From contig OZ286461.1 of NCBI GenBank assembly GCA_965644265.1, forward strand, positions 29,822,001 to 29,886,000: a stretch of DNA of 64,000 nucleotides, written 5' to 3'. Origin of the DNA: Glycera tridactyla. Its lineage: Eukaryota. The notes beneath the pieces were generated by a model. That model was not told the origin of the DNA. It did not search any database and worked only from the letters and a program-made list of their open reading frames with translations. Positions 1 through 64,000 of the stretch are shown piece by piece; position 1 is the stretch's first letter; every line of letters starts with the position of its first letter. A program made the position numbers and the translations under genes.

Positions 1-1529
1 AAGAATCCGAAACTGAACATAATCAATTGAGAGAAATCAAAAGAGGAGTCTCATACAGGGAACACATCTAAGATGGCAAATACTTATCTGTAAAATCTGT
101 CAATCCAGTATCCAACTTGTGCAAATAGTGATATGATGGTTTGAATTGCAGATGGTTCACCAAGAATACGTGAAGTGAGATTCGTATGATGTGAACGACA
201 GCCGGACGTGATAATTTATTTCCAAGCAAAGCGACAACCTCTGGATGTCAGCAAAATAACAAATCATCAGCTGATGACAGGAAGAAACACATCACATGGC
301 CAGACATGTCCCCATTAAGAAGACAATAAGCATACCCACAAAAGTGAACGGATAAAAATCATCTCCAGGACTGAGATAAATCCATTAGAGTAACAAAGCC
401 ACAGGCAATGAACACAGGACCACGATGGTTGCTGAAAAATGTGATGAGATGAAATGCTTTTATCAAGCATGCCAAATACTTACGCCGAGCATGAGTGTCA
501 CTCGAATACATGAATATCTTGGATAAAAATTACTCCGAAATTCATAGAAGTTGAGGCTGTGAAACTAATAGCAATAAATTAAAAGTCGTACAGAATATGA
601 GCTCCGTGGGAATGAAAAAAAAACCCAAAGTGTTCAACTATCACATGGCGGGATGATGATGAGTACATGTACTTACCATTCTCCAATTCAAAGATGGACA
701 TTTTTATCATGAAAACTTCAGATTGTACCATGCAGAAGTGATGAGCATCAGATGAAATGATGCTGACTGACAGAACAACAAAAAGTAGATGGCTACAGCT
801 GTAAATCTTGAAAGAAATCCATAACCCCTAAAGCGATTTTACGGATTATTTCAGATGGGCAGGTGAATGAACCTTCCACATGAGATGTTCAAATCTTGGC
901 ATCCAGACATGAAGAGAAAGGATCTCCGCCAAGGTCATGCTGACCGTACAATACACCAAGTATATCTCTCGATACATTAAAACCTGCTGACGACCACCTC
1001 TATACAAAGACCACATGCCCACAAAGGCCACTTTGTGAAGATACACAGGGTGGACATCATATGAAGGTTTCACTTGTAGATGCAATCTATTTCCTAGCAG
1101 AGAGAAAGCAAGCACTATTCAGGTTCAATGGATGCTAAAGTCCTCCGGCATCTCGACATGCATGGTAAAAAACACACCGAAGTCCTGATAAGTTCCTGCA
1201 AAGCTATGAACAGAAGAAATATGGTCATGACCAATAATGACGACAAAGAGACATGATACTCACCCAAGTATGATTGTACCTTACCAGGAACAGCATCGTC
1301 ACTGTAAATATTACATGTGTACTATCCACTTTTTCAAAATGTGCATCTTGTGTACAGGGTATCGTATGAAGCTTTAGTCAGTTGACATGAAATCTGCAGT
1401 AGTCCATCCAAGGAATTTATATACAGCTTATGAAGAAAACCGCAGTTGTCCAGCGGACAGGTTTATCATGAAATTTACTTGTCTCCCGTGGATCGACTGT
1501 AAGATTGTCTAATTGCCTGAAAATATCCA

Positions 1530-1596
1530 ATGAGCAAGCTCCTTGAATTTATCAAAACTTGGCCCAAGTTTTAATAAATTTAAGGAGCTTGCTCAT
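1530..1596. repeat. 67-bp near-perfect palindrome
   Basis: 33-bp arms ATGAGCAAGCTCCTTGAATTTATCAAAACTTGG and its reverse complement, 2 mismatches, 1-nt loop. Confidence 0.9.
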
Positions 1597-1634
1597 CGCA
1601 GGTTCCACTATATAAAGCAGGGTGGTGATTGTTT

Positions 1635-1855
1635 CAGGGCTTGACGTTAAGGGTTGCCCTATTGCCCGGGGCAAGTAAAATTTATGTTTGGGCAAGGGAA
1701 TTACCATGACTACTTGCCCAAAGGGCAAGTCCATCTCAGGAATATCTGTATTCATCAAACAAGTGGGGCAAGTACATTTATTATTTGGGCAAGCTTATCT
1801 CAATGAGTACTTGCCCAAAGGGCAAGTGAGCTAAAAACCTAAGCGTCGAGCCCTG
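1635..1855. mobile_element. MITE with CAGGGC termini and 5-bp TSD (hAT5-like)
   Basis: TIRs CAGGGCTTGACG / CGTCGAGCCCTG; TGTTT on both flanks; internal CTTGCCCAAAGGGCAAG palindromes. Confidence 0.75.
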
Positions 1856-1892
1856 TGTTTTCAAAAATCTCCATCGACCTGAAGAAGCTAAC

Positions 1893-2043
1893 CGGTGTAA
1901 AATTGGATAGACTCCAGGTCCAGCTTAATTTGTGAGTGACATTCATGGCATTCTCCCAGACCATGAAGGTGAACTGAGTGGGCTTTTACTGGGCTGAAGA
2001 TGGTATTCTGTGTGTTCAGGGTCCTTTCCAGTTCATGGGGTCT
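1893..2043 (-). CDS. Candidate second coding exon of the same gene (RPHELERT...ESIQFYT)
   Basis: Pyrimidine-rich acceptor TTCCCAG after a 66-nt intron; the only open frame is phase 0, matching exon 1; weak donor G|GTTAGC (alternatively runs to TAG at 1888). Confidence 0.35.
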
Positions 2044-2109
2044 CTGGGAACCAATGAAGAAACAAAATGTGAGGAATGGACAGGAAGACAAAGATTTCCG
2101 GAGCTTTAC

Positions 2110-2247
2110 CTGCTGTGCAGCCTCTTTGATACTTGCTCTGGTGGCCCGTGTGGCTCTCTGTTTCGGCTGTGGATGACTGCTCTCTTCCGTCTCAGGCTCT
2201 TTCTTCTCTGCCGCCTTTCCTCGCAAACCACGGCGTTTTGGTGGCAT
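2110..2247 (-). CDS. First coding exon of an unidentified gene (basic N-terminus MPPKRRGLRGKAAEKKEPETEESSHPQPKQRATRATRASIKEAAQQ)
   Basis: ATG preceded by AAAA; upstream acceptor ATTTTCAG opening the exon at 2272; donor CAG|GTAAAG after 46 codons (phase 0); K/R/E-rich NLS-like composition. Product not recognised. Confidence 0.55.
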
Positions 2248-3538
2248 TTTTGCAAGGGAAGTGAGCCACGATCTGAAAATTCCAAAAATGTAACATGATT
2301 ACCATCATCTGCCCTCGGAGTCCCTCAGTCCACTACCCAATCCTACATTGCAAATTAGATGCCTATAATTGTAAATGTTTCTGAATTGCTTAGTTTGTAA
2401 AAGCCTGCAATGAGAACTCATTTGAGACAGATGATCAATAGTCCCATAGATATTAAATTTTGAACAACAAAAATATTAGCAGTGCCAATTTCAAAGAGTA
2501 ACAATACTGGTCCATATTTGCAATGGAACGATGATAAAATACTTGATTTTGCAGGGTACATATAGCATCACTCATAAAATGGAAGAATCTTTGTTAAAAA
2601 AAAGGGTGATTGCTACTCCAAAATCAAAGTGGTTGGCATCTTTGCAGTAGTTTTGGTAAAAAGAGTCAAATTTGGAGTATTTTGAGTTCAATCATTCTTT
2701 CCATGGTTCCCATAGAAACGCTATTTTCATTTTCCATGGTTCCCATGGAAACGCTATTCTCATTCACAAACGAGTGATCCCTGAACAAAAGCATAGGATG
2801 GATGATGCAAGTACAACTACATTGTTCATCAATATAATGTACCTAGATCATCACTGTTTCGCTCAATTGCCTGTGTATCAGCATTAAAGGACAGGTCAAG
2901 CTGTCACTGGCTTGTTACCCATGGAAACAGAATACCCACTATGTAAGCCGTGAATATGACATTCTTTTTCACCACATATGAGTGTGGATTAGCAACACTG
3001 ATTGTTGGAACGATAAATTGCCAGAGGAGAATCGTTTGTGATACTTTTCCACCCAAGAAGGCAATTTCTGCCCATTTTCACCCATTTCCAACTGTCACCA
3101 TGGAAACAGTGAATCTTTTACAACAAAAATTATTCCCATCAGAGACTGTACATAACATAGGAACAGACATGTTACTGTATATATATGACATGTACCTGAT
3201 GAATCTGAACCAAATTATTGATGATCTGAGGTATTCTTCATTTTTCTCAAATTTCAGTTACTGGTTGCCATGGAAACTAGGGTTTCTCAGGTTGCCCTTG
3301 GTTTTGATCCAAATGGATGTCAGTTCCAGATGCCCAGCATCACATCGAATATTTTGATAAGCAGCAACAAATGTGTGTAACCCCGAAAAAGTCTCCTTTT
3401 TCCAAATTACCGCTCCACTTACAAGCTTTCAACTTTACTAAAACCTGTGGAGATGCTCGCGACATTCGCTACTCGCCCCACAGTCGCTGGAGAAGGGATA
3501 TCACGTGAAATTTGACATGCGAGTTGCGAGTCAAATTT

Positions 3539-3541
<3 letters not shown>

Positions 3542-3587
<46 letters not shown>

Positions 3588-3602
3588 AGGTGTGTGTGTG
3601 TG
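3542..3602. repeat. (GT)n microsatellite (others at 7334-7384 and 7580-7633)
   Basis: Direct reading of the sequence. Confidence 0.95.
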
Positions 3603-4213
3603 TGTTACGCGCCATCGACCGATCTGCGCGATCGGCCGATAATGCTGCGCCGATGATAGATCGATCGTTGGCGCCATGATCGATCAATTGTGCAACAATC
3701 GATGGATGGCAAGGCAATTGACAGATTTCATTCGCTATATACATTGAGGAATCAAGAAAACAAAATTCCCCATCGACTGTATGTACTACATCTTGATTTC
3801 AATGTATTTATGTCGTTAAATCTTGGCAGAAAGTCGACGATATTGGATGTAAACAATCGCCGCCATCTTGTTTTTTCACTCACTGATCTCTCACTTTGAT
3901 GCTGGATATTTCAGCATCGGCTTAATATACATCAAAAGCGAATAGGAGGTTTTGATTGCAAGAGTCATAAGAGTATTCGATCGAAGTTTCATAATTTTTC
4001 AATGGGTTTATCACCTCCAAATACGAGGGCAAAGTCACGATTTACGGCAAACTTTCTTCATACGTCTACGAAATCTCCTCCACAGCCATCGATAGCACAG
4101 CGCTATCGACTGATTGCTGCGCCAACATCGATCGGTCGTTGGCGCAGGAATCGGTCGATAGCGCTGGACCAGCGCTATCAGGTGATGCGCAGGTCCGTCG
4201 ATGGCGGGTAACA
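3603..4213. mobile_element. Non-autonomous DNA transposon, Ginger-like
   Basis: TIRs TGTTACGCGCCATCGA / TCGATGGCGGGTAACA; TGT...ACA termini; TGTG on both sides; CpG/ATCGAT-rich subterminal regions; adjoins a (GT)n tract. Confidence 0.75.
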
Positions 4214-7200
4214 TGTGCACTACATTTTGTGTGCTTGCCCTCCTGGTATGTTCAGGCGCCTCCCTCTCCTATTAGAGTATAGGTAGCGATGCTAAACCAC
4301 CTAGGTGGCGCTGCAGTCGGTGCTAGCACAAGGTGTGCAAAAAGCTGACCCCACTAAGACAGCCTCTGTGTTACGGCCCATTTGGCCCATTTAATCAATT
4401 CAATTGTGAGATATTAAGATTGGGATGAAGGGCTCATGTCCTGGGGTAGGTGTAATGCACAGTGAGAAGTTTCTCAGATGAGTCAACTTTTTTCGAGACC
4501 AATTTTTGTACAAAAAATCATCAGCAAGTGGAGTTAACAATCCATTACACCCTTCTATCATATATCATTATCTTCAGAATATTGTTTAGATTATGACTAT
4601 TGGGGATATTGGTTGGTAATCCCCGGTCATGGGTGATTCTGAGGCAGATTTCAATGATAGGTTTTCAGAAAAATGGCTAAATTGACCACCTTTATGGATG
4701 CATTCCCTCACATCTCACCAGTGTTTACTTCACAGTTGTGCATTTTTTTCACCACCAATCACTTTCATAAACCCAATCATCTTTCTGACAAGTTTGCAGT
4801 GTGAAATTTTGAGACATCAATCATTTTTGGTAGATTTTTTATTGAACGCCATGAAGCTCCGATAACGACAGGAAAGAGGTTTGGATAAAAGACTGAATCT
4901 TCCCCATATGCAAGGCTGATTGAAACTGTATTCCATTATGCATATTCAATGAAGATGGTAGTAATCATACAGAGATATTCCTAGAGGAAATTGCATGTGC
5001 TCATAAGGCACATACCAGAGACTTCATGTGCCCAAAGCTAACATTGCATCCCAAGGAAGAAGCTCAATAATCACATTCTGTTGACTGAAAAAGAACTTCT
5101 GATCGGTGAAGAGCAAAGTTCTCTTCAATGAACTATGATATGTGACGTCTGAAATGCATCCAAGAATTCAATACAAACTGGGCTCACCCCTTTATGATAT
5201 GTGTGTTTATTTGGTGTGCCCAGAAGACATAGGCCAAACCTAGGAAAATCCCTGATTTGGGCTTCCTTCATAACATGTGTGTTTATTTGATGTGCCTGGA
5301 AGACAGACACATCTTGGGACAATCTCTGATTAGCACTGCTTTGAAAGGATAGTTGGTGTTGGTGGAAATATTGAAATGAGGAATTACTGGTAAGATTACG
5401 GTAATGCACTAGACAGTATTTATCATATGATGGTAGGTGTTTAAGTATCAGATATCCATGGTCATCAAGCAATGATATATGATATACATTGGTATTCCCG
5501 GCTATTTTCCTGCAGGATGAAAAGATATTTAAGTCATCTGCCCACCTCAATTATTCACCAGCCTTTTCATAACTACATAGTCAGTTGGTATGGCTTAAGT
5601 AAATTCTCATTTCACCTGCCCACATGGAAATTGATCTGCCCTGAGTAGGTGGATGGCTATTTTTCCCTACCATGTTCTATTCTCAAAGGAAAGCAAAATA
5701 ATTGAGTATATAATTCCACCATGACCTCATTAATGGGATTGAATACAGTTTAATGACATATATTCTCAAAACGGATTTCTCCACCTTATATCTATACAAT
5801 TAGACATTCGCGCCATTTTAGAGGCTCACTCTTACTCTTCGTGGTCATTATAAGACATTTGCAGGGTACATTTCAATGTTTGCAAACTTTCATCAACACC
5901 TATAGATCGTGTATGGGCAGGTTTGACAATTTCTTTTAGGTAATTGCATGAGTAGCAGGGTGGGGTCAGATTTTTGATATTTTCATGTAAACTACCCTTA
6001 AAAACGCCATTTTTTTGTCATTTGAAATCTGCCTATAAAAAAACCAAATCAGCCAATATCCTCATGGAAATATTCTTCTTCTCTATTCTGAATCATGCAA
6101 ATGTCTGAAAAAATACTTTGAGGCGAGTATCTTTACCTGGAAAAAATCATGTAGCATAGCTAGTATAGGGAGGGCTTTGCATTCGTACATGCTATCCCGT
6201 TTCCAGCGACTGGTGACTCGTCCCCCCCCCCCGCGGAATTTTCACAGCCCCCCCCCCCCCCACCACCGTCTCAAACGACTCGACTGCCTCCGACTGGCAA
6301 GCTGAGAGCTGAGTTTCTCCATCTTCATCAAGCGCATGGTAGTTTTCTCTGCTCCCACCCAGAGCACTGGAAAATATTACCTGTGATGCACCCTTCACAT
6401 GCAAATAACGAGGACTAAGACTGCCGTTTAAGTGTATTATCTCAGTAATCTGTCCACTAGCTACACACGATCGCCTCACATTTCGGTAAGTTCCGGCGAG
6501 CTCCGTCTGCGAATTCCGCCACCTAGCGACATTATGTCGAACTTTGATGGTTGTTGGCGTGGCTAGCCTGTGCTTTCGAGTGCCTCAGCCCTAAGGCACA
6601 TGAATGGCACGGGACGGCCTATATTGTATTCGCTATTCTGTCTCTTTTTTTCGCTCACCTCTTGGACATCTCTTTTATCTTTATATACAGCACTGGACCA
6701 GAATCTACCCAGTTAGGGAACAGTGCTGGCACTATCATGGCTCCATTATAGCATGCTTCTTGCAGACAGCGCTGGGCCAGATTCAAACCAATGTGCACAG
6801 TGGCGCTGGGCCAGTGCTGGCATACTGAATGGTCCCAATTCTGGTGTTAAGTGTTTGCCAGCATTGGCCCATTGCTGGCCCAATTTCATTGATCAACAGA
6901 GTTGATGGGGTTAATGCTGAAGAGTCCCAGTGGGACCCCCCCCCCCCAGTCATACCCTTTAAACCTCAGCCCAATGCAGTTGAGGTGGTTACCCTGGTGT
7001 TGGCATCATCATCAATGTCAGAGTAGGCATCCCCATCTGGGTTAATGTCATGTTGAAGTCCTGTTGATGTTATGTTAAAGTCATTTTGCTCAGCAGAAGG
7101 AGCCAAACATGTACGAGATCTTCTAACAAGCCCTAATGATTTTTTTATGCAGAGCGCATCACTCAAAACTAGTTTCGTTTCAGTCAGTGTGCCTATCCCT

Positions 7201-7330
7201 AGCCCATCATACACAGCTCAGATGCATATGTCATGCAATTTCTAGTACTGACATCCATGTATTGGTTCAGCTCTTGAAAAAGAGGAACACCTGTCAATGC
7301 CATTGGTTCTACACGGAAACGTATGTAGTA

Positions 7331-7387
<57 letters not shown>

Positions 7388-7389
7388 GT

Positions 7390-7485
7390 GGATCCACCGT
7401 GGTGTAGAGGACAAGAGCGCTGGCAGTTTGTTGCTGGCGAGGGTGCCAAACTGGAAGGTTGATGGTTCAAATCCCATACAAGCCA
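7390..7485 (+). mobile_element. tRNA-derived SINE head
   Basis: A-box-like TGGTGTAGAGG (7400) and B-box GGTTCAAATCC (7464); no intact cloverleaf. Confidence 0.45.
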
Positions 7486-7578
7486 AAAAATAATTGGGGC
7501 ACTGGGAAACACATTTCATGGACCTGTTGCCAGTACAATCTGGAAATATGTCTCTGACATGATTTCTATCACTAAAAA

Positions 7579-7635
<57 letters not shown>

Positions 7636-8699
7636 TGTGATTTGAACTTATGTAGAAAGTGGGCAATAACGAAAATGCAGTCTGACACCAACTGAATAAA
7701 TGAAGTCCTCCCATCTTCCCTGAGCTGAGATAGGCGAGTTCAGGTCAATTTCCGTTCTATTATTGCAGGTGCAACTGTTTGTATTCCCACTGTATTCACA
7801 AACACACAGAAATCATAATGGGAATACCAATCATGGACGATGTCCTGTCTGAGAAAATGAAGCTGATGGACATAACGAATCTGTCGTAGCTTTTGTAGCT
7901 GTTTGTTTGGCTGTTCACCCCTACTGGGTCAGTAAAAATGAGATGTCATCGTCGTCGTCCTCGCCTTTGTCGTCGTCGTCATCTACAATGAAATCAGCCA
8001 GCTGCTTTAGGGTTGCATCCAGGATTCCTGAAATTCAGCCCCCCCCCCCCCGCAAGTTTGAGACACAGCATTTTACAGTCGAAATGTATTCTTGCAATAT
8101 TTCATATGATATGAAGTTCGTGCCACTGTCTTGCTGATTCGGGGGCAATGTGGACCTTATAATTGCCTTGAAGACGGGAAAATGCAACTTAAGAGGCGTG
8201 AAGATGTATCTCATCTTGTTGAATGTTTGTACAAATATTGATTAATCATTATAATCCCTCTCAGACCGATGTCACGTACATTAAAAATCCCAATGAAATA
8301 TCAACACCGAGAACATTTGTCTGGCAGTAGGCTACATGTCTTGGTGATATTTTCATGAAGATTTCGCCCCCAAGAATCATGTGGGAAGAGTATGTGTCGA
8401 AGATGACAGTGAACCGAATAAAATCAGCGAATTGCTCACTAAGATGTTGTTGCTCCAACTGGGATCTCGAAGATGAATAAAGTAATATCTATCTGTGTAG
8501 ATAGTAGAATCATCGTGTCTGGTGTCATGCTCCTAGCCATATTTACAAGACAGTTTGGAGATTTCATCCACTATATCTACCGAGAGCAACAAGCAGTTTT
8601 AACGACATGAACATCATCTTCAGAATTCTTGTGTTAGGTCAATCCACTCGAGAGGCGAGAAAGTATTGATTTCACATATGTTCTGGAATGAATATGTTA

Positions 8700-9210
8700 A
8701 GGGATGAAAGACTGACTGATTAATTGACTGAATAACTGACGTAATTCATAAACCAGAAAGCTACCTGTTATGTTACCTGTTGACTGACAAATCTTGCGGT
8801 GACGCAGCATTCAGAGTTCACCACTCCATCAGCCCATTTCACATGAATGAAATAGCTGACTGACTGGCTGATTGAATAAGATAACTGACCGACTGAATAA
8901 AATGATTGACTGACTGACTAACAGAACAGAGGTCTTACTGGTTTGCTGAGTGCCTGACTGACTGACTGAGTTCGACTAAATGACTGGTTAAATGGTCGAC
9001 AGACTACATGATTGATTGGCTGAATGAATGACGGTCTGGCTGATTTACTGACTGATGATTGACTGGCTGACTGACTGAATGCCATGCACCATACAACCCA
9101 TAAATGAATGATTGAATGGCAGACTGACTAACCGACTGTTTGAATGACTGACTGACTGACTGTCTTAATGACTGAATGGGTGGATAAATAATCAAATAAA
9201 CTACTGAATG
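8700..9210. repeat. Degenerate (GACT)n/(GAAT)n simple repeat
   Basis: Direct reading of the sequence. Confidence 0.85.
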
Positions 9211-9579
9211 GTTGACATACTGATATTTTACTGCAAGTTCAGGGGCAAAATAATGTAAAGCTTGCTTGAAGTTGATAGGACATAACTGACCAAATCGGCT
9301 CAGTATTTTCTGGAAACGAAATATTTCCTTGTCTCAAATACTTCACTTGTGCTTTGCCATCTGGCTCAGTTATTAGTACAACGTCAGATGAGGGTAGCAG
9401 GTCCTGCATCGATTTTCACATCGACCAAAGTCGGGGACTATATAGTGGACAGCATAGCAACTTTCGTCGTCGGCATAGTCGACGTGACCATGTGGATGAT
9501 GGTTGTGGTGTTGGTGATCGTGTCGTAGCGGTGGTCATCATCAACGCCATTGTTGTTGCTGAGGCAGGTGGTTGGTTGT

Positions 9580-9810
9580 TTAGTTCTGCTTCAACGTCAC
9601 CTCAAGTCCATCTGTGTTATATTGCGACGCCTGTGTTTAGTTCTGTGTTATAGTGTGACGCCCATTTTCAGTTCTGCTACAACGTCACATCAGGTCCATC
9701 TGTGTTATATTGTGACACCCATGGTTAGCTCTGTGTTATATTGTGACGCCCATTTTTAGTTCTGCTACAACGTCACATCAGGTCCATCTGTGTTATATTG
9801 TGACGCCTAT
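9580..9810 (+). repeat. 88-bp tandem repeat (about 2.6 copies) running into a dispersed repeat (family D)
   Basis: CAACGTCAC recurs at 9592, 9680 and 9768; the unit contains TATTGTGACGCCCAT, also seen at about 11490 and, reversed, about 50060. Confidence 0.8.
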
Positions 9811-9900
9811 GCGATGGGCATGGGTGGGATCATTCAAGACTCCTCATTACGAATCTGAACGGGAGATGTACATTTATGAAATTCACAGACACTCAAGGTG
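9800..9900 (+). mobile_element. Dispersed SINE-like family D (other copies near 11480-11560, 12440-12500, 27540-27640, 28120-28180, 31080-31200, 35340-35390, 39280-39370, 49970-50170, 57380-57430)
   Basis: Shared motifs GACGCCCATG...GGATCATTCAAGACTCCTCC and TTTATGAAATTCACAGACAC in both orientations. Confidence 0.6.
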
Positions 9901-10236
9901 TCATTTCTTTTATACATGGTAGTTCTGGTGGAGGTGGTAGTGGTGCTCGTAGGGAAAAGGATAGGTCTTCAATCTCCTCTCCGTGGTAGTTTTAGTGATG
10001 GTTGCGATAGTCATGACAATGAGCAGCTTGGAGGTTGTGGTGGTGGTGGTGGTGGGGGGGGGGGGGGGGGGGGTGATAATGGTCATATTGGCCAAGATGA
10101 TGATGCTTGTATCGGTTGTGTTAGTGGTAATTGAATGGTGATGGTGCTGGTAATGGTAATGGTGGTTGGCAACAAGATCATCCCATAACTTTTGCGGTCA
10201 TGATAAGGGTGGCGATGATGGTGGTGATGGTGATCG

Positions 10237-10644
10237 TTTGTTTGTTTGAGGTATAACGGCATGTATCAACACTAGGGTTATGTATGCCATGTGTTATTGG
10301 TCAATGAAAGCTAGATGTTTCCTTTGCAGACATCACTCTCACAAACCCTGAACACAAGATGATGGGGACCTGAAAGGTTGTCAAGTGGAAGTAGCTGACA
10401 GTTCAGACACACATCTAATTACACGTCATTAACATAATGAACCTGATGATGGCACATCTAACTATGTAACTGACAGGAAGCTAACGCTCAAGCCTGATAG
10501 CTATGCTTTTTTCAAAGCTCAGTACTTGAAACAAGGAAAAGCGTTAGATTCGGAGAATAATCAACCAATGTATTCAATTACGAACTGTCATCTTCAAACC
10601 AGCTTTACAATAATGGGTGCCCTATGCTCGCAGTACAATGCCAT
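10237..10644 (-). mobile_element. Retroposon family A copy, ending in a (CAAA)n 3' tail
   Basis: Core GGGGA(A)CCTGAAAGGTTGTCAAGTGGAAGTAGCTGAC shared with 7 or more other copies in the window. Confidence 0.8.
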
Positions 10645-10820
10645 GGTGGTGGTGATGATGGTGATGGTCTTGGTGGTGTAACCATGGGTCCTCATCATCA
10701 TCCCGGCAGTCTTGAGGATTTATGTGGTGATAGAAGCATGTAGGTGATGATGATTATCGTCGTCGTCGTCATTGTTGTTGTTGTTGTGGTGGTGGTGCTC
10801 GTGGTGGTGGTAGTGGTGGT

Positions 10821-11008
10821 TTGTTTGTTTGTTTGTGCTTGGGTTATATCGGACTGAAAAACTGAAAATGCTGAAGAAAAGAGTCACTGCCTGCCGGGGG
10901 CCATCCCTACTCTTTGTGAAAGACAGCAGTGGATCTTTAACGTGCGTAAAGGAAAAGGCTCCTAAATACACGGCCGGCCTTTGATATCCCAGTCGGCATG
11001 CACTGGGG
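10821..11008 (-). mobile_element. SINE family B copy with (CAAA)n tail (also about 41935-42040, and split at 52560-52717 + 53631-53725)
   Basis: Shared CACAAAGAGTAGGGAT(G/T)GCCCCCGGCAG...TTCTTCAGCATTTTC...ATATAACCCAA and GATATCAAAGGCCGGCC motifs. Confidence 0.7.
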
Positions 11009-12819
11009 TTGGTAGTGGTGGTCATGATGATGGTGATCATTGTGGTGGTAATGATGGTGCCAAGGTTTGTAGGGCAGTAACAGTGATGGCCATGGTGGTG
11101 ATGTAGTCTCAGCATTGTAGTTATGTGGTGGTTTGGTTGGGTTTGGTTGGAGTTCACTGCCCCGTATTAACCCAATGAATGCCATGTGACCTGATCCTTG
11201 AAAGTCGGATGCTCTGTCCCTACAGGCATCAAACCCATGAACCTAAACGTAAGATGATGCATGGGAAACTTGTGGTGATTCAGTGGTGGTCATTATGGAA
11301 GCCAGTGTCATCACCATGACAGTCTTGGTAATGGTAGTGATGGTGGGCGATATATCGATGATGTTGGTAGCGGTGGCTCGATGATGACAGTAGTGGTGCT
11401 TGTGGAGAAGGAGCATATGTTGCTGCTGCATGGTGGTGTTAGTGATGGTTGGTTTGGTTTGGTTTAATGTCAAGTCGGTGCCATATGGGCTATATTGTGA
11501 CGCCCATGCAATGGACATGGGTTGGATCATGCAAGACTCCTCCTCCTCTTGGGCCGCCAGCGTATGGACTTTTCACTACCAGTTCACCCTCACTCCTGTC
11601 TGATCATTTCATACCACCGGTTAGGTCCATTGCACATGGTTGGTCATTTCACGCCCATTGCTTGTCGTATCACCCCTATCCTGGTGAGATGCCTTGGATA
11701 CTTGGATAATATGATGAAAATGCATGGGATGATTACATCTGATCGGACTGACATATTGATGAAAATACATGGGATGAATACATCTGACTAAACTGGCATA
11801 TCAAATACCATTCAACCAATATCCCCATCGCGCATATTCATCACTCACTTGGCATTGTTGACGATGTTGTGTTAATTCTCATCACTCATCACCACAATAG
11901 ATGTGGTCCAGATTAGATTGGCGTCAGATTCTTTATTTGTGTGATCAAAGAAGTGTTAATTTTTGTTGTTATCATTATTATTTCTTCTATAATTATCATC
12001 ATTTTTCTCAAGCTCAAAGTCAATATTTTTCCAAAAATGTCAACTGGTAATGATGATATATGCATAATCTATCATCATCCCGCTTAAAATGTTGCAAAAA
12101 GTGGGTGATTATGTGATAAAATGGCTTTAATGAGAACGGGGACCTACTTACATACAATTATTATCAATTTTTCATGCTCCAGGTCAATATTTTTCTAGAA
12201 AAAGTCAGTTGGTAATGATGAGATACGCATAACCTTTCATCCCCCACTCACAATATTGCAAAATGTGAGTGATTATGTCAATAGAGTGTAGCATGAATAA
12301 CTTTATTTTGCTATAAGTGGGGGTGAAAAATGGGGGTCAAATGTCTATGAGAGATGGGGCTGAAATGACCAGGAAGGAGTGGGGTGAACTGGCACTGGGG
12401 ATGAAACGTCCTGATACCCCGCTGTCCAGTGGAAGGTTAAAATTCACAGACAATAAAGGTGTCATTTCTGTTATTATAAATGTTGACCCAAAATGTTACC
12501 CTTTGAGCACGAGAGGGACCAACGGCGGTGGTGTACGTGGTGGTGGTGTAGTGGTGCCCTATGATAAATCTGGCGTTGCCATTATTGTCGCCCGCCCTGG
12601 AGGCGGGCGATCTATAATACGGGGTTGATTCGGGCACAAGGGCGCGGCCATCACACATGGAGCTGGAGGCAGCAGTGGGCTGCACCAGTGCAGTCCCCCT
12701 GGCTCTTTCAGCACAGGGGGCTGCAGCCTCGATGATTAAGGCCAGGAGGCAGTAGGACTATCCTCTGAGATAGATATTATGGTGGAGCAGTCTTGCTGAC
12801 TCTCCTGAATGGAGTAAAC

Positions 12820-13367
12820 TAGTAGATGAATGGATGGGAGGATGAATGAATGGATGGTTGGATGGGAGAACGGATGGATGGATGGATGGATGGGAGAATG
12901 GGTGGATGGGAGAATGGATAGACGGAAGAATGGATGTGTGGAAGGATGGAAGAAAGGGAGGACGGGAGTGAAGGAAGGAATGAAGGATGGGTAGATGTAT
13001 GGATGAATGGATAGATGGAAGGAAGAAAGGGTGGATTGATGGATGGATGGATGGATGGATGGATTGAAGGAAGNNNNNNNNNNNNNNNNNNNNNNNNNNN
13101 NNNNNNNNNNNNNNNNNNNNNNNNNNNNNNNNNNNNNNNNNNNNNNNNNNNNNNNNNNNNNNNNNNNNNNNNNNNNNNNNNNNNNNNNNNNNNNNNNNNN
13201 NNNNNNNNNNNNNNNNNNNNNNNNNNNNNNNNNNNNNNNNNNNNNNNNNNNNNNNNNGATGGGTGTATGGATGGAGAGAAGCTTCTTTTCAGTCATATGG
13301 CTGAACCAGCAACCGCCTTTGAGCAGTGGCTGCCCCTGATAGATAAACGCCATATAAATGCCACATA

Positions 13368-13403
<36 letters not shown>

Positions 13404-13800
13404 CATATTATCATTATTATCATTATCATCATCATCATTATTATAGATGGGACAATGGATGTATGGAAGGAAGAAAGGATGGGCGGGTGGATGGATGGAT
13501 GGATGGATGGATGAATTGGAGAAAGGAAGGAAGGAAGGAAGGAAGGATGGGTGGATGAACAAATGGATGAAGGGAGAGAAGAAAGGATGAATTGATGGAT
13601 GGAAGAATGGATGGATGGGAGGATGGGTGGATGAATGAATGGATGGATGGGGTGAGGAAGGGGGAAGGAAGCAAGGAAGGAAAGAAGAAAGGATGGACAG
13701 ATGGATGGAATAAAGGATGGGTGGATAAATGGATGGGAGAATGGATGGATGGAAGAAAGAAAGAATGGATGGATAGATGGATTGAAGGAAGGGGTGAAGG
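12820..13800. repeat. (GGAT/GGAA)n simple repeats spanning N-gap 13074-13257, with (ATT)n at about 13370-13440
   Basis: Direct reading; similar tracts at 26690-26860, 36580-37140 and 54820-54960. Confidence 0.95.
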
Positions 13801-14089
13801 AAGTAAGCTGAAGAACTCTTTTCTTCATTCTAGCAGGAATATGTATTTTTGCGGGCGAATATGATGCCTTGCATCATGTTGTTCTTGTCGTGTCTTATCT
13901 GGCATTGACATTTTCGTGTCTCGCCCTCTGTGGCGGTGTGTTAGGGAACCTGCAGCCTGTTCAGTTGAACTTAACAGGGAGAACGTTCGCCAAATCCCCT
14001 ATCAAATATTCGTTATCTCAAGTGTGTCAGCAAAGAACGGGGACCCTGTTTCCGTTACAAAACGTCAGCTGAAACTGGACACCCTGCAG

Positions 14090-14239
14090 ATATCTAACTC
14101 ACTACTACTAACCAGCGTGACAGTTCCCGTACACTGTCTATCATGAGTTCAAGGGCCGGCGGACTTATAGGAGGTCGTTAGATCTATTTGTGGGTGTGAC
14201 CTGACGGACTGTGGCAGCGACACTCCACCTACTGTATGT
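14090..14239 (+). other. Candidate non-coding 5' exon of the quinone oxidoreductase gene
   Basis: Strong donor GT|GTAAGT at 14240, CpG-richer context, no in-frame ATG; the 5' boundary is a guess. Confidence 0.35.
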
Positions 14240-15084
14240 GTAAGTGACTCAGTCAGTGTACCTAAACGGCAAGTGCAGACACTCGGTGCGTTAAATCATA
14301 TTCTATCCTTGTTTTGATTGCATGCATGGTTCCTAAACAGACTCCGAATACAAATGTCATGATCTGCATGAGTTGGGCATCGTTGTTTTGTTGCTTATGT
14401 TCTAATATTAATAATATACCGTACTCGGCATATGTTTGTGATATCGTGGGCATAGATCAGTTCATCTGGTGTTGGAGGGGTGGAAGGTCACCTGTCACTC
14501 ACTCACTACCTGTGCCTCGCTCGCCAGGTGCACCTCGTCCAGGGAAATCGTGGCCACTGTCGACGTCGTCGCCGCCACCCCCGTCGCTTACGTCTATGTC
14601 GTCATCATCGTAATTGCCGGCGCTACCTCATCACCACCGCCGCCGCCACCTTCACCACACCCACTTCCACAGTCATCCCACAAGATACAACAAGAGCGCC
14701 ACTGCACACTTTGCAGAATTTGCTAGATCAACTTTCTCTAATACATGCATTCCCACGCATGAATAAATATTAAATGTACACAATGGAACATCAGTCTTGC
14801 ATTACACACAGTGAATATCAACCGTTGGTTCTGAGTGCATGTACACAGTGGCTGGCTTGCTGGCTGGCAGGCAATTCCACTTCACAGGAAATTTCCTGTT
14901 AATCATAAAAAGCCGGGAATCAAAACCTTCGGGAATCCAAATGAAAGTTACAAATCTGTTGGTTTTGGATGGTATTCCATCATTTTCACTATGCTTCTAA
15001 TGTGTAAACACATTCAGAAATGACCAGATAGTCGTGAATGCAACAATCTTCTTGCCCCATGGTGTACTAGTGTGTCCTTGGGTG

Positions 15085-15329
15085 TCAGCTTCCAGACAGT
15101 TACACAGTTAGATATAGCCATCATCATCTTCATGATGCTCATGTTAGTAGGGTAGAGGTGTGTCTGAACAGTCTGCTACTTCCACTTGACAACCTTTCTG
15201 GTTCCTCATCATCTTGTGTTCTGGGTTTGTGAGACTGATGCCTGCAAGGAACAAAAAATTCAGCTCTCATTGACCAGGAACACACAGCATACATACTCAT
15301 CTGGGTTGATACCTGCCATAAACCTCAAA
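15085..15329 (+). mobile_element. Retroposon family A copy (5'-truncated)
   Basis: CTACTTCCACTTGACAACCTTTC...GACCAGGAACACAC...AAACCTCAAA. Confidence 0.75.
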
Positions 15330-15487
15330 TTTCAAATGAAATGTTTGTGATGATGGACAATATTAAAACACTGGAAGTTTCACTATGAAATGTATTCCGT
15401 GGTTGAAGACAAATATGCATTTGATGATTTCAGAATATTGGTTTGACTGATGCTGGATCTATAGGTCAACATTTGGATGAAACAGTC

Positions 15488-15555
15488 ATGTCACTGATGA
15501 AATCTCTTCTGGCATTCAAAACTCCTCCTGAGGTTCTCCTTCGGCAAGCTGCCAG
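15488..15555 (+). CDS. QOR-like exon 1 (MSLMKSLLAFKTPPEVLLRQAA, presequence-like)
   Basis: GTCATG start; phase-2 donor AG|GTCAGT matches the phase-2 acceptor at 16972. Confidence 0.65.
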
Positions 15556-18500
15556 GTCAGTATCTATTCTGGAATTAAGGGTCTCACATTGTGAACCTGC
15601 GACGATGACAACCACAAAATAAGTGGTCTTCCACATGGAGATGGACACTCAACAGAGTATGCAGTCTAACCTGTCTACAAGGACCACTCTTGGTTACATA
15701 AGTTAGTGGACTTTTTAGACAGGTGTCCTTTGTCGATGGGTTGTTAATTATAGGAAATACCCAGCATCATGCTGCATTATGACTCACGATTTATCTTGCA
15801 GGGATGTGATTGTTCCGCGGATCTGTGGATTTCCATATTTTTACAAGCCATGCCCATGACAGCAAAGACCATTCACTGCTGGCTGATTATTTTGGCTTTT
15901 AGATCATGAAAATCGGACCAGGAATAGTGGAGATAGAGAACAATGTTTGTATGGACTTCTAGCAGCCTGTGGTCACCAGTTTGGGTTCGTTGATCCAATA
16001 AAATCATAGTATAAGTGCTCTTGGTCAGGTTTTCAGTGTTTTCAGTTGTGATCCAATCACATCCCTGCTCTTGGGATATATTATGAGATAACAACATGAT
16101 ACCCCTCCACACCTGAGACATAACCCTGCCTATCACATGTTGGTGAATTCCAATTTTTAGAGGAAATTTAAACAGGCTTGAGATACCACCTCTATATAAA
16201 TGCTACCTGCCTACAAAGGTCACCCTGACCTCTGACTGTGATAGTATTTTCTACAGTGAAGAACTCTATACAAAGTACAGTATTTGGCACGACCATGGGT
16301 GGTCTTTTCAGACAAATCTAGTAGTTGGTCAACTATCCTGAGACTATTTGACTCCAGATGGAAGTGAGTGAGTTAGTGAGTGAGTGAGTGAGTGAGTGAG
16401 TGAGTGAGTGAGTGAGTGAGTGAGTGAGTGAGTAAAGTGAGAGTGAGTGAGTGAGTGAATGTGAGAGTGAGTGAGTTGGTGAGTTGGTGAAGGAGAGATA
16501 GAGAGACATGGGATGGGAGGGAGTTTATTTTCTCATCACACATACATTCAAACTTGTTATAAACAACCACCCTCTGGGAAGGCAGAAAGTGCCTGCTTAG
16601 GACAAGTGAATTATCGTGGAAAAACCTCTGGTTGGAAATTGAAAAGTGGCTGCTTGAGGCAGGTGGTTACTTAGTACACCCAGTTGCTTAGGACAGGTTG
16701 GACTTTAGTTGTACAAGTGCAAAGGTGCTGATATGTTTCATAGTCAGATCCATGAAACCAAAATGATTCAGTCGAACCTCTTCTAAAGACCACCTCTCTA
16801 TAATGACCACCCTGAGCCACGACGATAGTAGTATTTTCAACAGTGAATGATCTCTCTATAAAGACCACCTCCCCATAATGGCCACTTTTTATGCAACCAA
16901 AGACAGTCTTTATAGAGAGGTTTAACTGTAATATATATGTGGTAAAATATAATGTTTCTCATTGTTTTCAGGAATGATGCCCTGAGAAATCAAATGCTTG
17001 AGTTCCGGCCCACAGTTGCACGGATGTCCACATATAGAGCTGCTGTCTGTACTGAATTAAACAAGCCACTTCAGATTCAGGATGTTCCACGAGCTGATGG
17101 TGGACTCAGTAAAGGTCAGGTAAGTAAATGGAATCTTTTGAAGGTGAAACAGGCCGGTTTATAAATTGGTGATGGCCAATCATAATATGATATGATCCAT
17201 GATATTCCTGACCATGGGTCATCAGGTAAATTTGAGAAAATATGATGGTTTTTGTATCATTGACTGTTCTTGCCCAGACCTTTGTCATGACCAAGTTTTT
17301 TAATTTTGTCATTTAGTCCTGCAACTCTTTGTAACATCATCTGGCACTGATGACACCACCACTGGACATGATCCTTTATTTGTTAATGCAGTTCAGTCAA
17401 ACCTGTCCATAAGGCAACCTTTGATTGCAGCAGGTGGCCTTGATAAAGAGGTCATTTATTGTTGAAAATATTAGTCACAGCTCAGGGTGGTCTTTATAGA
17501 CAGGTGGCCTTTATAGAGAGGTGGCCTTAATAAAGCGGTCATTTATTGTTGAAAATACTACAGGCACAGCTCAGGGTGGTTTCTATAGGCAGCTGGACTT
17601 TATAGGGAGGTGGTTTCTTGAGTAGGTTTAATTGTATGGTTCATATGGGCTTGACCAAACAAGTGGGACACCTCAGGAACATATACTGACTGGAAGCTAT
17701 GAGTAGTAATGAAATTCCATTTCCACTCAGATTTGTTGCATACGGATATATTACTAGAGATGTCCCCATTATTGGAATTGACTTTGTTATCTCATGCTTC
17801 AGATGCGGGTTGCGGTCGCCAGTGTTGCTATACAGTTTGCCGACCTGCTGATGTTGAAAGGCCAGTATCAAGAGAAGCCACCGCTACCATTCATACCAGG
17901 TGAATATAGGATGATTAAATCAATTCCTCATTCAAACTGGTCAGTTGTCTCTGGTCTGCCAGAAGAGTAACAAGTAATATAATTGGAATGGGACCAGTGT
18001 ATGAATTAGATGTTGTAACACTCATTGAAAACTTGGCATNNNNNNNNNNNNNNNNNNNNNNNNNNNNNNNNNNNNNNNNNNNNNNNNNNNNNNNNNNNNN
18101 NNNNNNNNNNNNNNNNNNNNNNNNNNNNNNNNNNNNNNNNNNNNNNNNNNNNNNNNNNNNNNNNNNNNNNNNNNNNNNNNNNNNNNNNNNNNNNNNNNNN
18201 NNNNNNNNNNNNNNCACTAGGCACCTTTCCTATTTGAAACAGTCAAATATACCTCCGACGATAGACCACCTCGTTTGAGAGACCACTTTTTGGTGACATT
18301 TAGCATGGTCTCTCATCACAGGTTTCTCTACCAATGCTTATGGAATTATTCATTTACAATCATGGCAGCCATTAGTGGGACATGGTATTGTACGGTGAGC
18401 CAGAGGCTGATCTCCAGCCAGTCACTAACACTGTCTTCTGAACATATTCATGCTGTAATCATCACACTACATCAAGTAGAATACATGGATCAAAGTTTCG

Positions 18501-21500
18501 GAATGCTCAGGTGATATTCATTACAGGTTCTGAGTTCACGGGCAAGGTCATTGAGGTCAGTCCAGATGTCAAACAGTTCAAGACCGGCGACAAGGTTATC
18601 GCAATCAGTACTAGAATGGGTGGATTTGCTGAAGAGACTGTAATTTCAGCGAAGGTCAGTCAATATTTTGTTATGCAGATTTTCTTAATGTACTGCCATT
18701 TGTTTTGGAATGATAGGTTCTAATGTGGATACTTTTGAGTATTTATCATTTTACTTACTCTTGTGATGAATTTGTATTGTTGAGGAATTTTAGAGCTGTT
18801 GTTGTGTTTAAAAAAAGTATTTTGAATAGTATGAATGAATTAATGTTGAATATGATGATGAGATGTAATGTACTATAGCCATAGTGACAGATGTGGACCA
18901 GAGATGGCTGAAGCAGAAATTCCGGGTAGGTTTATAAAAGCCAGCCCATTACTGGCTATTCACTAATGTCATCAAGCCAGTTACATAGTTAGATATGCCA
19001 TCATTAGATTCAGTTTGTTCACGAGGAGTAGGTAGAGGTTCGTCGTAACAGTCAGCTACTTCCACTTGACAACCTTTCAGGTTCCCTATCATCTTGTGTT
19101 CAGGGATTGTGAGAGAGATGTCTGCAGGGGAGAGAACATCTAGCTTTGATTGACCAGGAACACACGGCATACATAACCCTCGGGTTGATAATGCCGTTAA
19201 ATCTCAAACGAACAGAAAATTCACTAATCTTAATGCTCAGTGTGGAGCCCGGTTTGATGACCTTAGTGCCTTGGTGAAATAAATTGTAGGAAGGGTGTAT
19301 TGAGCCAGATCATAGTGCTTGTGGGAAATGAAATGTAGGAAGGGGTCTTTTGAGCCAGACCTTTGTGAAATGAGCTGTAGGTTGAGATAAATTGCGCCAG
19401 AACCAATACAGGAAAGGTTTTTTTTGATAACAAGCAGCTTCATTGGATGACTGCTGTCATATGACCCGATAATCTTTGCCGATAACATACTTCAGTGAAG
19501 ATTGAAATCATTATTCTGTCAAACCTCTTTATAAAGTCCCCCTTTAGTCACATAAAAAAGTGGCCTTTATATCAAGGTGGTCTATATCGAGAGGTCATTT
19601 ACTGTTGAAAATACTACCACGGTCGCAGCTCAGGGTGGCCTTTATGGAGAGGTGGTCTTTATAGAGAGGTGGTCTTTAGAGGAGGTCCGACTTTACTAAC
19701 CTGACAGGATATAAAGTCGTGATGCACTTATAATCATCAGGAGGGTAGCAGACTCAACTATTGCATCATTTGGGAATTGGGTCATTCTTACCAAGTGGCA
19801 CCACTGGCATCATATTCATGCCAATCTTTGCTCTAAATTCTGCAAGGGTGGCCCCAGATTCTAATCTGCATTCCTTGATTTCTTGTTTCATATTTTGCAA
19901 AATACGAAACTGAGAAATCAATTATTATACCCCCCCAAACGAAGTTAGGGGGGGTCTACTGGAATCACCCCGTCCAACTGTCCGTCTCTCCGTCTGTCCG
20001 TCTGTCTGTCTGTCCGTCTGTCTGTAGACGGAGTCGTTTCCGGATGATATCTCAAGTTTGCCTTCACTCATTAATTTCATATTACATACACACATCACCC
20101 ATATAGAGAGGAGGAACCCTATTGTTTTTGGTGTCACTAGGTCAAAGGTCAAGGTCACAGGAGGTCATTTCATGAGAAATCACATCTTCGGCTCCTCTGA
20201 CCTCAATTTTTGAGTAATTGCTTTCATATTTGGTATGTGAACAGTGTGTCAGTATCTATTTCACATAGGTTCCGGGTTTTATGATGCAATTGTTATTTTT
20301 GGCGTCATAGGGCTGAATGTTAAGGTCACTAATACAACCCATGTATGTACAAGCTGCCAGTGTGTAGGCAGAATGGTTTCCGGATGATTTCTCAAGTTTG
20401 CCTCGCCTTATTGATTCCATATTACAGGGACACATTACCCATACTAAGAAAAAGTACCCTATTGATTTTGCTGTCAGTAGGTCAAAGGTCAAGGTCACGG
20501 GAGGTCACATCACTGGAAATCACATTTTCGGCTCCCCTGACCTCAATTGTTGAGCAATCGCTTTGATATTTGGTATGTGAACAGTGTGTTGCTATCTATC
20601 CCACATAAGTTCCGGGTTTCATGATGCGATTGTTACTATTGGCGTCATCACAACCCATGTATCTATAAGCTGCCTGTGTGTAGGCAAATGGTTTCCGGAT
20701 GATATCTTGAGTTTGCCTTCCCTTATTGATTTCATATTGCAGGCACACATCACCCATACTAAGCGAAAGAACCCACTCGATTTTGGTTTCACTAGGTCAA
20801 AGGTCAAGGTCACAGGAGGTCACTTTACTGGAAATCACATTTTCGGCTCCCCTGACCTCAATTCTTGAGCAATTGCTTTGATATTCGGTATGTAAACAGT
20901 GTGACGCTATCGATTTCAAATAACTCCCGGGTTTTATGATGCAATTGTTACTTTTGGCGTCATGAGGCTGAATGTCAAGGTCACTGGCACAATTCGCCTT
21001 CATCGATAGCGGCGAGGGGGGTATTAATTTGCCTCTGGCAATAGCTCTAGTTTGTACTGATGATAGTAATTACTATTTTTGGCTTTTTCCAGGAATGTAT
21101 GCCGCTTCCTGAAGGCGTCGATGCCAGTAAGGCTGCTGCATTGCTTGTTTCCTATGGCACAGCATATATGGCACTAAAAAATCGGGCCCAGATCAAAGAA
21201 GGGTAAGAAGGTTATTGAAAAGCAGTGAGAGTGTTTCCCATTATCACATGGATGTGACATTTTCAGTGAAGTATCAGGTAATGAGTATTGTTTGTGATAC
21301 TTCAAAGCTGGTTGAGAACTACTTTTTTGATGATTTCTTTTCTAATCCACGTGATGAAAGCAAGAATACATGGCCGTGACATAAAAACGCTATACCAAAC
21401 TCGGTGTGGATTTCGCTGGATGTTTCTCGGCCTTCGGCCTCGTTTTTACTTCACGGCTATTTATTCTTGCTATAATCTTAGTTGCTGAAGCTTATTCAAT

Positions 21501-24500
21501 ATGATGGAATCATCCAATCAAATCTGTCAACAAAGATCACCCCGGGTCTCATACAGTGCACCCACCAGGTCTTAATTCAGTAGGCCATATTGTGCATACA
21601 GTCAAACCTCCTCTCAAGACCACCTCTATATCAGACCACTTCTATCTAAAGACCACCCTGAGATGTGGCCATAGTAGTATTTTCAGCAGTAAATTACCTC
21701 TATAAAGACCACCTCCCAATAAAGGTCACTTTTTGATGCAACCCAAGGCGGTCTTTATAGAGAGTTTTGACTGTTTAATAGGAATTGGAGGATACATGTG
21801 CATCTTAAGGTACAGCTATTACTTGGCATGCTGCTCCGAGTATAACCTTTCATTCTCCTGACTGATCCTCTCCAGGATATCTCATCAGTCTTCATGAAAA
21901 ACTTTTTCAGGCACTCTCCCATCAGGAAAACAGCTTGAAATAATCACTCTCCCGAAAATCAATCTACTCTCCCGTACTCATGTATGATCAAACAGGAAAA
22001 CAAGCTGAAACTAGGCTATCTTGAGGCCAAGAGGTTTGTGCATATAGACGCTTAATTAAGATGTGAATTCTAACTTGACCTATACCATTCGAGTGACTAC
22101 CAAGTCACAACAAGCCATGATTTGCTGAGGTTGGTTCTTCAGAATCATATCTATGCAGGCATATGCTAAGTCATCTAATGGAGACTAGGGTTTGAATCCA
22201 TCGCTTTCCCATGTTATGAAAAATTTACACTCTCCCGTAGGGAGAGTCAGTTTGGTCGTTTCACTCTCCCGAAATCAAATACACTCTCCCCAGATTCGGG
22301 AGCATGGCTAAATTCGATGACTGTCTCATATTCATGAGATATGGGAAGTGGGGGAGACCTCGATTAGAGAATGAACATGAACTGCAATGTCGTCAAGGAG
22401 CGAGATCGGTGCAGTCAATCTGGTTCTCAACCAAATAGCATTGTTCACCATTGCAAGCTGTGCTCTTGCTGGGATTATGGATTGCTTTGTCCATGCAGTT
22501 AATTCCGTGTTTGTGATTGTATGCTCCTCAGTAATCTGAAGAAGGCCCAAGCTTGAACAAGCCTGTCAAGGAATTTCATCATTTAGGTGAGAGAACATGT
22601 TAAGGGTGTCAGACTCGAAATAACTACATTTACATTATTTTTTTCTCAAATATTCATTTTTACAAACGGCTTGAACAAGAGTATATGACCGGATGGTCAA
22701 CTGGATCTCTGGGTGTCTGTGTGGGGAGTGGATCATGCTCCTGGCTGTGGTGTGTGGCCACTTCTTTTGGAATGGTCCACATAGCTCAGCTTTCAAGTCA
22801 GCTTGCTCCTCCGCAGGCTAGGCGGTTGGTGCCATGCTGGAGATCCCTGGTTCAAATCCACGAGAAATTGGATAATTTCTGAAAATGTGAATTGTACGTT
22901 TCAATGGTATATTGTGAAACATAGTTTCATCAAATTTTCATGCTTTTCTCATTGTAGGGAGACAGTGCTGGTGACTGCTGCTGCAGGTGCAACAGGGCTG
23001 GCTGCTATTGATCTTGCCACCAATGTATTCAAAGCTAAGGTAAAGTCTGTCAAGTTTAATCGTGGCAGGTACATTTTTCGCCCTAGTATCGCAAATTTGC
23101 TTCAAATTGAAATGAATCCCAGTGGCAGTCTTTGTTGGCATCTCTGGCGACTAGGGATGTAACATTGACGAGGTTCCCTTGTTTCTTTCACCCTAGAATG
23201 CCAAATATGTTGATTTCATGCTGGCTTCACGGTGAGTGCAGCTGTATCACCGATGTTTCATATATACAAATCCGCCGATAATGCCGGCGGATTCGCTGAA
23301 AAAATGCAATGAAATTATGGCATGGTCTCTTCAGAGGCATGCAAATAAGCTGAAACCAGATTCAATGATCGCCCAGAAGGTCTATATATTCCATTTGTGC
23401 CATTAAAACTGAAGTCGGACAGAAATTGGCGAATTTAGTGCCTGAAATGTACCCACCACATTTGGATTTGACAGAGTTTAGTATGATGTATGGATTCCTT
23501 ATGATACAGGGAACCTGAGAAAGTGGTCACCAGGCAGGAGTGTTCTCTTATTGCGGTTTTCACATCACAGGTTTCACTGTACTTATACCGTGATACATGC
23601 AACTCGTCAGAGGTATAATTGTCTATGTCAAATCGAGACGTTGCCATGTGGAAGTGGTCTCCCATCAGAGGTGGTTCCTCATCAGGGAGTCTCTCATCGC
23701 AGGTATCATTGTACTTGCATAATCATACAAGCACATTAACATGATTGCATGCAGATTTCATGCACACATATTGCTGGGTATATGTGCCGGGTATTGAAGC
23801 ATTAGCTGAATGCCATCTGCATCTATTTGGATCCAAATATGTGTACAGTCGAACCTCCTCTAAAGACCACCTCTCTATAAAGGCCACCCTGAGCTGTGAC
23901 CATAGTAGTATTTTCAACAATAAATGACCTCTCTATAAAGACCACCTCCCTATAAATGCCACTTTTTATGTGACCGAAGGCGGTCTTTATAGAGAGGTTT
24001 GACTACTTGCAAGACACTGATGTTAATGAATAAGATGCCGAATTATCTCAGTGATTGATCCAATTGACTTAACCAGACTGATCCAGAATGAATATATGGC
24101 ATATCATATGTGTGAATCTTGATCGATATCTCACTTCCTTTCATATGAAATCTCAGATTTGTTTCTATCAGTGATACATGGATGTACAGAAGAAACCTCC
24201 CCATGCTAAAGATTGTTTCTATCATTCCAGGTCATCGGTGCATGTGGTGGGCCCGAGAAATGTGCACTTGTGACACAGCGAGGTGCAATTGCTGCAATTG
24301 ACTACCACAAGGAGGATGTATCTGCGGCCTTGAAAGAGCTGACGGGTGGCAAGGGTGTGGATATTGTCTTTGACAATGTGGGTGGCAAACTTGCGATTGA
24401 CTGTGTGAAAAGGTGAGTTCTTTGAACAACTGTAAATTTCCTCAGTTCAAATTTATTACTCTCTCTCTCTCTCTCGTGGACAAACAAGAATCAAACGATT

Positions 24501-26266
24501 ATAATTTCACACTAAAATCGACCTTTCTTTGTTAACAAGGGTGATATAGTCATGAGAGGAAAGCGAGAAGTACCCGGGGGAAGTGATCGGCATCTTTCTC
24601 AACGAGGTGCGACTCCCGGCGCCGGAAGCCCTCGGCCTGCGGCCTCGGGACTCCCGGCGCCGGGAGTCGCACCTCGTTGAGAAAGATGCCGATCACTTCC
24701 CCCGGGTACTTCTCGCTATAAAGTGTCATGGGTCATACCTGGTGACACCACTCCAATACTCCTAGCAGTAATTATCATATCACTTGGCTGACCTCAGTCA
24801 ATTCATATGATTTCATTTCCAATGAAATATTTATTCTGCTGAAAAAGAGATCTTATATTCAAAAGAGAGGCTTATATTCAAATAATTGACTCAATCCCGA
24901 CTTTTGGAGGCGAAATCATACCCCCGGCTTATATGCGGAGAAGGCTCATATGTGAGTATATACGGTAGTCTTTTCAGACAGGTTTGGTAGCAAACTGTCT
25001 GTCCTGTTTGGCCAATAGATTAGATTCCATCAATGGTGCCCTGTGATCCAATTTGAGAGCCTAATCATTTTCTATATGATTGTTTTTCAGGTTGGCATTT
25101 GAGGGACGGTTTCTGGCAGTGGGTTTTGCCTCGGGCGATATTCCACAGATTCCTGCTAACCTGCTCCTGGTTAAATCCTGCTCAGCAATTGGACTTTATT
25201 GGGGCAGTTATAGCCAGCGTAAACCATCAGACTTCATAGAATCCATCCGCTCCACATTGCGTCTTTTTGCTGAGCAAAGAATAAATCCACATATATCTGC
25301 AGAATACCCTCTTGACAAGGTAAGTCCTCTGAAAAAATGCTGCCCTAATTATGGGGAAAAACATTTTTGGACATGAGGAATTAAGATTTTCATTTGTGGA
25401 AGATTGTGTTTATTCCTCAGGTAATAGGGCTCTATGTCGCTGCCTGTGGGTAGGCAATGGCTATCAAATTTACCTTCTGGCAACCATATTTTAAAGGTCA
25501 GTAGCCAATGGCCATCAAACTGTAAGGGGTTGTAATTGACAATATATTTATTGGTTACCCCCATTTGTCAATGGCTTCCAAATGTATATCAACTTAGGGG
25601 CCAGCTGGCTCCTAAAAACATTGAGCTCTGAATCTGAAAATTGGTTATTGAAAAACCAGTTCAGCAGTTTCTCAGAAAGTTTACTGTGAAAGCTGTGGCT
25701 AGACCATCCTGAATGTCATCATTGTTTCACAATGAGTACTCACTTTGTGGTTTGAAGCGATGAGCTCTGAGATGGCTGGTCGATTTCTCCAAATGATCCT
25801 TCTCGTGGATCCTTCACAGGGTTTTATTGTATTGAGTAGTTTGTCCCGGTATTTTGTCACTCTCTGCATACATGGGCTATATCAAGATGGCCTGTCTAAA
25901 TATATGGCTCACTTAGCCCTCTCAAGGAAAGAAGATATCTGGGGTTGAGATATCAGTGTAGTGAATTCCGCAAGCACAATTTGCTAAATGTCACCAACAA
26001 CCAGTGTATCAATGGCCTTATTGAAAATATATCCATCCATGCCATAGTGAAAAGTTGCCCTGCTATGAGAAATGGCCTCTTGTCGGAGGGTCTTCAACAC
26101 TGAAATAATTTGGAGTGTGAAATTTATGATGCCATTTCTCGAAAATTGAAATGATGATTATCGTAATGATAATGTCTTTTATATTTTGTAGATCAATGAT
26201 GCCATCGATTTGATCAAGAGTAGACGTTCTACAGGAAAAGTAGTCATCACAGTGAATGATCTATGA
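15488..26266 (+). CDS. CRYZL2: Quinone oxidoreductase-like protein 2 (zeta-crystallin-like, MDR superfamily), 372 aa; join 15488-15555,16972-17119,17803-17899,18527-18654,21093-21202,22958-23039,24231-24412,25091-25319,26192-26266
   Basis: All introns GT-AG, phases consistent, 1119 nt total; motifs TYRAAVC, FAD...GQYQEKPPLPFIPGSEF, SYGTAYMAL, VLVTAAAGATG (NADPH binding), GVDIVFDNVGG, STGKVVI; AATAAA at 26272. Confidence 0.93.
16365..16490. repeat. (GAGT)n microsatellite
   Basis: Direct reading of the sequence. Confidence 0.95.
16769..16928. mobile_element. Tc1/mariner (pogo/Tigger-like) MITE family C
   Basis: CAGTCGAACCTC...GAGGTTTAACTG termini with internal GACCACCTCTCTATAA repeats. Confidence 0.85.
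16972..17119 (+). CDS. QOR-like exon 2
   Basis: TTTTCAG| ... MSTYRAAVCTELNKPLQIQDVP ... CAG|GTAAGT. Confidence 0.92.
17394..17634. mobile_element. MITE family C with an internal duplication
   Basis: CAGTCAAACCTG start; GAGGTCATTTATTGTTGAAAATA...GCTCAGGGTGG present twice. Confidence 0.8.
17803..17899 (+). CDS. QOR-like exon 3
   Basis: MRVAVASVAIQFADLLMLKGQYQEKPPLPFIP, phase 0 to 1; missed by the ORF track. Confidence 0.93.
18527..18654 (+). CDS. QOR-like exon 4
   Basis: GSEFTGKVIEVSPDVKQFKTGDKV...GGFAEE, phase 1 to 0. Confidence 0.95.
18977..19213 (+). mobile_element. Retroposon family A copy (5'-truncated)
   Basis: CAGCTACTTCCACTTGACAACCTTTCAGGTTCCC...ATGCCGTTAAATCTCAAACGAAC. Confidence 0.85.
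19516..19693. mobile_element. MITE family C
   Basis: AGAGAGGTGGTCTTT repeats with degenerate CAGTC/GACTG ends. Confidence 0.75.
19925..21052 (+). mobile_element. Helentron-associated (HINE/DINE-like) non-autonomous element with three internal 315-340 bp tandem units
   Basis: 5' TATACCCCCC subterminal repeat with partner GGGGGGTA at about 21016; (CCGT/CTGT)n near the 5' end; units begin TTCCGGATGA at about 20038, 20378 and 20693; 3' hairpin TTGCC-TCT-GGCAA then CTAGTT. Confidence 0.75.
21093..21202 (+). CDS. QOR-like exon 5
   Basis: ECMPLPEGVDASKAAALLVSYGTAYMALKNRAQIKE, phase 0 to 2. Confidence 0.95.
21240..21470 (+). mobile_element. Dispersed repeat family G (second copy about 44259-44480)
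   Basis: Shared TTATCACATGGATGTG...TTTTCAGTGAAGTATCAGG...GCCTTCGGCCT...TTTTTACTTCACGGC. Confidence 0.75.
21599..21773. mobile_element. MITE family C
   Basis: TA-CAGTCAAACCTC ... GTTTTGACTG. Confidence 0.85.
21886..22323. mobile_element. Non-autonomous hAT6-like element (family E), 6-bp TSD TCTCAT
   Basis: CAGTCTTC...GATGACTG ends; TCTCAT at 21880-85 and 22324-29; repeated CACTCTCCC motifs. Confidence 0.8.
22778..22865 (+). mobile_element. Degenerate tRNA-derived SINE head
   Basis: TAGCTCAGC (22782) and GGTTCAAATCC (22849). Confidence 0.35.
22958..23039 (+). CDS. QOR-like exon 6 (nucleotide-binding loop)
   Basis: ETVLVTAAAGATGLAAIDLATNVFKAK, phase 2 to 0. Confidence 0.95.
23041..23480. mobile_element. 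Non-autonomous TIR DNA transposon family F abutting the exon-6 splice donor
   Basis: TIR TAAA(G/C)TCTGTCAA / TTGACAGAGTTTA; homologous along its length to 61542-61982. Confidence 0.85.
23846..24005. mobile_element. MITE family C
   Basis: TA-CAGTCGAACCTCCTCTAAAGACCACC...GAGGTTTGACTA. Confidence 0.85.
24231..24412 (+). CDS. QOR-like exon 7
   Basis: VIGACGGPEK...GVDIVFDNVGGKLAIDCVK, phase 0 to 2. Confidence 0.95.
24562..24717. mobile_element. 156-bp GC-rich hairpin element with perfect 64-bp arms
   Basis: Arms are exact reverse complements; the 28-nt centre contains CGGCCTGCGGCCTCG. Confidence 0.9.
25091..25319 (+). CDS. QOR-like exon 8
   Basis: LAFEGRFLAVGFASGDIPQIPANLLLVK...EYPLDK, phase 2 to 0. 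Confidence 0.95.
26192..26266 (+). CDS. QOR-like last coding exon
   Basis: INDAIDLIKSRRSTGKVVITVNDL*, followed by AATAAA at 26272-26277. Confidence 0.93.
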   Translation: MNDAIDLIKSRRSTGKVVITVNDL

Positions 26267-28730
26267 CAGAGAATAAAATATAGATAACTATTACTTCATT
26301 ATTTTCTTTTGTTTTCCTTGATGTCTTCGTGAAGTCCAATATGCCTGTTACTATCAGCTGACCACCTAGGTGATACATGATCATGTATCACAACAGAAGC
26401 ATCTGGGGTATTGATATTGGCGACAAAGCTGCTGTTCAGAGCTGAAGAGAGTGTATGATGGGTCCTGAGGACTNNNNNNNNNNNNNNNNNNNNNNNNNNN
26501 NNNNNNNNNNNNNNNNNNNNNNNNNNNNNNNNNNNNNNNNNNNNNNNNNNNNNNNNNNNNNNNNNNNNNNNNNNNNNNNNNNNNNNNNNNNNNNNNNNNN
26601 NNNNNNNNNNNNNNNNNNNNNNNNNNNNNNNNNNNNNNNNNNNNNNNNNNNNNNNNNNNNNNNNNNNNNNNNNNATACATTGATGTGCTGATTGAACAAT
26701 GGCTGGAAGAATGGATTGGATGATGATGGATGATTGGTCAAATTGGATGGAGAACAGACAGACAGGTGTGATGGATGGGTGGGTGGGTAGGTGATTGGAT
26801 GCCTGAACCAATGGACAGATGGATGATTGGATGGATGGACTAATGAATGAGTGGATGAATGGGTCCAAAAAGCACACTGGAGACTCTTGGGACCTTTTGC
26901 GCAGCTTGCTGCTGTTTTGTTCTTGAATACTTCAAAACCAGTGAAATATCACACAAAGAATAGATAACTTTAAAACATGTCAACGATTTTCCATGAAAAA
27001 GCCCATGAAAAAGCCTGTGGAGTGGGCCGACAGCCCTTGAAAATGGGCATTTCAGCCCTTAAAAAGCCCTTAAATTTCATTTGTCCCAACGTGTGGGAAC
27101 CCTGGGAAAGACATAAAAAAGATATGAAGTATCACTTGACACCTTATGTTCAGGAGGTAGGCTGTCGTACTTCTCATTTTAGACTAAATGCTGACACTAT
27201 CGTGTAACATTTTATCCCAATCCTAACCCCATCAGTATAACTTCCTATCTCTCTGTTCTTCTGTGACACAAGTTATAGTGATGTGTTCTCATCTCAGTGG
27301 TGTCAATATAGCCTATTTCACCACCATAATCAGCTTGGATTAGCATCTTTTACCACTGAGCTAGAGTGTCAGCTACCAGTCAGTTGCATCAATATACCAT
27401 CGGCAGGTAGGTTTACTCAGATTTAGGTCAAGTGCGAAGGGATGTATCTGAACTGCCAGGTATTTCCACTCAATGACCTCTCTGGTCTCCCATGGTGGGA
27501 CACAGGGGTTACCTTTCCGTCGGTTACCTTTCTGGGTCCCCAACAGAAGGTCAAAATTCATGTAATTCACAGACACCCGAGGTGGCATTTCTGTTATTAA
27601 AAATGGTGACCATGGTGTTACTCTGTGAACATGGGTTGGATTCACACAGCTACGACTAGGTGAGTTATTTTTGGCCACTGTGTCACGCACTGAACATGGG
27701 ATCATTTCACTGGCTTCCACTTGGCCAGTCCATATTCTGTTGTTGCCATCAAACTCATCATCAACATCAATTAAGATCCCAATTAAGATTCCATTTAGTT
27801 TTTGTCCTGGCTGCTGTAGCTCTCACAGGCGAAACTTATCGCTCCATGGAGCAGCTTGTGTTTTATTAGAGTAATGCCTACAGGGGGCAGAGCATCCAGC
27901 TTTCATCGATCAAGTCTACATGGCATAAATACTCCATTGCGCTGACATTGAAACCCAATCATCCAAGTTTCTGCAGACTATGATAATCCTTGCATAGAGA
28001 GTTACATTTGGAACCTGATGGTGATGCACCAATCACGGCAGTCACATGATAACAAAAATGGCACCCGAGTCTCCCAAGAATTTTTTAAATTTTCACCTTC
28101 ATGGGGACCCAGAAAAAGTGTTGAATCATCCCACCCATGTCCCTTGCATGGACATCTCAGTATAGCCCAGATGGTGCTTACGAGATTTGAAGAAACAACT
28201 TTTTTCCAGGTTTCCAGGCCGGCTTCTAACCAACCGCCTACTATACATCAGTGAAGAATGGCTTGCTTCCCTCAGGCGTAGATCTCACTTTCCAGTATAA
28301 TACACCTTTTCTATTGACTAAATCCATATTCTCTCACCTCATACCATTTGAGTGTATTAAATGATTGATATGCATATTCCTCACATGATATCACCCTGAT
28401 GGATTATGGACATGACTACTGTTCCTATTTAGTATATGATGACTATAGCAACTGGACGCTCAAAGGTACAAAGCTGCAAGGTGGATAATCTTTTGGGCCC
28501 ACGACTTGATAATGCATGAAGTGGATTGATCAATCAACATCATACTAAATATCACAATGCACCCATCCAGACAATGATCATGCCATCAGCAGATCAATAT
28601 AATGTATAATGTATGCACTAAGGCCCGATATTGATGTCCCATCGACATTGCATTCAATTTAGGTATCGGATGAATGGATACAAAGTGGAAACAGAGCACT
28701 TGCCCCATCATAGCTGACGGTTTGGGTGTC

Positions 28731-28991
28731 CAGGGGCCCATTTGACTAACACGAAAATTCCCCCTAATTGTGTGGTTCAGGAGACTTTGTCCACCTAATT
28801 CCCTGTTAGAGGATTGCCAGTGACTTGTGTTTTACTAAAATTATTCCCCCTAAATAGTCCCCCATAACCAGCTAAATGGCGATTCAGGGGGACTGGAATT
28901 AAGGGGAGGTGGGACCACCTCCTAAATATTTGGGGGACTTTCAACACCCCCTAATTTAGGAGGACCACCTATTCAGTAAAACGTGCCCCTG
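28731..28991. mobile_element. MITE with CAGGGGC termini
   Basis: CAGGGGCCCATTTGACTAA / TCAGTAAAACGTGCCCCTG imperfect TIRs; no TSD recognised. Confidence 0.6.
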
Positions 28992-29075
28992 AAGACTGTT
29001 GTTATTGTGTCCGAACTAGTCAAATAAAGCGTCATGAAGTAATTAGGAAGAGATTTTCTGCATGTCCACTTATCT

Positions 29076-30796
29076 GACACTGGCCTGCCCCAACTCATCA
29101 ATAAAAGAATGACTTCAATGGGATGGAATGTCTGACACTGGCCTGCTCCAGTTCATCAATAAAAGAATGACTTCGATGGGATGGGATGTCTAACACTGGC
29201 CTGCTGCAACCCATCAATAAAAGAATGACTTCAATGGGATGGAATGTCAGACACTGGCCTGCTCCAATTCATCAATAAAAGAATCACTTCAATGGGATGG
29301 AATGTCAGACACTGGCCTGCTCCAATTCATCAATAAAAGAATGACTTCAATGGGATGGAATGTCTGACACTGGCCTGCTGCAACCCATCAATAAAAGAAT
29401 GACTTCAATGGGATGGAATGTCAGACACTGGCCTGCTCCAACCCATCAATAAAAGAATGACTTCAATAGGATGGAATGTCAGACACTGGCCTGCTCCAAT
29501 TCATCAATAAAAGAATGACTTCAATGGGATGGGATGGTAGACACTGGCCTGCTCCAATTCATCAATAAAAGAATGACTTCAATGGGATGGGATGGTAGAC
29601 ACTGGCCTGCTCCAACTCATCAATAAAAGAATGACTTCAATGGGATGGGATGTCAGACACTGGCCTGCCCCAACCCATCACTAAAAGAATGACTTCAATG
29701 GGATGGAATGTCTGACACTGGCCTGCTCCAATTCATCAATAAAAGAATGACTTCAATGGGATGGGATGTCTGACACTGGCCTGCTCCAACTCATCAATAA
29801 AAGAATGACTTCAATGGGATGGGATGTCAGACACTGGCCTGCCCCAACCCATCACTAAAAGAATGACTTCAATGGGATGGAATGTCAGACACTGGCCTGC
29901 TCCAATTCATCAATAAAAGAATGACTTCAATGGGATGGGATGGTAGACACTGGCCTGCTCCAATTCATCAATAAAAGAATGACTTCAATGGGATGGGATG
30001 GTAGACACTGGCCTGCTCCAACTCATCAATAAAAGAATGACTTCAATGGGATGGGATGTCAGACACTGGCCTGCCCCAACCCATCACTAAAAGAATGACT
30101 TCAATGGGATGGAATGTCTGACACTGGCCTGCTCCAATTCATCAATAAAAGAATGACTTCAATGGGATGGGATGTCTGAAACTGGCCTGCTCCAACTCAT
30201 CAATAAAAGAATGACTTCAATGGGATGGGATGTCAGACACTGGCCTGCCCCAACCCATCACTAAAAGAATGACTTCAATGGGATGGAATGTCAGACACTG
30301 GCCTGCTCCAATTCATCAATAATAGAATGACTTCAATGGGATGGGATGTAAGACACTGGCCTGCTCCAATTCATCAATAAAAGAATGACTTCAATGGGAT
30401 GGGATGGTAGACACTGGCCTGCTCCAATTCATCGATAAAAGAATGACTTCAATGGGATGGAATGTCTGACACTGGCCTGCTCCAATTCATCAATGAAAGA
30501 ATGACTTCAATGGGATAGAATGTCAGACACTGGCCTGCCCCAACCCATCAATAAAAGAATGACTTCAATGGGATGGGATGTCAGACACTGGCCTGCCCCA
30601 ACCCATCACTAAAAGAATGACTTCAATGGGATGGAATGTCAGACACTGGCCTGCTCCAATTCATCAATAAAAGAATGACTTCAATGGGATGGATGTCAGA
30701 CACTGGCCTGCTCCAATTCATCAATAAAAGAATGACTTCAATGGGATGGGATATCAGACACTGGCCTGCCCCAACTCATCAATAATAGAATGACTT
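29076..30796. repeat. 58-bp tandem satellite, about 30 copies
   Basis: Unit GACACTGGCCTGCTCCAATTCATCAATAAAAGAATGACTTCAATGGGATGGAATGTCA; starts at 29076, 29134, 29192 and onward; no spacers. Confidence 0.97.
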
Positions 30797-32151
30797 GTCA
30801 ATACTTAGATAAGCATCCCACTACCCCCTCATACAGTAGATTCCAATTCAAAACAAGGCGATCGTGCACAATTTTTTAAATTTCAGATAGCATTTGAATT
30901 TCACGTGAATTTCATTTGTGATGGATACATTCGATAGACGTGTTCGCGATATAAGATGATATCGCACTTGTCAGAGGGATGACAGCACACCCTTTGCCTA
31001 AGATGACACTTCCAACTTAAAAGTGTACGTGGATTTTACAAATTCTTATCCTCCGTCGGTAACCTAAAAAGGGAGGAGTCTAATGATCCCACCAACATTA
31101 CCAATATCAGAATTGATACCCTGAGGGTCTGTGAATTTCATAAAGTTTTACCTTTAGGGATCCAGAAGGAGGAGTTTGAGTGACCCTACCCATTCCCGCC
31201 GCAATATGACCCTACCCTCGCCTGATGACAACGGACATACGGTTGACTCGTTATTGGCAGTTCCGGCTCAATTGCAATCATATCAAGGAGCGCCCCCCCC
31301 CATCAAGGATTGTGCGGCAAAAACTATGTTCTAATGACTGATAGACAAAAACTGATTAGATGGCCATCCACTTGCATTCTCTCCGGTTGCGTGACCATAT
31401 ATTGTCCATTTTGTGAACCTGCAGAATGTTCTCGAATGAATTAGTATATAACGTGAATTCATAGAGAGTCCTCAGAGCTTTCGCTCCCACCCTTTCTGGA
31501 ATGAACATGAACCGGTTAAATACATGCGCTAAAATCCGCTCATATTCTAGAGTGACTAATATCAGATTGAACAATTCCATAGATCTATGCAATATATAAT
31601 CATTATTGAATGGAGAGTTTGCAATACAGTGTACAGCTTAAATTTCGCCCAAGTTACAATCGAATTTGCCCATGCAGACAGATTATACCATCATTCCTGA
31701 AAACAGGATACGTAGTACATCATAGATCTCGGTCAGATTCAATTCAATCCAATTCAATGAACTCCATATGGACAAGTGAGAAAATATCAACGGATAAGCG
31801 GCTAGCCATAAAGGCTTTCTCCAGCACATACAAGTAAAGAATTGGCACAGGATAAACAGTCAAACATGAGTGAATATTTGTGAATGTAAGTACGCGCATA
31901 CAATCACGAAGAGATAATACTTTCATTCACGCACACACTTATAACCCCAAAAATAAACAGGTACACACTACACTCACCCAAATTCATGCATCACTCATAT
32001 CCTAAAAATATAGATCAGACACACACGCACAACCATACACATTCATACCAGCATTGCACAAAAGCATAGTGTTACACTGAAAAAAGGTGCCATATGGAAG
32101 TGAAGGGTCAGGAGAAGTACCCATCTAATGAAGTTGTTCGATTGATTTTTT

Positions 32152-32690
32152 CACGGTTTATGACATGTATCAATCCAGAGGATTATGTATATCATATGTT
32201 CCTGGTCAATGAAAGCTAAATGTTCTCTCCCTTCCAGACATGACTCTTAATATGGCATATCTTTGTAAGTGACTGGAAGCTTACACTCAAGCCTGATATC
32301 AATGCTTCATCCTGAGAGATGCACAGTACTTGAAACTAGGGAAAGCATCAGGGTTGGAGAACACTCAACCAACGTCTTCAATTACGACTGTCAACTTCAA
32401 ACTAGCTTCACAATAACAGGTGCCCTACGCTCACAGTACAATGCCACCATACACCCTAGTATATCTAGTCACAGCCCTAGTAACCCAGAAGTGGTGTGCC
32501 AGTGACAATATTTGCTACAGACAAACTGTCAGCCACCTGAGCCTGAGACCATTCGACTGAAGAAATGAGAAGCTTCAAAGGATAGGAAAGAGTTGAGGAA
32601 AATATTTCGTTCATCTCCCCACGCCAAAACCTATTGCGGAAACAAGAAGGGAGGATGCCACATCATCCCTGATGGCAAAATTTCAATGTA
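32152..32690 (-). mobile_element. Retroposon family A copy with an internal deletion
   Basis: Colinear with 62183-62960, including CCACATCATCCC(T/C)GATGGCAA. Confidence 0.75.
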
Positions 32691-33229
32691 AATGATCCAT
32701 TCCGCACTAATGAAAGCACCCCGGGCCAGGATGCTGTGAAGGCTTGAATAATTCATACCGAAAATAGTTCGTAGTACACAATATGATAAAGCATTGAAAG
32801 TCTATCATACAAGAGAATGTTCTGAATTATGTTCTTACTGTCAAGTAAATGTGCTCATTTTCCATGAATTTCGTCTTCGCAGCACGATTTTGATCACCCC
32901 CAGAGAGATTGTCTTTGTCAAATTTCGTATCAGAGGGTCCCATACGCTAGGTCAATAATTGAATGTCTTGTGAACAGCAAAGAATAGTTAGCGAGACACT
33001 CGGGTAATGACCCTTGGTGTGATTATTCAAGACTCCTTGATGCCCAATGAAAGGTGAATGATATGAATAATGTTATATCATGGTAAGGGGCTGTCTGTGT
33101 GACTCGAAATGCATGCTCTATTACTCTACAAGACTGCATTCACATGAATGCATCACATTCCACGGTATACAACATCGGGAAAATATTTCTCAGATTACAT
33201 ATGAGGATTTTGATTATGAGTGCAACTCA

Positions 33230-33459
33230 TCAATATTCAAGATGACAAGTTGTCTTGTCAGTAGAGATGGAATATGCCAGACATGGTTGTCCTTGTTCAT
33301 ACATCAAGCAGTTCAGGGCACAAGAAATATGCACAGGGTACACAGCTGGCAGTGACAAAATATCGGGCATCGCCGCTGGTGAATAGAGATCTCTGTATTT
33401 GAATGTGTATGTATCGATTTCATTCCCAGTCTTTGTGACTCGCTTCTCCACAGAGGGAA
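33230..33459 (-). CDS. DM9-PAN last exon (linker plus PAN/apple-like domain)
   Basis: Strong acceptor TTATTTTTCAG, phase 1; [33 protein letters not shown]. Confidence 0.72.
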
Positions 33460-36400
33460 CTGAAAAATAAGAAAAGATGATGAGTTATTATGGAATAATT
33501 ATTTCCAGTGCTGGTGCTCGATATTGATATAAATTCATAAATTGAAATCATGGATGTGTGGGCCACAGTGACTCATTTAGTATGAACCCACATCAGCAAG
33601 AGGGCTAGGGGCCTGTAGGGAGCCAGGGGACCTATACCACGAGTTGTTCAGCACAGGTACAGGGACCCAGTCCACCTAGGATGCAGGTGCACTCAAAATG
33701 GTGCAGGTTCAGTCAATTGCCATGCTGGTAATTGATAGGACTTCCATTCTGAGCGTGATCACTTGTTAGTGAAATGGGCCCCTGGACTCTCTGAGAGAAC
33801 TCGCTCACTAAATCAGACAGAATGTACTCGCTAGGTTATCTGTACACACTGAGCCCATTTGACTGATGTTTCATGAGTAGGCCCCGCCCACCATGCCCAA
33901 CAGTGATTTTCATGCTACCAGAAACTGAAATTTGATGAGTGAATGTTATATAATGATTGCATGGACACTATTGCTTATCTCACATAATCTTAAATAGTGG
34001 CTATGTAGCAGCAGTGACAGCATAATTCCACATCAAAAGGACATGGGTGTGTGTCTACTGCTTTGTGGATATCCACTGGGATCACAATGAATCATTAGCC
34101 CTATTCGACTGGTCGGTTTCGTTGAGTACGACCAGGTCGTTGAGTACATTTTCTATTCGGGTGGTCGCTTAACACTTTTTCGTTGCATACAATCTCAACG
34201 GTTGTTTGACTGCGTTGAACTTGTTGAACGAAACCTATTCGGGTGGCCTACGACCATTGAGTACATTTCTGTCAACGCACATTCAACGAAATCGACCAGT
34301 CGAATAGGCCTAATCATCACAGGAATAGGGGCTCAGCACACTATATGACTATTTCATATGAACAATACTTGGCAGTGGATTTGGTTAACGTTTTCTCTGT
34401 TAGCCAAACTGAATAGCGTGCTATTAGTGAGAATACCTGCTGGTCTCACTGAGCCAACTTAGATCCCACATAGTAACTCAGGTGGAACGAACTCCCCGAA
34501 ACCCCCTGTACATTATGAACTATATCGATCTGGCAAGCTGATAGGTACATTGGACCGACACACAGCTCCTGATAATAACGGAAAACCAGGGACACACATT
34601 TTTTGACATATTCATACCTGTAGTGGCCCAAATTGACCGTCAAGGCACATCCTAACGTCTAAACGTCGGTGATTGCCTCACAACATTGATTGTCCTGAAA
34701 TTATTAGTTGATTCTAGCCCTTCCCATTCCCTAGACATAGTTCAGCAATCACCCCATGACATTCACATGACACTAACGCTAACATGCCTAAGTTGATCTC
34801 TCCTGGGTGATAGCAACTGAATGGGCTAAGGCTACTGCAGCCATCATTGAAGACTGAAGCTGAAACAGCCAAATCACACTTTTATAGATCTATGATAGGA
34901 ATGTTGACAGATTAATGTCACAAGATGCCGCCGGGTTAGGAGATGGAGAGCCTAGGTTCAACCAACAATCTCATCATGTATAGGTCCGGACTACTTTCGA
35001 ACGAAATGTAAGAACTGCTAGGCAGTATGTGATATGGAGTGAGCTGTGATATTGTAAATATGCCAGGACTATAGAAGATTTATATGTGAATCCATCTGGC
35101 ATTATTGTGACTTCGTCTGGGGTCTTTGTTTATCATTTGATCAATCATAGCATAAAACATTTGATGGAATCAATGTGAAAATTGTACCAAAAAGAGCATT
35201 TCGAAGGAATCAAACGCCAAGAATGGCACAGCATTTTTTTCTGGTTGAAATAGGTCATCACTAGAGTCATAATATTCATAGGTTGGCAAATACATGGACA
35301 TAGGTTAAAGTTCTTAGTCACACTTGATGTAAAGCTGTATTTCATAAATTCAACTTTCCGTAGGGGATCTAGAAGGAGGCGTCTCGAATATTCTCAGCAA
35401 TGCTCACTGCATGGGCAGATGACATAAAACAGACAGCGGACCGATCACCCAACTACTCAACTACAAAGTGAACTACACCTGTTGGCACTAAGAGAAGATC
35501 CATCGCCGTTGATGATTTTGCATTTCCGATTTGATACCAGCACCTTCCAGTTTGTGGAATATAACCTCCGGCATATGGCGTCCGACACACATATGCTGGA
35601 TTTCCCTGACTGTCATAGCCTCCTTCAATAACTCCTGGTGGAAGAGGGAAGCCGGCAGTCGAATCATATTCACTCCAATAATAGTCTTCATCGGTGATCT
35701 CCAGCAACTGCAAATATTATGTAATTGATGATAGGTTTGTAAGTATTATGTCAGATACCAGAATAAGTAGAGTCAAGCTTCTTTTTTCAGTAAGTTTCAT
35801 GAACATGAGGGGACACCATTAAAAAAATTCATGACCAGATTTGATTAGATATGGGAGCGTCTGCTAGGTGCCAGCGACTGCACAACGGAACCGAAACCTT
35901 GAATTTCGGAGGAAACCTACATTTATTGGAGCAATAAGTGGATGAAAGTAGTGGAAAATTGCGAATAGAGTAAGGAGAAGAGGTGTAGAAAAACATTTGT
36001 GTCGAGGGGTTCACAATGGAAAGACGTGGCGAATAGTGGAGATGGGTTGGCAAAGAGGGCAGCAGTGATGAAAATAAAGGAGATTATTTTGTTTGTTTGA
36101 GGTTTAACGGCATGTATAAACCCTAGGGTTATGTACGCCATATATATGTAGTGGCGATGCATAAAGTCGGGGACGTCCTCTCGGATGTGTGACCGAAGAA
36201 AATTTGAACAAACTTGTTCAAAGTCCACCTTATATAGTTCTGGGTAGCGCATCGTCGTTACTGGGTGATCATGCATTGTTGCCTGCCAATTGGTTCTATG
36301 GTGCTTAGCAACCAGACTCCTCTCACCTGCTCCTTCAAAATATGGAAGGGGTTCTTGGATCTGTCTGGAGAAGGAACGCTTTCAAAAAGTTTTGTCACCA

Positions 36401-39400
36401 AATGTTCGAAAAAATGTCTTTCAGCAGAAAACACACAATTACTTCATAAAAATCTGATAAATGAGGTGTACATTGTCCAAATTAAACATATTTGGATACC
36501 ATCTTCTTCGGTTTCTGAGTTGGCACATGCATGCATAAAGTCGGGGGCGAGCTCGCGGATGACTGACCGAAGGGATGCTTGCATGGGTGGATGGATGGAT
36601 GGATGGATGGGTGGATTGATGGGTGGATGGATTCTTGCATATATGCATGCGTGGGTGAATGGATGCAGGTATGCATGGGTGGATGGATGCAGAGAGATAT
36701 GCTTTATACATAATGAAGCATGGAGAATTGATTAGGAAGAGAGATAGATAGAGAGAGAGAAAGAGAGAGAGGGAGGGAAAGGGATAAATGGGGTGTTAGT
36801 ATAATGAGAGGAGGAAGGTTNNNNNNNNNNNNNNNNNNNNNNNNNNNNNNNNNNNNNNNNNNNNNNNNNNNNNNNNNNNNNNNNNNNNNNNNNNNNNNNN
36901 NNNNNNNNNNNNNNNNNNNNNNNNNNNNNNNNNNNNNNNNNNNNNNNNNNNNNNNNNNNNNNNNNNNNNNNNNNNNNNNNNNNNNNNNNNNNNNNNNNNN
37001 NNNNNNNNNNNNNNNNNNNNNNNNNNNNNATGTATAGATGCATAGATGGATGCAGGGATGAATGGATCGATGCATGAGTGCATGTATAGATGCACGAATA
37101 CATGGATCGATGCATGCAGCGGATGTATGGATAGATGGATGCAGGGATGAATGTATGTAGTGAAGAGGGCCGAGATGACATCCTTGAAGGGATACCCAGA
37201 GAGGGAGCTATCAAGATGGGAAAATATTTGGATGATACAAAGGAAAGCCAATCATTGACAAGACTGAAAATGAATGATATTCACCGGAGCTATGAGAAAG
37301 ATGGAATGAAAATGCATAGGTCATGTGGGGATTTCAAAGCAGACATACAGCACAAGCTGTATACATTTAAGGGTAAACAGCAGATGCAGAAGGAATAGTG
37401 GACCACTGAAAAGAAGGGAATAAGCGAGATATTGGCAGACAAGACACAATGGAACATCAAGGACCTTCAGAAGCTATACTCAGCATGGGAAGAAAAGGTG
37501 AGAAAAGAACGCCACAGAGTGAAGATTAGGAAAGGAAAGGGAAGCAGGAAACTAAGCCCCCCAAGCAGGTTAAGGCACCCGACCATACCAGGACAAANNN
37601 NNNNNNNNNNNNNNNNNNNNNNNNNNNNNNNNNNNNNNNNNNNNNNNNNNNNNNNNNNNNNNNNNNNNNNNNNNNNNNNNNNNNNNNNNNNNNNNNNNNN
37701 NNNNNNNNNNNNNNNNNNNNNNNNNNNNNNNNNNNNNNNNNNNNNNNNNNNNNNNNNNNNNNNNNNNNNNNNNNNNNNNNNNNNNNNNNNNNNNNNNNNN
37801 NNNNNNNNNNNNNNNNNNNNNNNNNNNNNNNNNNNNNNNNNNNNNNNNNNNNNNNNNNNNNNNNNNNNNNNNNNNNNNNNNNNNNNNNNNNNNNNNNNNN
37901 NNNNNNNNNNNNNNNNNNNNNNNNNNNNNNNNNNNNNNNNNNNNNNNNNNNNNNNNNNNNNNNNNNNNNNNNNNNNNNNNNNNNNNNNNNNNNNNNNNNN
38001 NNNNNNNNNNNNNNTCCATCACCATTGGTCATTGACGTGCAATTATTGAACATGACACTTCTGGATTATTCATAAGTGCGTAGCCTTTATGGACATTGAA
38101 ACCATTAATTGTGTAAATGTTGTTGGCTGAACATCATGCTCACCGTTCAATGAGGTGATATTTCACTTCTAGGAGTCACATGTGGATTGCCTCAATATAT
38201 CAAGAAACACACATCTCGATGGGGTACCATTTCATTTCAAGAAATCACATAATGGGTGCAACACCTCAATCAATATATGAAAGTGCCAACAGTTCTGTGG
38301 GATTATATTCAGTTCTAAGAAGCCAAGTAACGGACAGGTTACTTCAAACTATTCGAATTTACAGACAGCACTGGCACTGATTAATATCAATTGGTAAAGA
38401 CTGAACTCAATTGGGGGTACTGATTGATATGATTTGAGACTCACTTCAATTGGTCCTGAAGTGAAATGCCAAGAACCAGTTGACATGGCCAAGTAGAAGT
38501 AATTGTCACTTGCGGTTGTTTTTCCAACCCATACCCCACCAGAGTGAGCTAGTCTTGCGACATAACCATTGTAGTTAGAGAGATACTTGACAGCCCCTGG
38601 TGGTGGGCTTCCACGAACTGAGGCAGATGAAGGCTTCCAAACCCAATCCACTGAAGAGGCTGAAAAAAAACGAATTCAAAGCACAATCAGTGATCATAAG
38701 CCAGCATTACCACCAACATCACATCTCTTCCTCAATCCGAAGGTGAGATGTGAAAATGAATGAATTAGTGAATACAAGTGAAAATGGATGAATGAATGAA
38801 TGCATGAATGATAAGAACAAAATATATCGTTATAGAAGCCTTGCTCAGAGGACTTCTTGTTTTGTTCAGCCAGGCATTGTTTGCCATATTTCAGTCTTCA
38901 AATTTAGCCACTCTTCCGAATCCCGGGAGAGTGAATTAGATTTCGGGAGTGCGAATATGCCCAACTCACTTTCCAGCTGATGACAATGTGTTGGATTTAG
39001 TGTGAAGAGAGACCCCACTATTTGGACTCCACCAATAACGAGACCCTGTTGCATACAAAATGGCTCTGCATACTCCCGCGTATGTATGATTCTGCTAAAC
39101 ATGGGTTGGTGGGACTTGAGTAGTCATTCACATGACAGACAAGTTAGAATTTGCATCTTGATTATTCACATCTTGCCCTCAAATTAGCCTAGTTTCATGA
39201 AGGGAGTGTGATTGATTTTTATTTTCGTGAAGACTGATATTTTGATGGAAAGTTTGTGCAATAATCCGAAATCATCTCTTCAATCACCAGAAATGACCCC
39301 TTTAGTGTCTGAGAATTCCATCAGTTCTGACCTCCCTCTTGGGACTCAGAAGGGAGCGTCCTGAAGATTCTACTCATGCCCATGACATGGGCAGCTCGTT

Positions 39401-40060
39401 GTTTATCACACAGATATGCCCGTATCCGTGTGGATCAGGCCCGTGTGATCTTGTGATGCGGATCACACGGCCATGTCAAGAGCCGTGACGTCACAATGCA
39501 TTCTTTTGTGCCAGTCAACGTTGCTTGTGGTTTGGGCCACGCCAAGAACCGTGACGTCACAATTGAGTTCACAGGTTAACTGACTGCGTCGCACCTTCGA
39601 TCACACTGCGTCACGGCAATAAACTGACCACGATTCACTTCTACACGATGCCCATATGATAAAATATTCATAATATCTGTGTGATAAAAGCAGGAACGCA
39701 TGATCGTGTTGTGGCAATTGAAGGCTCACACTCGTTGGCGGAGCACGGGACCACACTCCGGCTCCGCCGTCGTGTGCTCCCCGTGCTTCGCCAACTCGTG
39801 TGATCCTTCAACTGCCACCACACGATCATACGTTCCTACTATAAGATGTCACTCACGATATGCAGAACAACTAAGCGAGCACCTATCACCCCTATGCAAA
39901 AGCGACGCAGCGTGATAATAATTGGACTCTGAATCTACTGCTGGCATAATATCACATGGTCATCTAGAGAAATCAGAGCTAACTCACCAACACCTGTGAG
40001 ATGCGAGAGATGAAGCAACATCATGATGAAGCAGCAGCACCATGGATCAGTTGTGAACAT
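33230..40060 (-). CDS. Secreted DM9-repeat (DUF3421) lectin-like protein with C-terminal PAN/apple-like module, about 248 aa; complement join 40060-39988,38659-38445,35707-35479,33459-33230
   Basis: GT-AG introns with matching phases 1/0/1, 747 nt total; hydrophobic N-terminus; two W...PPG(A/V)...Y(V)(A/C)R repeats; C-x3-C-x8-C-x11-C-x-L tail. The alternative acceptor at 38650 is also in frame. Confidence 0.8.
34096..34312. mobile_element. MITE with TAG...CTA termini and 5-bp TSD ATCAT
   Basis: About 30-bp TIRs TAGCCCTATTCGACTGGTCGGTTTCGTTGA / TCAACGAAATCGACCAGTCGAATAGGCCTA; ATCAT at 34091-95 and 34313-17. Confidence 0.8.
35479..35707 (-). CDS. DM9-PAN exon 3 (DM9 repeat 2)
   Basis: TTTGCAG|[42 protein letters not shown]...MDLLLVPT. 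Confidence 0.87.
37160..37597 (+). pseudogene. Probable LINE ORF2 relic (endonuclease-RT linker-like), truncated by an N-gap
   Basis: Purine-rich, stop-interrupted frame ...[37 protein letters not shown]; resemblance judged by eye only. Confidence 0.35.
38445..38659 (-). CDS. DM9-PAN exon 2 (DM9 repeat 1)
   Basis: [42 protein letters not shown]...GPIE; donor GAA|GTGAGT. Confidence 0.8.
38892..39236. mobile_element. hAT6-like family E copy, 6-bp TSD ATATTT
   Basis: CAGTCTTCAAATTTAGCC...GTGAAGACTG flanked by ATATTT on both sides. Confidence 0.8.
39402..39688. mobile_element. Inverted-repeat element with TTTATCACACAGATAT termini
   Basis: 16-bp perfect TIR; internal CCGTGACGTCACAAT present twice. 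Confidence 0.7.
39692..39837. mobile_element. 146-bp hairpin element, imperfect 65-bp arms
   Basis: AGGAACGCATGATCGTG... / ...CACGATCATACGTTCCT; centre CCGGCTCCGCCGTCG. Confidence 0.8.
39988..40060 (-). CDS. DM9-PAN exon 1, signal peptide [24 protein letters not shown]
   Basis: GACATG start; phase-1 donor G|GTGAGT matches the phase-1 acceptor at 38659/38650. Confidence 0.65.
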
Positions 40061-42877
40061 GTCGGTTTTGGATACTCGAATGATCCAAATATTACTTGGC
40101 ACTGCTATGGAGTGTGAGTGGTTCAATGCAGCACTTACATCGCAGGTGATAAACCACATTATATTGATCAAAATATCTGAATTATACATGTGTTTGAGCG
40201 ATGTATTTATTGAATGGTCTGCAAATTATTCGTCATTTTTTCCTTATTCAGTTTGACCATTTTTCTATATTATTGAATCAATATTCACGACAGTTCAGCT
40301 TTTGCACCATTGAGTGGCTGCCTCTTTGAATCTTTAGTAGGCAGGATTACAGCTCTTGAATTTCCACCCATTATTGTTTTTCAATCATTCTGATTTTTCC
40401 ACAGGGATGTAGGATTGGTCCAAGGGCCTGCAAATTATTCATAATTTCATTCAGGATTACAAGCAGTCCTTGACCACCATTTTCTCTTAATGCAATAACC
40501 ATATTGGAAGACTCCTAAAAGGATCTGTCATGCTGCTGAGGATATTTCCCTACCTGCAGTTATATGTCATCATGAATGCATCAAATTGTCAGACTCCAGA
40601 CAGTCACTTAGAAATGTCAGCATAAGGACCATCATGTTTACGTGAGACATTTGCAGTCTGTGTTCAGGGTTCGTAAGAGTGAGGCTTGCAGAGGACCGAG
40701 GTTCCAGGTCCCGTTGGTCACGAACACATGACATACATGATTCTTTAGGTTGATAGATATAGACTTCAATCAATCAGGATCATGGTGGAAATTTGATGGA
40801 GTAATGGATAGAATCGATGCTTGCAAATTTCGAGGTCATCATTTATTTTGAATAATGCCCTCGATCGATATGTATCCATACCGGAGTTTTATGCGTATAC
40901 ATGCAATCTTACAACCCTGGAGTTCCAGCACAAAATCAACGAGATCATTCATATGTGCCTACATGCCTTGACAATCAAGTATGGTATCAAAATGCTATAT
41001 GCAAATGTGGTATAATGATATTATGTGTACATTTTTCATAGCCAATGCCATATATATTTGACTTACATTGCGATCGAAAAAATCACCCCGAATGGCCAAA
41101 TCGAACTTGCTGAACTTGCGGAACATGGTTTCCTATTGATGACTGAACATTCGAAACAGATGGCATAGTCAGTATCATTTGCATCTCTACTATGCAATGT
41201 GTATGTGTGCGTCTGTGTAAGCATGCTTGTGTATTCCTACTCCTTGGATACTGAGTGTATTTTGGTGACTCCTCATCCTTTTTGGTATCTCCTAATCTAT
41301 TGTCAAGTACAGGTGCTTCTGGGTTTTGGCTCCAAGCGAACCGATCAACAATCAAGTACCAACCTAAGGATGTAAGATACATGGTAACAGGGAAGATTAC
41401 ATCTCCATTGTCCAAAGATGACATAAACTAGAATGACGTAGGCATTCACCTAATCCAAACTCACTGCTTCTGGGCCAAATTGGATTCAAATGCAGTCAAT
41501 GGCGGAGGCATGACGGAGTTCTCTCAGCGTGAAACAAACTTTGATGACTCGGTCTCTTTCAAAGTTCAATTCGAACACTTGTCAAAGGCAAGCAAGATAT
41601 CACTCAGCCTATAGAACCATGAAATATGTAAGAAAAAGATGTCTATTTATCTAGATGTTATCAAGATGAATGAGGACATCAACACCCAAAGGTTGAGAGG
41701 TCTCATACCATCGGCCGGCATCATCCAAGAAAATATGACTTCCTTTCAAAAATGAGAACAGGAAATATAGATATAATGATAAAAATATGGAGACATATGC
41801 ATGAGAGAGAGGGGGGGGGGGGGGGGCAGTAAAGAATCAACCAAAAGTTTCCTAGGGTGACGACATATTTCACACTCAATTGAGAAATCTCAGTGTATGC
41901 AGTCCACCAGAGAAGCCATCGAGCGAACTCAAATGCCGCTGCCTATAGTAGGGACGGCTCCCGGCAGCGGTGCCCTTTTTCTTCAGCATTCTCAGTTTTT
42001 CAGATATTCAACCCAAACAAACGAACAAAACAAACTAACATCAATGGCAAACACCGACAGCAACAGCTATTTGTTTCATTTTCAATATTTATTCATCATG
42101 ATCAGTCAATACAATTAAACACGTGGTGGTGTTCATCTCATATATACACGATTCAACTACGAACAATAGGTAGGAGATGAAATATATACCGATGAGTTCA
42201 TATGCTGATATGATGATAGGACGATGAGGGATAGATGGATGAATGCTTGAATGCACCCCGTGTATGTTGATTCAATATTTAAATAGTAATTAATGAAGCA
42301 CAGAATGGTATTAGACACATTAGTCATGTTATAGATGCTTGTGCTGATCCAGTATTGCCCATTACAAGAATATAGACATGATAGAGCCTATCAGATTGTG
42401 CTTAGACCGGATTCGTGCTCAGCACAGGTGAATGATTTTATAGTGGGATGAATGGAAATCTATCGCTCAAGACAGGTATGACACTACACCATTTTACGAT
42501 GCTGGGTAGATGGTTGGAATCGTATGCATGTATGAAGCCGATGGTTTCACTGCTGTGCACGCCCTATCTGATGCATGTTCAGTCCTCAGCTAGCACGATT
42601 CTCACACACCCTGAACAAAATACGATGGAGGATCTGAAAAGTTAGCTGAATGACCGACTACCGTCAAAATTCTATCATCTGTATTTTCTATCAAAATATG
42701 CTATCACCAGGTCTCTTATTTTTCATCTATTTTCACCTATTTTCTATCTTCACGCTCCTGGACATCGGCCTGATAATGGCTATCTGACCATGGCCCAACA
42801 TCAAATCAATGTGCAAAACTAGGTTGGCCCAACAGCGGCAGCCAGCATTGGGCCAGCATGGCCAGGGATATTCCTGT

Positions 42878-43603
42878 AGTGAAATGGTCTCAGGTGTAGG
42901 TGGCTGATGGTTCGCCGCAGCAAATATTGGCAGTAAGCAAAACATGTGTACCAGGCACACCAGTTCTAGGTTACTATGGATGCGACTAGGTTTACTAGGT
43001 TGTGTGGTGGCATTGTAATGCAAGCTTAGAGCCCCCTTTGTTGTGATGCTGGTTTGAAGTTGACAGTTGATAATTGAACACATTGGTTGTGTATTCTCCA
43101 ACCCTAATGCTTTTTTAAGGATGTCTGCCTTGCGGGCATCCTTCTTCATACCACTCTCATTTGGGACTGCAGTTTAGATGACAAAAAACGGCAGAAATTT
43201 TGATAGTTTTTTGAGGTAGCTGATTGAAGGTGATGAACTGCTCCGATTTCCATGAAATCTGGTATGGTTGTTGTAAAGGCATGTCTGCTTTGTATGGATG
43301 ACTTGGAAATCTCATTATTCTTCTTTCAAGTGCTGCGCTTTGCTGGAAAAGAAAGTATTGCTATCAGGCTTGAGCCAGGTATAAAGTTCTATATGCCATT
43401 AACAGGTTTGATATGTTTATTATGAGTAGGTAGAGGTGTGTTTGAACTGTCAGCTACTTCCACTCGACAACTTTTTTCACTTTCCAACCATCTTGTGTTC
43501 AGGGTGTGTGTAAGTGATGCCTGCAGGGGACAGAGCATCTAGCTTACGTTGACCAGGAACACATGGCATACAAAATCCTCTTCTGTGATACATGCCGTTG
43601 AAT

Positions 43604-43635
<32 letters not shown>
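42878..43635 (+). mobile_element. Retroposon family A copy with (TCAA)n tail, interrupted by an unrelated insert at about 43128-43323
   Basis: Colinear with the reverse complement of 62183-62800 on both sides of the insert. Confidence 0.8.
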
Positions 43636-45676
43636 ATACATTGATAAATCAATCAAACAATTGACCGACCGACCGACCGACCAAGCACCTGACTGACCGA
43701 CCGACCGACCACCTGGCCGACCAACTGACTCACCGACCGACTGACTGATGGACCGAATGACCGAGAGACTGCATCGTAACTTCGGTGACCACATCGCATG
43801 CAGTAGGATCAATGTTACACTTTGTTATATAGCTTTAATTGGAATAACATGGAGCTGATTAGTTATCCCATTACAGGTAGCCACGCTAGCAATGTAAATA
43901 TGTATTCCAATAATCCCAGTGTACGATGCAATTTGTTGTGATGAGTGTTCTGTGCGAGTCAATAACCAGCACAGTTGTGTTGAATGGGGTGATAAACGAG
44001 TCACTATATCACCACAGAGCACCTCCAGAAAATAGTAATCCGACAATCACAGAACAGGTCTTATTTCTCCGTAATCTCAGGGTCATTGGACCCTTGATAA
44101 TTCGGATATACGAGTTTCTGCAGATTCGCATCAATTGATTTCCACATCGGGTATTTGTAATGTTTTCTACATTGTTGTTGTTTTCAATGACGATGATGGC
44201 GACGATGCAAGATAGAATTGATCATGGGTGACTTATAGCAGATAGCAGATAGAGTGATTATCACATGGATGTGCCATTTTCAGTGAAGTATCAGGTGTTG
44301 AGTATTGCGTGTGATACTTCACATCTGGATGAGGACTACTTTCTGATGATTTCTCCCCTAATCCATGTGATGAAAGCAAACTCAGTGTGAATTTCTCCAG
44401 ATGTCACTCAGCCTTCGGCCTTGTGGCATCCGGTGAAATTCCCACCTTGTTTGGTATTGCGTTTTTACTTCACGGCCATATTGAGAGATCTAAAGAAATG
44501 AGACAACTGCGGGACACCAAGCCATATCTTCATGCGGGTGACACCGCGCTCCTTAACGTTGGTGAGGACATTGGTTAGGTAGAATCTAAGCTATATGCAG
44601 ATTTGGAATTGATATTTAATAATGGTTTGACTCGTGGACATTAACACTCTAACTTGCCGAAATTAAAACCATGTTATTTGGGACAGAAAATCGTCTTCGA
44701 ATCTGTGAGAATTTGGAGGTGAATTTCATTGGGCAGTCAGTATCTCAAGTTTCTAAATTTAGATATTTGGACAATCATATTGGACCCCTGCCTTATCTTT
44801 ATACATCATTCCGACCATCTGATCAATAAGGTTGCCTTCAGAATGCACTATGTCATCTCCGCCTAGCATCACCAAATACCCTTTTCCTGCACGACAGTTC
44901 GATTCACCCACTATTCACATATTGCGATTTCTGAAATGACCAGTTACTGATTGGTAGTTTTCCAAAACTGGTGCCTGAGTTTAATTCTAGAATGTGGCAG
45001 GAACTACTCAGCACGCACACTACAGGAGACACTGAATGTCAAACCTCTACATGAAATGAGAAAAAACCCACACTTCTTGGAAGTCTTTCGGGCAGTTGGT
45101 ATACATGGTGGGACTATGCCTCCCCTCAAAACATGTTTGAAATAATGCAATGTCGGACAATTGCAGCACGCACTCGAAGCAGCAGTGCATGTGCTAACAA
45201 AAGGTTCTTTGTTGTCCCCAAAACCGAGCTGCATTTTTGTGGAGGCAATATGAGAGTATGTGGGGCCCACTACTGGAACAATGCCAATGTACAGGTCCTT
45301 CATGTGAGTCACTCTATAACATCATAAAATCAATTACGGCGCCTCACAAAAGAAGAAACATAAAACCAGTGGTGAAAATCTGATCATAATAGCCTCCTGT
45401 CCTCAGCGATCATATAGACTTACATTACTTAGTCCAAGGAAAACATGTATGGGGTGTACCCTTTGGTACATGATAAAACTCAGAAAGTCATCCAGGTTCA
45501 ATTATTCACAGGATTACTTTCAATGTCTCAAGGATGCTCAGGTGTCTATAGATGCTTGTTTATGTTCACTAGAGACAGATAGGGACTTCTCAGGATCTCT
45601 TCGTTTATGGAGGCTGACCGAAGTCCAACACACTTCCCTAGCAACTCATAGATGAGAGACGAAGTACCACAAGTTT

Positions 45677-46253
45677 CTAGTGTTTATTCCCACACACTTC
45701 ACTCCATATATTGGTATAATACATTTGTTCCAGAAGGTGGGGAGGGCGTGGAAAGCAGATGCATCTTCCTTCGTAATCACGACCAGCACGTAGTGTAGAC
45801 TTCCCAATATCGATCTGCTCTCCGTGTGCCCCCACTCCACTATTTATATAACCAATAAGTATAATTAAATACTCACCTCTAGTTCCACCCTCCCAGGTTG
45901 GTCTCCATGCTATTTGGACGTGGCACAGTGTGGTCTGTGGGAAGGCACTCCGGAACAGTTGAATTGCTCGATCAGTAGCATTTGTCATTTTGATGTACTC
46001 TACGCGTCTACTCTCCAAACGCCAAAATCGGGTGGAGATCGGGGGTTGGAGATTGTGCCGATCCACAACGCTCATTGGTTCTTATTATAAGCCTGCTAAC
46101 TTCCCTGGTCCGAATTCTAGGATCTCGAAACTTGTATTTGATACTTCTCAATTTCTGATTCAACCTGTCCACATCGTTAGAACCGAGCATAGAAATGATG
46201 TAGTCAGGTGGTGTATTGTCAAGGCACAGTTTCTGCAATGTATTGTCATGCAT
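45677..46253 (-). pseudogene. Frameshifted SGNH-hydrolase-like ORF, probably retroelement-derived
   Basis: PDYIISMLGSND (SGNH block III GxND), then ...LFRSAFPQTTLCHVQIAWRPTW in the overlapping ORF; intronless. Confidence 0.45.
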
Positions 46254-46985
46254 TCGAAACTTTTTGTGGCCATTAGGTTTATTCAGAAAATGCCCCTGTA
46301 CCTCATCATGAAATGATGACCATTTTGAACCACTTATTCAAATGTTGTATTGTGCATGTTAATGATATAACATGAATGGTTGCAATATTGAGCTGTGATT
46401 GTGCATAGGGTTGCCTGAAAATGGCAGCTGGAGTCATAGGTGAAAAGCCAGTTTCAATTGTATGTCTCTGCTGAAAATATAAGGAAAAGCATAATTTTTG
46501 TATATTTCACATGACTTAAGACATTTAACTATCTAAATACATAACAAATCACTAAAATAACATCACAGATGAGTCTGGAAGCCTGAACCACGTAGGAAAA
46601 GTGGTATCACATGAAGTGATTGGATGGAAAAAAGTGAGATATGCCTCATTTCAGTCAGGCCAATGTGGTGGCGGAAAGCATCTTGGACGCCATCTTGAAT
46701 TTCTGAAAATGCCCAAGGATGCCAGCCGGGCAGACATTGGAGGAAATTCAACCCCATCACTCTGATTCAGCCCTCTTAGAATAGTGACCATTTAGGAATG
46801 GTATCTTTACAATTTCAACATGTTTAGAAACCTGTCATCTCTGAATTGAAGACAAGAATTGTGTTCAGAATTCTGTCTCAGAACTAAACAGATTTTTTTA
46901 CAGTGCATAGCAAATTGGTATCGACTTAAAACATAGTTGTCATCCTGGGCAACTGAATATGTGATCACAGTGATGTTCACCTGTA

Positions 46986-47162
46986 CAGTCGAACCTGCTC
47001 TAAAAACCACCTCTCTATAGAGACCACCTCTCTATAAAGACCACCCTGGCTGCGACTGTGGTAGTATTTCCAACAGTAAATGACCTCTCTATGAAGACCA
47101 CCTGTCCGTAAAGACCACTTTTTGATTCGACTGAAGGCGGTCTTAATAGACAGGTTTGACTG
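46986..47162. mobile_element. MITE family C, complete with TA TSD
   Basis: TA-CAGTCGAACCTG...CAGGTTTGACTG-TA. Confidence 0.9.
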
Positions 47163-48497
47163 TATATTCCACCCCTTGCACCAAAAAGGTTGATTTCATG
47201 CTGGTTACATAGAAAGGGATGACGGCCTTATCTCCATTGCTCCACGTACAAAAGATCGAAGAATGATGCCGGCAGTTGCGCCGTATGGATACGATGAAAT
47301 GTGAGTGGATCCTCTTCTAAAGAACGCAGAGTATATGAAATCCATTTGGACAATCACCCTAAGATTCATTCATGCCATCAAAACTCAAATCTGATGAGAA
47401 ATCCCGATTTTGGGTGTCTGAAACGTGACCGTCCTATATGGATTCGACAGACAGTATACCTGGAAGCAAGTTCGATGATCGTCGGAGCCCTCATACCATT
47501 CAGTCGTACCAGTAAAACCAGGATTGAACAAGAAGCTTTCACAGAGTATCCCTCGCCATTGGTGCTTTTGCACAAAGGGCAATAACTTCATGCACGCACC
47601 CCCCCCCCCCCCCCACGCACACACACACGCAGGCGCACATGCGCACACAATGAAGGGTCATGGGGTTGAGAGTTTGTGTTTGAGAAGAGAAGGAGACGAA
47701 ATCAACGCCAGTCATTATCAATGGCTTCAGAATAGTTGTATAGGTCTTACATAATACAAGTATAAACAACAGAAGCTTGTCAATTATGGAAAAGCTTACA
47801 TAACAATGAAAGCAGAGTTGAGAGAAGTGTGGTTCATTCCAGGGAGGTGATATAAAATATAGACAGAGTTAATGGGCCAGAATATGCCAAAAAATGCATG
47901 TAAAATCCATTAAAGGGCAATAACTCATCCAAAAAGGATTCAATCACAAAGCCCGGACGATATGCAGAACGTGATGATCATCATTCTGTGAAAGTTTGGT
48001 GATGATTACCGCATGTAAAATGGATGAGGAGTTGCACAGCCAATAATTTACATGTAAAATTCGAACAAGGCATAAAAGCACAAATGGCACGGATGTGCGC
48101 CGCTAATTCATCCGTGCAGCTGAATCCATCACATTGACACGCATTTGGCTCTGCATGCATGCCAAAATGGGCTATAACTTCTCAAATTATTATTCAATCA
48201 TGAAAGCCTGACAATATGCGCTGCAGCATGTGATGATCGTCATCATGTGAATTGGAGAAAATCTCATATGAAATGAATGATGAGTTGCGCGGCCAAGAAA
48301 GTGCGACGGACTGACAGTGAGGGATGAAAAGAAATGACGACAAAAGCATGAGAAACACAACCGTCACATCTGTATTTGGCAGACCTTGACTGGATGTGTC
48401 CAGCCACGATGCATCGTCACCACGGTAGCTGATTGTTCAATTCACAAAGTGCCAATTGGAAAGTTTGAAAACACTCTACAACCACATACTAATTAAT

Positions 48498-49035
48498 TTA
48501 GACATACACCGGTTCAGTATATTCCGCCATATCTCTGTCCAGTCGCGCCAAAAATATCTTCAACCTGTGAATCGCTTTCCCTTCCCGGCCCTTTTTTCGC
48601 TCACGAGTTGCATAGGTCTCATTGTCATCTCGATTTTTCGCCAGGAATATTCGTATATCATCAAATGTGGATCTAAACGTCAATTCAATTCGGGGATGGG
48701 GCAAGTCTGGAATGGGAGGGAAGTGCGACTGTTCATTATTATTCTCTGTTTCTATCTCCTCATTATCGCCCAAGAACACGTCGTCATGGTTACTGCTCGC
48801 CGAACTACTTTCGGTCGATTTGACAGATCCCCGATCCTGACGTTTCTTCTCCTTCATTAGTGTCTGCCAGAAAGCATAGTCGTCCTCGTCAGAAAAACTG
48901 GACCTTGATGGATTGCTGAATCTATTGATGGCGTTCTGATGATGATCATTGTTTTTTTCAGAGTCGTCAAAGCAGGAATCTGCTGCTATCTCGGGCAGAT
49001 CGTCGGCGTCACACTCTTCATCACTGATGGAATCG
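48498..49035 (-). CDS. PH gene last exon (acidic tail ending AEYTEPVYV*)
   Basis: Acceptor TTTGATTTCAG, phase 2 completes TGC; 179-codon D/E/S-rich open frame. Confidence 0.82.
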
Positions 49036-52000
49036 CTGAAATCAAACCAAATCGAATCAAGTAGACCCAATATTACCGTACACACATGTCTATACATTCT
49101 TGTGAGTTTGTGCGTGTATGTGTGTGGGTGTGGGTGTGGGGGGGGGGGGGGCAATGTCTACCCGGGTCGATGGGATTCTGAATGACGGGTTTGTTTACAA
49201 TCGCCACCAGTGACGTCACACTAGGCGCGCGTAACCAGGGAACCGCCTGACCAAAAAGGCATTTGCATGATTCCACGTTGTTGGTTTATTCCTCGAATTC
49301 TATATCATGATGCCCATGTATTGGTGGTGGTAAGAGATCACTCGTCGCCAATCTAGCAGTGACCAAGAGACAGACTACCCATTATAATCTACGAGGTGGT
49401 TACACAATATTTTCAATAGAATCAATGGTACAGATTTGGAATTAGCACATATAAATCCGGATCCTCCACAACATGTACTACATGTACAACAAGTCCTTGT
49501 AGATCAAATGATCAATCATCAAATCAAGTATTTCACCTAGGTTGCCAAATGATGCTTGAAATGGGATCCCACATTCTCAGTTGTTGTAATGGTTCTCACT
49601 GGAAAAGGAAGTAGAAGGCACCTAATGCTCAATCAACCTTGCGGAATTAAAAAAAACCTAAATCATGCATTCTCTATAGCAAACGGTCTTGGTATCAACC
49701 AAACGATGACCTATTTATTTCGTTCTCACGAGTGATAGATTGCTGGTTATCAACGACCAGATTGGTTGACAGTAGGAGTGGTGACCTACCACTTGGGTCG
49801 GTTCATGGTGTATGACCTACGCCAGCTCATGTTGACGGATCGGTGTAGAGCCTGCATCCACCGGTCCCTCTTCTCTGCCGTGCTTGCTGACTACAACAAA
49901 ATAATGAGCAAAGTGGAGATGTAAAGTGAATTCTAGATCAACATCATTCGGCAAGACACTAGCCCGTCATTTTGAATGTCTGTGAATTTCATAAATTTTC
50001 ACCTATGTTGTGGACCCAGAAGGAGGCGTCTTGACTGATCCCATCCATGCTCATCACATGGGCGTCACGATATAGCACAAACGTCGACAAAAACCAACCA
50101 GAGGGCGGAGTCTCGAAGATTCCCATGGCCATTGCATGGACATCTCAATATAGCTCAGATAGTGCTCAGGCCACGTTGAAACGTAGCCTTCACTGAAGAC
50201 GGACCTTACACAAACAAAACCGTGCTGCTTCAATGGTAGGTGCATACAGTTCCTGATTTTGTACAAAAGATCAGGACATTGACTCTCTTCAACTTCGTTG
50301 AGGCGTGGTAGAAACACCAGAAACATCATTCGTTCACTCGTATTATGTTCTAATTGCTGCACATAAAATATCTCATGTTCCCATTCCCGAAATCATATTT
50401 TATTCCCCAACAGTGACTGTTCCGTTTCATGGGAGTGATATTTCCTCTCCCTCGTCGCGCTTATTGATGAATAAAATATCATATATTAATGGGGAAAAAT
50501 TAATTTGAAGCATGACTGGGGATCATCAATTTGATTTTTCGTCTCAAAGAAACACAGTTTAGAGTTTGGGATAATACTTTGTTGATTCAAAATGAAGGTT
50601 CATACTGTGAAAATAGTGAAAAATACGTCGCTCCTCGTCTCTTTGTGGTAATATCTTCCAGCATATGGAAGATATCAAGTATTCGTCTAATTCCCTTTCA
50701 TATATACTAGAATAAGCAGATTGGCTTCTATACACGAAGGAGCTTTTCTCCACTGTCATAATAGGAAATGTTCATATAATTCTATTATTCATCCATTCTA
50801 TCTCCTCATCCATCCCACGGGCATTTCATCGGTGCACATTCGGGATTTAATTCACAAGTTGGGCTGTTGTTGAGGTGTTTTTTCTTTCTCTTTTGGCCGT
50901 CTCGTCAATGTGGATTCGTCATTTCTCGCTACTCCCAATCAATGAAGCATACATCCAGGTACTAGGGAATACATGAATGCACCGTGGACATTTATGGTAT
51001 GGCTAAGAAAATGCACCATAACTAGAAAAAAACTATCTCTGAGAAAGCTTTTTCGTACCAAAGGTCAACGGGATTCGTTAGGAGATTCCGTGACAGTCTT
51101 CGAATTTAGCCACTCTCCCGAATCCCGAGGAGAGTGAATTAGATTTCGGTAGAGTGAAACTACTTAACTCACTCTCCCGATTGGAGAGTATGATTTTTTT
51201 CAGTTGATGGATTCAGTGCGAAGAGAGAACACATCGTTTTCCTTTCGGGAGAGTGTATTTATTTTCAGGAGAGTGATTATTCCGATCTACTCTCCCGATG
51301 GGGGAGAGGCTGAAGAAGTTTTCCGTCAAGACTACCGTGAAGGTATGGGTTGTTCTGCTGAGTTTGGCCTGACACCAGAAGGATTCTAACATGACTTTGA
51401 CCCAGATGTGTATGCTGACACTTGACACCAACCCCGACGCCGATGACGGGACAACAATGATGTCCCGCCTCAAGTTCATCAGGCCAGAGTAAAAAGAGCT
51501 TTGTTGCACACTAGNNNNNNNNNNNNNNNNNNNNNNNNNNNNNNNNNNNNNNNNNNNNNNNNNNNNNNNNNNNNNNNNNNNNNNNNNNNNNNNNNNNNNN
51601 NNNNNNNNNNNNNNNNNNNNNNNNNNNNNNNNNNNNNNNNNNNNNNNNNNNNNNNNNNNNNNNNNNNNNNNNNNNNNNNNNNNNNNNNNNNNNNNNNNNN
51701 NNNNNNNNNNNNNNNNNNNNNNNNNNNNNNNNNNNNNNNNNNNNNNNNNNNNNGTCAGTGTTTGGGATTTTTGGAAGCCATGGGGAAATAAATAAGTGTT
51801 TCTACTGAATATAGAAGTGATATCCGCCTTTGGTCGCATAAAAAACGGTCTTTATGGGTAGGTGGTCTTTATAGAGAGGTCATTTACTGTTGAAAGTACT
51901 ACCACGGTAGCAGCTCAGGTGGTCTTTATAGAGAGGTGGTCTTCAGAGCAGGTTCGACTGTATTTTGATATGTCTAGACAATTTCATGGCTGGGATGTTG

Positions 52001-55000
52001 GCATGAATATCAAGGCTGACAAATGGTATATATTTCATGTCCAACTGTAGTTGGCAATGCAAACTGTGTGGTTTTATGTGGACATAACGACTTGAAGATG
52101 AGGATTTCGACCATGGCTCCTACTTTAATAAATAATCAGTATGAAAGGACCTTTAAAATGAGCTATTGTTCATGTATATACAATGAAGTTGACATTTCCA
52201 CATAAGGGCCGCCGGGCACTGACGGGAGGCCTGTCGTGACCAACTTTTATGTCAAAAAGGCAGCAACTTAAAAAAGATAAAAAAAATTCTAACAAATTTT
52301 TGGGTGCTACTGGACCCAAGCCTCACCCCAATCTAGCTCAGCAAATTGATACGGCAAAAAGTGAAATTCTGAAACACCCTAATGGCCCATCATAATTATG
52401 GTTCGTAACATGAAAATAAGTAGTTTTCTATTAGCACCCGCATCTCCAATCATGGATATCTATTGAATGTTTCATGGTAAAAGATTCGGATGTTTTCTGC
52501 ACGGAAACTTTTATTTGATGTGATTTACCAGAAACCTTCTGGAATCGACCACCACCATATTGATCCACCCCCACAGACAGCAGGTCCGCTAATCACTGTA
52601 GCCATACAAGCGGAACGGGTGGACTGTATAGATTCATGTGAGTGTATGCCAAATGCGATATCAAAGGCCGGCCATGTTTATGGGAGTCTATTCCTGTATG
52701 CACGTAAAAGAACCAATCATCGATGGTAGCATAGATGGTCCACTCCGACAAAATGTGTAGCACGCCAAATCTGGCTCTGCGTGCTAACTCTGGGGTATGC
52801 AATGCAAACTCAATTGAGGAGAGTACATTTTCAGAGACATTCAATTCAAACTTCTCTTCAATATATTTTAATGATGTAACATATTCCATCAAAACGAACT
52901 TCTATAGATTGAAATACTAAGTCCAATTCCATGATAGTCTCAAAATAAATTGTCAAGATATGCATTTAAAAACAACAAACTTCAGGGATTTGGGGGAAAG
53001 TGGGCACTGTTCATGACAAGGACATAAATCCATTAGAAATGACCGCAGGAGGTTCAGATCACCAGGTGATCTTCATCAAGCCACAATGGCACGGAGCTCA
53101 GCCAGTTGGACAACCCCCTCTGCATCACATTGAGACGCACACAACTGAAATCCTGCCAATAATCCAATGAATATCATAAATTGATTCGGCTGATAGAGAG
53201 TCAGCAGCTGTGAACAGGGCTATGAAATCATCAACTGGCCATCTTCCGGCAGTCTCCAACCCAAAATGTTCCGCTTCATCAAGATCAGAGGAATCGCACA
53301 GCATGCTGATAAGATGCAGCCCCTCCCCACGTACCCTTCAACATTTTCTGTAACAAACATCATCTCAAATTTTTCCCAATTTTGTATGGAATCCAGAGAT
53401 CTTTTTTTTTTCTACTAGTGGATAACAAGAGAAACATATTTTCGGACAACTTTATGGGTTGTTTTCTCAGCTAACAGCGGCACAGAATTGTCCATCTGGC
53501 TTCATGTCTCTCATCATGCACCCCTCCTGTACAAAGTCAATGGGGCTCTTGGCGTGTTAGCACGCGGAGCTGTCTTTGAGGGTGTACTATGGGAAGTATA
53601 GGGAGTGGACCATCTATGCTACCATCTATGAACCAATGCTGTCCTCCACAAAGAGTAGGGATTGCCCCCGGCAGCAGTGCAGGTCTTCTTCAGCATTTTC
53701 GGTTCCATGTCTGATATAACCCAAGGAGATTGAAAAGACCTCAAACTCTTATTAAACAAACAGGCTGTATAGATTCACCCACCATATGCTGGACCGATTT
53801 ACAATGTATGGCTGATAATAGCACGGGTATGCTTTAAAATTGCATTAAACTTGAGTGTCACAGTGGTACCGATACACAAAATGAGCATAGGTTCCAGTAA
53901 TACTCTCAAGGACACAAATACTCATTATGATGCTGCGACTGTTTTTCCTTTGGAATTCAGCTTTCATGGCAAAGATTTGCTCACTTTTGAAACCACAATG
54001 CGATGACCCTAATAAAGATAAGGTCGGTTAGGGTCAACGATTACTTTGCAAGTGTGAGTTTTCTTTCCTGGTATGTTAGACAAGAAACGTCGTGGAACAT
54101 GAATTTTTTTTAACAGTCAGAAATTGAGTATAGAAAGAGTACATGATTCGGTTTGACGGATGCGATTCGGGATGTGATCGATGCGCGACTACCACGACAT
54201 CTGTTGGACACTCAACACATACATGTTTCTGTTGACTACCACTAGGTGTCACTTACCAAGACGTGTGCCCGATGATCCATGATGATCTCGAAGGAGAAGC
54301 CCGAGGTGGAGGAGACACAATGTCGGACTGCATGTGCAAGAGCCATGTCGATCAGACCGCGAGGTTTGGTAAACTGCAATGAGAAATAATGAGAATGCAT
54401 ATTCTGACACGACCGCTATGTACGTTTATCCCTTATAGCAGGACGTACAAATAGCTCAAACTATTTAGATAGAAAACACCATCACGCGAACAATCATCAT
54501 CGTGGTTTCGATGATGCGAACGTTACATTGTTTCGTTTTTTGAGGTACAGTATATTTTCCACCTTAGTGGCTATATCAATAACACTCTCCCCTAATATAT
54601 GATATCTGAGACATTGACTTAGTGAGATGTTGTATTGGGAAAACAGAAGGCCTGTAATAGAATTTCAGAAGAAGTGACCCACTTTCCTACCATTTCCGAG
54701 TTGCACGTGATTCTATTATGTGTGCACTGTTCGGGTGATGATGGTGTTGAGGGTTCTGTAACTCCCATGTGGACCCTTTCCACGGACAGGGATACATACC
54801 GACAAACACACAGACAGGCAGGGAGACCGACAGACTGACGGGTGGATGGATGGACGAACAAATGGATGGATGGGTGGACAAACTGACTGACTGACGAATG
54901 GACAGAAGAACGGTTGGATGGACGGACCGACCAACAGACGGACGGACGGACGGGACCAGACCAAACCAAATCAAACCAAAAAATCAAACCAAATCAACCC

Positions 55001-56528
55001 AAACCAGGAGATTCCTCAGTATCCTCCGATGATCACCATTTGGTCAAGTCTCAAGGTTGAAAATACAACTACTGGTGTCGATTCTACACATATTTCTTCT
55101 CCGCTCATAAGGATAGCCCTCAGTCAATGACAAATAACAGACACCTGAACGCTTCCAATCGTCTTAAACGGGACACATTGTGCCAAAACCACACTTCCGT
55201 CAATCCGTACTGCGTTGGGATCTATCATATTGCTTCAAAATCAACCTCAACGCTTGTGTATGGTGCATTTTGTGGGGGCAGTTATGACACTCCCTGGAAG
55301 GACATTAACGGGAGTTGTGCTCACTCATTTCCCATCACAATGCCTCCTCGAATCCAGGTGCGAGCGCCAAGCGTGCCTCTAAAGGCCTGGGAACATATCT
55401 GTCTCACATTCACGCGAACTCATCAAAATCCTCACAAATATAACTCTCGAGTGGATCGTGATGGTACGAGGGCAACATCCCCGGAAGCGACGTGGTGGGG
55501 TGATCATTTCGTGACCATCTTTAGGTGCCTTCTACGGAGACTGAACAAAGACTGAACACTGTCCATTGAGGCGGTTAAAGAAAGAAAACCCTGGACCTGT
55601 TTCAATAAAAGAGCACCCGCGGTCCAAATGACAGAGGTGCTCTCAATTTCCCTGGATTTCATGGAAACTATGGCAACCGTAGCATCCTCGTCACTTTGAG
55701 TTTCACGAAAAGAGATAACCTTCCGAACCTAGGCCTCAAGTGATCCGAGAAAAATCTGTGATAATAATGGTAGTAAGAGAGAGAGGTAGAGAGAGAGAGG
55801 TAGAAAATGAAATGAAATGAAATGTTGAGGTTTTAGGTCCACTTTCTGCACTTGAGTAGGCTAAATCAGACCACCTGCCGAGGAGGAGCGAAGATGAAGG
55901 GTGAAACATTCCTGTATGGTAGGACCGGGGATTGAACCCCAGACCCATTGCATGCAGGCCCAGTATGCTACCACTGAGCCACCAAGGCAGGCTAGGGAGN
56001 NNNNNNNNNNNNNNNNNNNNNNNNNNNNNNNNNNNNNNNNNNNNNNNNNNNNNNNNNNNNNNNNNNNNNNNNNNNNNNNNNNNNNNNNNNNNNNNNNNNN
56101 NNNNNNNNNNNNNNNNNNNNNNNNNNNNNNNNNNNNNNNNNNNNNNNNNNNNNNNNNNNNNNNNNNNNNNNNNNNACGGGGCCAGGATGTTGATATCTTT
56201 CATATACCCACCCACATTTCCATAGCAACCGTTTCTGGCAATGTCATGACCTGCAAGCCCTTGAATTGACTCTCCCTATATGCATATGAGATAATTGGCT
56301 CATCTCATCGTCCCAAGCTCACCCACAAAAACAACCGAATAAACAGAGAAAAACCTCGACCGTGGCACATCAGTATGCAGAGACACAAGCGCCTACCTTT
56401 TTATCCTTGTAGTAAGTGAGTTGATCTCCGTCCAACCAGAACCAGTATTTTCTCCACGACCAGGTCTTGAGTCGGCGCTGTTTACTCAGGCAGCCGTGTT
56501 CCGGCGCGATCTGTGCGTGACTCGCCAT
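48498..56528 (-). CDS. PH-domain protein with acidic/disordered C-terminal tail, 295 aa; complement join 56528-56397,54373-54257,49890-49790,49035-48498
   Basis: GT-AG introns, phases 0/0/2, 888 nt total; PH signature GCLSKQ...WRKYWFWLDGDQLTYYKD...PRGLIDM...FSFEII...HVLSASTAEKRDRWMQAL. The frame upstream of the ATG is open to the acceptor, so the N-terminus could be longer. Confidence 0.87.
49790..49890 (-). CDS. PH gene exon 3 (C-terminal helix)
   Basis: TTTTGTTGTAG|SASTAEKRDRWMQALHRSVNMSWRRSYTMNRPK|GTAGGT, phase 2. Confidence 0.88.
51094..51334. mobile_element. hAT6-like family E copy, 6-bp TSD CCGTGA
   Basis: CAGTCTTCGAATTTAGCC...TCAAGACTA flanked by CCGTGA at 51088-93 and 51335-40. Confidence 0.82.
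51846..51960. mobile_element. MITE family C (partial)
   Basis: ...AGAGAGGTGGTC...CAGGTTCGACTG-TA. Confidence 0.8.
52718..53630 (-). mobile_element. Non-autonomous P-superfamily element with a THAP relic, inserted in a SINE
   Basis: 29-bp TIR CAT(A/C)GATGGTAGCATAGATGGTCCACTCC; 7-bp TSD AACCAAT; - strand from 53505 reads MKPDGQFCAAVS*ENNP*SCPKICFSCYP (THAP N-terminus-like). Confidence 0.85.
54257..54373 (-). CDS. PH gene exon 2 (beta4-beta7)
   Basis: TTGCAG|FTKPRGLIDMALAHAVRHCVSSTSGFSFEIIMDHRAHVL|GTAAGT. Confidence 0.9.
55805..55988 (-). mobile_element. tRNA(Ala)-like SINE with (TTTCA)n tail
   Basis: GCCTTGGTGGCTCAGTGGTAGCAT...TGCATGCA...GGGGTTCAATCCCCGG carries A and B boxes; unpaired acceptor stem; followed by body and simple-repeat tail. 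Confidence 0.7.
56397..56528 (-). CDS. PH gene exon 1 (beta1-beta3)
   Basis: MASHAQIAPEHGCLSKQRRLKTWSWRKYWFWLDGDQLTYYKDKK; donor AAG|GTAGGC. Confidence 0.88.
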
Positions 56529-56613
56529 AACCCCTGCCTTCCGAACACAACACCTGTCTACAACTGAAAGAACTCCCGAAAATCAGTGCCAGAAATCAGT
56601 CGTTTAAAAAAGT

Positions 56614-56795
56614 TTTTTTTTAAGGTTTAACGGCATGTATTACCCCGGGGTTCCATATGCCATGTGTTCCTGGACAATGAAAGCTAGATGTTTTCTCCCC
56701 TGTAGACGTCACTGTCACAAACCCTGAACACGAGATGATGGGGAACCTGAAAGGTTGTCAAGTGGAAGTAGCTGACAGATCAGACGCCTCTAACT
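56614..56795 (-). mobile_element. Retroposon family A copy (5'-truncated)
   Basis: AGGTTTAACGGCATG...GGGGAACCTGAAAGGTTGTCAAGTGGAAGTAGCTGAC. Confidence 0.85.
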
Positions 56796-57527
56796 ACACA
56801 GGATGAACCCAATGAGTAGAAATCAGTAAAATATCTGGACCTTGAAGAAAAACTTCTGTTTGGAACTAGGAAATATTGTTAAAAGTGTTCTAAGATATCT
56901 CTGGTTGTCATCCTTTGAACTGTGAGTATTGATCATTCATGAGTAAAATCTTCGACTCCACCAGAGCAGTCGCGTGATGAGGTAATCTAGTGGAAATTTC
57001 AGCCATGAAGTTTCCATCTTACTTTACTAGCAAGCGTAATCTGAATTATGCTGTAATTTACCAGAATTTGAACTATTGTAACTCGAAAAAATACGGTGTT
57101 AAATAGATGATTCTAATCTGACCTCACCTTGCTCGATTGTATTCCATCCTATCTTACCTTATAGGCTGAAAATAATGCGAGGAGGGACTGACTCCGTACA
57201 GATATCTCAATTGTCTGGGGTCATATTCATGTAAGGATTATGAAATGCATACTGACTACACTGAATCGGGTTCAATATCATTATGCAGTGATGGATGGAG
57301 CTCCTGATCATAAGTGTGACTAGTTGGATACGATTGACAATTCAACACCAGTGCTGTATCAATTCCCCTCCCAGATCACCAGGGGGAGGTGACAATTTGT
57401 GAAATTCATAGACACCCAACGTGTCACTTTGGATCAATTAATCAATCAAAGAACCTTCTCGCCCTATTGGAGTTAACCTTCAGTACGCTGTCACTCTGCG
57501 CGCCCCCACTCTGGATGGGCTAGCCCC

Positions 57528-57630
57528 ATCATCTTGCGTACAGAGTTCGTGAGAGTGATGATGCAGGGGAGAGAACATCTATCTTTCATTAACCAGGAAC
57601 ACATGGCATGCCGTTAAACCTCAAACAAAC
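57528..57630 (+). mobile_element. Retroposon family A 3' fragment
   Basis: GCAGGGGAGAGAACATCTA...CCAGGAACACATGGCATGCCGTTAAACCTCAAACAAAC. Confidence 0.75.
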
Positions 57631-58599
57631 TATGGATGGGTTCTAGTCTTCAGGCATCGCGTTGAATGCTCAGCGTCCGTCCGTCCGTCCGTCCGTCCAT
57701 CTGTCCGTCTGTCCACCTCCGCCAGTGATTAACCCTTGAATGTATCTATAATTCATATCCACCAGTAGCTGAATGAGCCAATCTCATCTCGCACTTCAAA
57801 ATATTAAAGTGGGTGAAGGAAGGTCACTCGTGATAATTTTTTAATTTTTCTGTGAGATGGTCTGGCCGATGTAGCGGTAAATGAACGAACATGCATAGTT
57901 CGCAAGTTGTTTGTACTGATGGCGTATAGGAGTGTTCTGTCAAAATCTTAGTCTCTGACTATTTAATGCTGCTGACGCCTGAATGTTGATATAGGCCCAT
58001 CCTAGGGTGGCTACAGAAGTTGGAGATTGACTACTTCGCCCACATATAGCATTTGATGGGGGCTACTCAAATGCAATTCTCGAAACAGCATATCTGACAT
58101 ATTGAACATAAGTGGATCCGACTTTGCTGGCTGAAATCGGATTTCCAAACATCTTCGATATCCCTGGCATATATAACATTGATATTTCTTCAAGAAGTGG
58201 GAGTTAAAGTGGGTTGAATATCTCATGGTTTCTGGTTTTCATTGCGTTGCACTCTGGACTTCTAGTTGGTCCCGCAGGCACAAATTAAGCCATTCGACAA
58301 GCCCGGGGGAGTCAGATCCCTAAAATATGGATCCTTGCTACAGGTGATTCTTAGCTGATCTTGGTTTGTTGGTTTTTCGTCCTGTGCGCTTCTTAGGAGG
58401 CACCTCTGCATGGTGATGGTGGAACCTATGTACTCCATCGCCCCACTTCACCCAGGCGGGATTGTAGAGGACTTAGCCCATGCACTTAATAGTATTTTTC
58501 TTTTGTAAAAAGGCTCGAGCTTGAGCAGGCCTGTCAAGGAATGTAATTGTTAAGTCTGGTGAACTTGCTAAGGACCAGAGGTCACAGGATCAGAAATCA

Positions 58600-59015
58600 A
58601 TGTTTATGAACACCTACTCGTCATGGGTAGTCCGCGGGACCGTAACAATTATCTCAAGTTCGAAGTCATATCTCCAAAGTCAAAGGTCACAGGAGTAAAA
58701 TCCATGCATATGCACACCTACATCTCATGGGCAGTCCACAGGTACAGATTGGCCACTGTGACATTGACACGTTGGACACAGCAGTGTTCACAAGGATTCA
58801 ACATCAAGGTCATATCTTCAAGATCGAAGGTCAGAGGTCCAGAACGGCCATGCACACCCACAACTTATGGGCATGTTGTAACACCAATACCTTGGCCACA
58901 GCTGCATACCCTGAGATTTGTGGTGGATGAACGGACGAACAGACAGACAGGCGGACAGACAGACAGACACCGTGAATACCCTAGGACAGCCGCGTTTTCA
59001 CATGAGGCCCTAATC
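58600..59015 (-). mobile_element. Probable HINE-like repeat (reverse orientation)
   Basis: AAGGTCA-rich internal units followed by (GACA/GACG)n and a short terminal segment; a similar terminus at 60570-60930. Confidence 0.4.
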
Positions 59016-60569
59016 AATCGACAATTGGGATGAATTGCTGTTGGGTGGACTGGTGGATAGGAGAGTGGTCTGCTATTCGATCAAACAAATAAGCTATATC
59101 CAGATGTAGACTTCCAGTCATCCTACTATAGCATATGAGATGGGGAAGGCTGGGCAGATTGGTGAGTGAATTAGTGCATAGATGGGTGGGGCACCGAGAT
59201 CCAAACAAATACGAATTTTTAAACTAATTTTTTGACCTCAACATTTGTGAATGGCGATGTTCGCCCAACTCTGCTGATGTGACACTAGATCCAATCTCCC
59301 ACTAATACGTAACGCAGGCCAACAAGTCCGAAGCCATTAGGTAATGAAAGTCCGCCATGGTTGCATAAAACCGACCACCATAGCTAATATTATTATGTAC
59401 CCCACGCAATTTACAATTCAGATTCAGTCTTATGCGACCATCATCAATATTATTGCTGCCAGGACATGTTTACCACCCAGTTGCCAACGGGTCGATGCAG
59501 TATAGTGAAGAAAAAAAAAACGTCGCAGAACAATGTATGTACAATTCGCACACCTAACCATACCGGCAGTCTCTGAATAATTATACTGATTTCATGCTGC
59601 AAGTTCCTGGCTTAATTCAACCCAATTCATCTCAATATCTACTCAACACTGCCACTGCATTTGAATACAATCTTCTGAAACCTCAACATATATCCATCCT
59701 TCAGCCCAGTCCCGGAGAATCTTTGATTTTGTGATTTTTTCCTGGATAGTTCCGCTGTCAGCTTAAGGCCGTGTGTATGTCATGCAAATGAGACCCCATG
59801 AACAGATCTTTTCTCACTACCCGACATCANNNNNNNNNNNNNNNNNNNNNNNNNNNNNNNNNNNNNNNNNNNNNNNNNNNNNNNNNNNNNNNNNNNNNNN
59901 NNNNNNNNNNNNNNNNNNNNNNNNNNNNNNNNNNNNNNNNNNNNNNNNNNNNNNNNNNNNNNNNNNNNNNNNNNNNNNNNNNNNNNNNNNNNNNNNNNNN
60001 NNNNNNNNNNNNNNNNNNNNNNNNNNNNNNNNNNNNNNNNNNNNNNNNNNNNNNNNNNNNNNNNNNNNNNNNNNNNNNNNNNNNNNNNNNNNNNNNNNNN
60101 NNNNNNNNNNNNNNNNNNNNNNNNNNNNNNNNNNNNNNNNNNNNNNNNNNNNNNNNNNNNNNNNNNNNNNNNNNNNNNNNNNNNNNNNNNNNNNNNNNNN
60201 NNNNNNNNNNNNNNNNNNNNNNNNNNNNNNNNNNNNNNNNNNNNNNNNNNTGCTACTACTGCTACTGCTACCACTGCTACTGCTACTACTGCTACTGATG
60301 CTACTGCTGCTGCTGCTGCTGCTGCTGCTTACAGGATGATGCTAGTTGAAGAATGCTACAATGTTATCGACTCATGAGAATGTGTCAGAATTATTCATGT
60401 GTTTGACAGGCCAGGGCACTGCCTACGTCGATATATATTGGACCAAGATTTCGTGCCAGGATGCTGCAAAGTACCAAGCAAATGTCCTGGTCTATATTGG
60501 ATGCGGTTCTTATTCCTTTTGTCGACATACCCTTGTAAAGCACTCAGCTATCGAGGGGCTCACGATATG

Positions 60570-60845
60570 ACAGACAGACAGACAGACAGACAGACAGATA
60601 GGAGGGCGGAAGGGCATATTTATGGACGGGAAGATGAATGGACAGACAGACAGAAAGACAGACAGACAGACAGACAAATAGGAGGGCGGAAGGGCATGAT
60701 TATGGACGGAAAGATGAATGGACAGACAGACTGACAGACAGACAAACAGACAGACGGACGGACGGACGGACGGACGGACGGACGGACGGACGGACGGACG
60801 GACGGACGGACGGACGGACGGACGGACGGACGGACGGACGGACAG
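60570..60845. repeat. (GACA)n/(GACG)n microsatellite with a duplicated AGGAGGGCGGAAGGGCAT block
   Basis: Direct reading of the sequence. Confidence 0.95.
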
Positions 60846-61541
60846 AGAAAAGAACTCTTAGGGAACTCATTCAAAAGAACATGATGTAGTAACACAGACA
60901 TCTCAGGGAAAGCGATAGCGCTTTCTTCAACTCACCATATGCATTAGATCCAATTACAGGACGGTTATCCCCAATCCTCTGTAGCTGGGTCCAGTGCTAG
61001 GCCAAGGTCGACGCCATCCAACATCGCGTACCCTGCGACTTTCTGATTAAAGATGCTCCTACATTCTCATGACAAACATATGTGTAGCTAGATCAAATAT
61101 ACCCGACTTGTCCCACTTCTACAAGTATGTGTGTGGACCCGTCCACTCATGCCATATACGGGTCAGTGTCAAGACGACCTACTGAGGGGGGGGGGGGGCG
61201 ATTGTTATGGACAGTCACGGATCAGCGAGCACCTAGGCAAAGCTATATAATTGGCGAGAGTGCTCTACAAAGCGATCAGTTGAGCTCGCTTCATCAGCTA
61301 TTACGCTGACTAAATTTAGCACAGTCACACACAAGCTATGACTCAAGAATGAATAAGTACGTGGTAGCTTCAACGTCAACTTTAACGTTATACTATCCGG
61401 GACACAACGATATGGAAGCGGGCGTGTGCGCATGCGAGAAGCAGAAACTGAAGTATGTGAAGATCGTAACGTTACGTGTCGCGGGTACGTTCGTCTTCAC
61501 ACTGGCATCGCGAATCTGCAGCGGATCAATTCCAAACTCAT

Positions 61542-61982
61542 CAAAATCTGTCAAGTTGAATCGTGGCGGGTGCGATTTTCGCCCTAGCATCGCGAATTCG
61601 TATTGGATTGAGATGAGATCCAGCGGCCGGCTATGTTGACATCTGCGGCGACTAGGCATCTAATATCAACGAGGTTCCATTGAATATTTCACCATAGAGC
61701 GCCAAATATGTAAATTTCACGCTGCTTCAACAGCGAGTGCGGCGGCGGTATCTCCCCTGTTTCATACAAGATTTCGCCGATAATGCCGGTGGATTCGCCG
61801 TATAAATGCAATAAAATGATGGCGTATTCTCTTGAAAAGCGTACAAAATACCCGAAATCAGGTTTGATAATCGCTGGAAGACCTGTACAATCCATTCGTG
61901 CCATTAGATGTCAACTCAGACGAAAATTCACGAATTTTGCGTGTGAAACGTACCCGCCACATTTGGATTTGACAGAGTTTTA
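61542..61982. mobile_element. TIR DNA transposon family F, second copy
   Basis: AAAATCTGTCAAGTTGAATCGTGGCGGG...CCACATTTGGATTTGACAGAGTTT; homologous to 23041-23480. Confidence 0.85.
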
Positions 61983-62182
61983 CAGACTTTGTCGACATTT
62001 CCGGTGACTAGAAATGTGATCAGGTTGGAGTTCACCTTTATATATCACCCGAGGGTGCCAGCTACGCTGATTCCACGCTGCTTTTACCTGGGTCTAGGAT
62101 ATGCGTGTCCCCGCATTCATGCAGAGGTCGGCGGCCATATCACCATCATTTCTTGCACAAACGCCCGACGATAATGTCGGCA

Positions 62183-62960
62183 GTTTGTTTGTTTGTTTGT
62201 TTGAGGCTTAACGGCATGTATCAACCCACAGGATTATGTATGCCGTGTGTTCCTGGTTAATGAAAGCTAGATGGTCTCTCCCCTGCAGACATCTCTCTCA
62301 CAAACCCTGAACACAAGATGATGGGGAACTCCCTCAAAGGTTGTCAAGTGGAAGTAGCTGATGGTTCAGACACACCCCTACCAACTCTAACTCTACAAAA
62401 AAGACATATTGAACCTGATCATGGCATATCTAACTATGTAACTGGCTGGAAGCTAACACTCAAGCCTGATAGCTATGCTTTTTTTTACGCAAAGCGCAGT
62501 ACTTGAAACAAGGAAAAGCATTAGGTTCGGAGATTACTCAAACAATGTCTTCAATTACGAACTGTCAACTTCAAACCAGCTTTACAATAATGGCTTGCCC
62601 TATGCTTGCAATACAATGCCATCACACAACCTAGTAAACCTAGTCGCAGCCCTAGTGACCCAGAACTGGTGTGCCTGGTACCCGCGTTTTGCATAGTGAC
62701 AATATCTGCTACAGGCAAACCATCAGCTACCTACACCTGAGACCATTTCACTGAAGAAATAAGAAATAGCTTAGAGGGATAGAAAAGAGGTCAAGAAAAA
62801 GAAATCTGGTGATAGTGCAATTTTGGTAGAAAATGCCTAAAGATAGATGATAGAAAATTTTGAAGGTATGTTTTCATTCAACCCCCCATTCCAAAAGATA
62901 TTGAGAAGAAGAGAAGGGATGATGCTACACCTAGGCCACATCATCCCCGATGGCAACACT
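62183..62960 (-). mobile_element. Longest retroposon family A copy (780 bp or more) with (CAAA)n tail
   Basis: Contains all segments found in the shorter copies. Confidence 0.85.
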
Positions 62961-64000
62961 TCAGAGTTAAAGTCCCGTGCCCATTGGTGGCTGCCATCTA
63001 TAGAGACCCTGGAGATTCGTCGTATAGACGGAATGTAGTGAGAGCGACCCCTGTACAAAATCACTCAGACTTTGGTTTGGTTTAGGTCTAACGGCAGGTA
63101 ACACCCAGGATGTCTATTATCGGCTAATATTTGTATGCGAAACACGGCCACCTCACTTGCCGCGAAATTGGCATATTTGGCGATCTAAGGTGAAATATAC
63201 AAGGGAATCTCGCCGGGATTGCATTTCTAGTCGTCGAAGATGTCAACAATGACTGTACGTGAGTCTCATTCCAAACCGATGCGGATCCGCGATGTTTGGG
63301 CGAAAAACGTACCCGCCACTATACCTTCATATCAAGGAACCTCCACACCTTTCTTTGACCATGTTGAGTATTTTGTATTCAGGGTATGTTTGATATCATC
63401 AGTGCACTCAGAGCTATGTCTCTGAAATATCTGCCAATCATACACAATAGTGATTTCAAGCTCTACACAACAGGCACCCTTGGTCCCATGAAAGGGGGTC
63501 CTCCTTGATGGGAGGCCTGTATAGAAGAGATAGCGGGTTATAGTGTAAACTACTATCAGTCGTGTGAACTTGGCTTCTGTGGGCAGGTGGTCTTGACTTC
63601 TCTACAATCTCAGAGAAATGCACAACAAATATATTTATTGTTGTTCGTTGGTGACATCTCTGCACATACGTTAGGCAGATGATCGTTAATAATGGAAGGA
63701 CGACGACAAAACAACACTGCAATCTCATTAGCTAGCCAAAACTCGTGATAATTTTGAATGATTTTTTGTGATCAATTATGTATATAGCAAACAGGAAAAG
63801 CTGATGCCTAACAAAACGGATATGGCATTTCAGTGCATCGCAGTTGAAGAGAGTCATAAGAACGGCCTGCGAAATGCGCATATGTGCATATTTGCTGGTC
63901 CATTCCACCATGGGTGGTGTATTCTTTCCTCCAAGACTGAAAGAGCGGCACAACTCCAATGTCAAATCGATTGCCCTATTTACATTGCTGCTGGAGGCGT

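Follow-up and report, generated by a model that had tools for sequence, protein, structure and literature searches.

A four-exon gene of Glycera tridactyla with two DM9 repeats and a PAN-like cysteine module belongs to a conserved gene family and probably encodes a secreted protein

The DM9 class of lectins and pattern-recognition proteins is young, and its known members are mostly small and lack a signal peptide, or form the targeting end of the pore-forming natterins. The oyster lectin CGL1, also named CgDM9CP-1 (Crassostrea gigas; 5id8, 5mh3), is a cytosolic protein of 143 residues that has no signal peptide, no disulfides and no domain besides the DM9 repeats and carries an acetylated N-terminus (PMC4932603). 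DM9 proteins of oyster and Fasciola are mannose-binding pattern-recognition proteins (PMC4932603, PMC5712788, PMC8106982), and Asp22 and Lys43 of CGL1 are essential for mannose binding (PMC4932603, PMC5712788). Natterins pair DM9 repeats with an aerolysin/ETX-MTX2 domain (PMC8402412, PMC5712788). Other combinations are a fusion to farnesoic acid O-methyltransferase in insects and the four-repeat PRS1 of Anopheles (PMC5712788, PMC8402412).

Here we analysed a stretch of 64 kb of Glycera tridactyla DNA, which we refer to as the window. A preliminary description of this sequence had proposed a gene of four exons that encode a signal peptide, two DM9 repeats and a four-Cys PAN/apple-like module, about one module per exon, in a combination regarded as undescribed. 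The gene model held up. Four open exons, all on the minus strand and joined through canonical GT..AG introns in compatible phases, give a frame of 248 codons, with the following features:

40071..40085, minus strand: conserved 5′ untranslated block, 15 nt just 5′ of the ATG, also in paralogue L023
39988..40060, minus strand: exon 1, start codon and probable signal peptide, 73 nt
38445..38659, minus strand: exon 2, DM9 repeat 1, 215 nt, Pfam DM9 E 0.0095
35708..38444, minus strand: intron 2, both assembly gaps and CATC/CCAT-type low-complexity runs
35479..35707, minus strand: exon 3, DM9 repeat 2, two family-invariant Cys, 229 nt
33230..33459, minus strand: exon 4, four-Cys PAN-core-like C-terminal module and stop codon, 230 nt

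Exon 1 comprises the ATG, in all 24 codons and one base, is followed by the donor GTGAGT and ends in phase 1. Exon 2 (acceptor ...ttttcag, donor GTGAGT) leads from phase 1 to 0 and exon 3 (acceptor ...tttgcag, donor GTGTAG) from phase 0 to 1. Behind the acceptor ...tttttcag, exon 4 starts in phase 1, and it closes with a TGA at 33232-33230, right after which a second TGA is found. The coding total is 747 nt, corresponding to 248 codons and the stop, with GCC (Ala) and GTT (Val) as split codons. As proposed, each exon holds one module, the phases being 1 / 1-0 / 0-1 / 1, and the compact, gap-free paralogue L003 shows the identical four-exon layout and phases, with an intron 2 of 543 nt and no added exon. 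The ATG at 40060 is the predicted start common to the paralogues and is marked by the 15-nt upstream block. Since this block is shifted by 1 nt out of frame between L023 and the present gene, its conservation is non-coding; on the same ground, upstream in-frame ATGs were ruled out as the true start. An in-frame TAG that had been pointed out in intron 3 is present at 35455-35453 and would terminate a transcript retaining this intron.

Both runs of N in the assembly (36821-37029 and 37598-38014) lie within intron 2 (38444-35708), 430 nt and 1113 nt away from the nearest splice site, so that no exon or reading frame spans a gap. A hidden exon or a mis-join across the gaps was considered and rejected. 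A tblastn search of the whole 64-kb window, including the sequence between the gaps, found no further family exon, and phases and strand of the exons fit. The nearest paralogue groups are identical for all exons, and gap-free paralogues carry no exon at this place. A collapsed copy may lie within a gap. Nine long ORFs elsewhere in the window matched no Pfam family and thus give no neighbour context.

The gene is no one-off: it is one of about 38 family loci, a family that the preliminary description had missed. Exon-4-like loci were found at about 38 sites in the genome; at 34 of the 38, a DM9 exon lies no more than 15 kb upstream in the same orientation, and the order of exons 2, 3 and 4 is preserved at the family loci. 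The family is arranged in tandem arrays, with the present copy standing alone, tens of Mb from the clusters on its chromosome. For the three coding exons, dN/dS ranged from 0.08 to 0.6, with synonymous sites often saturated, and for exon 4 from 0.08 to 0.56. When the present copy was compared with its close paralogues, the values were 0.21-0.56 in exon 4 and, in exons 2 and 3, 0.12-0.6. The family is under purifying selection. Because the exon order recurs at about 38 genomic loci and dN/dS is well below 1, the gene structure is far beyond chance.

The first exon, as had been suggested, has the appearance of a signal peptide, being hydrophobic, 24 codons long and conserved in paralogues. Five further paralogue copies have a 73-nt first exon 5′ of exon 2, in the same phase and with the donor GTGAGT or GTAAGT, and its hydrophobic core comprises 10-11 residues; the candidate first exon of a sixth paralogue measures 70 nt and has the donor GTAGGT. 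In the present gene, the best 9-residue Kyte-Doolittle mean of exon 1 is 2.9, Gly-Val-Ala stands ahead of the predicted mature start, and a basic n-region is absent. The mature part contains six Cys, an even number, all of which are family-invariant, and a C-terminal hydrophobic tail is absent. Judged from these features, the encoded DM9 protein is probably secreted.

The two proposed DM9 repeats were recognised in exons 2 and 3. Scanned singly against Pfam DM9 (PF11901 / DUF3421), exon 2 gave E 0.0095 (16.3 bits, model positions 56-110) and exon 3 gave E 7.6e-4 (19.8 bits, model positions 64-94), each below the gathering score of 26.2 bits, which applies to a whole protein. In the paralogues, exon 3 matched Pfam DM9 in 11 of 18 copies with a best E of 3.5e-5. 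Among the 30 nearest clusters of exon 3 in the ESM Atlas, 24 belonged to the top DM9 set, with a score of 0.92 and 205 of 256 features in common. The exon 3 profile weakly matched oyster CGL1 (‘Natterin-3’, 5mh3/5id8) at E 0.2-0.6. Exons 2 and 3 comprise 71 and 76 codons, match the same region of the DM9 model and together agree with a definition of at least two tandem repeats of 60-75 residues. The exon 2 profile, built from an alignment of 13 paralogue copies, aligned weakly to the exon 3 profile over the P.G.V...YV.R core (P 0.0049). Of the family's exons, exon 2 diverges most; folded alone, it gave an unusable model (pLDDT 53.9). A six-frame search of the whole genome with Pfam DM9 returned no match at a genome-wide E ≤ 0.001 because single repeats are too weak; protein queries recovered the family instead. 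A word-index protein search with the DM9 exon of a paralogue in its 176-residue frame, limited by word sharing and length, returned none.

Like CGL1, the encoded protein has two DM9 repeats in tandem, each about 70 residues long, and the motifs ...GG.D and ...VAR/VCR... of exon 3 align with CGL1 residues 20-32. Unlike CGL1, it has a signal-type exon, a Cys pair in repeat 2 that is invariant across the family (Cys41 and Cys56 of exon 3) and a Cys module of 75 residues. The residues that bind mannose differ as well. In repeat 1, the Lys of ...W.GK stands opposite CGL1 Lys43 in an alignment made by hand, without a tool, and a 3-residue deletion at the GG.D site removes the Asp. In repeat 2, GGYD is kept and the profile alignment places a Gly at the Lys43 position. 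The pair of Asp22 and Lys43, which CGL1 holds in one site, is therefore divided between the repeats and complete in neither, and the ligand may differ from mannose.

The four-Cys C-terminal module of the preliminary description is encoded by exon 4, where C46, C50, L51, C59, C71 and L73-E74-Y75 are invariant in all 22 copies. Its spacing, C46-x3-C50-x8-C59-x11-C71, agrees with that of four-Cys PAN/apple domains (PF00024 clan; HGF, plasminogen, Sarcocystis SML-2, Toxoplasma MIC4), in which a Cys-x3-Cys helix is followed by two strands with one Cys each; PAN modules of the same genome (n = 17) have C-x3-C-x5/7-C-x10/11-C. Alignment of exon 4 to these modules by hhalign gave P 3e-4, and each of the four Cys came to lie in register. 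None of 300 shuffle controls attained the hhalign score and, with the Cys columns fixed, it lay above all 150 shuffles, which indicates that residues around the Cys contribute to the match. An AF2 model of exon 4, confident for residues 30-75 only (pLDDT about 90), has the order strand, helix, strand, strand. The top structural matches were 7mob_A (Z 3.8, rmsd 2.4 over 46 residues), 2yil (3.6), 4a5t (3.1) and 4a5v (2.7), that is, the HGF N domain and the SML-2, plasminogen and MIC4 apple domains, at Z 2.7-3.8, and VIA-align values up to 3.8 are in the noise range by the tool's own warning, with RRM-like and other beta-alpha-beta folds scoring equally. In the ESM Atlas, the nearest named clusters of exon 4 were all PAN.

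Direct searches returned little. Exon 4 and its 21 paralogue copies (22 in total) matched no Pfam family at E ≤ 10, PAN included. An HMM of the 17 own-genome PAN modules placed exon-4 frames just under the true PAN modules, at E 0.18-1.4 and among decoys. With the exon-4 profile, no match was found to PDB sequences at E ≤ 10 and none in a full HMMER search of 1.84 billion public protein representatives. A word-index protein search, covering candidates of 41-131 residues and limited by word sharing and length, also gave none. Foldseek returned nothing at E ≤ 0.001 for the exon 4 model, and PAN chains had E values of at least 1.

The module also ends early. In 14 of 22 copies the stop follows directly after LEY and in 6 of 22 one codon further; in two C11 copies the frame extends at least 3 codons past LEY. 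Most of the family shares the exon-4 acceptor (...ttcag followed by TT, phase 1) as well as the stop after LEY. The present protein ends 4 residues beyond Cys71, whereas the PAN modules of the genome continue for about 25-40 more residues after the fourth Cys. Given this end, the module can be a truncated PAN core at most: the strands past the fourth Cys and the outer ‘apple’ disulfide of a complete PAN domain are missing. Furthermore, the conserved stretch ahead of the Cys (..R.LYSP.AMP..) has no counterpart in PAN. The label PAN therefore survives in part. The hhalign match, the language-model neighbours and the weak structure matches speak for it, and the lack of a Pfam PAN match in 22 copies and the halt after the fourth Cys speak against it. 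Most likely, exon 4 encodes a truncated, highly diverged PAN/apple core with two predicted disulfides, and we infer that it descends from a PAN domain.

The early end and the empty searches would also suit a new small disulfide-rich alpha/beta domain that converged on the PAN core and is not derived from PAN. We consider such an origin rather unlikely. It is favoured by the blanks in Pfam, in the PDB sequences and in the 1.84 billion representatives, a collection with very many PAN proteins, by the empty Foldseek result and VIA-align Z values that all stay below 4 and are equalled by other folds, and by the lack of all that a genuine PAN domain has beyond its fourth Cys. Against convergence stand the hhalign match, with its Cys in register and its score above that of every Cys-fixed shuffle, and the nearest named clusters in the ESM Atlas, all of them PAN. 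In addition, HGF, plasminogen, SML-2 and MIC4 chains recur in the top rows of two aligners. The genome is also unusually rich in PAN exons, at least 150 being above the cut-off, and exon 4 opens in phase 1. For the protein as a whole, the natterins offer a model of a different kind, since they and natterin-like proteins (DM9 or jacalin with aerolysin) also carry an N-terminal DM9 unit joined to a different C-terminal module. A toxin or venom component, with a natterin-like DM9 targeting unit and the PAN-like tail in place of the pore-forming domain, would fit this pairing of DM9 with aerolysin/ETX-MTX2 (PMC8402412, PMC5712788) and the expansion of the family in tandem arrays. We regard it as very improbable, given that no aerolysin-type or other exon follows, the stop coming right after LEY or one codon on in 20 of 22 copies. 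DM9 is the only Pfam family matched, and no Pfam match to aerolysin/ETX-MTX2 was found after the DM9 repeats, where the frame closes at the LEY-stop; unlike the natterins, the protein ends at the four-Cys PAN-like mini-module.

A further alternative is that the present copy does not work in the way described, being silent, decaying or alternatively spliced, for example with the TAG of intron 3 yielding a secreted two-DM9 protein. The isolated position of the copy and the two gaps in its intron 2 would be in line with this, as would the missing canonical poly(A) signal near the stop, no AATAAA having been found on the gene strand in the 5 kb past it. Also, no RNA sequencing run is listed for 33000-40100. 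This blank is weak and no sign of silence, because the exons make up about 1/10 of the 7.1-kb query and the threshold is 1/20 of the sampled words. On the other hand, each of the four exons has an open frame and canonical splice sites, the dN/dS of this copy relative to close paralogues is below 1 in exon 4 and in exons 2 and 3, and the exon-4 acceptor and the stop after LEY are those conserved in most of the family. A non-working copy is therefore improbable in our view.

We favour, with moderate confidence, the reading that the gene is intact, belongs to a lineage-restricted multigene family and encodes a precursor composed of signal peptide, two DM9 repeats and PAN-like tail, which would act as a soluble extracellular glycan- or microbe-binding protein. 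The gene structure, the family with its purifying selection, the relationship to DM9 and the Cys framework are established here, and secretion, PAN descent and function are proposed. The 248-residue precursor would lose a cleavable signal peptide and retain the two DM9 repeats and the short C-terminal module. By analogy with CGL1/CgDM9CP-1, the repeats may fold together into a single lectin body, rich in beta structure, whose ligand sites lie where the two repeats meet. The DM9 pair would then recognise the ligand, and the conserved PAN-like tail could provide a second contact, either for self-association or for attachment to matrix, mucus or a cell-surface component. A more tentative extension, which we put forward only as a possibility, regards the roughly 38 genes as a lineage-specific extracellular repertoire. 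Here, a variable, rapidly diverging DM9 pair that reads the ligand would be combined with a constant, truncated PAN-derived tail for docking to a common partner or for oligomerisation, and the gene would have arisen by phase-1 exon shuffling from the very large pool of PAN exons in the genome. Roles in mucus, venom or immunity are conceivable.

DM9 repeats joined to other modules are known from the fusion with farnesoic acid O-methyltransferase and from PRS1, and in this respect the present gene resembles them. A full-text search of the literature revealed no DM9 joined to PAN/apple, and no PAN family occurs in any of the DM9 clusters that the ESM Atlas lists. The combination of signal peptide, two DM9 repeats and PAN-like module, which had been presumed new, is thus absent from the literature and the protein libraries searched. 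If the reading given above is true, it would represent a new secreted DM9 lectin architecture without detectable counterpart in public protein collections. A classically secreted form, disulfide-stabilised, fused to a PAN-like module and present in dozens of copies, would broaden the known roles of DM9 and would be a candidate defence protein of the mucus, the coelomic fluid or the surface of the worm. The value of the finding is moderate, as both building blocks are of known kinds and the function is putative. The C-terminal module would show how much of a PAN core can be dispensed with while selection still retains the rest.

In the alignment of exon 4, an N-x-S/T sequon was seen by eye at a single position in some paralogues.

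The preliminary description had read four phase-compatible exons on the minus strand, and this gene model was borne out. The features are, in window positions:

33230-40060, minus strand: whole gene, read from sequence
40060-39988, minus strand: exon 1; ATG, 24 codons plus 1 base, donor GTGAGT
38659-38445, minus strand: exon 2 (DM9 repeat 1); pyrimidine-rich ...cag acceptor, GT donor
35707-35479, minus strand: exon 3 (DM9 repeat 2); pyrimidine-rich ...cag acceptor, GT donor
33459-33230, minus strand: exon 4 (tail module); pyrimidine-rich ...cag acceptor, ends in stop
36821-37029: N run (assembly gap), within intron 2
37598-38014: N run (assembly gap), within intron 2

Acceptors and donors are canonical and the exon phases are 1 / 1-0 / 0-1 / 1 (exons 1/2/3/4), so the four exons join in frame. 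The coding length is 747 nt (248 codons, then TGA TGA), and the codons split by introns are Ala and Val. A transcript retaining intron 3 would be terminated by a TAG at 35455-35453, the in-frame stop that had been foreseen for this case. As a whole, the gene originally read from the sequence was confirmed by this model and by a family of about 38 loci in the same genome.

Both gaps lie inside intron 2, where the splice sites closest to them are 430 nt and 1113 nt away, and therefore no exon or reading frame crosses a gap. They are set in CATC/CCAT-type low-complexity sequence, a usual cause of assembly breaks. An exon hidden in a gap was considered and rejected, since tblastn with all four exon peptides (E up to 10) found no further family exons in the 64-kb window and since the gap-free paralogue L003, a compact locus elsewhere in the genome, has the same set of four exons in the same phases, its intron 2 being 543 nt long and free of exons. 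A false join of two half-genes was likewise rejected, because strand, order and phase are consistent on both sides of the gaps and because the paralogue groups on the assembly pieces C7 (~120.1 Mb) and C42 (~42.35-42.48 Mb) recur among the closest relatives of each of exons 2, 3 and 4. A collapsed gene copy may lie inside a gap.

Six-frame searches of the 2.04-Gb genome with the exon peptides gave 31 matches for exon 2, 44 for exon 3 and 58 for exon 4. After sorting by place, 38 exon-4-like loci were obtained, 34 of which are preceded, on the same strand and by no more than 15 kb, by a DM9 exon 3; the spacing is 0.7-3.5 kb in most cases. The order of exons 2-3-4 is kept even in copies with only 34-50 % identity. 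Tandem clusters were found on C17 (~11 copies), C51, C42, C11, C7 and C31; the window's copy stands alone, and the clusters on its chromosome are tens of Mb away. Compared to paralogues, dN/dS was 0.20-0.49 for exon 2, 0.12-0.60 for exon 3 and 0.08-0.56 for exon 4, with synonymous sites often saturated; this range of 0.08-0.60 indicates that all three exons are protein-coding and under selection. Repeat 1 (exon 2) is the most divergent exon overall. The exon-4 acceptor (...ttcag followed by TT, phase 1) is common to most copies. A stop directly follows the terminal Leu-Glu-Tyr in 14 of 22 copies and comes one codon later in six, and two copies on C11 stay open for at least 3 more codons past this triplet.

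A 73-nt first exon of the same phase, with a strong GTGAGT or GTAAGT donor, was found in five paralogue copies besides the window's gene, 450-1330 nt upstream of exon 2. A sixth candidate has 70 nt and the donor GTAGGT. All of these exons encode a short polar start, a hydrophobic core of 10-11 residues (best 9-residue Kyte-Doolittle mean 2.5-3.3) and a small-residue end, which in the window's gene is Gly-Val-Ala, followed by the putative mature Ser-Ser-Val-Asp-Trp. Two in-frame ATGs upstream of 40060 were ruled out as start: a conserved 15-nt block ahead of the start codon is offset by one base in frame between the window's gene and the paralogue L023, which places the block in the untranslated leader and marks the ATG at 40060 as the shared start. 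Six Cys are present in the mature part, each of them invariant in the family, two in repeat 2 and four in the tail module, and a hydrophobic C-terminus is absent. Together with the conserved hydrophobic first exon, these properties give good grounds to infer that the protein is secreted, with a putative signal peptide in exon 1. In this the gene differs from CGL1, the two-DM9 lectin of the oyster Crassostrea gigas, which has no disulfide and whose native N-terminus is acetylated (PMC4932603).

Scanned alone, exon 2 matched Pfam DM9 with 16.3 bits (E 0.0095) and exon 3 with 19.8 bits (E 7.6e-4), each below the cut-off of 26.2 bits, which applies to a whole protein. DM9 was matched by 11 of 18 paralogue copies of exon 3 (best E 3.5e-5), and no other family was recurrent. 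In the ESM Atlas, 24 of the 30 clusters nearest to exon 3 belong to the top DM9 set, with 205 of 256 features shared, a value within the range of that search for true family members. The exon-3 profile also weakly matched the solved structure of CGL1 (deposited as Natterin-3; E 0.2-0.6), and exon 2 folds poorly when its structure is predicted alone. From the sub-cut-off scores, the paralogue matches and the ESM Atlas we accept exons 2 and 3 as related to DM9, in agreement with the proposed two repeats, one per exon. Mannose binding by CGL1/CgDM9CP-1 requires Asp22 and Lys43 (PMC4932603, PMC5712788). Compared to CGL1, repeat 1 retains the Lys (hand alignment of ..W.GK) but lacks three residues where the Asp would lie; in repeat 2 the Asp is present (GGYD), but the Lys is replaced by Gly. 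That the DM9 pair binds sugar is plausible; that it is specific for mannose does not follow.

The tail had been described as a four-Cys PAN/apple-like module. The four Cys were recovered, but neither exon 4 nor any of 21 paralogue copies matched a Pfam family at E <= 10. The exon-4 profile matched no PDB chain and no protein among 1.84 billion representatives. With an HMM of 17 bona fide PAN modules from the same genome, the family's exon-4 frames rank directly below true PAN (E 0.18-1.4), with decoys intermixed. In addition, the protein ends four residues past the last Cys, whereas the same-genome PAN modules extend for ~25-40 residues. On the other hand, the invariant framework C-x3-C-x8-C-x11-C, with CL after the second Cys and.AY. 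after the third, mirrors these modules. In hhalign, the exon-4 and same-genome PAN profiles align with all four Cys in register (P 3e-4, score 24.5), a score above those of all 150 full column shuffles (mean 10.0, sd 2.3) and of all 150 shuffles that left the Cys columns in place (mean 11.6, maximum 22.5). The AlphaFold model of exon 4 is confident at residues 30-75 (pLDDT ~90) and has the PAN core layout of a strand, a helix with Cys46 and Cys50, and two strands at Cys59 and Cys71. Foldseek gave the highest probabilities (0.54-0.69) to the HGF N domain and plasminogen, all rows being non-significant. A structure search independent of Foldseek was led by the N domain of HGF NK1 (Z 3.8, rmsd 2.4 over 46 residues). 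Also among its rows are SML-2, a PAN lectin (Z 3.6), plasminogen (Z 3.1) and the apple domains of MIC4 (Z 2.7); all Z values are under that search's own meaningful level. All ESM Atlas neighbours of exon 4 that carry a family name are PAN (scores 0.86-0.91). We lean modestly towards a truncated, strongly diverged PAN core; membership of the PAN family is not demonstrated by these data.

The fusion partners named for DM9 in two reviews are aerolysin/ETX-MTX2, in natterins, and farnesoic acid O-methyltransferase (PMC5712788, PMC8402412). Unlike the natterins, the present gene joins a DM9 pair to a PAN-core-like tail. Full-text literature searches found no paper on DM9 joined to a PAN domain, no PAN family appeared on DM9 clusters among the ESM Atlas clusters listed, and word-sharing relatives were found neither for the tail module nor for a paralogue's DM9 exon within the length ranges covered of a 5.8-billion-cluster collection. 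Within these searches, the suggestion that the combination had not been described holds. Overall, the original interpretation is partly supported, and the gene is read as coding for a secreted-type, presumably disulfide-bearing two-DM9 protein with a PAN-core-like tail, a kind present at about 38 loci.

Exons 2 and 3, the DM9 pair, together form a 1-1 cassette, flanked by a leader exon with a phase-1 end and a tail exon with a phase-1 start. Phase-1 module boundaries are the classic pattern of exon shuffling. The phases thus fit the suggested one-module-per-exon assembly, and the gene may have been built in this way. At least 150 PAN_1 exons in the genome are above the Pfam cut-off (all 150 scored, of 882 first-look candidates), and many stand in tandem runs, e.g. 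on C42 (~45.72-45.78 Mb and 73.3-73.5 Mb) and C18 (~70.48-70.65 Mb).

Some paralogues vary from exon to exon in their identity to the window's gene, with 58/67/81 % for exons 2/3/4 in one and 61/69/61 % in another (example loci G000:C7:120111746-120122885 and G000:C42:42351699-42354032), which may reflect gene conversion or an exchange of exons among copies. In the paralogue locus L063 (1633-3100; G000:C51:15021132-15022599), the minus-strand reading contains a 75-bp (25-codon) tandem repeat of ~20 units with 91 % match, which stems from the part of the tail module that precedes the Cys (..HIKHRDLYSPSAMPHFISLQVPYPV..). It is open for up to 270-320 codons with shifting frames and adjoins a normal Cys core; the locus would be either a variant with an expanded linker or a copy in decay. 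On the minus strand at G000:C4:23365771-23397561, at least 15 DM9-like exons are densely packed; they have 29-41 % identity to exons 2 and 3 and no tail-module match nearby, and they probably belong to one or several multi-repeat DM9 genes of another type.

A search of sequencing runs with 33000-40100, of which exons make up about a tenth, gave no RNA run. On the gene strand, the 5 kb after the stop contain no canonical poly(A) signal AATAAA. A 58-bp satellite at 29076-30796 (29.7 copies, 92 % match, AATAAA in every unit) lies 2.4 kb past the stop codon. Inverted repeats in intron 1 (39689-39840; 61-nt arms, 87 % complementary, 30 nt apart) and intron 3 (34091-34317; 35-nt arms, 91 % complementary, 157 nt apart) look like miniature transposon insertions.
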